The notes beneath the pieces were generated by a model. The model was given only the letters and a program-made list of their open reading frames with translations, was not told the origin of the DNA and did not search any database. Shown here piece after piece: positions 1 to 64,000 of a DNA stretch of 64,000 nucleotides. The position numbers and the translations under genes are program-made. Position 1 is the first letter of the stretch. Each line of letters opens with the position of its first letter. This DNA comes from an uncultured Planctomycetaceae bacterium (GTDB taxonomy: Bacteria; Planctomycetota; Planctomycetia; Isosphaerales; Isosphaeraceae), in NCBI GenBank assembly GCA_963833985.1, contig CAWIAD010000002.1:2464001-2528000 (forward strand), read 5' to 3'.

Positions 1-3000
1 GACTGGCGGACTGGCTGTTCCATCTTGACGTCTTCGTTCGCCTGGCGCTGCTGGTCGCGGTGGCGTCGGCCGGGCTCTGGGTGCTCCTGAAACTCGTCCT
101 GCGGCCGCTGTTCGTGCGGTTCGCCGACCTCGATATCGCCATGCGGATCGAAGAGCGCTGGCCGGGCCTGCACGACCGTCTCGCCAGCACGATCCAGTTC
201 CTGCGGCTGAGCCCCGAGGACGATCGCTTCGGCTCGCCCGCCCTCCGCGCGGCGACCATCAAGCAGGCCATCGAGGAGACCCGGGCGATTGATTTTCGCC
301 AGGCCATCGACCGCCGGCCGATCCTCCGCGCGGCCGCCATGGCGCTGGGCTGCCTGGCCCTGGCCGGGCTCTTCGGCGTCTTTGACCCCGCGTCCAGCCG
401 GCTCGCCCTCAAGCGGCTCTTCGTTCCCTGGGCCGGAGATCGCTGGCCCCAGCAAACGCACCTGGCTCTGGACGAGGCCGGAACGACCCTGAAGATCGCC
501 CGTGGTGACTCGTTCGCGCTGGCGGTCCAGGTGCGCCGCGGCGATCGCATCCCGGACACCGCGCGGGTGAGCTACCGGTTCCTCGACGGCGAAGAGATCA
601 CCGAGCCGCTTCGGCCCGGCGACGGGGGCGCCTTCCGCGGCCGCATCGAGACGGTCAACCAGCCGTTCAAGTTCTCGGTGGCCGGCGGCGACGACAGCAC
701 GTCGATCCGCGACGTCGAGGTCAAGGTGGTTCCTCCTCCGGCCATCAGCCGGCTCAATATCCGCCTCGTCTCGCCCCAGTACACGGGGCTGGGAACCCAG
801 ACCCTGGCCGCCGGGCTCACCTCGTTCCGGGTTCTCGAGGGGACTCGCGTCGAGCTCGACGCGCAGGTGAACAAGGCGCTGGCGTCCGCCGAGCTGTTCC
901 TGGGTGAACGGTCCTCCCCGCAGAAAGTTGCGTTTGGGCCCGGTCAAACCAGCTTTCAGGCGAGCTTCCCGGTCAAGGAGAACGTGTCGTTCTGGTTCGC
1001 ACTCAAGGACACCGAAGGGTTCCGCGACCGCGACTCCGTGCGCCACGATGTGCGCATGTTCAAGGACGAGGCGCCGCGCGTGGTCATGGACGAACCGCGG
1101 AGCGATCGCGACGTCCCCGCGGACGCCCTGGTACCGATCCATCTCGAGGTGGACGACGACTTTGGCATCCATTCAGCGCGGCTGCTGTACAAGATCTCCA
1201 CAGGCGATTCCGAACCTCACGACGCCGTGGTCATCCCGCTCTGGTCGGCGCCCGCCCAGGAGCCCCAGCTGGCCCAGCCGGCTTATGTCAAGCACCAGGA
1301 GATCGCCTACGAGTGGAGCCTGGCTCCGCTCAAGCTGGCGATCGGCTCCATCATCACCCTGCATGCCGACGCACGTGACTTTGATACGGTGAGCGGACCG
1401 AATGTGGGCAAGAGCCGCGAGCTGAGGCTGCGGATCGTCTCCAAGGAAGACGCCTCCCGGCAGCTCGACGACGGCCGCCGCGAGCTGCGTGAGGAGATTG
1501 CCCGCATTCTCGCGATGCAGCGCCAGGCGATCACCCCGGTCGAGGACGCCGCGCGTACGCTCGCGCGGACGGACCGCCTGCCGCGCACCCAGCGCGACAG
1601 CCTGAACAATGCCGGCCTGATCCAGCGGCAGGTGGGCAGCCGGATGAGCAACCGCGATGAAGGGCTCGAGCAGAAGCTGCGCCGGCTGCTCGATGATCTG
1701 CGTAATTTCAAGATCGCCAACCCTGATGCCCAGCAGCAGATGCAGAACATGCTGGGCCAGCTTGCCATGCTCCGCGACCGCCATCTCGGCCCCGCCGAAC
1801 AGGGTCTCAGCCAGGCCGGCAAGAGCCTGGCGCAGATCCCGGAATCGCAGCCGACACCCGCCGGCCGCGAGGACCAGGGCCAGAAGCCGCAGGACGGCCA
1901 GCCCCAGGAGTCCGGCAAGAACGCCACTCCCCCGCCGGACGCCACGCAGGGTCCGTCCAGGAACTCGCAGGCGTCCAGGGCGGCCGACCAGCAAGACGCC
2001 GCCGGCCGGCAGACGCCCGCCCAGGCTGCCGGCAAGCCGGCGAACGACCCCGCCGAGAGCCGGAAGACTGCCGGGCAGCCATCCCAGGAAGGCACGAAGA
2101 ACCAGGCGTCGCAGCCATCCCAGGAGGGCGCGAAGAACCAGGCGTCGCAGCCATCCCAGGAGGGCACGAAGAACCAGGCGTCGCAGCCATCCCAGGAGGG
2201 CGCGAAGAACCAGGCGTCGCAGCCATCCCAGGAGGGCACGAAGAACCAGGCGTCGCAGCCATCCCAGGAGGGCGCGAAGAATCCGGCGTCGCAGGCGCCG
2301 CAAGACATCGCCCGCCGCTCGCTCGCGGAAGCGAAGACGAATCAGAAGGCGATCGCCGACGAGCTTCAGAAGATGCTCGAGAGCCTGGGCGAGTTCGAGA
2401 GCTACCGGGGCGTGGTCAAGGATGCGCAGGCCCTGCTGAAGAAGCAGGAAGAGACGATGAAGCAGGCGGCCGAGGCGGCCACCCGTCCCGACCTGATGGG
2501 CAAGTCGGCCGATGCCCTCTCGCAAGAACAGAAGGCCGAGCTGGGCAACCTCTCCTCACGTCAGTCCGATCTGGCCAAGAATCTCCAGAACTTGCAGGAG
2601 CGCATGGACGACCTGGGCAAGCGGCTGGAGGAGTCTGATCCGCTGGCCGCCTCGGCAATGCGCGAGGCCGCCAGCAAGAGCCGCCAGCAAGGGACCAGCG
2701 GCAAGATGGGGCAGGCCGCCGAGCAGCTCGACAAGAACCAGATGGGCCAGGCTCGCGCCCAGCAGGACAAGGCCCGCCAGGAGCTGCGCGAGCTTGTCGA
2801 CGCGGTGCAGAACCGCCGCGAGCGCGAGCTATCGCGGCTGGTCAAGGAGCTGAAGAAGGCCGAATCCGAGATGCGCGAGCTGCGCAAGCGGCAGGCCCAG
2901 AACCTCAAGGCCACGCGCGACGCGAAGCAAAACCCGAACGCCCAGGAGCGCAAGAACCAGCTCAAGAAGCTGGCCAAGGAGCAGGAGCAGATTCAGCAGG

Positions 3001-3878
3001 AGCTCAAGCGGCAGCTCCAGAGGCTGGCCAAGCTGGCCGCCGACCGGGCCGGACGGGCGGCCTCGGATGCCTCGGGTAAGATGTCCAAGGCGCAGCAGGA
3101 GCTCGACCAGGACCAGGGAGATGAGGCAGACAAGAACGAGGAAGAAGCCCTGGCTGACCTGAATGACGCCCAGGACGAGCTCGAGCAGGACCGCAAGGAT
3201 GCCAAGGAGCGGCTGGCCATGGAGCAGCTTGCCCGCATGGGCGACCAGCTCAAGTCACTCGCCGAGCGGCAGGCCAAGATGGTCACCGATACCGAAAGCT
3301 ACGACAATCTCCGCAAGCAGGCCGACGGCAAGCTCACCATCGCTCAGCGTGCCGGGGTCCGCGGTCTGGGACAGATCCAGTCCGGGCTGAAGGACGAGAC
3401 GACCGGGCTTGTTGAACAGCTTGAAGGTGCGCCTGTCTTCTCGCTGACACTCAAGCAGGCCGCCGAGAACATGGAGCAGGCGGCCGAGCGGCTCCAGGCC
3501 ACCAAGACCGACGAAGAAACCCAGAAGGCTATCAAGTCGGCGGCGCACCGTTACCAGCAGCTCATTGATGCGCTCAAGGCCGATGAGGCCAAGCAGCAGG
3601 CTGGCGGCGGAGGGGGCGGTGGCGGCGGTGGAGGAGGAGGCGGGGCCGGCCAGAACGGAGGCGACGGGATTCCCGCGACGGCGCAGCTCAAGATGCTCAA
3701 GACCTTGCAGCAAGAGCTCAACGAGCGGACCGAGGCGTTCGACGAGCTGCGGCGGAGAAACCAGAAGCTGACGCCCGACCAGACCAGGGACGCCGACCGG
3801 CTGGCCACCGACCAGGGCGCTCTGGCCGACCTCGTGCGCGATCTGACCAAGCCCAGACGGGACGACGGGGAGGAATGA
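1..3878 (+). CDS. Large membrane-anchored coiled-coil protein (planctomycete DUF4175-like), 5'-truncated by the window edge
   Basis: The frame of ORF 60..3878 is open back to base 3 (LADWLFHLDVFVRLALLVAV). N-terminal hydrophobic helices are followed by 'A.RIE..WP.L.DRL.S.IQF', a beta-rich middle region, long Q/E/K/A heptad coiled coils and a poly-Gly tract. Confidence 0.75.
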   Translation, partial: LADWLFHLDVFVRLALLVAVASAGLWVLLKLVLRPLFVRFADLDIAMRIEERWPGLHDRLASTIQFLRLSPEDDRFGSPALRAATIKQAIEETRAIDFRQAIDRRPILRAAAMALGCLALAGLFGVFDPASSRLALKRLFVPWAGDRWPQQTHLALDEAGTTLKIARGDSFALAVQVRRGDRIPDTARVSYRFLDGEEITEPLRPGDGGAFRGRIETVNQPFKFSVAGGDDSTSIRDVEVKVVPPPAISRLNIRLVSPQYTGLGTQTLAAGLTSFRVLEGTRVELDAQVNKALASAELFLGERSSPQKVAFGPGQTSFQASFPVKENVSFWFALKDTEGFRDRDSVRHDVRMFKDEAPRVVMDEPRSDRDVPADALVPIHLEVDDDFGIHSARLLYKISTGDSEPHDAVVIPLWSAPAQEPQLAQPAYVKHQEIAYEWSLAPLKLAIGSIITLHADARDFDTVSGPNVGKSRELRLRIVSKEDASRQLDDGRRELREEIARILAMQRQAITPVEDAARTLARTDRLPRTQRDSLNNAGLIQRQVGSRMSNRDEGLEQKLRRLLDDLRNFKIANPDAQQQMQNMLGQLAMLRDRHLGPAEQGLSQAGKSLAQIPESQPTPAGREDQGQKPQDGQPQESGKNATPPPDATQGPSRNSQASRAADQQDAAGRQTPAQAAGKPANDPAESRKTAGQPSQEGTKNQASQPSQEGAKNQASQPSQEGTKNQASQPSQEGAKNQASQPSQEGTKNQASQPSQEGAKNPASQAPQDIARRSLAEAKTNQKAIADELQKMLESLGEFESYRGVVKDAQALLKKQEETMKQAAEAATRPDLMGKSADALSQEQKAELGNLSSRQSDLAKNLQNLQERMDDLGKRLEESDPLAASAMREAASKSRQQGTSGKMGQAAEQLDKNQMGQARAQQDKARQELRELVDAVQNRRERELSRLVKELKKAESEMRELRKRQAQNLKATRDAKQNPNAQERKNQLKKLAKEQEQIQQELKRQLQRLAKLAADRAGRAASDASGKMSKAQQELDQDQGDEADKNEEEALADLNDAQDELEQDRKDAKERLAMEQLARMGDQLKSLAERQAKMVTDTESYDNLRKQADGKLTIAQRAGVRGLGQIQSGLKDETTGLVEQLEGAPVFSLTLKQAAENMEQAAERLQATKTDEETQKAIKSAAHRYQQLIDALKADEAKQQAGGGGGGGGGGGGGGAGQNGGDGIPATAQLKMLKTLQQELNERTEAFDELRRRNQKLTPDQTRDADRLATDQGALADLVRDLTKPRRDDGEE
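2076..2291 (+). repeat. In-frame 36-bp tandem repeat x6 encoding QPSQEG(T/A)KNQAS
   Basis: The unit CAGCCATCCCAGGAGGGC(A/G)CGAAGAACCAGGCGTCG occurs six times, with T and A variants alternating. Confidence 0.95.
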
Positions 3879-4921
3879 CCATGATCTTCGATCGGATGCT
3901 GATGCCGGCCCTCGCACTGGCCACCGCCATCGCCTGGTGCGGCCCCGCAGGCGCCGAGGAGACCGGCAAGAGCGAGGACGAGGCGCTCGATTCCCTGCTC
4001 CAGAAGCTGGAGCGTCCCGGCGGCGACCTGACGTCGAAAAAAGAATCGCAGGGCTCGAAGCCGCAGACCGCGGGAGCCGACGGTAAGGCGGCTGCCAGGC
4101 CGTCCGGCACGATCGCACCGAGCCGCGGCGAGAAGGCAGGGAAGGACGGCAAGCCCGCCACGAAGGCTGCCAGTGGCGGCAAGAACGGCTCCGGCGAGGT
4201 CGCGACGCAAGACAAGGAAATTGACGAGCTGCTCGAGAAGCTCGGCGAGACCAGGGACGAGCCGGCGGCCGAGGAGCACTCGCGTTCGCGGTCCCAGCCC
4301 GTCGAGCCCGACGGCCCGTCACGGCCTGACGCCGGTGGAGGCCCTGAGCACAAGACCAAACCCAGCAGCAAGCCCAGGTCCGCAGAGCAGGGGCTCGAGG
4401 GCAAGGACAAGGAGCTCGATGCGAAGCTCGAGGAGTTGCTCGGCAAGAAGCGGAAGAAGAACCGCGAGCAGCAGGAAGACGGCTCTGGCCCGCTCGGCGA
4501 GATCATCAAGGAGATGCGTGACGTCGAGCAGCGCCTGGGAAAGCCGGAGACCGGCGATGACACGCAGTCCAGGCAGAAGCAGATCGTCAAGCGGATCGAG
4601 ACCCTGATCCAGCAGATCAAGCAGTCGGGCTCGTCCGGCTCGATGGCCATGCGCATGGTGCGGCAGCCCGGGCAGAAGCCCGGCAACCAGCAAGGGCAGA
4701 ACCCCGGCGCCAATGCCGCCGGAGCACCACCCATGAAACCCATGAAACCTTCGGACCGCCATGCCCCGGCCGGCGGACAGGACGTCTGGGGCCACCTGCC
4801 TCCGGAGCTGAGGCAAGAGATGGAGAACAGCTTCAAGGAAGAAGCGCTCGATACGAAGGCCGAGCTGATCCGCCGCTATTACCTTTCGGTTGCCAAGCAG
4901 CGCCTGGTGCGGGGGGACTGA
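3875..4921 (+). CDS. Secreted, low-complexity charged hypothetical protein
   Basis: ATGA overlap with the upstream stop, signal-peptide-like N-terminus, and a C-terminal 'WGHLPPELRQEM...ELIRRYYLSVA' motif typical of planctomycete coiled-coil clusters. Confidence 0.7.
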   Translation: MTMIFDRMLMPALALATAIAWCGPAGAEETGKSEDEALDSLLQKLERPGGDLTSKKESQGSKPQTAGADGKAAARPSGTIAPSRGEKAGKDGKPATKAASGGKNGSGEVATQDKEIDELLEKLGETRDEPAAEEHSRSRSQPVEPDGPSRPDAGGGPEHKTKPSSKPRSAEQGLEGKDKELDAKLEELLGKKRKKNREQQEDGSGPLGEIIKEMRDVEQRLGKPETGDDTQSRQKQIVKRIETLIQQIKQSGSSGSMAMRMVRQPGQKPGNQQGQNPGANAAGAPPMKPMKPSDRHAPAGGQDVWGHLPPELRQEMENSFKEEALDTKAELIRRYYLSVAKQRLVRGD

Positions 4922-4924
4922 TCC

Positions 4925-6046
4925 ATGAAACGGCGAGACATCATGGCCAGTTGGCATCTGTTCCTCGTGGCGGCCATTGCCCTGGCCGGCATGCTGGCGA
5001 GCCGGAGCGCCACGGCCCAGACGAAGTCTGACGGTGCCGGTAAGGAAAACTCCAAGTCAGTGGGCGCCTTCGGGGAGGGCCGGCGCGGGGACGTTCCCGA
5101 AGGCACCGCCGAGATGCTCACGCCCGACACCGACAAGGCCATCGAGAGCGGCCTGGAATGGCTTGCCCACGCACAGAACGCCGATGGCTCGTTCGGCACC
5201 GGAACCTACCGGGGCAACATCGCCGTGACCAGCCTGGCCGGCCTGGCGTTCATGTCCAACGGCTCCAGCCCCGGCCGCGGCCCCTACGGTCCCCAGATCG
5301 ACAAGGCCCTTGGCTACGTGATGGAGAACACCTCGCCCTCAGGCTTCATCGCCGTGGCATCCTCGTCGACGCACGGCCCGATGTACTCGCACGGCTTCGG
5401 GGCCCTGTTCCTTGCCGAAGCCTACGGCATGACGCACCGGGCGGACATCCGCGAGAAGCTCCAGAAAGCCGTGCGGCTGATCATCGATACGCAGAATAAC
5501 GAGGGTGGCTGGCGCTATCAGCCGGTGCGCAGGGATGCCGATCTCTCGGTCACCATCTGCCAGATCAACGCCCTCCGCGCTGCACGCAACGCGGGCCTGT
5601 ACGTCCCCAAGGAGACGGTCGAAGCCTGCATTCGCTACGTCAAGCAGTCTCAGAACCCGGACGGCGGCTTCCGCTACATGCTCCAGGGAGGCGCCAGCGC
5701 CTTTCCACGCTCGGCCGCGGGAGTGGTCGCCCTGCAAAGTGCAGGCGAGTACGACAACAAGGAAATTCGTGACGGAATCTCCTATCTTCGCCAGTACATG
5801 AAAGAGATCAAGCTGGGCAGCCGATACAGCCACTACTATTACGGCCACTACTACGCGGCCCAGGCGATGTGGATCCGCGGGGGTGAGGACTGGACCGAAT
5901 GGTTCCCGGCGATCCGCGCCGAGTTGCTCCGCCGCCAGTCCACGTCGGGCTACTGGACCGACAGCATCTGCAACGAGTACGGTACGGCGATGGCCCTCAT
6001 CATCTTGCAAATCCCCAACAATTACCTGCCCATCTTCCAGCGTTAA
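4925..6046 (+). CDS. Prenyltransferase/squalene-cyclase (QW-type) repeat protein, secreted
   Basis: Repeated motifs 'GLEWLAHAQNADGSF', 'QNNEGGWRY', 'QNPDGGFRY' and 'RQSTSGYW', plus a signal peptide. Confidence 0.85.
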   Translation: MKRRDIMASWHLFLVAAIALAGMLASRSATAQTKSDGAGKENSKSVGAFGEGRRGDVPEGTAEMLTPDTDKAIESGLEWLAHAQNADGSFGTGTYRGNIAVTSLAGLAFMSNGSSPGRGPYGPQIDKALGYVMENTSPSGFIAVASSSTHGPMYSHGFGALFLAEAYGMTHRADIREKLQKAVRLIIDTQNNEGGWRYQPVRRDADLSVTICQINALRAARNAGLYVPKETVEACIRYVKQSQNPDGGFRYMLQGGASAFPRSAAGVVALQSAGEYDNKEIRDGISYLRQYMKEIKLGSRYSHYYYGHYYAAQAMWIRGGEDWTEWFPAIRAELLRRQSTSGYWTDSICNEYGTAMALIILQIPNNYLPIFQR

Positions 6047-6067
6047 CCGCGCGAGGTCCAGGCCGTC

Positions 6068-7328
6068 ATGTTGCGTGTGCGTGGTCGTCACCGGTTCGGC
6101 TTGCTCTCTCTGGCAGTTGCCGTCGCGCTCGGGACCGCCGCCGGATCAGGCGGTGCGCGTGGAATGGCAGGCGAGGCCTCGCCTGCGGCCGGCGGCCCGG
6201 TCTTTCGCGGCCTCCGGGTCGATGGCACCAGCGTCGCGGGGAAGCTTCAGGGCTTCACGGCGGATTCCGTCGTCCTGGCGGTGGACGAAAAGCAGAAGCT
6301 GGAGCTGCCACTCCGCACCCTGGTCAAGCTCACGCGGGATCCCCGCGTGCCCACCCTGGCGGTCGAGGGCTCTCATGTCCTGCTGCCCGAGGGCGACCGC
6401 CTGATGCGGGTGATCGTTGGCGCATCGACCGATACCGCCGTCGAGGTGCAATCCCAGTCGGCACTCGGCAAGCTCGCGGTTCCGCTGGAGTCCATCCTCG
6501 GGCTGGTTCTCACCGCGCCCGGTGAGTCGGAAGGGTTCGACCAGCTCTGGAACCGTGTGGCCGGCGAACCCAGGACCACCGAGGTCGTCTGGATGGCCAA
6601 CGGCGACCGCATGACCGGCGGGTTCCTCGGTCTCGATGACCGCGCCGTCAGGCTCCAGGTTGACGCCAAGCCCGTGGAGATCGATCGCACCGGGGTGGTC
6701 GCCGTGGGGTTTGATCCGGCGCTGGTCGCCTACCCCCAGCGTCCAGCCGCGTACCTTGATCTGACCTTGACCGATGGCTCGCGGTTCGGCGTCACCGGCG
6801 CGGATCGAGCGGGGACAGTTGCTCGCGACCACGCGGTTCGGCCAGACCGTCTCCCTGCCACTGGCCGAACTGGCCCGTCTCGATTCGCGTACCGACGCGG
6901 TGGTCTATCTCACCGAGCGCAAGGTGGCCGCGCAGAGCAACTCCGGTTACCTGGGCGCACCGCGCCCTGTGCGCAGCGATCGCACCGTGGACGGCCACCT
7001 CTTCCAGCTCGGCGGACAGACCTATGATCGCGGGCTGGGAACGCAAAGCCAGACGCTGCTGGCCTACAAGATCGAGCCCGGCGACCGCCGCTTCCAGGCG
7101 CTCGTGGGTGTGGACGATCGCGCGGGGCCGCTGGGCAATGTGGTCTTTCGCGTGTTGACCGATCGAAACCCGAGGTTCACGTCGCCCCCGCTTTCCGCGA
7201 GGGACGCGCCGCGGGGCATTGATATCGACCTGGGCAATGCCAGGCTGCTGATCCTCGTCACCGAGTTTGGTGAGCGGGGCGACGTTCGCGACCTGGCCGA
7301 CTGGGTCGAGGCAAGGATCATTCGCTAG
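6068..7328 (+). CDS. NPCBM/NEW2 carbohydrate-binding-domain protein (frameshift near 6800)
   Basis: ORF 6068..7027 continues in ORF 6774..7328, which has NPCBM-like motifs (TYDRGLGTQS, RFQALVGVDD, VVFRVLTD, DLADWVEARI). Confidence 0.75.
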
Positions 7329-7446
7329 ACGCGGCGATGCTGCGGATGGTTGCGGCGGTCGCACCAGCCTCGTGTGGAGGCATGACAATTGCACGGTTGT
7401 GAGGCGCAAGTGTTCTTTGCGGCCGTCACGGCCCCAAGGTGAAACC

Positions 7447-8160
7447 ATGGACAGGACGGACCTCAGACCCTACCTGGGCCATCTTTGCTCGTCAGCCGGG
7501 CATCTCATCATCAACTGTTTCAGCACGATTGTCAGCCAGGGGGAGATTGTGCGCACGCTCACCGAATCGGGGGGGGCACAATCTCATCAGGAGATCCTCC
7601 ACAGGATCGACACGATCATCCGCACTGCGCTCGATGCGGCCGGCACCGCCAGGCGGTTGATCGACTTCAGCCACGAATGCACGGCGATCGAACTGGATGA
7701 GTCGGGTCGGGCAACGGGGCTCGTTCAGCTCGATCGCCTGCTCGCCGAACTGGTCGCCGCGGAGAAGGCCAGGCTTGCATCGGCGGCGAACTGGGTCCTG
7801 AAGCTGGAACCGGTGCCGCCCATCCGCGGCCATGCCGAAGCTTTGCGGGCGATGTTCCGGCAGTTCTTCCTGAATGCCGTCGAGTCGTTCCCGCAGGGCA
7901 CGGGAACCATCACGATCTCCACCCGGACCGACGCGCAGAACTGGCTGTCCGTGGAGATTCTCGACGACGGTTCAGGTATGGAAGACGAGGCGCTACAGCG
8001 TGCCTTCGAGCCGTTCTACAGTACCAAGCCGGACCATGGCGGCATCGGCCTGGCCATTGCCCGAAGCATCTGGCGCAGGCATCGCGGGACGATCTCACTG
8101 GAGAGCCTGCCCGAGCAAGGGACCGTAGTCCGACTCTCGGCCGCTGGCCTGGAAACCTGA
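7447..8160 (+). CDS. Histidine kinase-like protein (HisKA-like + HATPase_c) with no sensor domain
   Basis: H-box-like LGHLCSSAGHLIINCFSTI, N-box FLNAVES, G1 DDGSGM, F-box FEPFYSTK and G2 GGIGLAI. Confidence 0.75.
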   Translation: MDRTDLRPYLGHLCSSAGHLIINCFSTIVSQGEIVRTLTESGGAQSHQEILHRIDTIIRTALDAAGTARRLIDFSHECTAIELDESGRATGLVQLDRLLAELVAAEKARLASAANWVLKLEPVPPIRGHAEALRAMFRQFFLNAVESFPQGTGTITISTRTDAQNWLSVEILDDGSGMEDEALQRAFEPFYSTKPDHGGIGLAIARSIWRRHRGTISLESLPEQGTVVRLSAAGLET

Positions 8161-8175
8161 GCTCGCGGGCACGAA

Positions 8176-9566
8176 TCACCCGAAGATCGCGGTGATCGGC
8201 TGGCCGGCCGCGATCGGCAAGGGCCGATTCAGGCCGTCGTGAACCTCCGTGGCCGGGTCGATGCCGAGCACCAGTACATGGTGGCGGCGATGTCGTCGGG
8301 CGTGACCGGGTCGGCCGCGGGGTAGGCGCCGAGGCGGTCGCTGGAGCCGAACACGGCGCCGGGGATGGTTCCGCCGCCGGCGAAGAGAACCGTGTAGCAG
8401 AAGGGCCAGTGATCGCGCCCGTCCGGGCCGAACTGCTTGGTGTTCATCACTCTGGGCGTACGCCCGAACTCCCCCATCCAGACCACGAGTGTCTCCTCCA
8501 GTAAACCGCGGGCGGCAAGGTCGCGGATGAGCGTGGGGACTGTCTGGTCGGTGATGGGCAGAAGCCTCTGCTTGAGCTGGTTGAAATTATCGCCGTGCGT
8601 GTCCCAGCCGCCATTGCCTTTGCCGCCGATCGAGGCCGAGTAATAGACCGAGACGAACCGCACTCCGGCCTCGACGAGCCTGCGGGCCAGCAGGCAGCTT
8701 TGACCGTACGTGGTACGGCCGTAGTCGTCGCGCAGGCGGGCGGGCTCGTGCGACAGGTCGAACGCCTGCTTGACGCGTGGTGCGGCCAGCATGGTCAGTG
8801 CGCGGCTGTAGAACGCGTCGATGCCCCGGGCCGTTTCCGACCAGGTCTCGAGATCGGTCTGAGCGTCGATGAGCTGCTGCATGCTTCGCCGGTCATCAAG
8901 GCGAGACAGGGGCAGGTGCTCGGGCAGGGTCAGCTCGGGAAGCCGGAACGAGGCGCGGTTGGGGTCCTGGCCGATGAAGAACGGATCAAACGCCTTGCCC
9001 AGGAAGCTGGCGTGCTGTCCGGGCGTGACGCTGCCATCGCGCAGGACGTGGGGAAACGCCACGAAGCTGGGCATCGCCGGGTCGTCAGCCGGCCGCAGGC
9101 GTGCGACGGTGCTGCCGTAGGCGGGGTAGAGCTCCTGCGTATCGCGGAGGCGGATGTCGTCCAGCGGCGGGGCATGCCCGGTCAGGCTGTAGTAGGTGGC
9201 CGAGTTATGGTTCCGCATCTTGTGGTGCACCGAGCGCACCTGCGCAAAGCGGTCCAGTACGGTGGAGAAGCGCGGCAGATGCTCGGTGATCGTGAGTCCG
9301 GGCTGGCCGGTGGCGATCGGCCGGAACTCGCCGCGGATCCCGTCAGGCGCACCCGGCTTCATGTCGAACGTATCGATGTGTGACGGGCCGCCGAACTGGT
9401 GCAGGAAGATGATGTTCCGCGCGCGCGGCCGGAGGCTGCTGCCCCTCTCCGCGGCGCTCAGCCATTGGCCCAGGTTCAGCCCCGCGATGCCCGCGGTTCC
9501 CGCACGCAGCAAGGCACGCCGCGACAACCGGCAGGCGGCTCGATAATCTCCACAGGCACGCGCCAT
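8176..9566 (-). CDS. DUF1501 family protein (Tat-like signal; C-terminal frameshift near 8272)
   Basis: SRRALL, GGPSHIDTFDMKP, GWDTH, GEFGRTP and GRDHW motifs. The shifted frame gives the usual ending LGIDPATEVHDGLNRPLPIAAGQPITAIFG*. Confidence 0.9.
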
Positions 9567-9579
9567 GGCTGGGACTCCC

Positions 9580-11835
9580 TCAATGCCGCAACAGGAATTC
9601 CTTGCTGTTGATCACCGCCCAGGCCACGTCCTGCCACACGTCGCGCAGGCGCTCGGCGCGCGCCACGCGAGCCAGGATTGCCGCCTTCTCCGCGCCGGTC
9701 GGCCGGCGCGCGAGCGCGGCCAGGAAGAGCTCTTCGAGGATGGCCTCGGACCGGGCGTGCCGCTCCACGAGTGTCGCCAGCCGGTTGCCGGGATCGTCCA
9801 GCTTGCGGCGCACCGCCGGGCCGTTGATCATCTGGAACGCCTGTGCCAGTGTCGTCGTTTCTGATCGTTCGCATTCGCACGTGAGAAGTCGTTCCGGCTT
9901 GCCGAAGACCTTCAAAAAGCCGATCTCGATCGCGGCCCCGGGAAGCTGGGTGGCGCGGAGGCTGCGGGGAGCCGCGGGGAAGCGGTCCGGAACTTCGAGG
10001 ACCTGGCTGATGGCGTCGAGCAGCACCTCGGCGGGCAGGAGCCGCACAGAGGCCCGCGCGAAATTCGCCACATCGCCGGCGTTGGTGGCGTTCGGGGTCG
10101 CCGCAAGCTGGTACGTTGCCGATTTCATGATCAGTGCGACGAGCGGCCGCAGCCGCATGCCGTGGTTCTGGAGCGTGTCGGCCAGGGCCTCGAGCAGCTC
10201 TGTATTCGCGGGGGGGTTCGAGGCGCGAAAGTCGTCCACCGGTTCGACGATGCCCCGGCCCATCAGGTGGAACCAGGTCCGGTTTGCCAGGTTGCGCGTG
10301 AACTGGCGGTTGTCGCGGGTCAGCCAGTCCGCAAGCTGGTCGATGGGCGTGAACGCCTGCTCCGTGCGAAACGCCGCGGAGTGCAGGGGGGTGGGCGGCA
10401 GGGTCGTCCGGCTGCGCGGCTGGACCATGCCGGGCGAGCCGGCCAGGTAAATGACCTCATCGCCGTTGATCTCGTGCTTGTCCAGGTTGTCCCGGCGCGT
10501 GTTGTTGATTTCCTTGTGCTTCACCGTTGAGAAGCAGGCCGCCAGGCCGTAGTAGTCGTCTTGCGTCCAGTCGTCGAACGGATGGTTGTGGCAGCGTGCG
10601 CACTGGAGCCGGACGCCCAGGAACACCTGCGCCACGGCCTCGGCCGCGGCCGTGGGGTCGCGGTTGGTGCGATAGAAGCTGGAGGGGGGGTTGTTCCAGG
10701 TGGAACCGCGGGCGGAGACGATCCGCCGCACCATCTCGTCGAGCGGCACGTCGGCGGCGATCTGGTCGCGCAGCCAGCGCTGTAAGACCCAGACCCCCTT
10801 GGCTCCCATGGTCTTCTCTTCGTTGCGCAGCAGGTCAGCCCACTTCAGCGCCCAGAAGTCCGCGAACTCGGGACGTTCGAGCAGGCGGTCGATGAGCTTC
10901 GATCGTTTCGCCGGACCTCGATCATCCAGGAAGGCGCGGACCTCGGCCGGTTCGGGGAGCCGGCCGATCGCATCGAGGAACGCGCGGCGGAGAAAGACCT
11001 CGTCCCCCGCCAGGGGCGATGGGTTAACCTTCAGCAGCCGCAGCTTGCGAAAGACGTGCTCGTCGACCTGGTTGGCCGGCGGCGGGCCGCACCAGGCGAA
11101 GTTCGGCCGGTCGGGGAGGAAGGCGATGCGGCAGACGGCGCGGCCGCGCAGGTAGCGCACGGCCACAGCCAGCTCGCACGGATGATGGGCCGTCACCACG
11201 CCGGTCGCCGAGACGGCGGCCAGTGTCGGGTCGCTGAGATCGAAGCACGCCTGCCGCGTGACGTCGCGCGTCGAGCCATCAGCGAACCGGGCCGTGACGT
11301 GGAGCTGTTCCCGGCGGTTCGCAGTGGAGCTGATGATCGTCTCCGGCGCGACGGAGATGGACTGGAGGCGTGGAGCGGTCTCCTTGTCGTCCCTGGCCCC
11401 GGCGGCGATCCAGTCGCGCAGCGTCCGGGCCTCGTCCGATCCGGCCGCGAAGCGTATCCCCCCTTCGTGCGGCACGGATCCCGTGGGCTTCAGCAGTACC
11501 AGGCTCTGGTCGGGCGCCGCGACCGACACGCGCCGGCCGAGCAGCTCTCGTGTGATCGCCTGGAAGTCAAAATCCGGATCGTCGCCGCGCAAGCTGAGCC
11601 GGAAACCGCCCTTGCCCGATGCGTTGCCATGGCATGACCCCATGTTGCAGCCGGCACGGGACAGCAAGGGCGCAACGTCGTTGCGATAGCTGACCGGCTT
11701 TCGGACCGGCCCCGGCGACTCCGCACCGTGCCCTTCCACGGCACAGGCCATGGCCGTCAGCACGCAGGCTAGGCGCGTTCCCCAGATCAGGGACCCATTG
11801 CCGCGCCGGACCAGCAAGCACTTCTGGTGGGCCAC
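9580..11835 (-). CDS. DUF1549/DUF1553 (PSD1) protein with Ig-like (Big_2-type) segment
   Basis: GCNMGSCHG, FLRRAFLDAIGRLP, WALKWADLLR, CARCHNHPF and GRGIVEPVDDF motifs. The GTG start at 11835 follows GAGGA. Confidence 0.9.
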   Translation of the reverse strand: MAHQKCLLVRRGNGSLIWGTRLACVLTAMACAVEGHGAESPGPVRKPVSYRNDVAPLLSRAGCNMGSCHGNASGKGGFRLSLRGDDPDFDFQAITRELLGRRVSVAAPDQSLVLLKPTGSVPHEGGIRFAAGSDEARTLRDWIAAGARDDKETAPRLQSISVAPETIISSTANRREQLHVTARFADGSTRDVTRQACFDLSDPTLAAVSATGVVTAHHPCELAVAVRYLRGRAVCRIAFLPDRPNFAWCGPPPANQVDEHVFRKLRLLKVNPSPLAGDEVFLRRAFLDAIGRLPEPAEVRAFLDDRGPAKRSKLIDRLLERPEFADFWALKWADLLRNEEKTMGAKGVWVLQRWLRDQIAADVPLDEMVRRIVSARGSTWNNPPSSFYRTNRDPTAAAEAVAQVFLGVRLQCARCHNHPFDDWTQDDYYGLAACFSTVKHKEINNTRRDNLDKHEINGDEVIYLAGSPGMVQPRSRTTLPPTPLHSAAFRTEQAFTPIDQLADWLTRDNRQFTRNLANRTWFHLMGRGIVEPVDDFRASNPPANTELLEALADTLQNHGMRLRPLVALIMKSATYQLAATPNATNAGDVANFARASVRLLPAEVLLDAISQVLEVPDRFPAAPRSLRATQLPGAAIEIGFLKVFGKPERLLTCECERSETTTLAQAFQMINGPAVRRKLDDPGNRLATLVERHARSEAILEELFLAALARRPTGAEKAAILARVARAERLRDVWQDVAWAVINSKEFLLRH

Positions 11836-12216
11836 GGTGAATTCCTCCGGATCCGGTTTCAGATTGGATTTCGTGCCGCGCAGCAACCGCGGGCGGCGGT
11901 CCTGGCGCAGGTGGTATGACGTTTGTTAAACATAGCCCGGCTCCAGGGCATGCGTCAAGGGTTCGCATCCTGCGCCACGCGGGCGGTGGGGTGCTCGAAC
12001 TGCGCGACAGACGCGGTTGCGATGCGGTGCCCCGGTCTCAGCAAGCAATCAAACAAGCATAAACATGAATTGAAATTCATGGGTAACTTGAAATGGTTAT
12101 CATCGCGAGGTTCATTTAACATGAATAGCCGAATAGGAGAGCGACAGACCGATGGCCGGTGCGGATCGCTTGCGCCCGCCGCGCGCGGGAGTCGCGGGAT
12201 TCAGGGGAATCCTTCC

Positions 12217-13244
12217 ATGAATTTGAGTTGCCGGAACGAAGACACGGCATTCGTGACGGCCGTGGAGCCGAATGGGGCGCTGGAGGCGCAGGTTCTGCTC
12301 ATGGCGGAGAGCCTCAGGAAGTGGGGCGGACGACTGGCGAATGCGCCGATCCTGTGTGTTTCGCCGCGGCTCGCTCCGCCCTTGCACCGGCCAACTCTGC
12401 GGGCATTCAACCGGCTCGACGTCACTCACATGAGCTGCAATTTCCGCCATCCGTACGCATGGTACGCATTCACGAACAAGGCGCTGGCGATGGTGGCCGC
12501 ACGCGAGGCTTGCAACGCGAGGACCCTGGTCTGGCTGGATGCCGACGTGGTCATTCTCGACGAGCCCGCGGCGTTCCTGGAGGATGACTCCGACTTCGCC
12601 GCATGTCTGACCTGGGGCGACCTGGCGACCTCCGGTCCAGGACATCCCTGCGATCGTTACTGGAAAGCGGTCTGCGATCTTTTCGCGCTGAACCTTGACG
12701 AGCTGCCGTGGGTCACCGCGGCTGGCCAGTGCTTCCGTTACTGCATCCAGGCCGGTGTCTTCCGCATGCGGCGTAGCTCGCTGGTCGTGGAGCACTACCT
12801 CCGGAACCTGGAAGTCCTCATGGACTCGCAGCTCGTCGCCTCGGGCAGCCTTTTCTACAGTGAGACGGTGGCATTGACATTGGCCCCGTTCACCGCGCGT
12901 GCTTCCTGGTCCGAATTGCCGCGGTCTCACAACTTCGTGGTTGCCTCGAGATCGCAGGACAGCGAATACCGCGGCCTGGAGACCGCCCGCGTCGTGCACT
13001 ACCACGACGCGATGTTCGCGCCCAACTGGGACGTGCTTCGCTCTTATTTCTTGAAGCTGCGGCCGGACCGCCTGGACTGGCTCGAGCGCCAGGCGCACTC
13101 GCGCCCTCCTCCGCGAGGCCGTTTCAGCGAGTACTGAGGCGTTTTCTGGAGGCGGCACGCCGGCGCAAGATGAAACGCTACCTGGAGACCTGCCGGTCGA
13201 TCGACGTTCACTCGCCGCCGATGGAGTCCGCACTCTCGAGCTGA
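12217..13244 (+). CDS. Putative GT-A-fold glycosyltransferase-like protein (frameshift near 13093)
   Basis: 'LVWLDADVVIL' DxD motif and 'VVHYH'. The alternative frame extends to TGA at 13242-13244. Confidence 0.55.
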
Positions 13245-13977
13245 CCCCTCTGCGCCGCGCCCGGGGCCACCACCTCTCGCGAGGCGCCTGAACACGAGCA
13301 AATTGCTGATGTAGTGCCTCGATACGGAGCCAGATCGCTCCCAGGCCTGTTTCCAGCGATCGGCCAGATCGTGCTCGCAGGCGTATCCGCGGCTCTGAAA
13401 CCTGGCGATCCAGTAAGCGGGCGGTTGCTCGTTGACATGGTCCGTCCCGCCCTGCCCGGGCGTGGCTGCCGTGAACACGACGCAGGGCGCGACGGTCGTC
13501 AGCAGCGCGACGTAGCGGTCGGCACAGCTCTCGGGCAGGTGCTCTGCCACTTCCATGCTCACCGCGACGTCATAGGATGGAAACCCGACAACCGACATCC
13601 GCTCGATGTCGAACCTCTGGACGTCGAGGTTCCGGCGGCGGCAGTACTCCAGTGCGGACTCGGCGTATTCCAGCCCGAAGACCCGGCACCCCGCGCTGGA
13701 AGACCGCGAGCAAGGCGCCCGTCCCACAGCCGACGTCGATCACGCTGGCCGGTTCCAGATCGCCGAGGATCGAGCTGGCCATGATCTCAGCGCTGCGGGC
13801 TGCGGAGTGCTCGACCTCCCTCTCGAAATAAGCGGCATCGTAGATGCGGTCATGGTACTCCTTGCCAAGGAGCTGAAAATACGACGACTTGATCCATCTT
13901 GCCGGAGGCGTGTCGCGGAGCGCTGGCGGCATGATCGCTCGCCAGATGCTCCTGCTTACCGTCAGCAGGTCTGACAT
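13044..13977 (-). CDS. Class I SAM-dependent methyltransferase (frameshift near 13700; 3' end uncertain)
   Basis: 'SVIDVGCGTGALL' in ORF 13570..14001 continues into 'DVAVSMEVAEHL...TAATPGQGGTDHVNEQ' in ORF 13044..13727. Confidence 0.8.
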
Positions 13978-14077
13978 GAATTCTCTCTCATCCCCGGACA
14001 TCGATCAATCATTGAAAACCATCCTAACACGAGAGCCCCTGAAGAAAGCCTCCCTGAACGGGCATCCCACGCTGCTT

Positions 14078-16710
14078 TCATGCCCGGCAGAAACACGGAT
14101 CTCGCGGGGCAGGGTATCGGACCGCGAGATGAGGCGTATCGATCGGGCGGTGGGACTTCTGCCTGGAATCGAGACAGCTTTCCAGCACGCCGCTGACCAG
14201 CAGGGTGCGCTCGGCCGGGTAGGGGGCCTTGCCGGAAGCCGTCATGGTCTCGACCTGGTGCATCAGGCAGGCGGAATAGGCAACGTTCGGTACCGGCGGC
14301 AGCAAGAACTGGCACGAGAGCGGCTCGCGTACACCGCGAATCCGCGCCGCGAAGTTGTAGTCTCCCAGCGCTCCGTCGAGCATGAGCAGGGTCGCCCGAG
14401 TTCCGTCCCGGTACTCGATGAAGTACGCGACGGGATGCCGGACCAGCGATTGGACCGCTCCGTTTTTCGCCAGGTTCTGCGTCCGGCCGTCGCGCACGCT
14501 CAGGCCCTGGATGGAGTCGGAGCACGACAGGGCCGATGCGAGCAGTTCCCAGGACCAGCGCCCGGCATCACCAGACTTCCAGACCCCGTCACCTTCCACC
14601 AGTTGCACGCTCCGGACGCCGGTCTCGCCGCCAGCGCGGCGCTCGAGCATGCACTGCATTGCCTCCAGGGCATGAAAGTCCATGGCGTCGGAACCGCCAA
14701 TGCCAATCATCAAGGCCTGTTCGATGGTGCAGCCCAGTGGCAGATCGATGGCCGGCAGCCGCCAGGTCACCGGCAGCGATGAGCCTGCAAGCAGCGGAAA
14801 GCCCAGCCGGTGAGCGTCATCCACCATGGCCTTCGCCTTCGTGAAGCTGTACGAGAGATGCTTGTCGTTGAACACGGGAACAGACTGGCCCTCGGCCTCG
14901 AAAACCTGCACGGCCTGGCGGAAGAACTCGAAGCGCGGGTAGAGCGTCTGCCCCTTTTCGTTGCGCGGATAGTCGCCGTGCTCGGCGATGATCAGAACAC
15001 CGTCGACGGCGAGCCCGGGCCCCCCGCAGCGCAGCGCCTCGGCGATGGTGGGGTAGACCGAAAAGCCGTACGTCCGGCGCGCTGGGCACTCTGATCGTCG
15101 GCCGGCTTCTGGTCCACGTAGAGCGAGACCACCTCGAACGGGGGGTGGTGCCATCGACCGTGCCAGGGGTAACCGGCAAGGAACCGGTCTCCCATGTGCT
15201 GAGCGTGCGACAGGTACCGCCAGACGGTCGTGACGATCGCGAGCTTCCGGGTGCGCGGCCGCGCGGCCTCCCGAGCGGGCCATTCCGGATTCTCGGTTGC
15301 TTTCGTGTCCATGGCCTTGCAGCCGGCGAACAGCGATTGCCGAGGTGGCTGGTACTTGACCTCCCTGAGGTGAGGAGTTTCGACCCTTATCTGTCCCGCA
15401 CTCAGCGAGTCCACCGCGGCGCAAAGGATTCCAGTGGTAAGCAGAGTGCGTTCCACGGGGTAGGGGGGCTTCCCGGTCAGGAACAGCGTCTCGATGTGCC
15501 TTGCCAGCGCGCTGAAGAAGTTCGGTAGGGTCTGCCCGGGGTTGAGTCCGGGAAGGTACATCTGGGTGGAGAATGGCTCGGCCTGGTTCTCGATGCGGAG
15601 AGCCACCGTGAAATCCTTCACCAGCGATGAGAGCAGGATCAGGGTGCTCTTCGTCCCGTCGACGTGCTGGATCTGGTACATGACGGGATCAGGCGCCAGC
15701 GACCGCATCTGCGCGAGGTCAGGCAGCACGTGGCCGTAGCCGGGCCGAGCCGACGCCAGTGTGAAACTGCGGCACAGGCATGCTTCGACGAGTTGCGGCA
15801 AGGCGCGGCGCTCGCTGCGGGCCTGCTCGGCCAGGATCTCCCAGACGGCATTGCCGCGCACGGCGCGCACGGCCATGACGCCGGTTTCACCACCGCTGCG
15901 CCGCTCCAGCAAGCACTGCAACGATTCCAGGCCGTGGAAATCATAGCTGTCCACGTTCCCGTAGCCGAGGCACAGGGCCTCGCGCACTCGTGTGCCCCAG
16001 GGAAGCTCCGCCGAGGGGATGCGCCAGGTGACCGGCAAGGACGAGCCCGCCAGGAGCGGAAAGCCCAGTGCGCGGGCCGTGTCCACCATCTCCCGCGCCC
16101 AGTCCCAGCGCCACGAGAGGTGCTTGTCGATGAACACCGGCGCTGTGCGGCCCGATCTGCGATAGACCGCAACGATCTGCTGGAAAAACTCGTATCGCGG
16201 ATACTGCGTCTGCCCCCGGGGGGTGCGGGGATAATTGCCGTGCTCGCCGATCAGCAGCACGCCATCGACGGCAAGCGTGCCCGTCCCCCGGGTGAGCGCC
16301 TCGGCAATTGTGGGATAGATCTTCAGCTCCGGGTGCCGCGCGGCCCGCTCAGGCGAGAGGTCTCCTGGCGGCTTCTGGTCCACGTACAGGGCAACGACGT
16401 CCACGGCCGGCATGTGGTGCCGGCCCTGCCACCCGTAGCCCTCCAGGAAGCGATCGACGATGCCCTGGCCGTGCGATGCCTTGCGATACTCGGTAACCAG
16501 TGCGCCGATTGCCGGCCTGCGCCGGTTCGCAGGTGCGCCGGCCGTCGCCAGTGCCTGGGCCAGCGGCAGGCCGGCCGCCAGTGCGCCGGCGAGCTGACGC
16601 CGTGTCAGACTCGATCCGCTTGCAACCGGATCAACCCCGCCCGAAATCCTGGTCGCCGAACCTCCAGCCGCTTCGCAGTTGAGATGTTGTCGAGGCACCG
16701 TTGAGCCCAT
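14078..16710 (-). CDS. Tat-exported protein with two tandem homologous Gfo/Idh/MocA-like units (frameshift near 15078)
   Basis: Both halves carry 'YPTIAEAL..G...LAVDGVL.I.EHG.YP....GQ..YPR.EFF', 'DKHLS', 'LLAGSSLPVTWR', 'DFH.LE..QC..ERR.GGETGV' and 'GK.PYP.ERTLL'. The first unit reads in frame into the second. The N-terminus has TRRQL. Confidence 0.7.
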
Positions 16711-16844
16711 GTCTGTATTCCGATCTGGACCGAGTGACCTGGGGGGAGCGAACTTGTTGAACAGATCTCAAACATGGTATGATCCCGCTCTCTGACATTC
16801 CATGGGTCAGCGCGGCGGCACGGCTTCCTGGGAGGACCCACCCC

Positions 16845-19244
16845 GTGAGAAGGGCGAACGCACGCCTCATGCAGGTCATCGTTCTGCACGCCCTGATTGG
16901 CGCGCCCACTTCGGCCATTTGCGGGGGCCTTGCCCCGCCGGCCGCTGACGAGGAATTCGAGATCCAGGTCCGGCCCGTGCTGGTGCAGACGTGCGTGCCT
17001 TGCCACGGCGGCAAGAAGACCAGCGGAGGATTGAAGCTGAGCACCCGGGAGGACCTGATCCGGGGGGGCGACAGCGGGCCGGCCGTCGTTCCCGGCCGTC
17101 CCGATGAGAGCCTGCTGGTGCGGGCGATCGGGCATGGTGACGACTCGCTCCAGATGCCTCCGGACGGGAAATTGCCCGGGCCAACCATCGCGGCCTTCTC
17201 GCGCTGGATTGCCGCGGGAGCGCCCTGGCCGCGATCGGCCGTTCCAGCGCGCGTGGCAGATCGGAGCAAACCTGTGCGGCACTGGGCATTCGAGCCGGTC
17301 AAGCCAGTGCAGCCGCCGGCCGATCCGACCGGTTGGTCGGAAAGCCCGATCGACCGGTTCATCGCCGCCAGACGCGGGTTACAGGGCGTCCAGCCGGTGC
17401 CCGATGCTGACCGGCGGACCTGGATCCGCCGTGTCACCTTCGACCTGGTCGGCTTGCCTCCAGCGCCCGAGGAGATCGACGCGTTCGTTTCGGACAGCCA
17501 TGCCGACGCCTTCGCCCGGGTGGTGGATCGGCTGCTGGCCTCGCCGCACTACGGAGAACGGTGGGGCCGGCACTGGATGGACGTGGCACGCTACGCGGAC
17601 ACCGCCGGCGACAATGCCGATTACCCGGTGCCCGAGGTGGCGCGCTACCGCGACTACGTCATCGCCGCATTCAACCGCGACATGCCGTTCAACCAGTTCG
17701 TCCGCGAACAGCTTGCCGGTGACATCCTGGCGCGTGAGGGCAGCCGCGAGCGAGCCGACGCGGCCATCGTTGCCACCGGCTTTCTGGCGCTGGCGCGCCG
17801 GTACGCCACCGGCCCGTACGAGCTCTGGCATCTCACGCTGGAGGATGCCATCGAGACCACGGGCAGGGCGTTCCTGGGGCTCACCCTGAGATGCGCGCGC
17901 TGTCACGACCACAAGTATGATCCCTTCCTCCAGCGCGACTATTACGCACTCTACGGCATCTTCGAGAGTACGAACTTCCCTTACGGCGGCTCGGAAGAAC
18001 TCCAGACCAAGGGATTCCCCCGCCAGAAATTCGTCGCCACCGCAGGCGCGGACGAGGTGGCCGGCAGGGTGCGTACGCGCGACGAACAAATGCGATGGCT
18101 GGAACGCCAGATCGAGGAACTCAAGCGCGATCCGCAGCGGAATCCGGAACGCCTGGCCTCCGTGCGCAAGCAGCATGAACGGCTGCGCCGCCTTGGCCTT
18201 CCGCCCGACCTGCCGTGTGCCTACGCCGTCTCGGAGGGAAAGCCGCGTGACGCGGCGCTCCAGCGCGGCGGAGATCCGGGCCGGCCCGGAGCCATCGTGC
18301 CGCGCGGAGTTCCCCGCCTGGGATACCTGGAAGGCCCTGCGCCGCCGGCGGTTGCACCCGGTTCCAGCGGCCGCCTGGCGCTGGCCGACTGGATCTCGCG
18401 GCCAGACCATCCCCTCACGGCCCGGGTCATCGCCAACCGGATCTGGCAGTACCATTTCGGAAGGGGGATCGTGCCCACGCCTTCGAATTTCGGGGTCCGC
18501 GGCGAGGCTCCCAGTCATCCCGAATTGCTCGACTGGCTGGCGGCCCGGCTCATCTCCCGCGGCTGGTCGATCAAGGATCTGCACCGGCAGATCGTCCTCT
18601 CTCGAACCTACCGGCTCTCCAGCGCCGCGCATCCGCGGAACGAGCAGGTCGACCCCGGGAACCAGCTTCTCTGGCGGTTCGAGCGCCGGCGGCTGGACGC
18701 GGAATCGATTCGCGATGCCATGCTTCTTGTCTCCGGTGAGCTCGATCTGCGACGGCCCACGGCCCAGCCATTTCCGCCCATCGAGGAGTGGCACTGGACG
18801 CAGCACAACGCCTTCAAGGTGGTTTACCCGAGCCGGCAGCGAAGCGTTTTCCTGATGACCCAGCGGCTGGTGAAACACCCGTTTCTGGCCATCTTCGACG
18901 GACCCGACACGAACACCTCGACCGACGTCCGTGCCCGCTCCACGGTGCCAATCCAGGCACTCTTCCTCATGAACAACCCGTTCGTCCAGGAACGGTCCGC
19001 TGCACTGGCTCGCAGGCTGCTGCGGGAGAACGTCGGTGTTCCCGATCGCCTGGCGCTGGCCTGGGAGCTTGCCTGGGGCCGCCCGGCCACCGCTCGCGAG
19101 GCCGAGCGCGCCGGCCGCTACCTCGTGGACTGCACCTGGGCGGTCCTGGGGAGTGGGACGTCCGCGAACCAGGCCGAGCTGGAAGCCTGGACAAGCCTGG
19201 CCCGTATCCTGTTGACCGCCAACGAGTTCCTGTACATCGACTGA
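16845..19244 (+). CDS. Planctomycete cytochrome c / DUF1549 / DUF1553 (PSD1) protein
   Basis: CVPCHG heme motif, HWAF, YGERWGRHWMDVARYADT, CARCHDHKYDP, NRIWQYHFGRG and HPELLDWLA. Confidence 0.92.
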   Translation: MRRANARLMQVIVLHALIGAPTSAICGGLAPPAADEEFEIQVRPVLVQTCVPCHGGKKTSGGLKLSTREDLIRGGDSGPAVVPGRPDESLLVRAIGHGDDSLQMPPDGKLPGPTIAAFSRWIAAGAPWPRSAVPARVADRSKPVRHWAFEPVKPVQPPADPTGWSESPIDRFIAARRGLQGVQPVPDADRRTWIRRVTFDLVGLPPAPEEIDAFVSDSHADAFARVVDRLLASPHYGERWGRHWMDVARYADTAGDNADYPVPEVARYRDYVIAAFNRDMPFNQFVREQLAGDILAREGSRERADAAIVATGFLALARRYATGPYELWHLTLEDAIETTGRAFLGLTLRCARCHDHKYDPFLQRDYYALYGIFESTNFPYGGSEELQTKGFPRQKFVATAGADEVAGRVRTRDEQMRWLERQIEELKRDPQRNPERLASVRKQHERLRRLGLPPDLPCAYAVSEGKPRDAALQRGGDPGRPGAIVPRGVPRLGYLEGPAPPAVAPGSSGRLALADWISRPDHPLTARVIANRIWQYHFGRGIVPTPSNFGVRGEAPSHPELLDWLAARLISRGWSIKDLHRQIVLSRTYRLSSAAHPRNEQVDPGNQLLWRFERRRLDAESIRDAMLLVSGELDLRRPTAQPFPPIEEWHWTQHNAFKVVYPSRQRSVFLMTQRLVKHPFLAIFDGPDTNTSTDVRARSTVPIQALFLMNNPFVQERSAALARRLLRENVGVPDRLALAWELAWGRPATAREAERAGRYLVDCTWAVLGSGTSANQAELEAWTSLARILLTANEFLYID

Positions 19245-19297
19245 ACGTGCGAGCGCGTCGTACCGCGACGCGGCCCAACCTGGGGAGGCTTGTAAAC

Positions 19298-20713
19298 ATG
19301 GCCAGCTCCATCTGCCGCCATGACGGCCCGGACCGTCGCGGGTTCCTGAAGGTCACCGCGGCTCTTGCCGGGGCATCCTTTCCCGCGCGGTACGCGCGAC
19401 TGGTGCAGGCTGCGGAGCAGGCGGAGGCGGGGTTGGTCGCCCCGCGCCGGCCCCACCACGACGCACCGGCCCGGCAGTTGATTGTCATCTTCCTCTCGGG
19501 CGGGTTTTCGCATGTCGACACGTTTGATTACAAGCCCAGGCTGACGCGTGACAGCGGCAAGCCGGTGCCCTCGAACGGACTGCGCGACAATGAGGCCGGC
19601 CGCCGGCCGCTGCTCGGCTCCCCGTTCCGGTTTCGTCCCTGCGGCGCATCCGGCCTCATGATCAGCGAGCTGTTTCCCTGCCTGAGCGAGATGGCCGACG
19701 AGCTGTGCGTGATCCGGTCGCTGCACACCGACATCGTGGAGCACTTCCAGGCGGTTCTCGCCATGCATACCGGCTCGGCCACGATTCCGCTGCCCAGCAT
19801 GGGAGCCTGGATCAGCCACGGCCTGGGGACCTTCAACGCCAATCTCCCCTCGCACGTCGTGCTCTGCGAGCACCTGCCCTATGGCGGGTCGCAGGTCTGG
19901 GACAGCAGCTTCCTGCCGCCCATCCACCAGGGAGTGCGCATCATCCCCGGCCCGGACCCGATTCCCGACCTGCACCCCCCGGCACGGCCCGCCTCGGTAC
20001 GCGAGCTGGAACGGATGATGCTGGAGGAAGTGAACGCCGAGCATGCCCAGGCGCGGCCCGGCGATGCCGAGCTGCGGGCGCGGATTGCCACGTATGCCAC
20101 CGCACGCGGCATGATCCGCGAGGCCCCCGAGGTGCTCGAAGCGCAGGGGGAAACCGCGGCCACACGTGCTCTCTACGGAGTCGCCGCGGGCGATCAAAAG
20201 TCCTTCGGGTACCAGTGCCTGATCGCACGCCGGCTCATCGAGCGGGGTGTCCGCGTCGTCGAGCTCATCGATACCGGCTCCAGCAATAACTGGGACGCGC
20301 ACGGCGACATGCAGGACCACCGTCCCCGGGCCGCCAGCGTCGATCGTGCGATCGCCGCCCTGATCCGCGACCTCAAGGGACGCGGGCTGCTTGGCCAGAC
20401 ACTCGTGGCGATTTGCACCGAGTTCGGACGCACGCCCTGGACCGACGGCCCCGGCGCACGGGGTCGCAACCACTACGCCAGGGCGTTCACGGCGCTGCTG
20501 GCGGGCGCCGGGGTACGCGGAGGACATGTCCACGGGGTGACGGACGACTACGGTATCGAGATCCTCGCCAACCCAGTGCACGTCCATGATTACCACGCCA
20601 CCATCCTGCATCTCATGGGAATCGACCATACGCGGCTCGTCTATCGCTACGCTGGCCGGGACTTCCGGCTGACCGACGTCGATGGTAAAGTCGTCCGGCA
20701 AGTCCTCGCCTGA
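19298..20713 (+). CDS. DUF1501 family protein
   Basis: DRRGFLK Tat motif, GGFSHVDTFDYKP, WDAH, EFGRTP and RDFRLTDVDG. RBS GGGAGG upstream. Confidence 0.92.
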   Translation: MASSICRHDGPDRRGFLKVTAALAGASFPARYARLVQAAEQAEAGLVAPRRPHHDAPARQLIVIFLSGGFSHVDTFDYKPRLTRDSGKPVPSNGLRDNEAGRRPLLGSPFRFRPCGASGLMISELFPCLSEMADELCVIRSLHTDIVEHFQAVLAMHTGSATIPLPSMGAWISHGLGTFNANLPSHVVLCEHLPYGGSQVWDSSFLPPIHQGVRIIPGPDPIPDLHPPARPASVRELERMMLEEVNAEHAQARPGDAELRARIATYATARGMIREAPEVLEAQGETAATRALYGVAAGDQKSFGYQCLIARRLIERGVRVVELIDTGSSNNWDAHGDMQDHRPRAASVDRAIAALIRDLKGRGLLGQTLVAICTEFGRTPWTDGPGARGRNHYARAFTALLAGAGVRGGHVHGVTDDYGIEILANPVHVHDYHATILHLMGIDHTRLVYRYAGRDFRLTDVDGKVVRQVLA

Positions 20714-20754
20714 GCCCGAGTCCGAGCCGGATCCGGATCCAAAGCCGTTGCCCG

Positions 20755-22418
20755 ATGATCCAACCGGAGGAGCTGAAGACCGACCTGCCCTTCGGGCCCT
20801 GGTCCTGCCGGGGGTGCGATGTCTGGGACATGCTCCGTGCGGCCGCCAGCGGCGATGCGATCGAGCTGCGCAAACTGCTCCAGCGTGATCCCAACCTGTA
20901 TCGCGCGGAGTACTGGTACACGCAGCCGATCCACCTGGCCGTGCGCGAAGGCCATATCGAGGCGGTTCAGATCTTGCTCGACGCCGGCGCGGACCCGGCC
21001 GCAGTGGGTCTTCAGGACGACTTGCTCGTCACGGCGCGCGATCGCGGACACGAGCTGGTGGCACAGCTTCTTGAAGAAGCGCGTGCCCGGCGCAGGAGTG
21101 CGGTCCCAGCCGCGGCCGACCACGCCATTCACCGGGCGGCTGCCGCCGGCGATGTGGTGGAGATTTGCAGCCTCCTGGACAGCGATCCGCGGCTGGTGGC
21201 TGGCCTCGACCGCACGGGCGGCACACCTCTGCACCGGGCGGTGGCCGCCTCGCGGCGCGATGTGGTCCGGGTCTTGCTGGACCGCGGTGCGGACCTGCAC
21301 GCCGTGCATGGCGATGGTCCCGGCCTTGAAACCGGCTACGCGGCCGTGGGCTTTCAGGCGATTGATCTGGCGCTCTGGAACAGCCCTTTCTGGGGTATCC
21401 GTGGAGACATCGAGACCGCGCAACTGCTCGTCGAGCGCGGCGCGGCCTGTGATGTGGTCATTGCATCCGCCCTCGGCGACCGCGCACGGGTGACGGACAT
21501 CCTCAATGAGAACCCACGGCAGATCTCGACCGCCCGACCCTCCGGCAAGCGCGCCCTCTCGTCCGCGGTCGAATTCGGGCATGATGACATCGCGCGCCTC
21601 CTGCTGGACCGCGGCGCCGATCCGAACTGGCCCGAGGGCGCCATGGCGCCGCGCGGAGCCGCTTTGCACGCCGCGGCCCGGAAAGGAAACCGGCCGATCG
21701 TGCAGCTCCTGCTCGAGCATGGAGCCGATCCCAATAGCGGGATTGATTCCTGTGGAAGCGCCACGTATGCGGCATCCTCAAGCGAGTTACGCGCGCTGCT
21801 GTTCGAGCGCGGAGGATCACTCGACGCGTTCGACCTGGTGTGGATGGGCGAGGAGGACGAGGTCGTGCGCCGGGTGAGCGCGGACCCGGCGGCCGCGAAT
21901 ACGGGTTGCGGTGGCGTGTTCACCGCGGCGTGCAAGCTGGGGAAGGCGGGACTGGTGGGCCGTCTGCTGGAAGCCGGGCGCGGGTCCCGCCGATGCTCAC
22001 GGCCTGCCGGTCGTACCTGATGCACGACCCGGAGTGCCTCCGTTTGCTGCTTGCCGGCGGAATGGACGCCAACCTGCCCAACTGGCAACGGATGACGCCC
22101 CTGCACGACCTCTGCGGGCGAGACAGCCGGGGTCGAGCCCATCCCCAGCGCAGCCAGTGCGCGGGCATTTTGATTGAAGCCGGTGCCGACGTCCATGCGC
22201 GTGATGACCATTATCGTTCGACTCCGCTCGCCTGGGCGGCCCGGTGCGATTTGCCAGAAATGGTCGAGCTGCTGCTCTCCAGCGGAGCCCCGGCCATCGA
22301 GGCGGACGCAGAGCCCTGGGCCACGCCCCTGGCATGGGCGTTACGGCGCGGGCATGCCCGGATAGCCGACATCCTGCGCGTGGCGGGGGCAACGGACCCA
22401 ACGATCCGCACCGCCTGA
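20755..22418 (+). CDS. Ankyrin-repeat protein (frameshift near 21978)
   Basis: Many ankyrin motifs (PIHLAVREGH, TPLHRAV, ALHAAARKGN, TPLAWAA, TPLAWAL) across ORFs 20755..22020 and 21840..22418. Confidence 0.88.
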
Positions 22419-22422
22419 CCGG

Positions 22423-24151
22423 TCATTGCTCCGGGGGTTCGACCAGTTCGTCGTATTTCGGGTACCAGATGAAGCTGTCGAGTACCGATGCGATGGACTG
22501 GTCAGGGATCATCCGGCCCAGGTTCAGCCGCCGGGCCTCGCCAATAACGCTGGCGGCGATACTACGGGCAACGAGGCGCAGCCGGCTCTGGTCGGGATAG
22601 ATCCGGCCGACGGCCAGATCCTCGTCGGTGACACAGGCCGCGAGGGTCTCGGCGGCGGCAAGGAACATCGAGTCGCTCACCTCGTGGGTCTCGGAGAGGA
22701 TTGCCCCCAGGCCGATTCCTGGAAAGATATAAACATTATTGGCCTGTCCGATGTGCCGTACCGCGCCGTCGAACTCGAGTGGTCCGAACGGACTGCCGGT
22801 GGCCACGATGGCGCGGCCGTCGGTCCAGTGCAGCGCCTCGTAAGGGCTGCATTCGGTCCTCGATGTGGGGTTCGAGAGCGGCAGGATCACGGGCCGCTCC
22901 ACGTGCCGCGCCATCTCGCGAATGACATCCTGAGTGAAGACGCCGGGGTTGCCCGTGGTGCCGACCAGCACCGTCGGCTTCACATGCGCCGCAACGTCCA
23001 GCAGGGAGAAGGGGCCGTCGCCCGAGAATCCGTAGCGGCCGGCGTCGTCCCGGGACCAGGCGAACTCACTCTTGTAGGGGTCGCGGTCGTCGCGGCGGTT
23101 GAAGACCAGGCCCTGCGAATCGACCATCGCCTGGGCGCGCCGCGTGGCCGTCGCGTCGGCGCCGTCCTTCTCGATGCCCGTTTTCACAAGGCGGGCGATG
23201 CCCACCCCGGCCGCCCCGGCCCCGAGGTAGACGATGCGCTGTTCGGACAGCCGTCCCCCGGTGATCCGCAACGCCGAGAGGATGCCCGCCAGTGTGACGG
23301 CCGCGGTTCCCTGGATGTCGTCGTTGAAGCAGGGGATGCGCTTGCGATAACGGTCCAGCAGCAAGAGGGCCGTGTTCTTGTGGAAGTCTTCCCATTGCAG
23401 CAACGCATGCGGGAAGACCCTGCGCACGCCGTCGACGAACGCCTCGATGAACTGCTCGTACTGCTCGCCGCGGAGCCGGCGGTGGCGATAGCCGCGGTAG
23501 AACGGGTCGGCCAGAAGCTCGACATTGTCGGTGCCGACGTCGAGCGAGATGGGCAGGCAAAGCGCCGGGTGGATGCCGGCCGCCGCCGTGTAGAGGGCCA
23601 GCTTGCCGACCGGAATTCCCATGCCTCCCGCGCCCTGGTCGCCCAGGCCGAGGATCCGCTCGTTGTCGGTGACCACGATCAATCGCACGTCGACGTTCGG
23701 TGCGTTGCGCAGCACGGCGGGGATGTCGGCCACGTCCTCGGGGGTGATCCAGAGCCCGCGTGGGTTACGGACGATGTGGCTGTAAAGCTGGCAGGCTTTA
23801 CCAACCGTGGGCGTGTAGATGATGGGCAGAAGCTCGCTGAAGTTCTCGATCAAGACGCGGTAAAAGAGCGTCTCGTTACGGTCTTGAAGTGCCGCCAGGC
23901 CGATGAATTTCTCCAGGTTGTCGGCCTTCGCGCGCACTGCGCTCGAGCTCAAGGCTCACCTGCTGCTCGATGGTCAGCCGGGCATGCGGCAGGAGCCCGC
24001 GCAGGCCCAGGCGGTCGCGCTCGGCACGGGAGAACGACGCCTCCTTGTTCAGCAGCGGGTCGCGCAGCAGTCGAGTTCCCCGCGGTTCGTGCTCACGCGG
24101 TTCAGGAGTCGAAGCGCGCGCATCCGGGTTCGAGTACCGTCGGGGCGACAT
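22423..24151 (-). CDS. maeA: NAD-dependent malic enzyme (frameshift near 23945)
   Basis: 'LLRDPLLNK...[16 protein letters not shown]' (ORF 23876..24151), then '[13 protein letters not shown]', 'YTPTVG', 'ERILGLGD', 'QWEDF', 'FNDDIQGT', 'GAGAAG', 'LSNPT' and 'QANN.YIFPG'. Confidence 0.92.
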
Positions 24152-24362
24152 GCGTATTCTCCCAGAGATCGGCGGACCGTCGTACTGGCGGGCTGCGACG
24201 CGGCAGCCAGCGGTGCCGACACCGCAAGTCCTCAGGGGACAGCGATGTCTGCTCGGCAGGAATGATTATGACGTCTCCTCGTCTGCAAATCGCGGGTGAG
24301 CCGGCCCGATCACTGCGGCGCGCCGCCACGGCGTCGTGCTGCGGCAACCTCGAGTCCGGGGC

Positions 24363-25019
24363 TCATGACGCCTTCTGCGGTGCGGGCTGGGCGGTGCCCT
24401 GTTCCAGTTCGCTGAGCCGCTCTTCGAGCCGGTCCAGGGAAGTGCGTTCATCCGATGCGCTTCGCGCTGGCTCGGAGCCCGGGGTCTGAGCTGGCTTGCG
24501 AAGTTTCGGAGTGTGCTCCTCCAGCCGCTCCAGCCGCTCCTCGATTTCCGAAATTCGGGTCCCCAGCTCGGCCCGCGAAGATGTCATCGATGAAGCCTCC
24601 GGAGGCCGGCCGGCAGGGAAGGGAAGGGGCGGCGGAATCAGGGCGCGCATCCAGTCCATGGGCGCGAGAAACGGGGAAAGGTGGGCCGGTTGCTGCATCT
24701 GCTCCAGGATCGCCAGGGACTGGCGGAGATAGCTCCGCAAGAAATCCAGGACCAGGTCGTTGGCCTGAAGGATGCCGTGCAGCATCGCCACGGGGAACAT
24801 TTCCATCTTCTCGGGATGCCGCTCGAGCAAGATCTGCGTGAGGATCGATCGGGTCAGGTCTTCGCCGGTCCTGCTGTCGCGCACCTCGATCTTCTTGCCC
24901 GAGAGGACCAGGTCTTCGAGGTCCTGAAGCGTGATGTAACGCCGGGCCTGGCGGTCGTAGAGGCGGCGGTTGGGGTAACGCTTGATGGAGACGACTTCAG
25001 CAGCAGCGGTAGTAGCCAC
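24363..25019 (-). CDS. phaR: Polyhydroxyalkanoate synthesis repressor PhaR-like DNA-binding protein
   Basis: Diagnostic N-terminus IKRYPNRRLYD....YITL.DL..LV..G....V.D..TGEDLTRSILTQI. Probable GTG start at 25019. Confidence 0.85.
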   Translation of the reverse strand: MATTAAAEVVSIKRYPNRRLYDRQARRYITLQDLEDLVLSGKKIEVRDSRTGEDLTRSILTQILLERHPEKMEMFPVAMLHGILQANDLVLDFLRSYLRQSLAILEQMQQPAHLSPFLAPMDWMRALIPPPLPFPAGRPPEASSMTSSRAELGTRISEIEERLERLEEHTPKLRKPAQTPGSEPARSASDERTSLDRLEERLSELEQGTAQPAPQKAS

Positions 25020-25254
25020 GGCGCGGCCCCTTGGCAAGAATTTCCGGGCCGTGCCGTGCGCCGGCAGCCCTCGTCTGCTTGAGTCGGCTGCGATCCGGCG
25101 CGTCGTGGTCACGCTCCCGGCAAGGTCCTCTGGTCATTCTACGAGAGCCCATGATGCAACTGCAATACAGGGTGCCCCGCCGTCCCCTTGAGGACTGCCA
25201 AACTTGTGTCGAATAGCCGAGCGCCGTCAATATTGCGGTCGCAGCATCAGACTC

Positions 25255-25283
25255 TTGACAGGGGCTTCGGACGCGGCGACGAT
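25255..25283 (+). promoter_or_regulatory. Candidate sigma70-type promoter for the phasin-phaC-SDR operon
   Basis: Perfect TTGACA at 25255-25260, 17-nt spacer, weak -10 GACGAT. Confidence 0.35.
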
Positions 25284-25414
25284 GAGGTCTCTAGATCCCT
25301 TCTCGCGCCGGGCTTCTCCGGCTCGGAGCGTTGCAGTGGCCTGACGGAGCTGTGGTATCGGAGCTTGCTCTTCTGGAGGGTGTTGAGGCCGCAGAATCCG
25401 GCGGAGGTTGAACC

Positions 25415-25840
25415 ATGTTCGAGCCGATCTTCGATGAGTATCGCAAGGTGGTGGATACGTCGTTCCGGATGCAGCAGGACCTGTACCGTCAATGGATGAA
25501 CGGCTGGCCGGTCAAGCCTCCGGACATTCCGCACTCGAGTGAACTGGGGGCGACGAAGGAGAAGATCCGAAGCTACCAGAAGAAATGGAGCCAGACCCTC
25601 GCCGAGACGATGGAGAAGCATCGCGAGGTGCTCAACCAGCAGTACAAGAGCGGGATCGACACGATCGCCTCGGCCTTCAAGATGACCGAGGCTCGTACCC
25701 CCGAGGAATACTGGCGGATGACGCAGGAGTTCTGGCGGAAAAGCATCGATTCGTACAAGACCGTTTTCGAGGCGCAGAGCAAGTACGTCGACGGCCTGGC
25801 CCAGATGTGGCTGGAAATGGTCACTCGCGGTAAGGTCTAG
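25415..25840 (+). CDS. Small amphipathic helical protein, phasin- or PhaE-like
   Basis: 141 aa, all-helical, with 'ARTPEEYWRMTQEFWRKS' resembling phasin repeats. RBS GGAGG. Located between phaR and phaC-like genes. Confidence 0.55.
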   Translation: MFEPIFDEYRKVVDTSFRMQQDLYRQWMNGWPVKPPDIPHSSELGATKEKIRSYQKKWSQTLAETMEKHREVLNQQYKSGIDTIASAFKMTEARTPEEYWRMTQEFWRKSIDSYKTVFEAQSKYVDGLAQMWLEMVTRGKV

Positions 25841-25935
25841 GGAGACGCGGACATGGGGCAGCCGCAGAGGGCCGGTCAGCCCGGCCGGGCTGCCCGCGGG
25901 CGCGGCAAGCGGCCGGGTTCGAGGAGCCTGGGACC

Positions 25936-27138
25936 ATGACACCGGTGTTGATGGATCTGGTCCTCGAGCAGCAAAAAAGAGTCTGGACCGAAGCGTGCCG
26001 GCTGGTGCGGTGCGCCTCTCAGGCACCATGGCTCGCCCGCCCCGTAGACTGGCGCCGGGGGCTGGCCACTCCGTACCGCGTGGTGTATGCCATTGGCCCT
26101 GTCCGGCTGCTCCACTTTGAACGCCAGGGCCCTCCGGTCTGGGCCGAGCCAATCCTCATCTGCCCAGCCCCAATCTACGGCCCGGAAATCCTGGATCTGG
26201 CCCCCCGGCGCAGCGTGGTCCGGCACTTGCTCGCCGCCGGGCTGGACGCCTATCTGCTGGACTGGGGCGACGCCCTTCCACTGGATCGCGGCACGGGGCT
26301 GGCAGACCTCGTGAACACGAACCTGAAGAACACCGTCCAGCTCATCCGGCAACGCTCGCGGATGCCCCACTTCCACCTCATGGGCTACTGCCTTGGGGGC
26401 ACGCTGGTCACGATCTTCACCGCGCTTTACCCCGCCGTGGTCAAGGACCTGATCCTCCTGGCGGCGCCGATCGACGCCAGCCGCGATGAGGGCCTGCTGA
26501 AAGCCTGGGCGGTCCAGGGCGGGTACGGAGCGGATGAGCTTCTGAACACCTTCGGCAACCTGAGCCCGTCCGGCTTCCTCCCCCTGCTGCTGGCCCTGCT
26601 CGATCCCGCACAGAAAACTTATGGCGTGCCGGCCGGGCTGGCCGCCGGACTGCGCGACCCGGAGTACCTCGAGAGCCTGATCGCACTGACGCGCTGGGCC
26701 GCCGCTCGCGTCCACGTGCCCCGCGGGGTCTACCGCGACGTTGTCGACTGGATTTACCAGCGGAACATGCTGGCGGAGGGCCGGCTCATGCTCGACGATA
26801 GCCCGGTGCGCCTGAAGCGGGTCGCCTGCTCGTTGCTGCTGCTGACCGCGACGGCCGACCGGCTCGTGCCACCCGGCTCGACGCTCGGTCTCCTGCCGCT
26901 GGCCGGCTCGCGCGATGTCGTCTCGATGGAGCTTGAGGGAGGGCATGAAACACTGGCTTTCGGCCGGAAAGCCCACGAGACGTTCTGGCCGGCGGCCGCG
27001 CAGTGGATCGCCGACCACTCGACACCCAGAACCGGTCCCTGGATTCGACCGGGTGAAAGTGCCTCTGGCCGGCCTCAGTTCGACTTCAACGAGCAGGCTG
27101 ATCCGGCAAGCACGCGTTTTCCGCAACCGACCGGCTGA
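25936..27138 (+). CDS. phaC: PHA synthase, class III/IV PhaC-like (alpha/beta hydrolase with catalytic Cys)
   Basis: 'TPYRVVY...VRLLHF', 'ILDLAPRRSVVRHLL..G.D.YLLDWG', lipase box GYCLGG, 'LAAPID', Asp in ADRLVPP and His in GGH. Confidence 0.75.
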   Translation: MTPVLMDLVLEQQKRVWTEACRLVRCASQAPWLARPVDWRRGLATPYRVVYAIGPVRLLHFERQGPPVWAEPILICPAPIYGPEILDLAPRRSVVRHLLAAGLDAYLLDWGDALPLDRGTGLADLVNTNLKNTVQLIRQRSRMPHFHLMGYCLGGTLVTIFTALYPAVVKDLILLAAPIDASRDEGLLKAWAVQGGYGADELLNTFGNLSPSGFLPLLLALLDPAQKTYGVPAGLAAGLRDPEYLESLIALTRWAAARVHVPRGVYRDVVDWIYQRNMLAEGRLMLDDSPVRLKRVACSLLLLTATADRLVPPGSTLGLLPLAGSRDVVSMELEGGHETLAFGRKAHETFWPAAAQWIADHSTPRTGPWIRPGESASGRPQFDFNEQADPASTRFPQPTG

Positions 27139-27201
27139 GCACCAGGGCTGCGGCAGGCCAGAGCGGCGCGTGGCAAGTCCACCGAGGCAAGAGAGGACAC
27201 C

Positions 27202-28017
27202 ATGAACATTCAGGGTAGATGCGCCATTGTGACAGGTGCGGCCAGCGGCATCGGGCAGGCGGTCGCTCTCGAGCTTGCCGAACGAGGGGCCAAGGCCGTC
27301 GCGCTTGTGGATCGGTCCGAGGATGTGCTCCGGGTCGCGCGGATGGTCAACGACCGCATGGAGACACCCCTGGCCGAGGCGATGATCGGCGATGTGACGG
27401 ACGAGGATTTCCGCCGCAGGACGTTTGACCTGATGTGTGCAAAGTACGGGCCGCCCGGTACTTGCGTGCCCGCGGCCGGCATCACCCGCGATCAGCTTGC
27501 CGTGAAGGTGGACAAGACGACGGGCAAGGCCGTGATCTATCCCCTGGCGAACTTCAAGCTCGTGCTCGATGTCAACCTGGTGGCTCCGGTGTACTGGGGG
27601 ATGGAGATGATCGCCCGGATTGCCGAATATCGCAAGACGCACGGCCTGGGCCGCTGGGACCCTTCCGAGGGCATCCAGGGAACGGTGATCTTCATTGGCT
27701 CGATCTCGTCATCGGGTATTCCGGGGCAGATCTCTTACTCCTCGACGAAGGCTGCCCTGGAGGGCGCCGCGGCCACCCTTGGGAAGGAAGCCATTTACCA
27801 CGGAGTGCGCTGTGCCGTGATTCACCCGGGCTTCACCGACACACCCATGGTGCGGGCGCTGGGCCGCGAGTACATCGAGAAGAACATCCTGCCGTACACG
27901 CAGCTCAAGCGGCTTATCGATCCCGCCGAGATTGCCGATGCGATTTACTTCATGATCTGCAACTCGGCGGTCAGCGGCGAGCTCTGGGCCGATGCAGGCT
28001 GGCATCCGCCGGCCTGA
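27202..28017 (+). CDS. Short-chain dehydrogenase/reductase (PhaB/FabG-like)
   Basis: TGAASGIG, AGITRD, catalytic YSSTK and PGFTDTPMV. Confidence 0.85.
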   Translation: MNIQGRCAIVTGAASGIGQAVALELAERGAKAVALVDRSEDVLRVARMVNDRMETPLAEAMIGDVTDEDFRRRTFDLMCAKYGPPGTCVPAAGITRDQLAVKVDKTTGKAVIYPLANFKLVLDVNLVAPVYWGMEMIARIAEYRKTHGLGRWDPSEGIQGTVIFIGSISSSGIPGQISYSSTKAALEGAAATLGKEAIYHGVRCAVIHPGFTDTPMVRALGREYIEKNILPYTQLKRLIDPAEIADAIYFMICNSAVSGELWADAGWHPPA

Positions 28018-28061
28018 CTTGGCGCCGGCCCGCCACACTCCGGCCGGCCGACGACCCGAGC

Positions 28062-29486
28062 TCATCGGCCGCTCCCCGGCTGCTGTCCAACCGCCGGCTC
28101 GCCGGGGAACCTGCCGATCAGCCGATACATCGTGATCAGTGCCTGATCCAGCATGGCCTCCCCCGCGCCCAGGGCAACCGGCGACATCGGCGCATCGGCG
28201 CCGTAGCCGCCTTCCGCGGCCGCCTCGATCGTCGGAAAGTAAAGCTGGTGGCCGTTGCAGTAGCCGAAAACGAGCACCCAGGGAAGCTCCGCGCGCTGGC
28301 GAAGCCGCACAGCATGACGGCAGAATGGCTCACCGGAGAGCCCCACGATGGCCAGCTCGCCATTGAGCACCACCGTCGTCGCCTCGGTCTTGATCGCGTC
28401 CTGGAACTCCTCCAGGTAATTCTGGATCAGCTCGGGGAAGAACGCCTGGGCATAGAGCAGGGCCGTGATGGCTCCTCGGAAATTCACCCGCGAGGGAAAT
28501 GAGAACTGGTCGATCTTGCCAGCCAAGGAGGGTCTGTGCGGTGCGGCAGTGGTCAGACCGCGCACCAGCCTGAGCACCTGGGCGGCCAGCAGTTCTCCGT
28601 AGATTCTGGGATCACGCTGCTCGGCGGGCGGATTGGGACTCAGATCGCCCGCGGCCCCCTGGATGAACACGCACGGGACGCCCAGCTCTCGTTCGACCCG
28701 GGCACACAGAACGCCGGGGTAATCGGCGGAGAACTTCATCAGCTCCGCTGGCGTCAGGATCGGGTGTGCCGCGTAGTGCACCAGGACGGCCAGCGGCTGA
28801 CCTTCCAGGCTGTCGAACCGCATCACCGTCAGCCGGGGATCGGTGGGACGCTCGGCGCGCCGGGTCTGGCGGTTGCGGTTGAGGTTCAGGTCGCACCCCT
28901 GGATGCCCATCCGGGCCGGACGTCGTGCGGCGTCGGCCTCGACGATCGCCGCCAGGATCGATTCCGGCAATTCCCTGGCATACGCCACGGCGTCGTCGAA
29001 TTTCCCCTTGCCGAATCCTGGCCGATCCGTCAGCTCGATCACCGGCCCGTGGTGCGTATGGCTGCCGCAGACGAGCACATGAGCGATGCCGAGAGCCGCC
29101 GTCCGCTGACGGATTTGCCGCATCATGGCGGGCGTTGGTCCGCGGCCCAGGTCCATCCCGACGATGGCCAGCTTGACGTCGCCAGCTTCAATCACCAGGG
29201 CCCGAGCCCTGAGAGGGTCGAGCACTCCCTCAGAGAGCCGGTCATGACGAGCGCCATAGCCCCAGAGCGGGACGGGTCGGGTCGGGGTGACGTCACGCTG
29301 CGCCACGCCCACCTTGAAGCTGGCTGCGGGGCTGGAGGAGGAATTCGCCCTGGCCGGCGCCGGGGGGTCGGCGGCGTGGAGATCTGTCCCCGTGAGCGAG
29401 CCTGCCGCCACGAAACTCAGTACGAGCTGTGCCGCGCGCGTGACGGCGAAAGCTTGGATGACACCGATCAACCTTCGATTGAACAT
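28062..29486 (-). CDS. Neutral/alkaline ceramidase N-terminal-like metallohydrolase, secreted
   Basis: GVAQRDVTP, DPLRARALVI, SHTHHGP, YAAHP, SADYPG, QGAAGD, GEPF and GYCNG. Confidence 0.8.
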   Translation of the reverse strand: MFNRRLIGVIQAFAVTRAAQLVLSFVAAGSLTGTDLHAADPPAPARANSSSSPAASFKVGVAQRDVTPTRPVPLWGYGARHDRLSEGVLDPLRARALVIEAGDVKLAIVGMDLGRGPTPAMMRQIRQRTAALGIAHVLVCGSHTHHGPVIELTDRPGFGKGKFDDAVAYARELPESILAAIVEADAARRPARMGIQGCDLNLNRNRQTRRAERPTDPRLTVMRFDSLEGQPLAVLVHYAAHPILTPAELMKFSADYPGVLCARVERELGVPCVFIQGAAGDLSPNPPAEQRDPRIYGELLAAQVLRLVRGLTTAAPHRPSLAGKIDQFSFPSRVNFRGAITALLYAQAFFPELIQNYLEEFQDAIKTEATTVVLNGELAIVGLSGEPFCRHAVRLRQRAELPWVLVFGYCNGHQLYFPTIEAAAEGGYGADAPMSPVALGAGEAMLDQALITMYRLIGRFPGEPAVGQQPGSGR

Positions 29487-29848
29487 GATGAGCCGTGGGC
29501 TGCCGGGACCCTTGCGTCGCTGCCCCGCTCGTGTAAAATAGTGCAGCCGCACCGCGGTATGCACATCCTGACCACCGTGTTCTCGGTAACGAAGGCTGCG
29601 GGCCTGAGGCATGGATTGATCCCAGTCTTTTCATTTCAGAGAGATTGAAACGATCGGTCCGGACACTGCTCCTGGACGGGGAGTCATGACGTTTCGCTCC
29701 ACCAGAGGGATGCCGGCGATTCGATGACAACCAGGGCAGGAACTCTTCACCAGCTCATGATTCGCCGGTACGCATGCTCTTCGCAATATTCGATCCCAGA
29801 CTCCGGTTCCGGACGGAGCGAGTCACTCTCAGGCGGAGGCCAGGGTCC

Positions 29849-30148
29849 ATGGCGGATAAGGTGTCCGAGTCCTCTCCGGTCCGGATCATCGGCAGTCGCG
29901 AGCTGCATCAGAACTTACCAGGAATTCTGCGCGACCTGGAGAACGATAAGGCACGCTACGTGCTGACCGTCCACGGCAAGCCGCGCGCCGTCCTGATTGG
30001 CGCAGAGCCCTACCTGAACATGATCCTCGAGGGCCCCAGGCCCAGCGAGGCCCTGGTCGGTCTTCAGCTCACGGCTCTTCTCGGGGGGAACATGGACACT
30101 CATTCCCTCGACGCGTTGGAGCGTGCCCTGGACCCCAATACCGACTGA
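29849..30148 (+). CDS. Phd/YefM-family antitoxin-like protein
   Basis: 'IIGSRELHQNLPGILRDLE....YVLTVHGKPRAVLI' matches the Phd pattern. RBS GGAGG. Confidence 0.7.
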   Translation: MADKVSESSPVRIIGSRELHQNLPGILRDLENDKARYVLTVHGKPRAVLIGAEPYLNMILEGPRPSEALVGLQLTALLGGNMDTHSLDALERALDPNTD

Positions 30149-30181
30149 ACCCGAGCGAGAGCCGCCAGTCACTTGTCGTCG

Positions 30182-30886
30182 TCAGCCGCTCGCCGCCTCG
30201 TCAACCACCTCGGCCGGCGTGGCGGCCGGCCGGCTGTTGCGGGCGGCCAGGCGGGTGCGCACGAAATGCAAAATCGGCGGCAAGACCGAGATCGCGATGA
30301 TGACCAGGATCACCAGGTGGAAGTTCTTCTGCACCGTCTCCAGCCCGCCGAACTTCCACCCGCCCAGCAGGAATAACAGGACCCAGGCCACCCCCCCCGT
30401 GATGTTGTAGACGGCGAAGCGGGCGTACGTCATCTTGCCGATCCCGGCCACGAAGGGGGCGAACGTGCGGATGATGGGCATGAACCGGGCCAGGATGATG
30501 GTGACGCCCCCGTACCGCTCGTAGAACTCGTGTGCCTCCAGCAGGTGTTTGCGGTTCAGCAGCCAGGAATCCTCGCGGGCAAAGACCCTGGGCCCGACGT
30601 GATAGCCGATCGCGTAGTTGACCGCGTCTCCGGCCACGGCCGCGATCACCAGCAGCAGGCAAGTCAGTCCCAGGTTGATCGACGATCCTGGCGCCGCGGC
30701 CACGGCACCCACCGCGAAGAGCAGCGAGTCGCCCGGCAAGAAGGGCGTGGCGACCAGCCCGGTCTCGGCAAAGATGATCGCGAAGAGGATGGCGTAGAGC
30801 CCCGGCCCAACCTGGTTCGCCAGCGCGCCGACGGTCGTCGGATTCAGGTGCACGAGCGTGTCGAAAAGCTGCCTCATCAATTCCAT
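30182..30886 (-). CDS. dedA: DedA (SNARE-associated) family membrane protein
   Basis: IIFAETGLV.TPFLPGDSLLFA.G, GDAVNYAIG, FYERYGG and ARFMPIIRTFAPFVAG. Confidence 0.92.
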   Translation of the reverse strand: MELMRQLFDTLVHLNPTTVGALANQVGPGLYAILFAIIFAETGLVATPFLPGDSLLFAVGAVAAAPGSSINLGLTCLLLVIAAVAGDAVNYAIGYHVGPRVFAREDSWLLNRKHLLEAHEFYERYGGVTIILARFMPIIRTFAPFVAGIGKMTYARFAVYNITGGVAWVLLFLLGGWKFGGLETVQKNFHLVILVIIAISVLPPILHFVRTRLAARNSRPAATPAEVVDEAASG

Positions 30887-30926
30887 CGTCGGCTCCATGA
30901 GCGCCCGGCGCGTGATCGTGGCGCTT

Positions 30927-31364
30927 TCAGTGACTTTCCTCGCTGCCCGCGCCCCGCGTGCGCACAGGCAAACGCACGTTGCGGATACCCGCTGCATCGC
31001 ACACGGAAAGCACGTCGGCCAGGTCCTGGTAGGCCAGCGTGGCCTCACCGCGAATCATCACGCCCTGGTTTGTGTACTGCTGCCGCGCCTGCTTGAGGAA
31101 TGCGCCCAGGCCATCAAGGTCGTACGTCGCCTCGTTCACGGCGACCGCACCGGGACGGAGCACGGTGAGCACCAGGTCGTCGGGTGCGGCTGTCAGGGGC
31201 GCCGCGCTGCCAACTTCGGGGACCTTCACCGCGAATTCGCTCTCGTCCCAATCATAAAGCCGGGTGGCCGCCATGAAGAAGACCAGCAGGCAGAGGATGA
31301 CGTCCACCATGGGCGTCATGTTGATATGGGGCACCTCGTCGCTCTGCAACCGGTTCGTCAGCAT
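30927..31364 (-). CDS. ExbD/TolR biopolymer transport protein
   Basis: INMTPMVDVILCLLVFFM and VMIRGEA. Confidence 0.88.
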   Translation of the reverse strand: MLTNRLQSDEVPHINMTPMVDVILCLLVFFMAATRLYDWDESEFAVKVPEVGSAAPLTAAPDDLVLTVLRPGAVAVNEATYDLDGLGAFLKQARQQYTNQGVMIRGEATLAYQDLADVLSVCDAAGIRNVRLPVRTRGAGSEESH

Positions 31365-31464
31365 GGCGATGCGACTCGAAGTTCCGGGCCGCGCCGCCGC
31401 GGCAAGGCCGGGAGAGGGCAGGCCCGAGGACCATGGGTGATCTCGCTCTGGAATGCGCGGCGGC

Positions 31465-32391
31465 TCAATAGACGCGTGTTTCCTGTCGCAGTGCTTCGCC
31501 TCCCGGCAGGGCACCGTGCCGCCGGTCCAGGCCGCCAGGTCGAACCGCCTCGCCGCAGACCAGTTCAATGACCTGCCGCGCATGCTCGTCGAGTTCTCGA
31601 ATCAAGAGATCGACGCGGCCGAGCAGGTAGTAGTACGCGGCGACCGCGATGATGGCGATCACCAGCCCGCAGGCCGTCGCGACGAGCGCCAGGCTGATGC
31701 CCTGCGCCAGGGCCTCGCCTCGCGCGGGTCCCACGCGGCCGCCGAGCGCGTCGAACGACTGGATGATGCCGACGACGGTGCCCAGCAGGCCGAGCAGGGG
31801 ACCGAGCGTGGCCATGCCGTTGAGGGCGCGGAGGTTCCGCTTCAGCTCGACGACCTCGCCGGCGGCATCAAAACCGAGGTTCTGACGGATGGTCCAGCCG
31901 GGCTGCCCCCAGGCCTTGACGACCATGGCAAAGACGCGGGCGGCGGTGCTCTCATTGGCCTTGCAGAGCTCCAGTGCACGGTCGCGATCGAGCTTGCCCG
32001 AGGAGAGCCGCTCCAGGAACCGATCGATGAATTCCCGGGGCACGATCTTGCTGCGCCGCAATGCCAGGAAACGCTCCAGGGCCAGGCCCAGAGTGAAGAT
32101 GGAACACGCCGCCAGCGGCCAGAGCATGGGGTTGGCCCGCAGCAGGAGCTGAGACACGGTGGCCCGGTTCACGCCGGGCCGCTGGGCTGGAGCATCGTTC
32201 GCGGCACCCGAGCCCTTTACCGTCCCGCCCGCGGCCGGAGCCGTTGCCGGGGCCGGGGGAGACGCTGCTTCCGCGTCAGTCCGGCGGGAACTTGTGGGAG
32301 CTTGCGCCAGCACGGCGACGTGGGTCCGATTCAGGACCGCGATCACCGCGAGCATCGCGATCACCCGGAACACGGTGGTTGCACGAGGCAT
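31465..32391 (-). CDS. MotA/TolQ/ExbB proton channel family protein
   Basis: ATLGPLLGLLGTVVGIIQSF and LAQGISLALVATACGLVIAI. Confidence 0.9.
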   Translation of the reverse strand: MPRATTVFRVIAMLAVIAVLNRTHVAVLAQAPTSSRRTDAEAASPPAPATAPAAGGTVKGSGAANDAPAQRPGVNRATVSQLLLRANPMLWPLAACSIFTLGLALERFLALRRSKIVPREFIDRFLERLSSGKLDRDRALELCKANESTAARVFAMVVKAWGQPGWTIRQNLGFDAAGEVVELKRNLRALNGMATLGPLLGLLGTVVGIIQSFDALGGRVGPARGEALAQGISLALVATACGLVIAIIAVAAYYYLLGRVDLLIRELDEHARQVIELVCGEAVRPGGLDRRHGALPGGEALRQETRVY

Positions 32392-32628
32392 GAAACCGTC
32401 CCTTGAGGATTGCCTCCGCATCGGCGTGAACTCGACGCGTCGTCCGTACGCGATGACGAATCTCGAATGCGGGACACGCTGCGCTCGGGTCTTGCGGCAG
32501 CTAGTGATTCTAGCTCTCCCCCCCTCCCTGTCAATCGATCCCGCAAAAGCGAGCATGGATCGGGCAGCGTGCCGCCTTCACCGACATTCTCCGGAGTGCC
32601 GCAGTGTGCTCCGTGCCGGCCCTGCGCG

Positions 32629-34189
32629 TCACCGCTTCGGCTGCTCCACAATCAGCAGGGTTGGGCGACGGGCTTCCCATTGGCCCTTGGCTTCCCTGCT
32701 GACGAACATGTAGCCCGACCAGTTGATCTTCTTACCTGAGCGGTCCTCGCTCAGGAACCGCAGCAAGAGGCCGTGTCGACCGCTGGAGGCAGCGGCCTGA
32801 GCGCGGACCAGAGGCGTCACGTCGAATACCTTCCAGCCATCGCCTGCGGTGAACTCGTACCTGGCGAGAGGCTCCGGGGAGTATTCGGGCTGAGTCTCCC
32901 AGGAAACCTTCTCTGGCCAGTCCTGCGTGACCTCGAACGCCAGCACAGATCCCGGCCTCGCATGCACCGTCGTCCTGCGGGAGTAGAGTGCCAGGACGAA
33001 ACGCCGCTCCGGCGAGCCGGCATCCTGGACCGGCACCGCTCCCCACTGTATGAGCGTACGGACACCGCCATCGTTATTGGCAACGCCCAGGTTGTCCACC
33101 TCACCGTGTGCCCAGTCGGGCATGTACGACAGCACCATGCCGTCCCTGGTGATCGCCGAGGTACCGACGATGTGCCCCTCGACGGAACGGGCCAGGTCTG
33201 GATCGATCCCTTTCGGCCCTGGCGGCTCCTGTTTCGGGTTGGCCTGGGTGGCTTGCGGAAGGGAGTTCGACGATCCGGTCCTGTCCCCTCCGGATGGCCG
33301 ATTCAGCGCGCCTGGGGTTTCCACGCCGTGCTTGGTCACGGCAACGACCCCGACGAGCATGATAGAGGCTGGAATCAGCACGCAAGCAATCGCTTTCGAC
33401 GTGTACAAGAGCATGAGCTTGAGCACTCCCTGACTACGGGAAAACAATTCTGGTAGAACCAGGCCGGTGGGGCTGACCCCGCGGGTAACGCCCAACGAGG
33501 CCCGGACGGTCGAGCTAAGCAGTTCGGGTGGAACGCTCACCGGGAACTCCGGCAGCCTTGGATGAATGAAAAAGCGAGAACCCGGGACGAGACCACGGCG
33601 GATGAGCCGGTCCCGCAACATCGAGCGTGCCCGTGCCAGCCGGCCGCGCACGGTATCTTCTTTCACACGGAGTTGCCGGGCCGCCTCCAGGTAGCTCATG
33701 CCTTCGAGATGGCAGAGCACGATGGGCGCCTGGTACTTCTCGGGCAGCGTACGGATCTCCTCGTGAAGCTCCGGGGCAAAACGGTGCCGGTCATCGCTGA
33801 CGAGATCGGAAGTCATCGCGGCGGCCGCCGTCTCGTGCCGTCGCCTTCGAGCGCTGCTGATCCTCGCTTTCAGGGCCGTCCGGTGGGCGACTCCAAAGAG
33901 CCAGTTGCTCAATCGGTCCCGGTCGGCGATCCGCCGGGCCTTGCGCCAGCACCAGGAAAGTGGCCTGGAAAGCGTCCTCGGCGGCATGAGGGTCGGCCAG
34001 AACCGACCGGCAGACGCGCAGGACCATCGGCCCGTGCCGCCGGACCAGGAGCTCGAAGGCGGCCTCGGCGGTCTCACCCGGCTCGCTGGAGAAGAGTTCC
34101 AGCAATCGGCCGTCCGACAACCCGCCGAGTGCTCCGCAGCCCAGGAGCGTTTGCACGGAACCGACGACGCCCATGTGTCCGCTCGCCAT
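32629..34189 (-). CDS. ECF sigma factor with TM helix and C-terminal DNRLRE/CBM96-like domain (frameshift near 33945)
   Basis: 'SDGRLLELF....EAAFELLVRRHGPMVLRVC...AEDAFQATFLVLA', sigma4 'LPEKYQAPIVLCHLEG..Y.EAA..L', a hydrophobic helix, then 'WKVFDVTPLVR...GLLLR...SREA...RPTL'. Confidence 0.8.
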
Positions 34190-34487
34190 TGCCCGGCCCC
34201 TTTCCGACGCTTGCCGTTCCTGATGTACTGCCCGCTCGTGGGCTTTCCTCACGGGCTGTGCGCCGTTTTCCAGAAGTCGTCAGCAGGTTCTGAGCGACAG
34301 GATCACTGGCACTCTCTTTGGTCTTGATGAGAAGATGACGCGATCGGCCTTCAGGCTGGCTGGCCCCGAGCGCACGATTGGACCTCTCCCAGGCGCCGGG
34401 CTTTCGCTCATCCGCAAGGTACGAACTTCTGCCGCGATCATCCTCGACGAATCATGTGCACGTCCACAAGCAAGGGAGGCGCGACGT

Positions 34488-34979
34488 ATGTTCGGGCGCA
34501 AGAGCACGAGTGCCGCGGGCAGTCTCCTGCTGGCCCTGGGATTTCTGCTGGCTGGCTGTGCCGGCAAGCATGAGGGCCCGGCGAGTCCCAGCCCGGATCC
34601 CGAGCTCTCCAGGCGGGGGACAATCGAGGTCACTGCCCGGCTGCTGGAGATCCCCGAGGGAGCGATCTTCGAGCGGCAGCTCTACAACTACGCGACTGTC
34701 CTGAAGTACCAGGTGCTGGAGGTCCACCGCGGAAGGGTCAAGGGCGATATCATCTACGTCGGCCACTACAACCCGGCCAGGCCCCGTTCCAAGGTGGCCG
34801 ACAAGCGGGTCACGGACGTTGGCGGCAACCTGAAGGAGTTCCGCCCCGGCCAGGTGGAGCGCATGGCGCTGGAGGGCTCCATGCTTGACCACTTCTCAGG
34901 CGGGATCCTCAACAAGTATTCCGGGGAAGACACCGATCCGATCTACTGGGCCGTCTGGACCGACCTGGTCAGCAATTGA
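34488..34979 (+). CDS. Lipoprotein of unknown function
   Basis: RBS GGAGG and lipobox LLAG-C. Co-oriented immediately upstream of the MBOAT gene. Confidence 0.7.
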   Translation: MFGRKSTSAAGSLLLALGFLLAGCAGKHEGPASPSPDPELSRRGTIEVTARLLEIPEGAIFERQLYNYATVLKYQVLEVHRGRVKGDIIYVGHYNPARPRSKVADKRVTDVGGNLKEFRPGQVERMALEGSMLDHFSGGILNKYSGEDTDPIYWAVWTDLVSN

Positions 34980-35044
34980 GCGGCCATGCGATGCGGGCAC
35001 ACGCGCCTTGACCGATCTCCCGCGCTCACCCGGTTTGGCGGACC

Positions 35045-36485
35045 ATGGTCTTCACGACGCACCTCTTCGTCTTCTACTTCTTGCCGCTGGTCCTGGCCCT
35101 CTACTACGCCCTGCATGTGTCGCTGCGCCAGGCGGGCCAGCCGTACGGGCGCATGGAGCTGGTGCTCAACGGCTTTCTCATGGCGGCCAGCTACGTCTTT
35201 TACGGCTGGTGGAACCCCTGGTTCATTCTGCTCATGCTGGCCGTCACCGTGCTCAACCACGTGTGCGGACGGATCATCGACCGGCCAGGTCTCGGGCCTG
35301 CCCTGAAGTTCTGGGTCGTCACCTGGGCCATCGTCGCCAGTCTGGCCACGCTCGGCTTCTTCAAGTACTTCACGTTCTTCGAGACCAACCTGAACCACGT
35401 GCTCGCCTGGTCGGGAGCCCCCACGGTGCGTGTGCTGGCAATTACCTTGCCCATCGGCATCTCCTTCTACACGTTCCATGCGCTCAGCTACACCATCGAC
35501 GTCTATCGCGGAACGGCCCATCGGGTGCGCTCGTTCGTGGATTTCGCCTGCTACATCGCGCTCTTTCCCCAGCTCGTCGCCGGGCCGATCATCCGCTACA
35601 ACACAGTGGCCGACCAGCTCGTGAGCCGCGCACACCCGGGAGAAATTCGCATCCGGGGTCGTGCTGTTCATCCTGGGCTTCGCCAAGAAGGTCTTGCTGG
35701 CCAATCCGCTGGGGCGGGTCGCGGACGCCGCGTTCAACGCCGAGTCGCTCGCCATGCCGGACGCCTGGTTCGGCGCGGTGGCCTACGCTTTCCAGATTTA
35801 CTTTGATTTCTCGGGCTATTCCGACATGGCCATCGGGCTGGGACGGATGTTCGGATTCGAGTTCCTGAAGAACTTCGATGCTCCCTACAAGGCCGACAGC
35901 ATCACGGACTTCTGGCGCCGCTGGCACATTTCGCTCAGTACGTTCCTGCGCGATTATCTTTACATTCCTCTGGGAGGCAACCGGAAAGGACCGCGGCGGA
36001 CGTACGTCAACCTGATCGTGGTGATGCTGCTGGGCGGCCTCTGGCACGGGGCGAACTGGACCTTCGTGGCCTGGGGCGCGTATCACGGCTGCCTGCTGGC
36101 GCTGGAGCGGTTCCGGGGCAAGCGCAGCACCTATGAAACCTGGCCGCGCGCCGTGCGCTTGGCGGTCACCTTCGTCCTGGTCCTGTTTTCCTGGGTCCTG
36201 TTCCGCTCGGCAAGCCTGCACGATGCGATCCAGTACGCGAGCGTGATGATCGGCCGCGGGCAGGCTGGCACCGGCATGCTGCTGCTGCCTGCGTTGCTCT
36301 ACACGCAAGGGACCATCCTCATCATGGCGCTCGGGGCCCTGGTCATCGCTTCACCGGTGCAGGCGCACGAGTGGAGCAGGGATGTCACCTGCACCAGAGC
36401 CGCGCTGGTGCTGCCGCTCTTTTGCGGCTCGCTCCTGGCCATGTTCGCGCAAGCCTTCAACCCGTTCCTCTACTTCCAGTTCTGA
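35045..36485 (+). CDS. algI: MBOAT O-acyltransferase, AlgI/DltB family (frameshift near 35635)
   Basis: LPIGISFYTF..LSY..DVYRG, FPQLVAGPIIRY, QIYFDFSGYSDMAIG, FWRRWHISLS, YIPLGGNR, GLWHGANW and a C-terminal NPFLYFQF. Confidence 0.9.
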
Positions 36486-36503
36486 TTGGCCAGCAGGTGA
36501 AAC

Positions 36504-37668
36504 ATGCGCTCGGACCGCTGGGGGCAGATCATCGTGGTGGGCGGTTTCCTGGCCGTGATCACCGCGCCAGGGGTCGTTCAGCTCGTCGCCGAGCTGCAAA
36601 GCGGAGAGCGGCCACGCGTACTCGACATTTTCCACCAGCCGCCGACGGCCCGCAACCTGCACGCCTATGAGAAGGGCCTGGAGCAAGGCAGTCCCGTGGT
36701 TGAGAAGCTTCGGCCAAGGATGCAATACTTCCAGTGGAGGTTTCTCGCCGATGCCGGCGAGAACGCGGTCCTGGGACGTCGCGGCTGGCTCTTCTACCGG
36801 CCGAGCGTTCGCTATGCCATCGAGCGCCCGGCCGTGGCTGCCGAGGCAGATTCCCCCGGTCCGCTGGCCGCAATCGTGTCCTTCCGCGATCAGTTGCAAG
36901 CGCGGGATCGGGCTGATGGTCGTTCCTGTGCCGGACAAGGAGAGCGTGTATCCGGAGCAGCTTGCCCGACGCGCGGAGGACGCGGGCGTTGTCATGTGCG
37001 GGGAGACGCGTGCCTTGCTTCGCCAGATGCAGCAGTCCGGCATCGAGTTCGTGGACCTCTTCGAGGCCTTCGGCCGCGCCAGGCTGGAGCAAGACCGCCC
37101 GCTCGCCACACCGCTCTACCTGGCGCAGGACAGCCACTGGTCGCCCGCGGGGATCCGCGTGGCCGCGGCCGCCGTGGCCCGGCGCGTGCGCGCGGGAGGT
37201 GTCATCTCCTCCCAGGGGAACCGGAGCTACGCGGAGCGTCCGATTGCCGTGGAACGCCATGGAGATCTCGTGGAGATGCTCCAGGTGCCGCAGATCGAGC
37301 GCACGCTCACGCCGGAACGGATCGTCTGCCGCCAGGTCGTCCTGCCGGACACCGAAGCGTCCTACCGCGACGCGGTGGAATCCGAGATCTTGATCCTCGG
37401 CGACAGCTTCCTGCGGATCTTCGAGCAGGACGAGCCGCAAGCCGCCGGGTTCATCGCGCACCTGGCCCGTGAGCTTCGCCAGCCGCTGACCTCGATCGTG
37501 AATGACGGCGGAGCGTCCACGCTGGTCCGCCAGGCCCTGGCACGAAGGCCCGCGCTGCTCGTGAACAAGAGGCTGGTGATCTGGGAATTCGCCGAGCGCG
37601 ATATCCGCTTCGGTACCGAAGGGTGGCAGGTCGTTCCCCTCACCCGCACGGCAGGGTCCCCTCGGTGA
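36504..37668 (+). CDS. AlgJ/AlgX-type SGNH O-acetyltransferase (frameshift near 36905)
   Basis: GRRGWLFY, VPDKESVYPE, DSHWSPAG (DxH), GDL, LGDSF and WEFAER. Confidence 0.85.
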
Positions 37669-37853
37669 GCGCTTCTTTCCGCGTCCGGAAATCTTGCTGG
37701 ACGCTTCGCGATCTGCGTCATGTCGCCTTGCAACGCATCTCCCCGACAACACAAGATGAAGTGAACGTTTCTCGCGCACCTTTTTTCGATGGTGCTTGCT
37801 CAACTTCCCTGCCAGGTGGCTCGAGCGATGAGGAGAGACCCGGAGGCCAGGCC

Positions 37854-38111
37854 ATGAATTCGATCAGCGGCGGATTGCGACTGGCTCTCCTGGGAGCCTG
37901 CGTGCTGGGAGCGGCCGGCTGCGCGGAGGACAATGAGGCTGCCATCAAGGAGCAGGCGGCCCGTGCCAAAGGGACGATCCCCGGGTCTCGCACGGCCCAG
38001 GCAAAGACCCAGGAAGAGTATTACGAGATCACTCCCGGGCTTCAGGGGGCAGGGTCGCCCGCCGGGGTCCGCCCGGACCAGGGCGCCGGTTATCCCGTCG
38101 CGAAGAAATAG
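37854..38111 (+). CDS. Small lipoprotein associated with the DUF1559 gene
   Basis: RBS GGAGG and lipobox GAAG-C. Confidence 0.65.
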
Positions 38112-38161
38112 CCGCGATCCGCGGCCTGATGGTCACGCATCGTCAGAGGAGGAGAGGGAAC

Positions 38162-39304
38162 ATGCGTCGGAGGAACCACGGATTTACCTTGATCGAGCTG
38201 CTGGTGGTGATTTCCATCATTGCCATACTCATCTCCTTGCTTCTGCCGGCCGTTCAGTCCGCCCGCGAAGCGGCCCGGCGGACGCAGTGCACGAACAATC
38301 TCAAGCAACTCGGCCTGGCCATGCAAAACTACGTCAGTTCCAATGAGGCCTTGCCGCCGGTCACGGTGGACTGTCCGGCGAGCAATTGCGCCTACGGCCC
38401 CTTGCCGAATAACTCTCCGTTTCCGCATCAAAACTGGTCGCAGCAGGCGCGGCTCTTGCCGTATCTGGAGCAGACGCCGCTCTACAACGCCATCAACTGG
38501 ACCTTCGGCGCCCGCTGGGGCGACGGCGACAACGTGTATAACGACACCAATCCGCCGGACAACGCAACGGGAGGCAGGGACAGCATCCCTCAGATGACCG
38601 TCCTGGTCACGTCGGTCGCTGCGTTCCTCTGCCCATCGGATATCAACCCCGGCTCCTCCGGCACCTTCGCCGTCGGGGGCTTCAACAGGCTGGTGGGCGC
38701 CAGCAACTACGCGGGCAACATCGGACTGAACCGCCGGCTGACCGGCGGCAAGGTCGATTCGAGCTGGAAGCTGAACGGCCCCAATTACGTCGCCAGCACC
38801 TGGGATGCCACCGTCAACCAGACCACGAACCTCGCCACGTTCGAGGACGGCACGAGCAACACGGCCATCTTCAGCGAGTGGATCAAGGGGCAGGGAGTGG
38901 CGACGGGCGCTTCCAGGAACGGTCTGCTGGAAGTGTACAACCTGGGCGAAAATTCCAACTTCTATTCATCCGATTATCAATTCATGCAGCTTTGCAACAC
39001 GGTTCCAATCACCAGCGCCAACCAGCAGTGGCAATGGAAGGGAGAGTGGTGGGGTTACGGCGGGACAATGATCTACTCACACACCCAGACTCCCAACCGC
39101 ACCAGTTGCGTTTATCACGACCTGAACCAGGACCCTCGCGGCTCCATCACCATGATCGGGGCCAGCTCCAACCACCCCGGCGGTGTCAACGTGCTGTTCA
39201 TGGACGGTTCGGTCCGGTTCGTCAAGAACTCGGTCAATTTCCTCTACTGGTATGCCATCGCCACGCCGAAGTACGGCGAGATCGTCAGTGCGGACGCATT
39301 CTGA
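38162..39304 (+). CDS. DUF1559 (SBP_bac_10) prepilin-type N-terminal cleavage/methylation protein
   Basis: [51 protein letters not shown] and [16 protein letters not shown]. Confidence 0.95.
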
Positions 39305-39418
39305 CGTGTGCCTGAAAGAGGGGACGACGAAGCCAGTCCGATCCGCGCGCCGCATCGGGTTTGCGGATCGGGACCGGCCTGCGTGCCTGAACCCGTGAGG
39401 CAAGCCCTTGATCCCCCT

Positions 39419-40371
39419 TCAGAGGGCCGCCTCACAATGGACCTTTCCCCGGGCCAGGCTCCTGAGCTTCTGCAAGGCCCCTTCCTGGATCTGGCGGACC
39501 CGCTCCTTCGAGACGTCGAGCAGCTCGCTGACCTGGCTCAGTGAATGGATTTCCCTGCCGGCAAGGCCATATCGGAGCTGGAGCACCACCTGCTCGCGCG
39601 GTTTGAGCTGTTCCAGCAGGGTAACCAGGTACTCGTCCAGCTCTGCCGGCTGCGATTCCTCCGCCGGGGGATAGGTCAGCCCTTCCAGCAGCGATGAGCC
39701 CTCGTCGGTTCGCAGGCTGGCGTTCAGCGAGATCGTCGGACGGGTCGCCGATTGGATCTGGCGGATCGTGTCGGCCGAACCGCCCGGGCGCGGTTTCGCC
39801 CCGGTTTCCGTGACTCCGTGTGCCCGGTGTTGCTCATGGCGAGCTGTTGCAGATGCCGCGGGTTGAGCCGCACCGGGTACGCCCCTGCGGCAACTGCACG
39901 CTGTAGCGACTGGCGGATCCACCACACCGCGTACGAGGCCAGCCGGGTGTCCCTCGAAGGCTGGAAACGGTCGATGCCCTTGAGCAGTCCGCAGAACCCC
40001 TCTTGCAAGAGGTCCGAATTGGCGATTCCGCGGTTCTGATACCGCCTGGCCACGTGGGCCACCAGCCGCAGGTTGGCCATGGCCAGCCTGGTGCGGATCT
40101 CGTTGTACTGCACGGCCAGCGAGACGAGCGAGCGCAAGAGATCGTTCTTCGCCGTGTGACCGTTCAGGAGGTGCCGGACGATTGCCTGAATCTCCGCCTC
40201 CTCCGCGAACGTACCGTCCAGCATGGGGCGCAGATCGAGTAGCCGTTTCTTCAAGCCGTCGAGTTCCAGGATCAGGACTCGCTCCTGGTCAGCACTCAGG
40301 ACCTGCACGTCGGGCCGGTTCAAAAGCGCCGCGCTCACCTGGTCATAATTCTGGAGATAATCCCCCGACAT
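39419..40371 (-). CDS. Sigma-70 family (RpoD/FliA-like alternative) sigma factor (frameshift near 39810)
   Basis: Region 2 'ANLRLVAHVARRYQNRG...DLLQEGFCGLLKGIDRF...RLASYAVWWIRQ'. Region 4 'REQVVLQLRYGL...SL.QV...L.VSKERVRQIQEGAL.KLR'. Confidence 0.88.
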
Positions 40372-41122
40372 CGCTCGTCGCTCCCTGCAAAATCCAGCTC
40401 GAACACGGAATCCTCGACAGCATCGAAATCGAGAAACAGCATATGTCGTAGTGCGGGCGCGTTCGCGTCCGCGCGGTGCGTCCGGCCCTGGCTGATCGCG
40501 ATCGGCCAGGGACGAAACACGTCCGTTCGTTGCACGGCCGCACCCGGCGCGGCTCTTCATCGATCTGGCGATGGAGATCGCAAAGATCGAAAATGGCGTT
40601 GGGGAAGGCCCCTGCAACCCGCAAGGTTGCGACGGATTCCCGTCCGAGGGGTCAGGTGCGGATGACGCGGCCCCAAGATTTTACATGTGTGGTGGGACGA
40701 TAGCCCGTGTCGTACCGCACCGGGATCGGCTGGCACCGCCAGGGTCGCGGAACGCCGCAACCCGCCACCGCTGACAGCAATCGATCGGCAGCCCGTTCGA
40801 GCGTCCCCAACCAGCACACCCGCCCGCTGCTCGCGGCAGCCGGCCAGAGGAGCCGATTCCGACCCAGATCAGGATTGCGATCGAAAACCATGCGGCCCTT
40901 CACGGTCGAGACTCCAGAGGAACCCACAAGGAGCTTTTCCCACTCCAACCTCGCCTTGCTGTTCCTACCTCCCTATACGAAGCAGGTGCCTGACTGTCTC
41001 GCGCGATTCGCGTTTTTTGTTCGACGAGATCTCCAAACGTGGTAACATCAACGTCTGGAAGTCCTCGAATGAATTGACTCAATTTCCGTGCTGTTCGGCA
41101 TTTATGTCCGGGAGTCGAGGTC

Positions 41123-41879
41123 TTGGAAGACGTACGGAACGAGCCCCGGCTGAGCGAGCTGTCCACGCAATGGACCATGCTTTTTCGGGCGCACCAGGGT
41201 ACACCGGAGGAAGTCGGCGACGCCTTGCGGTTGATGATGCTGCGCTATTCCGGAGCCGTGCATCGCTACTTCTTGAAGACCGTCGGGGATCCAGAGGAGG
41301 TCAACGAGCTGGACCAGGAGTTCGCGTTGCGGTTCCTGAAAGGAAGCTTCCTGAAGTACAACCCGAGCTTCGGCCGGTTCCGAGACTACGTCAAGGGAGC
41401 GGTTCGCAACCTGATGATCGACTACCACCGCCGCCGGGGCAAAACGGTCCCGCTGGACACCGAACTGGAGATGCAGGTCGTCGGGGCATCGGGGCTCGAG
41501 GACCTGGACGAGAAGATCATCGACGCCTGGCGCGATGACCTGCTGGACCGCGCGTGGAACGCGCTCATCGACTTCGAGAAGCGCACCGGGCAGCCTTATC
41601 ACACGGTCCTGAAATTCCGGGTGAGCCATCCCGACGACACCTCGGCGCAGATGGCGGAGAAGCTTGCGCCTCGGCTGGGCCGTCCACTCACCGCCGGTGC
41701 CTTCCGACAGCTCTTGCTCCGCGCGGGACAGGTGGGCGGGATCGCTCATCGATGAGGTCAAGGTCAGCCTCAAGGAGCCCACGCGGGAGAACGTGGAGGA
41801 GGAGCTTGCGGACCTGCGTCTCCTGCACCTGTGCAAGCCGGTACTCGGCCGCGTGAAGTTCGATGGAAAGGACAACTGA
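41123..41879 (+). CDS. ECF-type sigma factor (planctomycete type; frameshift near 41730)
   Basis: LSTQWTML, RYSGAVHRY, ELDQEFALRFL, GRFRDYVK.AVRNL..DYHR, 'W..DLLDRAW', then 'LIDEV..SL......VEEELADL.LL'. Confidence 0.75.
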
Positions 41880-41937
41880 ACCGCTGTGGATCGGCCTGTC
41901 CGGGCCAGACCAGGCCTGGCCAGGCGAGCTTCGGTGG

Positions 41938-43362
41938 TCAGCTTCCCACAAGGGCCTGGATCGCCGTGCCGGTGCTGATGGTGTAGGGGCGCCCGAGCGG
42001 ATCGCGAATCACCGAGTCGCCGGGCAGGCCCATCGCGCGATAGATGGTGGCGACGATGTCCTGCGGAGTGACGGCGTCGCGGGCGGGGTATGCCGCGTGG
42101 GCATCGCTGGCGCCGAAGACTGCCCCGGCGGGCATCCCGCCGCCGGCAAACAGCGCCGTGTAGCAGGCCGGCCAGTGATCGCGGCCGCCCCGATCGGCCC
42201 CGGCACTGCTGGTGATCTGGCCGACTCTGGGTGTGCGTCCGAACTCGCCCATGGCCACCACCAGCGTGGAGTCCAGCAGGCCGCGCTGGTGCAGGTCGGC
42301 CAGAAGCGCGGAGAATGCGCGATCGAACATGGGCAGGATCGACTGCTTGAGCAACGGGAAATGCTGCCGGTGAGTGTCCCAGGTCTGGTCGTAACGGGCG
42401 CCGGTGCAAACCGTGACCACCCGCACGCCGGCCTCGACCAGGCGGCGAGCCAGCAGCAGGCACTGCCCCAGGTGTGGCAGACCGCCGAACTGCCGCGCTT
42501 CCCTGGTGCGTGGGTTGTCCGGGTCAAGGCCGTAGCGCTCGCGGACCGCCTCCGGCTCACTCTCGATATTGAAGGCCCGCCGCGCTTCCGGGCTGGCGAT
42601 CAGTGCGAAGGCCTTGCGGTAGTGAGTGTCAAGACGTTCCACGGCGGAACCGTCGCCCAGGGCATGATCAACGGCAGCAAGCAACGCCCGGCGCTCTTTC
42701 ACGCGCAGGTCGGAGACCCCTTGCGGGGGCCTCAGCCCGGGCACCCGGTAGCCAGGGCGGCTCGGGTCGCCGGTGACGAACGGATCGAAAGCGGCGCCCA
42801 GAAAGCCCGAGGACTGGCCGGGCAGGAACGAGCCGTTGTTGCTCATCCAGTCCGGCGTCTGCACGAAGTCAGGCAGCGGCCGGCCGCCTGGCCGCAAGCT
42901 TGCGAGTACCGCACCGACGGGCGGAAAATTCTCTGGCCGTGGCGTGGTGATCAGCCCACCGGAGGCCGTGGGATCGCGACCGGTCATCGCCAGGTAGGCT
43001 CCGGCGTTATGGTCGTTGATCGTGTGATGGATCGAGCGGACGAGCGCCAGGTGGTGCGCCTGCTGCGCCAGAAGCGGCAGATGCTCGCAGAATAGCAGGC
43101 CGGGGAGGGTGGTGGCGATTGGTTTGAACTCGCCGCGCACATTTTCCGGCGCGTCCGGCTTCATGTCCCAGAGATCCTGGCCCGCCGGCCCTCCTTCTAA
43201 AAAGAAAAAGATGAGCGATTTTGCCCTGGCCCGCGGAGCGGCCGCACGCACCAGGTCGGCCAGGCTCGGGCCCAGGAAAGAGGCCGAGCCCACCTGGAGC
43301 ACCTCGCGGCGTGAAACGCCCTGGCAGAGCCGCCCACCGGCGACGGAGTTGATCCGCAGCAT
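41938..43362 (-). CDS. DUF1501 family protein
   Basis: SRREVLQVG, GGPAGQDLWDMKP, WDTH, GEFGRTP and GRDHW. Confidence 0.92.
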   Translation of the reverse strand: MLRINSVAGGRLCQGVSRREVLQVGSASFLGPSLADLVRAAAPRARAKSLIFFFLEGGPAGQDLWDMKPDAPENVRGEFKPIATTLPGLLFCEHLPLLAQQAHHLALVRSIHHTINDHNAGAYLAMTGRDPTASGGLITTPRPENFPPVGAVLASLRPGGRPLPDFVQTPDWMSNNGSFLPGQSSGFLGAAFDPFVTGDPSRPGYRVPGLRPPQGVSDLRVKERRALLAAVDHALGDGSAVERLDTHYRKAFALIASPEARRAFNIESEPEAVRERYGLDPDNPRTREARQFGGLPHLGQCLLLARRLVEAGVRVVTVCTGARYDQTWDTHRQHFPLLKQSILPMFDRAFSALLADLHQRGLLDSTLVVAMGEFGRTPRVGQITSSAGADRGGRDHWPACYTALFAGGGMPAGAVFGASDAHAAYPARDAVTPQDIVATIYRAMGLPGDSVIRDPLGRPYTISTGTAIQALVGS

Positions 43363-43672
43363 GGCTGATTCCCGAGAGCGCTAAAGGACGTTGACCACCT
43401 GCGCGGCATTGTTCACGCTCGATAGGACCATTCTCGCGCCCCGCACGCGTTTGGACCAGAGTGTTCTCACCCAGCGGGCCGGCAAGTCGCCCCGGAGCCG
43501 TGTGTGCCCCTCGCGTCAAGGTTGACGCAAAATCGAATCACATTTCCGCAAAAGCGGATTGCGGCTCCCGTTCACAGGAGGTCAAATCCCCTTGGCAGAG
43601 TGAATCTCCCCACAGCAGCCGCGTCGCCCGGACGCGAGCAACCACGGTCCTTCCAGATTGGGATTCGTTGAC

Positions 43673-45991
43673 ATGATGCGCCGATCACCATGCCTTGCCA
43701 TGCTCTTTGCCACGCCCTTGATGGCCGTCGGGGCAGCCTTCGGCGCACCGCCCGTGACCTGGAACGAGTTGCGGCACTTGCCCGCTGATTGCCCGGTCGT
43801 CTACGACAACGACTGGATCAGCGACACGAACGATGATGAGTATCTGCTGGCAAGGGCTCATCTCGGGAAGGCCAATCTCAAAGGGCTCATTCTCTCGAAG
43901 GACGAGTGGGATCACGGTCGCCAGTACACGGTGCAGGACGGCCGGAAAGATTTCGAGCACAACCTGGCGATCGCGCGCCGCGCGGGATTGCGCAACGTCC
44001 CCGACTTGGCGACCGGCGCCGATCGGCTTCTGGAACGACCGGCGGGCGGCTCGATCGAGGATTCGAAACCCGTGGCCTCGGCCGGGACTGACCTGATCGT
44101 CCGGGAAGCGAGGAGAGCAAGTCCCCGGAAGCCGCTGGTGGTCATTGTCGGCGGCCCACTCTGCACTGTGGCCAGCGCCTACCTGAGCGACCCGTCGATC
44201 GCCGGGCGCATGATCGTGATGATGACCGATATTGACGGCTACAACGGCGCCGACCCGTGGGCCAACTACATCGTGGCCACGCGCTGCAAGCTGGTCAATT
44301 TCGGTGCCAGCCCGCTCTGGTGGCCGCAACGTCCCGAGCCGCCTATCATGCCACCGGGCCGCTTCGACTCGCTGCCGGACCTCGAGCTCACCCGTCGCAT
44401 GAAGGAACTGGCCCAGAAGTTCTGGGACCGGAGCACTCGCAAGGAGAAGCCCGACCGGGACGACGGGTTTGCCGACGGTGCCGGCACCTTCCTGCTGTAC
44501 CGGCCCGAGACGTGGACGGGGGTCAAGAAAGTGCGGGTGACCGGGGCCTGGTCGCACGAGGACGGCCTTGAGGACGACTACCACTACCTCGATGCAACCG
44601 GTATCAATCCTCGGATCATGACCGAGGAATTCTTCGGGACGTTGTCGCTCGCTCTCGGATCCACCGTTTCCAGCCGGAACAGAACAGAGACGCCCTATCC
44701 TGTGCGTGTCAGCGAGAACCGCCACTTCCTGATCGATCAGCACGGTCGACCGTTCTTTTATCTCGGCGACACCGCATGGGAACTCTTCCACAGGCTCGAC
44801 CGGGACGAGGCCGGGGTGTACCTGAAAGATCGGGCAGCGAAGCGTTTCACCGTCATCCAGGCAGTCGTGCTGGCCGAGCACGGTGGACTCGACGCGCCGA
44901 ATGCCCATGGCGATTTGCCGCTCAAGGCCAGGGATCCGACCCGGCCTGTCGAGGCGTACTTCAAGCACGTCGACTTCGTCGTGAATCAGGCCGAAAAACA
45001 GGGGCTGGTCATCGGGATGCTTCCCACCTGGGGCAGTTGGTGGCACGATGGCCAGGGAATCTTCACGCCGGAGACGGCGGAATCGTTTGGCGAGTACGTG
45101 GGCCGACGCTATCGGGACAAGCCGCTCATCTGGATTCTCGGCGGTGACCGTCCTGTCGAGAATGACCACCAGAGGTCCATCATCCGGGCGATGGCCCGAG
45201 GCCTCCGGCAAGGGGATGAAGGCCGCCATCTCATGACCTTCCATCCGCCTGGAGGCCGGGGCTCGTCGGAATGGTTCCTCAACGAAAACTGGCTGGACCT
45301 CAATATGATCCAAACGGGACACGGCTACAACCATGCCAATTATGAAATGATCGCTACCGACTACGCCCGCAAGCCGTACAAGCCCTGCATCGACGGCGAG
45401 CCCGGCTATGAGGACCATCCCGCCGAGTTCAACCCAAAGAACGGCTATTTGAACGAGTACGATACACGCAAGTCCGCTTACTGGTCGCTCTTCGCTGGTG
45501 CCTGCGGACACACGTACGGCTGTCACGACATCTGGCAGTTCTTCGCTCCGGGACGACCTCCAATCACGTCGGCCCGGACGCCGTGGCTGACGGCGAAGGA
45601 TCTCCCCGGTGCCTCTCAGATGCAATACGCACGTGCGCTTGTGGAATCCCGTCCCATCCTGGCTCGCATCCCCGATCAATCGCTGCTGGCATCCGACCCC
45701 GGCCGGGGCACAAACCATCTCCAGGCGACCCGGGCCGCGGACGGAAGCTATGCCTTCGTCTATTCCCCCTCAGGTAGACCTTTTTCGGTGAGCCTGCAAA
45801 AACTCTCCGGCATAAGGTTGCAAGCCTTCTGGTATGACCCTCGGAACGGCAAGGCGAAGGCAATCGCCACATTCCCGCGAGCCGGCCAGAAGGAGTTCCG
45901 TCCTCCCTCCGAGGGTGATGGTAAGGACTGGGTGCTGGTCATCGACGACGAGGCGGTGGGATATCCAGAGCCGGGCAAGACGGGACGTTGA
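43673..45991 (+). CDS. Secreted fusion: nucleoside-hydrolase-like domain + DUF4038/GH140 (apiosidase-like) domain + C-terminal putative collagen-binding domain
   Basis: N-terminal 'YDND...D..DD' and 'GGPL.TVA'. C-terminal half 'G.PFFYLGDTAW', 'WILGGD', 'TFHP', 'KPCIDGEPGYE', 'FAGACGHTYG', 'WYDPRNG' and 'DWVLVI'. Confidence 0.8.
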   Translation: MMRRSPCLAMLFATPLMAVGAAFGAPPVTWNELRHLPADCPVVYDNDWISDTNDDEYLLARAHLGKANLKGLILSKDEWDHGRQYTVQDGRKDFEHNLAIARRAGLRNVPDLATGADRLLERPAGGSIEDSKPVASAGTDLIVREARRASPRKPLVVIVGGPLCTVASAYLSDPSIAGRMIVMMTDIDGYNGADPWANYIVATRCKLVNFGASPLWWPQRPEPPIMPPGRFDSLPDLELTRRMKELAQKFWDRSTRKEKPDRDDGFADGAGTFLLYRPETWTGVKKVRVTGAWSHEDGLEDDYHYLDATGINPRIMTEEFFGTLSLALGSTVSSRNRTETPYPVRVSENRHFLIDQHGRPFFYLGDTAWELFHRLDRDEAGVYLKDRAAKRFTVIQAVVLAEHGGLDAPNAHGDLPLKARDPTRPVEAYFKHVDFVVNQAEKQGLVIGMLPTWGSWWHDGQGIFTPETAESFGEYVGRRYRDKPLIWILGGDRPVENDHQRSIIRAMARGLRQGDEGRHLMTFHPPGGRGSSEWFLNENWLDLNMIQTGHGYNHANYEMIATDYARKPYKPCIDGEPGYEDHPAEFNPKNGYLNEYDTRKSAYWSLFAGACGHTYGCHDIWQFFAPGRPPITSARTPWLTAKDLPGASQMQYARALVESRPILARIPDQSLLASDPGRGTNHLQATRAADGSYAFVYSPSGRPFSVSLQKLSGIRLQAFWYDPRNGKAKAIATFPRAGQKEFRPPSEGDGKDWVLVIDDEAVGYPEPGKTGR

Positions 45992-46085
45992 GGCGTGCTC
46001 TCGGCCGATGAACCGCGTTGTCAACCCGTCCTGGGGGAGGCGTGTCGAAACAAATTCGACTCCACTCCTGCGTCCGGCAGACCGG

Positions 46086-47561
46086 TCACTTCCAGACGTA
46101 CGTTCCCACGGCGCCGGCAGACAGGGTTGAAGTCAGCAGCTTGTCCCCGTCCCGGATACGGAACGTCTGCGGCGTGCGGCCGTCGTTGAGCACGATCAGC
46201 ACGGTCTGCCCGCCCGGTGCCTTGAAGGCCACGTTTGGCAGCAGGCGCGACACGCTGGACGCGACACGCACGGATCCTGGCCGGACGAACTTCGAGGCAT
46301 GCGCAACGATGTAATAAGCGGGATTGCGCGTGACCCTGTCGCCGTCAATCGTGACCGCTCCCAGACAACGAGAACAGCCTCCCGGCGTATGGGGCCGAAA
46401 GCTCGAATCGGCCGCCAGGTTCCATTCCAGCACCGTGCGGCTCCAGTTGCGGCTGGCGCCGATTGTCAGCTCGCGAGTGTGCCAGACGAGGTCGCCTTTC
46501 AGGTTTCCCGGCGCGCCGATCCACTGCTCGGTGAAGTAAACGTTCTTCCCCGGATGGGCCTCGTGGACGGTGGACATCGCGTCAATCTTCCCGGCGTAAA
46601 GGTGGAACGCACTACCATCCACATATTTGCACGCTTCGGCGTCATTGAGCACGGAGATCGGATAATCCGGCCGATCACAGTTGTGGTCGTAAATGATGAT
46701 CCTGGTGTCGAGCCCGGCCTGCTCGATTGCGGGGCCAAGGTGCTGCTTGATGAACTCGGCCTGCTCCGAGGCCTGCATCAGGAGACTCGGGTTGTTTCCC
46801 GGGTGCAGTGGTTCGTTCTGAACGGTCACCGCGTCAATGCGGATGCCCTCTGCCCTCATGCCCAGGACATACTTCACGAAGTACCTGGCGTAGGCCCCAT
46901 AGAACTCAGGTTTCAGGCTCCCGCCGATTGTTTTGTGGTTGCTCTTCATCCAGGCCGGCGGTGACCAGGGCGAGCCCATGATCTTGATGCCCGGGGCGAT
47001 CTTCAGGACCTCCTTCAACACGGGGATCACGTCCCCGAGATCCGGCGCCAGGCTGAACCGGTTCAACTGAGGATCGACTTGCCCGTCAGGAAGATCATCG
47101 TAGGAGAAGACGCGCTCGTTCAGATCGGAGGCGCCGATCGACACCCGCAAGTAACTGACGCCGATGTTCGTGCCATCGGTGGCGAATAGCTCCTTCAGCA
47201 AGGCGCCTCGACTACCCGCGTTCATGCGGATGATGTGCCTGGCACTGCCGCCGGTCAGGCTAAAGCCAAAACCATCGATGGTCTGATACGTCTTCTGCTC
47301 ATCGATTTCGATCGTGGGGTTCTGGCTTCCGGCGCCGCCCACGACCACGCCGTCCTTCTGTTTTTCGAACCGCGCCGAACCATCGGGGTCCGTGAGCCAG
47401 AGATCCACCTGCGCGTGAACATTCGATGCTGGGAGGAATGCTCCGCAGATCAGGAGCACGAAGAGCCGCGCGTGTCGGCGGCAGGTCTCCGCGGGCCCCG
47501 GGATGGCGCCAATCCCCGCGCATACGGGCCGGCTCGTAGTGACGATCCGCATGGGGAACAT
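46086..47561 (-). CDS. Glycoside hydrolase family 30 (glucosylceramidase/beta-1,6-glucanase-like)
   Basis: YQTIDGFG, RVSIGASD, SPWSPPAWMK, TVQNEP (acid/base), YDHN, AFHLY, YFTEQ (nucleophile) and H.SKFVRPGSVR. Confidence 0.9.
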   Translation of the reverse strand: MFPMRIVTTSRPVCAGIGAIPGPAETCRRHARLFVLLICGAFLPASNVHAQVDLWLTDPDGSARFEKQKDGVVVGGAGSQNPTIEIDEQKTYQTIDGFGFSLTGGSARHIIRMNAGSRGALLKELFATDGTNIGVSYLRVSIGASDLNERVFSYDDLPDGQVDPQLNRFSLAPDLGDVIPVLKEVLKIAPGIKIMGSPWSPPAWMKSNHKTIGGSLKPEFYGAYARYFVKYVLGMRAEGIRIDAVTVQNEPLHPGNNPSLLMQASEQAEFIKQHLGPAIEQAGLDTRIIIYDHNCDRPDYPISVLNDAEACKYVDGSAFHLYAGKIDAMSTVHEAHPGKNVYFTEQWIGAPGNLKGDLVWHTRELTIGASRNWSRTVLEWNLAADSSFRPHTPGGCSRCLGAVTIDGDRVTRNPAYYIVAHASKFVRPGSVRVASSVSRLLPNVAFKAPGGQTVLIVLNDGRTPQTFRIRDGDKLLTSTLSAGAVGTYVWK

Positions 47562-48635
47562 GACGCGCCTTTCCAGTAATGAGGCCGGAACCTGGCCAAC
47601 AAGAGGCCCGGCGGGCCATCTCGCCGAGTAGCAACCCCCAGGATACCAGAGGCCGGTAGGGAATCGCACGGGTCAACGGCATTGCCCCCACACTCGAACG
47701 GCGCGCCGACTCGCTCGTGTTGCTGGCGGGACGGTTGCCGGCTCGCATGACATGAGAGATCGCTCACCCGAGCCCATACAAGACCGCGCGGTTTGAAAAC
47801 CGGCGGCAAGGCCAGCGAGAGTGAGCGGAAACGGACCTGAAGCCCGGAACCTGCGTCCGCGTCCCTTGCAGGCCCGCCGGCTCGCCAATACCCCCCTGAG
47901 GCCACGGTCGTTCCTCGATCGCTGCACGCGGGACGAGCCCGGTCTAACCGAGCGCCAGGGTAGGGGCCTTCCTTCTGCGCATGGCAATGAGGGCGGGGCT
48001 GGCGGCTGGACTGTATGTGATGGTCGCCCTGCCGGACACGCCATTGGCTGTGGCCTGCACCACGGCGGTGCCACTGCCGGATTGCGGGGCTGTGTAAAGG
48101 CCGGTCTTGCTGATCGCGCCGCGTCCGCTGGGCTTCGACCACGAAAACCTGGGCTGGGTCGCCATCGCCTGCGAGAACTGGTCGAGCACCTCGGCAGAGA
48201 ACTGTTGCGTCGCTCGGTCTGCCAGGCTGACCGAGGAAGGAGTCACCAGGATGCTGGTGGTGACCTGTTTCACGGTCACATTCACGCTGCTGGTCACGCT
48301 CAGTCCTCCCTGGTCGGTGATGGTGACCAGGAACGTGTAAGCACCGGCGCGGTTGAAGGTCACAACGGTCTTCTTGGCGGCATTTGTGCCGTTCGCGCTG
48401 TATACGGGTGTCGCCCCGCCCGGCTCGGCGGTGGCCTTCCAGGTGTACCTGAGGTTCGATTCGCCTCCGTCATCAGCACCCAGGGCGGCGAGACTCGTTG
48501 TCGTTCCGCGGACCGGGTTCGGCGTCGCGGATGCGGGCTGGGCCACGGTCGGCGACTTGGTTGCCGCTCGACTCGTAGGTGAACTGGTCGGCGGCCACTA
48601 CAGGAGACGTTCCGTAACCGAAGACCGGGTTGTTA

Positions 48636-49988
48636 GGCGAGCGGCAGGTCTTAGTTTCCCTGCTGCTCGGTGATTCTCGGTTTGATAGTGATGTCATACT
48701 TCGGCAGGGTCGCCGATCTTTCCAATCGAGCTTCGTACTGCTTCATCTCCTTGGCGGCGACTCGAACGCCATCGGGATACTCGCCGTGGAGGCGTTTCAC
48801 GATCGGGTGCCGGCGCTTCCAGGTCATTCGTAGGGCGCATTGCAGGACCACCTTCAGGCAGTTCAGTAACACGCCGTTCCATTTCTTCTCCAGGGCCGAC
48901 CAGCAGCGTTCAATCGGGTTGTATTTGCTGTGGTAGGGGGGATAGTACACCAACCGAATCTCCAACCCCGACCAGTCGGCAAACTGGACCATCCGTTTCA
49001 GGAACTGGGTCCGCCGACCGGAGTTCTTGGGGCCGTTGTCCAGATAGATCACCAGGCGCTTGACATGCCCGAAGCCTGACCGGACCTGCAGCCACCACAT
49101 GCGGAGCGCATCGGCCCAAGCGTCGCTGGTCTCGCGCGATCCGAACAGGAGCATCAATACCCCGGTCACCCGCATCACGATGCCGAAAGGGACCAGCTTC
49201 TCCTTGGCTGGCGGATCGTGATCCCATCCCTTGGCCACTTGACCGTCGGCGGCGGTCCTGGTTTTTCCCCCCACGAGCGTAATCGCCCAATCCCACCTTC
49301 GCCTTGGTGTCCATGGAGATCTCCAGCGCCTCAGGATCGTCCCGAGCCTGTTGCTGCACCTCCTTCACGTTGGCGAAGATCGCGTCGGTCTCCTTGGTCT
49401 TCTTCAGCGGCCTGCCCTTCTGAATCCGCTTGAGGCGGAAGTTCATGCGGTTGAGGATGTCCCGCATGGTGCGCTCGCTGGGCAACGCGTCTCGGGGATA
49501 GCCCTTGTCAATCAAGGCTCCTCGCACCTCCGCCGCCGACAGGTTCATGTACCGTCGCGACGACTTCAGTTCCGGATCGGCGTAGGTATGGGGCTCGACG
49601 ATCGCACGGATGTCCGCAGCCAGTTGCGGGTCCTTCTCTTCGCTGCGCAGCCGACCTCTCGCGACGAAATTCTCGAGACAGCGTATCCCTTGACGGGCCT
49701 CGTGCAGTCCTTTCAGGACCGTTTCTCGTCCCCAGCCGAAGCGTCGTTCAGCTTGGCGGGCGCTGCCTTCACAGAGTTCCGTGGCCACCTCGGCCATGAA
49801 CAATCGGCGCTGGTATCCGGTCAGCCGTCTGGCTCCCGAACAGATCAAGGCGTCGAGGCACTCAGTGGATCCTTCCATGACGGTTCCCCTCCCTGGTGTA
49901 CAGACGGCAACAGGCCAGGCTCTAGCCTTGCATCATCTCACAGAACGGGGAAGCTCAATTCCGGGTAGATCTCGACGTGCCGGTCGCC
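48636..49988 (-). mobile_element. Insertion sequence, ISAzo13 family, 1353 bp
   Basis: Imperfect terminal IRs GGCGAGCGGCAGGTC (48636) and GACGTGCCGGTCGCC (ends 49988). 3-bp direct repeat TTA at 48633-48635 and 49989-49991. Confidence 0.92.
48651..49878 (-). CDS. ISAzo13 (Rhodopirellula-type) DDE transposase, split at a G6A5 run
   Basis: ISMDTK, LDNGPKNSGRRTQF and YYPPYHSKYNPIERCW. Two overlapping ORFs join near 49262-49272. Confidence 0.9.
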
Positions 49989-51814
49989 TTAATGTTGTCG
50001 GAATCGGACTCCGTCACTCCGGACTGCACCGTGACGTTCACGGTTCCTGTACCCGACGGAACAACGGCGGTCACGTGCGAATCATCAACGACCGTCACCT
50101 TGGTGGATGCGGTATTACCGAAGAAAACCTGAAGATGGCCGGCGGCACCGGAGTTGTTCGCGCCGGTGATTGTGACGGTTGATCCGGCCGAACCCGACGA
50201 GGCGCTCAGCCCCGACACCGACGGCGTCAGGTTCACGACCTCAAAGTCGCTGAACGTCAAGCTTTTCAGACCGTGCACGGTATCCTGGATGTCGCTGTCG
50301 TTCCATGTCGATGTGAAATTATTGTTGGCATCAACGGAATAGCTTGACCCGCCGATGTAGAAATTGCTGCCATTGTCCGCGACGATCACGCCGTAGGTTT
50401 TCATGGCCTGCGCAATGATCTGCGACTCCGGATCAAGCTGCGAGATATCGACACTGGCTTTCAGCCGCAGCCGCGCACCCATGGGAGGCTGTACGGCGGC
50501 ATTGGTCCCCGAGTTCGCGATATGCGACGCAGGATAGAGAAACTTATCTAGGATGATGTTGTTCTGGAGTGTCATCCGGATCGCGTGGTTGATGACTCCC
50601 TGTCCACCCTGGCTGACCGGCAGTGCCTCGTCGGGCCGGGTCAAACCCGGAAGAATTGGCAGGCCCGCGGCGTCGGCGGAGGTCCAGCCGATGGTCCGGA
50701 ATGTGTTGGTATTCAGATTCCACACGCTCTCCTGGTCAGCGTGCCACAGCCCATCCGAATTCTCACTTGGCCGGGATGCATGGTAGAACTCGTAAACAAT
50801 ATTGTTGTCTTCATCCCAGACGAGCAGATGCGAATCGCCCCGGTTTGCCAGGCCCACGGTCGGCCCGTTCTGCATGTCGCCCTCGAGGACCGCATTGGCA
50901 GGAATTGGAGCATTCTGCTGGTCACTCTCGGACGCGTAGGCGCCAAGAACAACCTGGACCTTGGCCTGGGTGTTCCCGTGCACGACGTTGAATGGAATGC
51001 CGTAGAGCGGATTATTGCTCTGCGTGTCCTGGCCAAAGTCGGGATGCAGGTTCCCGTTGCCGTAAAGGCTGATGATGTTGTTGATGATCGCCGTCGAATT
51101 GGGGGCCGCAGGCGCCGAGGCAATGTTCTGGTTCCAGGGATTGTCAGAAGGGAAGAGCTGCTGCCCCAGAAGAGTCAGGAGCTCACGACTCTCCAGCGAG
51201 TCGACACGAGGCAAGGCACGATGCCCAGGGTGGCGCGCAGGCCTTCCCGACCTGGAGCAGGGACGATTCAAGCTGCCGAGCATGGGGGAATTCCTTGAGG
51301 AGAAAGGACGATCGCATCCCCGCACCGCGAATGTGGCATCGATAGGTTTCGCCAGGGACACGAGTGAATGCGGTGCAGAAACGAGAGGCCGGTCCAGCGT
51401 TCGATCGGGGCACTCACGCAGTGCCGCGCGAGAGAACTTGCAAGGGTTGCACGACTCTTCATGAATCGGTGGCAATCATTCGTCTGCGCGATCCGCGCTT
51501 CATGAAGCCGCACCGACGCGGCTGATTCTATCACCATCATCTTGCTCTTGACGACCGTTCCGTCAGACGGCCTCTGCGAATCTCGATCTAACCTTGCGAT
51601 CGTGAATTCACATAAGGATTGAGGCTCGGAGGGCCGGGTACGTTCAGTCGCTTCGCGCTGACCAAAGTCAAATGAGTAGAAATAGAAGTACGAAGATATT
51701 CGGAGCGAATGACGTCATGGTGCCTTGTGTGACGTTCTGTGAAGTCCTGATCCGGATGCCGTGACATGCCGCGCGGTCAGGCCAGGGGCGAGCACGCGGC
51801 TGGCGGGAAACGCA

Positions 51815-54283
51815 TCACGGCAGCGGGTTCAGTGGGTCAAGGGGCGCTCGGAAGTGAAACGGAACAGCTTGTCGTGCAGAATGGCGGCGTAGTCGCGCGA
51901 GCTGGTTGCGGGGCGAGAGGCGCAGCGCGGTCGTCGCCTCGGCCAGCGCCCCCCTCAGCGTTCGTTCGATCACGGGGTAATCCAGGACCTGCCAGCCGTT
52001 CTTGGCTTCCTGTTCGAGCGCCGTGCACAGGATGAGGTGAAACCAGGGCTCGTTGGCGTCCCTTCTTGCCAGGGTCCTGGCGAAGGCCGACAGCCATGCG
52101 GCGGTGTGGCGTGCGTTGTCCAGGCGCTTTTCCCGCCGTTGCGCCGCGGCCCGACTCGCCATCATGCAGGCCAGCTTATAGCCAGCGATGGGTACCACGG
52201 AATGATTCAGCCCCAGTGATTCGCAGTTCGATTCCAGTGCCCGGATGACCGCGTCGGCCCGGGCACCTGGTGCCGCGCTTCCGTTCTCTCGGCCCGCCGC
52301 TTCCATCGAGATTGCGCTTGGGTAGACCAGTTCAGCAATCCAGCAGCCGAGATGCTCACTGGCCGGCGCAGGAACATCCTCATCGGCCGGGAACCTGCGG
52401 ATCGCTGCCCGGATCATCGCGAACGAGCGCTCATCGGCCGCCAGGTCCAACCTCGCAACCGCCGCGATGAGCCCGATCAAGGGGGCGCATGCGCCATCCT
52501 TGCCCGGGCTCTCGAGCATGCGAATGTTCGTTTCCAGCAACTTTCGCCGCTGATCCTCCAGTCCGCGGGCACCCAGCCGAGTGGCGATCGATCGTCGCAA
52601 TGAACCGAGTAACAGGATGGTCTCCAGCCGTCGCGGGTCCTGAACCAGGCTTGCCAGAACTTCGCCGGCACATTCGGTCCGGGCGAGCGCCGCGTCAAAC
52701 CGGCCCTGAACAAGGTCGCACTGGCCCAGGTTCAGCAGGGCGCGACTGTACGCTTCGTCGACATCCGGGTCGTGCACGGTTTTTCTTCGCTCCTCCAGGA
52801 TCTCCAGGCTGTCCTCGAGCAGTGCGCGCGCCTCGGAGAACCCCCCGCGCGACAAAAAGGCGATCGCCAGCTTGCTCTCGAGGTCACAGATCGCGACGAC
52901 GTTGGAGGTGGCGAACTGTCGATCCTGGCGTGGCCTGAGAGTCAGCTCGCGGACAACGTGGGAGGCCTCGCCAAGGCGTTCGGACATGAGCATCCGAGGT
53001 GTATCGACGGTCGCTGTGATGAGATCGACGAGATCGTGCACTGCGCTAAAGGCGGCCTTGTCGCTCTCGATCGCATAAGCCAGGGCGGTCTCGGCACGCG
53101 CGCGGTCAGCCTCGGAAAGCCGCCAGAGAGCAAGCAATCCGACAAGGCTTGACGCCACGGTGAACGCGAGCAAGCCCAGCAGCGAGGCGAATGCAGGGCG
53201 TCGCCGGCACCATCTCAGTACGTGGTCCAGAGTCGAGGCGGGACGTGCCCGGATCGGAAACCCATCAAGCCAGCGCTCGATGTCGTCAGCCAGCGCGCCG
53301 GCGGAAGCGTATCGCCGTTGCGGGTCCTTCCGCAGGGCAGTCGCGGCAATGGTTTCCAGATCGCGCGGCAGCCCCGGGACCAGCGCTTGCGCGGGGGCGG
53401 GCTCGCGTGTACGAACCAGGTCGAGCGTCTCGATCACCGATGCGGCCTGGAACGGAGGACGCCCCGTCAACAGGGCGTACAGGGTTGCCCCCAGGGCAAA
53501 GACGTCGGCAGGCGGCCCGATCCCGCCAGGACCGCCGACAATCTGCTCCGGCGCCATGTACGAGGGTGTGCCCCGCGGTTCGGCGGGACCGTTCGCGGTT
53601 GCGACCGGGTCGTCGCCCACCCAGGCAATTCCGAAGTCTGCGAGCATCGGCGTGACCCGGTCCCAACCCTCCTCGGGGAGGCCGTCGAGCAAGATGTTTG
53701 AAGGCTTGATGTCAAGATGCAACGTCCCGGCGTAGTGGATCTGCTCGACGGCCCGAGCGACCTGCACCATCAACCCGGCCGCGACGCGCGCCGGTAAGGG
53801 GCCGTTCACGCGCTCCGCAAGACTTCCCCCGGCGATCAGATCGAGCACAAGATAAAGGCAGCCGTCCCGTTCGCCCGCTTCGTGAATCTGGACCACGTTG
53901 GGATGGCGAACTCGCCCGATTGCCCGCGCCTCGCGAAGCCAGCGCCTGCGATCCTCCGCACCGATGCCGATACTCGCCCGAACCACCTTGATGGCCACAC
54001 GGTGCGCCAGGCGCGGCTGCCACGCCTGATAGACGACGCCCATGGCGCCGCGCCCCAGCTCGCGTTCGATCACGAAGCCGGGGAACGCAAGGGGGTCCAA
54101 CGGCGTGACAACGGTTGCGGGGCCCGGTTCCTCGCCATGGGACAAAGAAACCGCCAGCCGTTCCAGGATCTCCTGGCAACTCGCGCACTCCTGGACGTGA
54201 GACTCCATCGCCGCGAATCCGCAGCCGCTCGATGGGTGACACGCGACATGGCTGAGCGTCTCGGGACTGGGACATGGCGACAT
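51815..54283 (-). CDS. Ser/Thr protein kinase with N-terminal zinc-finger (HxxxCxxC), TM helix and TPR-like C-terminus
   Basis: HVQECASC, LGRGAMGVVY, VAIKV, HLDIKPSN, DFG, GTPSYMAPEQ, DVFALG and RDLETI. Confidence 0.92.
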   Translation of the reverse strand: MSPCPSPETLSHVACHPSSGCGFAAMESHVQECASCQEILERLAVSLSHGEEPGPATVVTPLDPLAFPGFVIERELGRGAMGVVYQAWQPRLAHRVAIKVVRASIGIGAEDRRRWLREARAIGRVRHPNVVQIHEAGERDGCLYLVLDLIAGGSLAERVNGPLPARVAAGLMVQVARAVEQIHYAGTLHLDIKPSNILLDGLPEEGWDRVTPMLADFGIAWVGDDPVATANGPAEPRGTPSYMAPEQIVGGPGGIGPPADVFALGATLYALLTGRPPFQAASVIETLDLVRTREPAPAQALVPGLPRDLETIAATALRKDPQRRYASAGALADDIERWLDGFPIRARPASTLDHVLRWCRRRPAFASLLGLLAFTVASSLVGLLALWRLSEADRARAETALAYAIESDKAAFSAVHDLVDLITATVDTPRMLMSERLGEASHVVRELTLRPRQDRQFATSNVVAICDLESKLAIAFLSRGGFSEARALLEDSLEILEERRKTVHDPDVDEAYSRALLNLGQCDLVQGRFDAALARTECAGEVLASLVQDPRRLETILLLGSLRRSIATRLGARGLEDQRRKLLETNIRMLESPGKDGACAPLIGLIAAVARLDLAADERSFAMIRAAIRRFPADEDVPAPASEHLGCWIAELVYPSAISMEAAGRENGSAAPGARADAVIRALESNCESLGLNHSVVPIAGYKLACMMASRAAAQRREKRLDNARHTAAWLSAFARTLARRDANEPWFHLILCTALEQEAKNGWQVLDYPVIERTLRGALAEATTALRLSPRNQLARLRRHSARQAVPFHFRAPLDPLNPLP

Positions 54284-54314
54284 GGGGCAATCTCGCACCC
54301 GCCTGGGAACCTGG

Positions 54315-54791
54315 TCAATTCTCGACTCGTCGGACTTCCGGCTCGCCCTGCGATTCGGTCAGGATCCGCTGGCTCTCATCGCGCAGCATGCGGCTCACTC
54401 GCTTCTCGGCTGCAAAATCGGCGTAGTACGAGATGCCGGCATCCTCCGCGCTCTCTCAGACCGACTTCCCTTCGATGGCAATGTTCCAGAACACCTGCCA
54501 CGTCCGTTCGTGCACGCGGCCTCGCACGGTGTTCTGAACCTTCTCGGCCTCGCGGAGCAGGCTTGTCTGCTCGCGAGCCACGCTCTCCTCGACCTAGAAC
54601 GTCATGGAAGGGGCCTCCACAAGCACTGCCCCTGGCTGATCCTCCAGAGAGGCAACAGGATTGGCTTTCTGCTTCCGCAGCAGGTCGATGGCCCGCGATT
54701 GACACAGCCGTCAGAGCCATCCGCGAAACGTCTTTCCCGGATCGTAGCGGTAGGTTCGCATGCGTCGCGCGACCTCGATCCAGACCCGCTG
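54315..54791 (-). pseudogene. ECF sigma factor pseudogene (5'-truncated, three in-frame stops)
   Basis: The minus frame reads QRVWIEVARRMRTYRYDPGKTFRGWL*RLCQSRAIDLLR...VHERTWQVFWNIAIEGKSV*ESAEDAGISY. Stops at 54711-13, 54594-96 and 54456-58. Lies directly upstream of the kinase. Confidence 0.85.
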
Positions 54792-55024
54792 GTGATAAGG
54801 TAAGGTGATAAGAAGGTGATAAGGGGCCACCCACACTTCTAGGTGATAAGAAGGTGATAAGGGGCCACCCACACTTCTGGCCTCCTACTGGACAAACGGC
54901 TCCGACTTGGATACGTTTGTTCATTATGAGATGGGCCAGGTCGAAGTCGACCGCAGGAGGATAAGAGCAGGAGGATAACAAGGATAAGCAAGGATAAGCA
55001 CAGGATAAGGGCCACCCACACTTC
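54791..55024 (-). repeat. Left array: GAAGTGTGGGTGGCCC motif x3 with reiterated TTATCACC / TTATCCT tails (read on the minus strand)
   Basis: GCCACCCACACTTC at 54826, 54864 and 55011; GGTGATAAG x5; GGATAA(G/C) x5; perfect 38-bp tandem at 54803-54840 and 54841-54878. Confidence 0.9.
54889..54917 (+). promoter_or_regulatory. Candidate promoter, copy 1 (TGGACA-17-TACGTT), overlapping a CAAACG...CGTTTG inverted repeat
   Basis: The hexamers, 17-nt spacing and IR are conserved in the diverged second copy while the spacer sequence differs. Confidence 0.5.
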
Positions 55025-55034
55025 CTTCAGGTAC

Positions 55035-55063
55035 TGGACAAACGGTGCCGGATTAGGTACGTT
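55035..55063 (+). promoter_or_regulatory. Candidate promoter, copy 2 (TGGACA-17-TACGTT), for the HUH nuclease gene
   Basis: Lies about 70 bp upstream of the ATG at 55136, with RBS CAGGAG in between. Confidence 0.55.
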
Positions 55064-55135
55064 TGATCATCACTAGGCGGACCAGGTCGATGTCGGACCG
55101 GCCACCGATCGTCAGTCGATCAGGAGCACACCAGC

Positions 55136-56504
55136 ATGGCACGGCGGAATCGTGCGGAAATCGTCGTCGCGGATGAGATGGGGGTCTACCACTGTGTGCA
55201 GCGGGTCGTACGCAGGGCGTTTCTCTGCGGGGTCGATCCGCTCTCAGGCAAGTCCTACGATCATCGCAGGGCATGGATCCGGGACCGCCTCGAGTCGCTC
55301 GCGGGGCTCTTCGGCGTGGAGATCGCCGCCTTTGCGGTGATGTCCAACCATCTTCATGTGATGCTCCGCATCCGTCCTGATGTGGTCATGCTCTGGCCCG
55401 ATCACGAGGTCGCCAGGCGCTGGCTGGTCCTCTTCCCCGGCCGGGTGGAGACCACGCCGGATCCCTCCACAATCCCGACCGCCATGGCCTGGCCGGTCGA
55501 ACAGCACGGTCCAAGCCAGGCACCCGGCACCACGGCCTTGCCCTCCAGCGGAGCATTCACCGACCCGCTGGAACAGGCGGTCGCCATCCTCACCGCGGAT
55601 CCTTCGCTGATGGCAACGATCCGCGGCCGACTCTCCAGTCTCTCATGGTTCATGCGTGCCCTGGCCGAGCCGATCGCCCGCCGGGCCAACCGCGAGGACC
55701 GCTGCACCGGCCGCTTCTGGGAGGGCCGGTTCAAGTCGCAACGGCTGCTGGACGAGGCGGCCTTGCTGGCGTGCAGCATCTACGTCGATCTGAACCCGAT
55801 TCGCGCCGGGCTGTCTGATCGACCGGAGACCAGCGAGTTGACTTCCGCCCACGAGCGGATCATGGCCCTGCTCCAGGATGTCCCAGCCCACTGTGCACCC
55901 AGCGCATCACGTCTTGACGTCAGTCCTGTGGCAGTGGCACGGCCGAACGAGGCTCTGTCGTCTGCGGCGGAACAGGATACGCAAGTGCTTGTGGGAGAAC
56001 CCCCTGTGGCGTCACCGGCTGCGGAAACCGTCCGCCGGGCCCGACCGCACGAACACGAACGCGAGCAGGCTCACATGACGCTCCGCGATGGCTGGCTCAG
56101 CCCGATCGAGCTGGATGCAGCGCTCCGAACCGCTGACCACAGCCATGGCAGAACCGCGAGCGGCCGCGGCCGAGACGCCGGGCGAGCCGACGCGAGCGCG
56201 GCGGGCCAGCAATCGCGGGCTGCTGCCGATGACGCTGGAGAACTACCTCGATTTGCTGGACTGGACGGGTCGACAATTGCGAACCGGGAGCCTTGGCGTG
56301 ATACCCGCGGGGCTGGCGTCGCTTCTCGATCGGCTGCAAATCTGCGCCGGGACATGGCTGGAGACAGTGACGCGGTTCGGCCGCCGGTTCCACCGCGCGG
56401 TGGGGCTGGCAGACCACCTGAAGGCGGAAGCTCAGCGGCTGGGCGTGACCTGGCTGCACGGCGTCCGCTGGAGCCAGCAAGCGTTCGCACCACCCGGTTC
56501 GTGA
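55136..56504 (+). CDS. REP-associated tyrosine transposase (RAYT)-like HUH/Y1 nuclease, long form (frameshift near 56118)
   Basis: GVYHCVQRVVRRAFLCG, HUH motif FAVMSNHLHVML, SLSWFMRAL.EPIARRANRED.CTGRFWEGRFKSQ and catalytic Tyr in YVDLNPIRAG. The C-terminal 'YLDLLDWTGR...G.IP......L.RL' is in ORF 56088..56504. Confidence 0.88.
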
Positions 56505-56724
56505 GCCCGTGGGTCCCCGCCTCGTTTCGAGCGATCGCGGCAAGTCTGGTAGGCCAGGTCTGATCGAGGCCGTGTGACCATCGCGGTCCTCGATTCGCGA
56601 ATTCGGCACCGATGGCCAGTGCTCCGTCGCGTGGAAGGATTGTCCACGCCCGCGCAGCGAGCCTCCGCACGTTTTTGCTCCTCCAAGTTCGGGTCTGGGA
56701 TGTCGGGACGCGCCGGGAGTGACT

Positions 56725-57197
56725 CACCGCCGCGGCGCGAGCATCCTGCAGAATGTGGGTGGCACCAATCAGACACTTGCAGAATGTGGGTGGCACCAAT
56801 CAGACACCAATCAGACACTCCAATCAGACACTGCACCAATCAGACACCACCAATCAGACACCCCAATCAGACACCAATCAGACAGCACCAATCAGACACC
56901 GCCGCGGCGCGAGCATCCTGCAGAATGTGGGTGGCACCTAACTTGCTGTGCAGAACGTGTTGCAGAACGTGGGTGGGACTTAACTTGTTGCTTAACTTGT
57001 TGCAGAACGTGGGTGGCACTTAACTTGCACTAACTTCTGCAGAACGTGTTGCAGAACGTGGGTGGCACTTAACTTGTTGCTTAACTTGTTGCAGAACGTG
57101 GGTGGCACTTAACTTGCACTCAGAACGTGGGTGGCACTTAACTTGCTTGGGTGGCACTTAACTTGCTTAACTTGCACTTAACTTGTATTTTAACTTC
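56725..57197 (+). repeat. Right array: GCAGAA(T/C)GTGGGTGGCAC motif x~9 with reiterated CAATCAGACAC (x9) and TAACTT(G) (x~13) tails
   Basis: Read directly from the sequence. Also contains a 42-bp direct repeat (56725-56766 and 56897-56938) and an 83-bp direct repeat with one mismatch (56949-57031 and 57038-57120). Confidence 0.95.
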
Positions 57198-57415
57198 CTC
57201 GCGGGACCGCGAAGGGTCGGGCCGGGAAGAGTGCGAAGAAGCGGCAGAAAGGGCAGTAAATTGCGGCTCGTGGTTGCGTGGTGCCCAGGGCCTTTGCGGC
57301 TGCTCCGGATGACCATGCGGAGAAGCGCATTCGCGCGGCGGACTCGCGTCAGGGGCGGCGTGCGCGGTTGCCGGTACACTTCAGGTGACGAGGTGCCGCC
57401 CGGCACCAGGCGGCG

Positions 57416-57444
57416 TTGACACGAGTCAGAGTTGCGGATAGATT
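57416..57444 (+). promoter_or_regulatory. Candidate sigma70 promoter for the glycosyltransferase operon
   Basis: TTGACA (57416-21), 17 nt, TAGATT (57439-44). Confidence 0.5.
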
Positions 57445-57620
57445 CCCGGCGCACGTCGCGGCTGTGGGGCGGCGATCGGTCTGATACCCATACCTGATCC
57501 TCCATCAGCGAACCTGTTCGCACCGTACCGTGGCTCATCGGTCGAGGCGCGTGCTCGGGCAGTCCCAGGGACGGAGACGCATTCCGGCACGTGTCGCTCT
57601 TTGACGGGCGAGGGTTACTC

Positions 57621-58784
57621 ATGGATGATGTCCCCGCCGGTCCGGCGAGCTTGGAGCCGCGGAGGCCACTGCTTTCGGTCGTCGTTCCTGTCCGCGATGG
57701 GGGTGCCGACTTCGAGCACTGCCTCCGCCGGCTTCGCCACTCGACCTGGACGGATTTTGAACTGATCGTGATTGATGACGGGTCGACTGACGGCTCGAGC
57801 GCCGTGGCCAGGCGCCTGGGTGCCCTCGTTGTGTGCAACGACCGCCCGCTGGGGCCCGCGGCCGCACGGAACCACGGAGCCCAGCTTGCCACCGCGCCCT
57901 TGATCTTCTTTCTGGACGCCGACGTGGCAGTGCACGCTGATACCCTGGCCCGCGGCATGGCCCGGTTTCTTGCAGATCCGGGACTTACCGCGCTATTCGG
58001 CTCCTACGACAACCAGCCGTCGGCCCGCGGCCTGGTCAGCCAGTTTCGCAACCTGCTCCATCACTTCGTGCATCAGCAAGGTCACTTCCAGGACGGCACT
58101 CGCCCCGCACACACCTTCTGGACCGGCTGCGGGATGATCCGCCGCCAGGTCTTTCTCGATTTTGGCGGCTTTGATCCTCGGCTCTACCCCCGCCCGGCGA
58201 TCGAGGATATCGAGCTGGGTTACCGCCTCACCCGCGCGGGCCACCGCATCGTGCTGGCGCGCGACGTCCTGGCCACTCATATGAAGCGCTGGACCCTTTT
58301 CGAGATGGTCCGCACCGACATCTTCCGCCGGGGTGTCCCGTGGATGCTGTTGATCAGGCGAAGCGGCACGATCGAGACCGATCTGAACGTCAAGCCCGCC
58401 CAGCGAATGTGCGTGGCCATCACGGGGCTGATCTGGTTGGCTCTCGTGATCTGCCCCTGGAACGTCTGGGCTGCCCCGGTCGCACTGGGGGGGTCGGGGA
58501 TGATCGTCTGTTTGAACCGGGACTTTTACTGGTTCCTCACCCAGCGCCGGGGACTGGCGTTCGCCGTCCAGGCCCTGCCCATGCATCTGGTCTACTACAG
58601 TTGTTGCGCGGTCTCCGTGTTCCTTGCGCTGCTGCAATGGCACGTGGTCCATCCGATAACGCTCAAGAGCGCAGCCGTCGGCCCGCGCCGGGATCGCGTG
58701 GACCGGGGCGTGAAGCCAATCCCCGAGCCGTTTCTGGCTCGCGTCGCACGGAGGCTGGCACGATGGACAGCACGATCAAAGTAG
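57621..58784 (+). CDS. Glycosyltransferase family 2 with C-terminal TM helices
   Basis: LSVVVPVRD, VIDDGSTDGS, GPAAARN.G, FLDADV, GGFD and EDIELGYRL. Confidence 0.92.
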   Translation: MDDVPAGPASLEPRRPLLSVVVPVRDGGADFEHCLRRLRHSTWTDFELIVIDDGSTDGSSAVARRLGALVVCNDRPLGPAAARNHGAQLATAPLIFFLDADVAVHADTLARGMARFLADPGLTALFGSYDNQPSARGLVSQFRNLLHHFVHQQGHFQDGTRPAHTFWTGCGMIRRQVFLDFGGFDPRLYPRPAIEDIELGYRLTRAGHRIVLARDVLATHMKRWTLFEMVRTDIFRRGVPWMLLIRRSGTIETDLNVKPAQRMCVAITGLIWLALVICPWNVWAAPVALGGSGMIVCLNRDFYWFLTQRRGLAFAVQALPMHLVYYSCCAVSVFLALLQWHVVHPITLKSAAVGPRRDRVDRGVKPIPEPFLARVARRLARWTARSK

Positions 58785-59942
58785 CAGTGGTCCGTGGCGA
58801 CCGCCGTCGCGGGGCCGTGGCCGAAGCCCTGGCACTCATCGCCGAAGACGTGCGCGAACGGGTGTCGGCCGGCTCGTGCCCGGTGGTCGTACCGAACCTG
58901 GACAACCCGGCGCGACCCTGGACGTGCACGCATCGCGACACCCTCTCCGCGGCAGCCGATGCGGTGTATGGGGCCGGGGCGGCATCGATTCTGGTCGCTG
59001 GGGGCCGCGGCCGGCGGATGCCTCAGGCACACGACCGACGTGACGGCGCCGGACGCGACGCCTTCGAAAAGCTGGGCTACCGGGCCGAACTCTGGCAGCG
59101 TCCGGCCGCATTTCTGGATCTAGATCGGTCCGGGCCGGACCAGTCCGGCGAATCTCCCTGGACGACGATCCTCTGGGGCAGCCCAGGCGCAAATCGGCCG
59201 GCTCCCATCAGCCTGTGCACACGCGTGGCGGCTGCCCGCTGCCGCGTGGCGCTGGGGGTCTTCAAGACTCACTCCATCTACCGTGTGGGCCTGGGACTGA
59301 CCGACCTCACCGGCGTCTTCCATGCCGATGGACGACTGCATCCGGGGCATGAGATTTCCGCGCGTGCGGGGCTCTCGAGGCCGCCCGGCCCGGCGGCATG
59401 CCTGCTGACCTCCTGGCGCGGCGGGCTGGTGCGGGCATGGCTCGGTCTGCGAACGATTGCCGGCGGGATGCGGCTAACCGCTTCGGAGCTCCGCTGGCTG
59501 GCCGATGTGGAGCAGGCGACCCGGAGAATGCTTTCGCTCGCGGCGCTCGATGATGCCGCGCGTCAGCGTGATCGACGGTTTCTCCGCGATGCAAGGGGAA
59601 GGGCCCGAGCAAGGTAGGAAGCGATCTCTGCGGACGGTTGTGGCAGGAACGGACCCGGTTGCCGTCGATGCCGTGGCGGCCGCGATCATGGGCTTCAAGC
59701 CCGGTGAGATCGCCTACCTGAGGCTGGCCGAGAGCATGGGGCTGGGGAAGGCCGACCTGGAGAGCATTCACATCGTCGGCGATTCCATCTCCGCGTCGCG
59801 CAGGCGGCTTGTCCGGCATTCCTCGGATCGTCTGCTGCGGCTCGCGGGCAGCGTGCCGGTGGCCTCGCCCCCGGTGCGGCCTCCGCATTTCGATACCATC
59901 ACCAGGCCGTCGCGGACCCAGGCCCTCGCGCGGCCGCAGTGA
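58763..59942 (+). CDS. DUF362-like protein (frameshift near 59550)
   Basis: KVAVVRG, PNL, KTH, then 'VIDGFSAMQGEGP..G......VVAGTDPVAVDAVAAAIMGF.P..I.YL.LA...GLG'. Confidence 0.75.
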
Positions 59943-59974
59943 ACCTGACACGGCCGGCAAGGACCCGCCCACCC

Positions 59975-61225
59975 ATGCGCATAGGATTTGACGGCAGCTG
60001 CCTGTCGAACCGCCGCGGCTTCGGTCGCTTCTCCCGACTGCTCCTCGATGCGCTGGCGCGGCACGATCGAGGCCACGAGATCGTGGTGTTTCTGGACCAG
60101 GATGCCGACCGGCTGGTCGACATTACCGGGTCGCTGGAGCGTGTCGCGGTGAGTCTCCGCGAGCCGCCCTCCCTGGCCGCCTCGGCACGGGGCCGCCGGC
60201 GCATCACCGACATGCTCGCGATGGGCCGGGCCGTGGCCCGGTGCCGGCTGGACCTGATGTACTTCCCGGCAACCTACACGTTTTACCCGGTCTGGAACGT
60301 GCCGCGCCTGGTCGTCACCATGCACGACACACTCGCCCTGGAGCATCCCGAGCTCGTATTCCCGACGCGCCGGGGCCGGCTGGCCTGGCTGCTCAAGGAG
60401 CATGTCGCGGTCCGCATGGCTCACCGCATCGTGACGGTTTCGGAGACGTCGCGCCAGACGCTGGCGACCTGGTTTCGCCTTGATCCTCAGACGCTCCGGG
60501 TGGTCACCGAAGGTCCTGACCCGATCTTCCGGCACCGGCCAGACGACCCCGGGGCGATGGAGGTGCTGAGGAAGCATGGTCTTGGCCCGGGAACACGTTA
60601 CCTTCTGTATGTAGGCGGACTGAGCCCCCACAAGAACCTGCCGCGGCTGATCCAGGCGTTCTCCGGGCTCGACGACCGCTCCCTGGCCCTGGTGATCGTC
60701 GGCGATCTCGACGACGTTTTTCACACCCACGTCCCGGAAATCCGCCGGGTGATCGCCAGCGCCCAGGCCGGAGGGGCGGGAAGCATCATCCTTCCCGGGT
60801 TTGTTGGCGATCACGAACTCGTGCACCTTTACAACCGCGCGTACGCGCTGGTGCAACCCTCGCTCATGGAAGGCTTCGGGCTGCCACCGGTGGAGGCGAT
60901 GGCCTGTGGTACCCCGGTGCTGGCCAGCCGTGCCGGCTCGCTTCCCGAGATCGTGGGGGACGCCGGCCTCTTCTTTGAGCCTTCCGACGTGGAGTCCATT
61001 CGCGCCACCCTTGCGCGGTTGAACGCACAGCCGGACCTCAGGAACCAGCTCGCCACCCTGGCGCTCCACCGCGCGAGCCGCTTCTCATGGGACCGCGCCG
61101 CCGCGGAACTCCTCGATTGCTTCGAGGAATTCGGGTGTGGAAATCGCCCGCGCGGGCGTTCCCTCGCCTTCCGTCCGTCGCGACACACTCAGAGAAATCA
61201 GCCCACGAGTGAACACGTCCAGTGA
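59975..61225 (+). CDS. Glycosyltransferase family 4 (GT-B)
   Basis: MRIGFD, VVTMHD, TVSE, LYVG...PHKNL.RL and EGFGLPPVEAMACGTPV. Confidence 0.92.
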   Translation: MRIGFDGSCLSNRRGFGRFSRLLLDALARHDRGHEIVVFLDQDADRLVDITGSLERVAVSLREPPSLAASARGRRRITDMLAMGRAVARCRLDLMYFPATYTFYPVWNVPRLVVTMHDTLALEHPELVFPTRRGRLAWLLKEHVAVRMAHRIVTVSETSRQTLATWFRLDPQTLRVVTEGPDPIFRHRPDDPGAMEVLRKHGLGPGTRYLLYVGGLSPHKNLPRLIQAFSGLDDRSLALVIVGDLDDVFHTHVPEIRRVIASAQAGGAGSIILPGFVGDHELVHLYNRAYALVQPSLMEGFGLPPVEAMACGTPVLASRAGSLPEIVGDAGLFFEPSDVESIRATLARLNAQPDLRNQLATLALHRASRFSWDRAAAELLDCFEEFGCGNRPRGRSLAFRPSRHTQRNQPTSEHVQ

Positions 61226-61561
61226 AGCCTGGTAGACTGGAGAATGGTGTAAGCTGTCTCATGTCGTCCCAGTTTCACCAGCTTCGCTCGAAATGATCCA
61301 TGAATTTTCACGAATGAAGATCGCATCATCAATCTGCTTGAGAGCGATCCGGTACAAATCGTTAACTCCTGTTCATGGGTAATGTGCCGGCATTCTCTTT
61401 GCACGACTCGGGTGGTCGGCATAGCTTCCCCCTGCTGGCGATGGATGATGAGGCACCGACGGGTCTGCATTGCGCCAAGCAGAAACCAGAGTGCGGTTGA
61501 CCGCCCGGTCATGCGAGCCGGACAGTTCCGTGACGGATGCTGAAAGCACAGGCGAGCTTAC

Positions 61562-64000
61562 ATGATGAGCGGTCTCTCCCTTGCTGAAAAGCGAAGGCTT
61601 CTCGAGCAGCACCTCCGACGCAAGGCCCCTGGAGTGCCGGTGCACGAGCAGATTGCATCGCAGGCCCGGCGCACTCCGGAGGCTGTCGCGGTTGTATCCG
61701 GATCGGAGCGGCTGACCTATGCGGAGCTGGAGAGCCGGGCGTGCCGGCTGGCCGGGACGCTGCGAACGCTCGGCGCCGGCCCCGAGTCCCTCGTCGGCCT
61801 GGAAGTGGAGCGCTCGGCGGATATGGTGGTCGGGCTGCTTGGCATCTTGAAGACCGGGGCCGCGTATGTCCCGCTGGACCCGGCATATCCCCGCGACCGT
61901 CTCACGTTCATGGCGGAGGACTCCCGCCTGTCGTTGCTGGTCAGCCAGGAGGCGCTCCGTGGCAGCCTGCCGCGGGCTGATCTTGGTGCCGTGACCCTGG
62001 AATCAACTCGAGATGCCTCTCCCTGCGCTGAAGGGGTGCCTGGCGAGCCAGTGAGTGACGCGCCCGATCTCCTCGCTTATGTGATCTACACCTCCGGCTC
62101 GACGGGCAGGCCGAAGGGGGTCTGCGTCACGCACCGTGCTCTGAGCAACTTTCTTGGCTCGATGCGCGCGCTCTTCCCGATGAGCGGAGGCGATACCCTG
62201 CTGGCCGTCACGACCTTGTCGTTCGACATCGCCGGGCTGGAGATCTTCCTTCCGTTAATCCAGGGGGCGCGGGTGGAAGTCGTATCAAGGGAAGACGGCG
62301 GCGACGGCCGCTGGCTCTCCCGGCGGCTCGAGGAGGGCGATCTACGCTTCATGCAGGCCACGCCGTCAACCTGGCGCATGCTCCTGGCGGCGGGCTGGCG
62401 TGGTGCACCCGAGTTGACGCTCCTGTGTGGCGGGGAAGCTCTGCCACGGGACCTTGCCGATGAGCTGCTGTCCCGGGGCAAGGCGCTGTGGAATCTGTAC
62501 GGGCCCACCGAGACGACGATCTGGTCCACCGCCGGGAAAATGGAGCCAGACGCCACGGCGGTCACCATCGGGGTACCCATCGAATCAACCCGTCTCTACG
62601 TGCTCGACGCACACCTTCAGCTCGTCCCCCAGGGCGTTCCCGGCGAGCTTTACATCGGCGGCGCGGGCGTCGCGCGCGGCTACCTGAACCGACCGGGTCT
62701 GACCGCCGAGCGATTCCTTCCCGACCCGTTCGACCAGACCCCTGGCGCCCGGATGTATCGCACGGGCGATCGGGTGCGGGCACGTGCGAGCGGCCAGCTT
62801 GAATGCCTGGGCCGGATCGACCAGCAGGTGAAGATCCGCGGCCATCGCATCGAGCTGGAAGAAATCGAGATCGCATTGCGCAGGCACGCCAGGGTCCGCG
62901 AGGCGGTGGTCGCCGCGCGCCCCGCTCAGGACGGGTCGCTCCAGCTCGCTGCCTACATCGTGTCCCGGGAAGGTGGCAAACCGGCGGTGGCCGAGCTTCG
63001 CGGCCTGCTGCTGGAGCTGCTGCCGGACTACATGGTTCCCTCGAGCTTCACCTTGCTGAGCGCCTTGCCGCTGACGCCCAGCGGCAAGATCGACCGCCGG
63101 GCCTTGCCTGACCCGGTCGAGCTGCCTTCCGTATTCGCTCCACCGCGCGGGCCGGTCGAGGAAGGGATCGCTCAGGTCTGGAGCGAATGCCTTGGCCGTG
63201 CCGGCGTCGGCGTCCAGGACAACTTCTTCGACGTCGGCGGACACTCCCTGCTGGCCACGCAGATCCTCACCCGGGTTCGCGAGCTCTTCGACGTCGAGTT
63301 ATCGTTGCGGGAATTCCTCGACCGGCCGACGGTCGCCGGGCTGGCCCAGCGCGTGGAAGAGCAGATGAGCCAGGGCGCCAGGGCGCAGGTTCCGCCCATC
63401 GTGGCCGTCCCGCGAGACGGGCCGGCGCCGCTCTCGTTCGCACAGCAACGGCTCTGGTTCCTGGATCAGCTCGAGCCGGCAAGCCCCGTTTACAACATGC
63501 CGGTGTGCGTGCGGCTTGAGGGTGAGCTTGACCGGACTGCCCTGGCTCGCTCGTTCAACGAGATCGTCCGGCGGCACGAGGTCCTGCGCGCGTCGTTCAC
63601 CGCGGTGCACGGCCATCCTTGTCAGCGGTTCGAGCCCTCTCTGGGAGTGGAATTCCCGGTCCTCGACCTGAGAACGCTGCCGGCAGACGAGCGCGAGCCG
63701 GAGGCGCGGCGCCTGTTGCTCGATGAAGCCAGGCGGCCGTTCGATTTGGCTGCCGGCCCGCTTGTCCGCGCGTGCTTGATCCGGCTTCAGGACCAATTGC
63801 ATTTCCTGCTTGTGACGGTGCACCATATCGTCGCGGACGCGTGGTCGCTGGGCGTCATGGTTCGTGAGTCCTCGCTGCTTTACGACGCCTTTCAAAACGG
63901 CGATCCGTCGCCTTTGCCCGAGCTGGCCGTGCAGTACGCCGACTATGCCGCCTGGCAACGGGAACGGCTTGCCGGAGACGATTTGCAGGCACAGCTTGCC
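61562..64000 (+). CDS. Non-ribosomal peptide synthetase (A-T-C...), 3'-truncated by the window edge
   Basis: One reading frame from ATG 61562 carries LTYAELE (A1), LAYVIYTSGSTGRPKGV (A3), NLYGPTE (A5), GELYIGG.GVARGY, YRTGD, GRID.QVKIRG, PCP DNFFDVGGHSLL, and C-domain LSFAQQRLWF and HHIVADAW. Confidence 0.95.
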   Translation, partial: MMSGLSLAEKRRLLEQHLRRKAPGVPVHEQIASQARRTPEAVAVVSGSERLTYAELESRACRLAGTLRTLGAGPESLVGLEVERSADMVVGLLGILKTGAAYVPLDPAYPRDRLTFMAEDSRLSLLVSQEALRGSLPRADLGAVTLESTRDASPCAEGVPGEPVSDAPDLLAYVIYTSGSTGRPKGVCVTHRALSNFLGSMRALFPMSGGDTLLAVTTLSFDIAGLEIFLPLIQGARVEVVSREDGGDGRWLSRRLEEGDLRFMQATPSTWRMLLAAGWRGAPELTLLCGGEALPRDLADELLSRGKALWNLYGPTETTIWSTAGKMEPDATAVTIGVPIESTRLYVLDAHLQLVPQGVPGELYIGGAGVARGYLNRPGLTAERFLPDPFDQTPGARMYRTGDRVRARASGQLECLGRIDQQVKIRGHRIELEEIEIALRRHARVREAVVAARPAQDGSLQLAAYIVSREGGKPAVAELRGLLLELLPDYMVPSSFTLLSALPLTPSGKIDRRALPDPVELPSVFAPPRGPVEEGIAQVWSECLGRAGVGVQDNFFDVGGHSLLATQILTRVRELFDVELSLREFLDRPTVAGLAQRVEEQMSQGARAQVPPIVAVPRDGPAPLSFAQQRLWFLDQLEPASPVYNMPVCVRLEGELDRTALARSFNEIVRRHEVLRASFTAVHGHPCQRFEPSLGVEFPVLDLRTLPADEREPEARRLLLDEARRPFDLAAGPLVRACLIRLQDQLHFLLVTVHHIVADAWSLGVMVRESSLLYDAFQNGDPSPLPELAVQYADYAAWQRERLAGDDLQAQLA

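Follow-up and report, generated by a model that had tools for sequence, protein, structure and literature searches.

The element under study lies at 54791..57197 of the window (the whole 64,000-nt stretch of DNA analysed here), where inverted copies of an end motif, GG(G/A)TGGC(A/C)C when read outward, bound a gene for an HUH-Y1 nuclease. The features of the locus are as follows:

54791..57197, no strand assigned: whole putative TIRtron-like HUH-Y1 element with stuttered ends; 1929 bp match to a second copy
54273..54792, minus strand: host gene cut by the element, a 3' remnant of an ECF-type sigma factor with in-frame stops
54791..54878, minus strand: left outer array; 2 cores (54824-54839, 54862-54877), tail CTTATCAC(C) x5
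54862..54953, minus strand: older, diverged duplicate of the left leader and core (a long unit), 73/95 identical to 55009-55100
54958..55024, minus strand: left inner array; core 55009-55024, tail TTATCCT x5
55136..56504, plus strand: HUH-Y1 gene (TnpA_Y1 class 2, subclass-2.3-like); HUH codons 55349-55357, Tyr codon 55781-55783
56747..56900, plus strand: right array 1; 2 cores, tail CAATCAGACAC x9
56900..57197, plus strand: right array 2; 7 cores (one GGGAC variant, one truncated), tail TAACTTG x11

As reported in the initial annotation, the cores (three on the minus strand to the left, nine on the plus strand to the right) all point away from the gene and each is followed by a reiterated tail. 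The core GAA-N1-2-GTGGGTGGC(A/C)C is present in three exact copies on the minus strand (5' ends at 54839, 54877 and 55024) and in seven on the plus strand (at 56751, 56782, 56923, 57005, 57054, 57094 and 57123), and a GGGAC variant (56970) and a 5'-truncated copy (57148) bring the right side to nine; exact GTGGGTGGC(A/C)C sites number 10 in the window vs. 0.3 expected (20 Markov resamples). The four tails described earlier were also recovered: TTATCACC x5, TTATCCT x5, CAATCAGACAC x8 (9 as CAATCAGACA) and TAACTTG x11 (13 as TAACTT), with unit counts inflated by perfect higher-order duplications of 38, 89 and 340 bp. The left outer array includes the 38-bp duplication and its outer edge is fused into the ECF sigma gene; right array 2 contains the 89-bp duplication, and its first unit reaches about 40 nt inward. 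Counted from the core end, 9/9 tiles of right array 1 have their starts between -18 and +1 and their ends between +10 and +12. An automatic LZ parse was noisy in the low-complexity tails, and the counts were therefore drawn from other comparisons. In the sequencing run (share 0.07), two short contigs cover only 55070-55364 and none of the arrays.

Window positions 54841-56769 (1929 bp) are 99.2% identical to a second copy of the element (G000:C2:551153-553080), in which the gene is intact and the flanks and outer arrays are unlike those of the window. The paralog carries an identical version of the left inner array. Since the split of the two G000 copies, array growth has occurred only at the outer cores, and the inner tails are common to both. 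The interval 55136-56504, previously taken as one gene, is not a single open frame: a +1 frameshift near 56118, missed at first, falls before the conserved C-terminal domain and separates it. Because the window gene is broken, the arrays at this locus either grew before the frameshift arose or, if their growth is recent, would depend on the intact paralog (P0003) acting in trans; P0003 would act in the same way on core pairs of the genome that have no gene.

The assignment to the HUH/Y1 nucleases stands, with H72-L73-H74 and Y216 (YVDLNP; Y216-VDL-N220-P221) present in the sequence and H74, Y216, N220 and P221 invariant across 78 aligned homologues; the single catalytic Tyr in a Y---NP motif, together with the HUH motif, is that of TnpA_Y1 class 2 (RAYT-like HUH-Y1). 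The protein is 455 aa long, with strands at 16-23, 61-68, 72-79 and 198-204, inserts at about 24-42 and 80-197 and a helical tail at 367-449, i.e., it has the insertions after beta1 and beta3 and the long C-terminal region by which the length and architecture of subclass 2.3 are recognized. Homologues that are 42-45% identical occur in Shewanella, Pseudoalteromonas, Catenovulum and others. We regard the protein as a long HUH-Y1 enzyme of the subclass-2.3 type of Quentin et al. (subclass-2.3-like, placed by its described features). It scores below the cut-offs of the NCBIfam models REP_Tyr_transpos (39.7 bits, cut-off 80) and IS200 (13.9 bits, cut-off 55). For an AF2 model of P0003 (pLDDT 77.8), the top structural match was E. 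coli TnpA_REP (4er8; Z 11.7, rmsd 2.9 over 158 aligned residues; next match Z 5.9), and Foldseek likewise ranked 4er8 first, although with E 0.013; on this model, P0003 is predicted to have a TnpA_REP-like fold. In the C-terminal domain, no Pfam family was found in more than 3/53 members, an Atlas search gave matches below 0.9, none of them named, and the fold matches were AraC/homeodomain HTH proteins at Z <=4.4 (a lead only). A polymerase-like function of the protein was considered and rejected, as Thg1/TLP matches (Z 5.2-5.5) lie within background.

The core had been proposed to be the recognition site of the nuclease, and it does behave as the cis-site of the nuclease family, being conserved and outward-facing, keeping a nearly constant distance to the gene and co-occurring with it. 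This family-wide conservation and co-occurrence suggest that the enzyme binds the core. The flank comparison suggested in the initial annotation returned outward cores that change with the protein clade: upstream of the homologues, an outward core is present in 66/73 flanks, 55-136 nt from the match start (an inward core in 2/73), and downstream in 29/54 flanks. Within the genus, tandem cores were found in 7/7 genomes with the gene vs. 1/7 without it (same-genus genomes are not independent, and several of those without a match are only 65-92% complete), and in genomes of other genera with more distant homologues tandem cores of the window type were found in 0/11. Tails are reiterated at 22/95 homologue cores compared with 99/4840 random flank sites, 73/95 homologue ends being without tail reiteration in this 7-mer test. 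Scanning the genome revealed 91 exact GTGGGTGGCCC sites, 41 of them with a reiterated tail, and 15 gene-less core pairs that face outward and are spaced 15-227 nt; the same 11-mer within an unrelated 22-copy IS has a reiterated tail in 0/22.

The same array pattern, with different cores, is found in two other Y1 families of this genome and in marine Gammaproteobacteria. In one family (core CTGACAC), which serves as an independent replicate, 32/38 outer cores match over 8-10 nt outward and 7-30 nt inward. The third Y1 family, with about 14 copies (87-100% DNA identity) and the core TGC(A/C)TGTCC, has a different tail at each of 14 aligned upstream ends, mostly reiterated. Unrelated cores (CTGACAC, TGCMTGTCC and GGGTGTC) adjoining Y1 genes behave identically. 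Independently assembled genomes show the same architecture, among them complete, named records of Pseudoalteromonas, Photobacterium, Catenovulum and Vibrio, the arrays of two strains differ at one orthologous locus, and in G001 the arrays are very long and irregular (46 and 29 cores; 1.3 and 1.0 kb).

To describe the anatomy of the repeats, 19 non-redundant, simple, core-bearing duplications were taken from the 24 found (two palindromic-REP pairs, one higher-order and two redundant duplications were left out). The duplications are polar, with the outer junction at +9 to +15 from the core and an inner extent of 16-545 nt; the 545-nt unit begins in the tail and breaks off midway through a transposase gene. 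Junction overlap is <=1 nt in 18/19 duplications, i.e., microhomology is mostly absent. The tails are about 11% changed vs. 0.3% for the inner part (a fidelity that the method itself partly imposes, since matching defined the extents), and the tail is altered in 8/19 duplications. At the inner ends no dinucleotide is preferred (CT in 5/44 and 4/44), and neither a C|T rule nor a C|T cleavage signature is seen there. At 32/44 junctions the last tail-side base of the outward strand is T or C, an observation that could speak for the outward strand and so against the nick strand proposed below. The junctions contain C/T-rich fillers, and many short inserts of 1-4 nt resemble the tail end by eye. 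The fixed outer edge points to the position at which the enzyme would cut and rejoin, predicted at +8 to +15. Of the fixed-distance nick-and-rejoin scheme put forward earlier, the fixed distance stands, as units end a fixed distance past the core, while the nick that fits best would lie on the strand opposite to the one implied there. Template-free, telomere-like additions do not agree with the data, every long unit (up to 545 nt) being a copy of the element's own end.

At 6/6 junctions comparable with an uninterrupted homologue, the tails are not host-derived, and the arrays are therefore not a log of targets. Tails as captured target DNA (an insertion-site memory) were rejected on the evidence of relatives' intact genes and the flank comparison. 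In the relatives' intact ECF genes, gagctttg and not the tail precedes CCAGCGGG. Among 18 flank matches, five are interpretable host junctions, and in 5/5 the flank begins at +8 to +16 and the tail is unrelated (the other 13 are joins within the element, IS insertions that came later, or distant starts). The outermost tail of the paralog, which lacks an intact homologue for comparison, may hold a few host bases. The 5' part of the ECF-type sigma gene was searched for in the genome and not found, and no clean pre-insertion allele (empty site) was found for either copy; an intact relative of the cut gene (L129:8597-9211) has Sigma70_r2. The ECF-kinase synteny is present in relatives, and in the stretches compared the right-flank gene does not adjoin it. 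The arrays are also distinct from CRISPR, in which constant repeats alternate with unique, regularly sized spacers of foreign origin, as first noted, since the inter-core sequence consists of copies of the element's own end and the tails at six junctions are not host-derived.

Judged by sequence comparison, the arrays consist of the tips of a little-studied bacterial mobile element, which have been re-copied many times. We think it reasonably probable that this is a TIRtron-like element and that the arrays are scars of the enzyme acting at its own ends without completing a move, by nicking, 3'-OH extension and re-joining to the 5'-phosphotyrosine; the last reaction we infer from known HUH chemistry, and the other part of the argument is the anatomy described above. 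The enzyme would bind the core and nick about 8-15 nt outside it, on the strand reading tail'-core'-gene 5' to 3', remaining attached on the element side as a 5'-phosphotyrosine. The free 3'-OH would be extended inward by a host polymerase for 1 to >500 nt, displacing the old strand, and at any stop point the new 3'-OH could attack the phosphotyrosine, giving a tandem copy whose outer edge is fixed and whose inner edge varies. Attack by a 3'-OH that is foreign or resected would instead fuse the end to other DNA, with loss of the DNA next to it, for which the ECF and Uma2-like genes are proposed examples. Many rounds, with local error-prone change of the tail, would build the arrays, and ordinary slippage or recombination the higher-order duplications. 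A model of nicking, 3'-OH extension and attack on Tyr-5'P is drawn in PMC3333891 (Fig. 7B), and PMC8266576 describes in vitro 3'-OH attack on the 5'-phosphotyrosine by E. coli TnpA_REP, which needs C as the attacking 3' base and cleaves at C|T.

Which ends are fixed and which variable does not settle the nicked strand, because the same product is given by a model on the other strand, the BIME amplification model as written in PMC3333891, in which both ends are enzymatic: the core-bound enzyme would cut the outward strand at a loose inner site and then the tail of the new or sister strand, whose 3'-OH would join the inner 5'-phosphotyrosine. This would suit the T or C that ends the outward-strand tail at 32/44 junctions, and TnpA_REP is described to cleave both 5' and 3' of its site, also at a distance (PMC3333891, PMC8266576). 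However, if both cuts fell at one dinucleotide, a common base pattern would be expected, whereas we see no inner preference and an overlap of <=1 nt in 18/19, and the short tail-end-like inserts (1-4 nt, by eye) fit brief extension better than cutting; we consider the two-cut model unlikely. Still less likely is a telomerase-like process, in which the enzyme-blocked nick forms a template end and a polymerase runs off, re-anneals upstream and recopies it repeatedly per event, error-prone or untemplated additions rewriting the tail. The long irregular arrays of G001 (46 and 29 cores), the C/T-rich junction fillers, the tail changes in 8/19 duplications and the restriction of growth to outer cores since the G000 copies split are in its favour, but re-annealing predicts the microhomology that is mostly absent, the 190- and 545-nt units are faithful copies, and a polymerase-like fold was not found for the protein (Thg1 at Z 5.2-5.5 is background).

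It is very improbable that the host produced the arrays unaided, by unequal recombination or slippage at a motif that is G/C-rich and weakly folded, with the enzyme accounting for no more than the presence of the motif. The perfect higher-order duplications (38, 89 and 340 bp) and the large arrays beside a broken gene would be expected from such a process, and the G-runs of the core could stall polymerases. Slippage, however, predicts neither a fixed outer edge with 30-fold inner variation nor the missing microhomology, the same 11-mer is inert in the unrelated IS (0/22), and the unrelated cores beside Y1 genes (CTGACAC, TGCMTGTCC and GGGTGTC) behave alike. An assembly or sequencing artefact is hardly credible: the arrays of this genome are known from assembled sequence, but the architecture is the same in independent assemblies, among them those of Pseudoalteromonas, Photobacterium, Catenovulum and Vibrio, the inner arrays are identical at two loci of the genome, and the arrays of two strains differ at one orthologous locus.

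Among known HUH transposons, IS91 shows one-ended transposition. The element described here does not represent a new class and fits the TIRYT/TIRtron idea of Di Nocera, De Gregorio and Rocco (2013, PMC3733652), i.e., a RAYT-like HUH-Y1 gene at a roughly constant distance between inverted repeats other than GTAG-REPs, which also occur without the gene as singles, dimers or groups (here 15 pairs). It differs in that some TIRs share GGGGWSAS, whereas the inward strand here has GGGGCCAC (7/8) at the left end and GTGCCAC at the right end, and the inverted match spans no more than about 11-16 nt; in the available text of PMC3733652 there is no account of a mechanism, of a nick position, of locus-specific tails or of a polar head-to-tail stutter. 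With subclass 2.3 (Quentin et al. 2018, 10.1101/279083 = PMC6006769), it shares the longest class-2 proteins, Y---NP, the beta1/beta3 insertions, the long C-terminal region, relatives in Alteromonadales (published 2.3 sequences are prevalent in Alteromonadales/Chromatiales) and several diverged copies per genome. Unlike subclasses 2.1 and 2.3 in that paper, for which no REP-like flanking element was found, it has a conserved outward core and arrays. The closest solved fold to the P0003 model is that of E. coli TnpA_REP (4er8, Z 11.7), an enzyme of the REP-BIME system (Ton-Hoang et al., PMC3333891; Corneloup et al., PMC8266576), the chemistry of which we take to be the same and for which the published nick-extension-rejoining model adds tandem units. 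Unlike REP-BIME, our element has no GTAG-tagged hairpin and no C|T signature at inner ends, and its units are of 1 to 545 nt, with a tail that mutates between adjacent copies, whereas BIME amplification involves whole BIMEs. It is not a classical REPtron (RAYT with REP/REPIN), in agreement with the initial annotation, as the window ends fold weakly and lack a 5' GT(A/G)G tetranucleotide, and it is unlike IS200/IS605 (short, core-only TnpA with Y---Q) in its Y---NP and 455 aa. Replitrons and rolling-circle HUH transposons (Craig 2023, PMC10288648) likewise show HUH-driven copying with one fixed and one 'fuzzy' end and ends at rearrangement breakpoints; replitrons differ in their Rep-type enzyme, eukaryotic hosts and direct termini (inverted here), their fuzzy sequence comes from outside the element, and end arrays are not described in the available text.

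Our literature search, which covered few subscription papers, returned no description of these arrays (PMC3733652 Fig. 9 and Additional files 4 and 5, and the supplements of 10.1101/279083, could show clustered TIRs), nor is there one in the available parts of PMC3337134, PMC5581495 and PMC3116915. In the survey 10.1101/279083, subclass 2.1 is reported in about 15% of strains and 2.3 in <3%, with a DNA target found for neither. The arrays would identify a target motif for such enzymes and predict the cut position (+8 to +15), and they may be read as the in vivo footprint of a nick-extend-rejoin model that had until now been a proposal for BIME amplification, so that one purified protein and a 60-nt oligonucleotide would suffice to test a decade-old question. 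If our reading holds, the enzymes would also give rise locally to tandem duplications, truncated genes and hypervariable DNA in large environmental genomes, and could perhaps be used as a tool for site-anchored duplication. A bolder and rather doubtful extension is that subclass 2.1/2.3 HUH-Y1 enzymes are processive 'end writers' at a 9-11-nt motif, which with a host polymerase would make outward, telomere-like copies of their own ends (<=46 cores, 1.3 kb), rewrite tails and delete or fuse neighbouring genes, the 8-12-nt tail being rewritten at about 30x the inner rate, partly templated on the hairpin arm, into an end-specific barcode. This would make them programmable, motif-anchored duplicators and diversifiers of DNA that are widespread among Planctomycetota and marine Gammaproteobacteria.

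The arrays had been described as non-palindromic, which is correct for the window's own ends (predicted DNA dG of the two innermost ends: -1.8 and -2.7 kcal/mol) and not for relatives, whose cores often form the loop, together with the inner stem, of an imperfect hairpin. A strong hairpin requirement was considered and found to be weakly supported, the excess of arm-tail pairing shrinking on within-genome shuffling (181 vs. 171, p 0.02; 174 vs. 168, p 0.05). Without this shuffling, pairing at positions 1-5 was 253 vs. about 198 expected (94 ends), and own tails folded at -4.96 kcal/mol compared with -4.38 for swapped tails (0/200).

The arrays at 54791-57197 of the window are real. The copies of the core, the short motif that precedes each tail, agreed in number, strand and outward orientation with the initial annotation, and all four reiterated tails that it had described were found; exact GTGGGTGGC(A/C)C sites numbered 10 in the window versus 0.3 expected. 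Perfect higher-order duplications of 38, 89 and 340 bp are overlaid on the arrays. The single gene frame proposed at 55136-56504 did not hold, because a one-base insertion near 56118 splits the HUH/Tyr part (from 55136) from the conserved C-terminal part (to 56504).

Cores and tails of the element in the window
Left of the gene, minus strand: 3 outward cores
Right of the gene, plus strand: 9 outward cores (7 exact, 1 GGGAC variant, 1 truncated)
Tails: TTATCACC x5; TTATCCT x5; CAATCAGACAC x8-9; TAACTTG x11-13

An intact second copy was identified in the same genome (G000) at C2:551448-552815 (protein P0003, 455 aa; 99.2% identity to the window copy across 1929 bp), with HLH at 72-74 and YVDLNP at 216-221, both kept in 78 homologues. 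A multi-copy IS (ends TTCTACTGTATC, CTAA duplicated) is inserted in its right tail at C2:553080-554580. The NCBIfam RAYT and IS200 models and Pfam Y1_Tnp (window copy) scored under their cut-offs; the P0003 model matched E. coli TnpA_REP (4er8) with Z 11.7 and rmsd 2.9 over 158 residues, far above the second-best match. The closest named homologues are from Isosphaeraceae, so a planctomycete is the probable host; Alteromonadales relatives are 42-45% identical. The protein fits subclass 2.3 of Quentin et al. (10.1101/279083) in its length, two core insertions, long C-terminus and Alteromonadales relatives, a subclass for which its authors detected no flanking element.

Flanks were analyzed at 79 loci with homologues, drawn from the best 80 of 103 matches. 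Motif discovery, which the initial annotation had suggested as a check, recovered outward cores: TGGGTGGC ranked first among 8-mers of the outward strand, being present in 73 flanks versus 6 inward, and outward GG(G/A)TGGC(A/C)C in 66/73 upstream and 29/54 downstream flanks long enough to score. Within these best 80 of 103 matches, a reiterated tail followed 22 of 95 first cores versus 99 of 4840 random flank positions. Judging from these flanks, the core is the end of the element. Among 14 same-genus genomes, tandem cores were detected in all seven with the gene and, as one doubtful match, in one of seven without it. Eleven genomes of other genera, whose homologues are more distant, all lacked a tandem core of this type; two further genomes without a listed match had one hit apiece. 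The element of another genome, G001, carries 46 cores upstream and 29 downstream. The genome scan likewise proposed earlier yielded 91 exact 11-mers in G000, 41 of them with a reiterated tail (none of the 11-mer's 22 chance copies within an unrelated IS had one), together with 15 gene-less pairs of outward cores that are separated by 15-227 nt and in several cases bear tail arrays of their own.

Examples of gene-less miniature elements in G000 (two outward cores each)
C2:498886-499015
C2:490521-490539
C1:1127245-1127262

At the homologue loci (L002-L080), a -35-like box, GTCAA (TTGAC as read on the strand of the gene), was seen no more than 20 nt inward of the core in 55 of 66 upstream versus 1 of 30 downstream ends; the left end of the window's element has none. 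Core and transposase promoter may overlap, which would allow autoregulation.

The array units are polar. Measured from the core end (plus being outward into the tail), the nine tiles of the first array right of the gene in the window all have their outer limit at +10 to +12 and their inner limit at -18 to +1. From 75 core-bearing repeat pairs, 24 simple adjacent duplications were extracted and 19 kept (two palindromic-REP pairs, one higher-order and two redundant cases were dropped). Their outer junctions fall at +9 to +15 and their inner extents span 16-545 nt; the longest unit runs from the tail to a point within the coding sequence. In 18 of the 19 the junction overlaps by no more than 1 nt, and no dinucleotide preference was seen at the inner ends. 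Copies differed at 17/152 tail positions (8 of the 19 tails changed), 5/114 positions from -10 to -15, 1/171 core positions and 3/920 inside, the last value depending partly on the method. In the family with core CTGACAC, the match around 32 of 38 outer cores extends 8-10 nt outward and 7-30 nt inward.

The left tail of the window element runs directly into an ECF sigma gene, the 5' part of which was not found in the genome.

Host genes at the left junction (window)
54273-54792, minus strand: decaying, truncated ECF sigma gene, upstream of the Ser/Thr kinase-TPR gene
51815-54298, minus strand: Ser/Thr kinase-TPR gene (ECF-kinase pair intact in relatives)

Compared with intact ECF relatives, host sequence starts at CCAGCGGG, +7 to +9, and the tail is not host-derived; five further interpretable junctions concur. 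The left end of the paralog, too, is joined to a truncated frame, which we take to be Uma2-like. Inner tails are common to both G000 copies, which diverge only in the outer units. Since the tails are not host sequence and the inner ones are shared, they travel with the element and mutate, and a reading of the tails as a record of targets was rejected. Arm-tail complementarity is present across genomes and slight within them, and a hairpin therefore contributes at most modestly.

The data directly support a conserved oriented core, its co-occurrence with the gene, polar duplications, hypervariable tails and adjacent truncations. For related enzymes it is established that a nick leaves a 5'-phosphotyrosine, resolved by a 3'-OH (PMC8266576), and nick-extend-rejoin was put forward for BIME amplification (PMC3333891, Fig. 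7B). The window's element would work like such a REP/BIME-amplifying Y1 enzyme: we lean towards a nick on the inward strand, 8-15 nt outside the core, then extension of variable length and re-joining. A two-cut version on the other strand would give the identical product and is unlikely. Processive telomerase-like reiteration fits more poorly and seems quite improbable, host slippage alone, also a poorer fit, somewhat more so, and an artefact, again fitting less well, is very improbable indeed.

The same anatomy recurs elsewhere. A second Y1 family in G000, of about 14 copies whose proteins are about 40% identical to the query, carries TGC(A/C)TGTCC as its upstream core, and its 14 aligned upstream ends each carry their own tail, mostly reiterated; at C2:3954876-3955993 a 557-bp tandem duplication from tail to mid-gene yields a truncated and a full copy. 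Two shorter RAYT-like genes (C2:3098982 and C2:2427284), read as subclass 2.1-type, have large outward arrays with core AAAAATGAACTGACAC (CTGACAC) and the same polarity. All 13 plasmid-collection matches, examined by eye, had an outward core-like motif at one or both ends, with duplicated cores or tails clear in 10. In two Pseudoalteromonas strains the element occupies one shared site downstream of idh (idh 93%, transposase 83% identical), with six versus two upstream cores and unlike tails; thus the arrays vary at a fixed site with the gene retained. A palindromic REP-like repeat of G000, GACAGGCA-(A/G)GAA-TGCCTGTCC (13 clusters, e.g., C2:5714537), has reiterated tails at 4 of its 13 sites, and the stutter may therefore extend to REP-associated enzymes. 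The repeat GGTCGGGCTCACGCCCGAGG, with variable-length duplications, is common to an IS200-like gene (C2:1859932) and second-family 3' ends (e.g., downstream of C2:1522266), and no TGC(A/C)TGTCC core was seen at the latter.

Read inward, the core is similar but not equal to the GGGGWSAS motif of TIRtrons, RAYT-like genes between inverted repeats (PMC3733652). We filed the element as TIRtron-like, not REPtron, IS200/IS605 or CRISPR, in line with the earlier view that it is neither classic REP nor CRISPR. Neither the polar arrays nor a target of subclass 2.3 was described in the literature text searched; figures and supplements belonging to PMC3733652 and 10.1101/279083 may be relevant here. The finding makes the function of this common enzyme group amenable to precise experiment.

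Elsewhere in the window, a tandem repeat (2075-2294; 36-bp unit, 6.1 copies, 95% identity) bears no relation to the element, and a DDE transposase of the ISAzo13 family lies in two frames at 48651-49878 (minus strand). Just right of the element, a strong sigma-70-like promoter match (57416-57444, plus strand; TTGACA-17-TAGATT) precedes a glycosyltransferase-2 gene.
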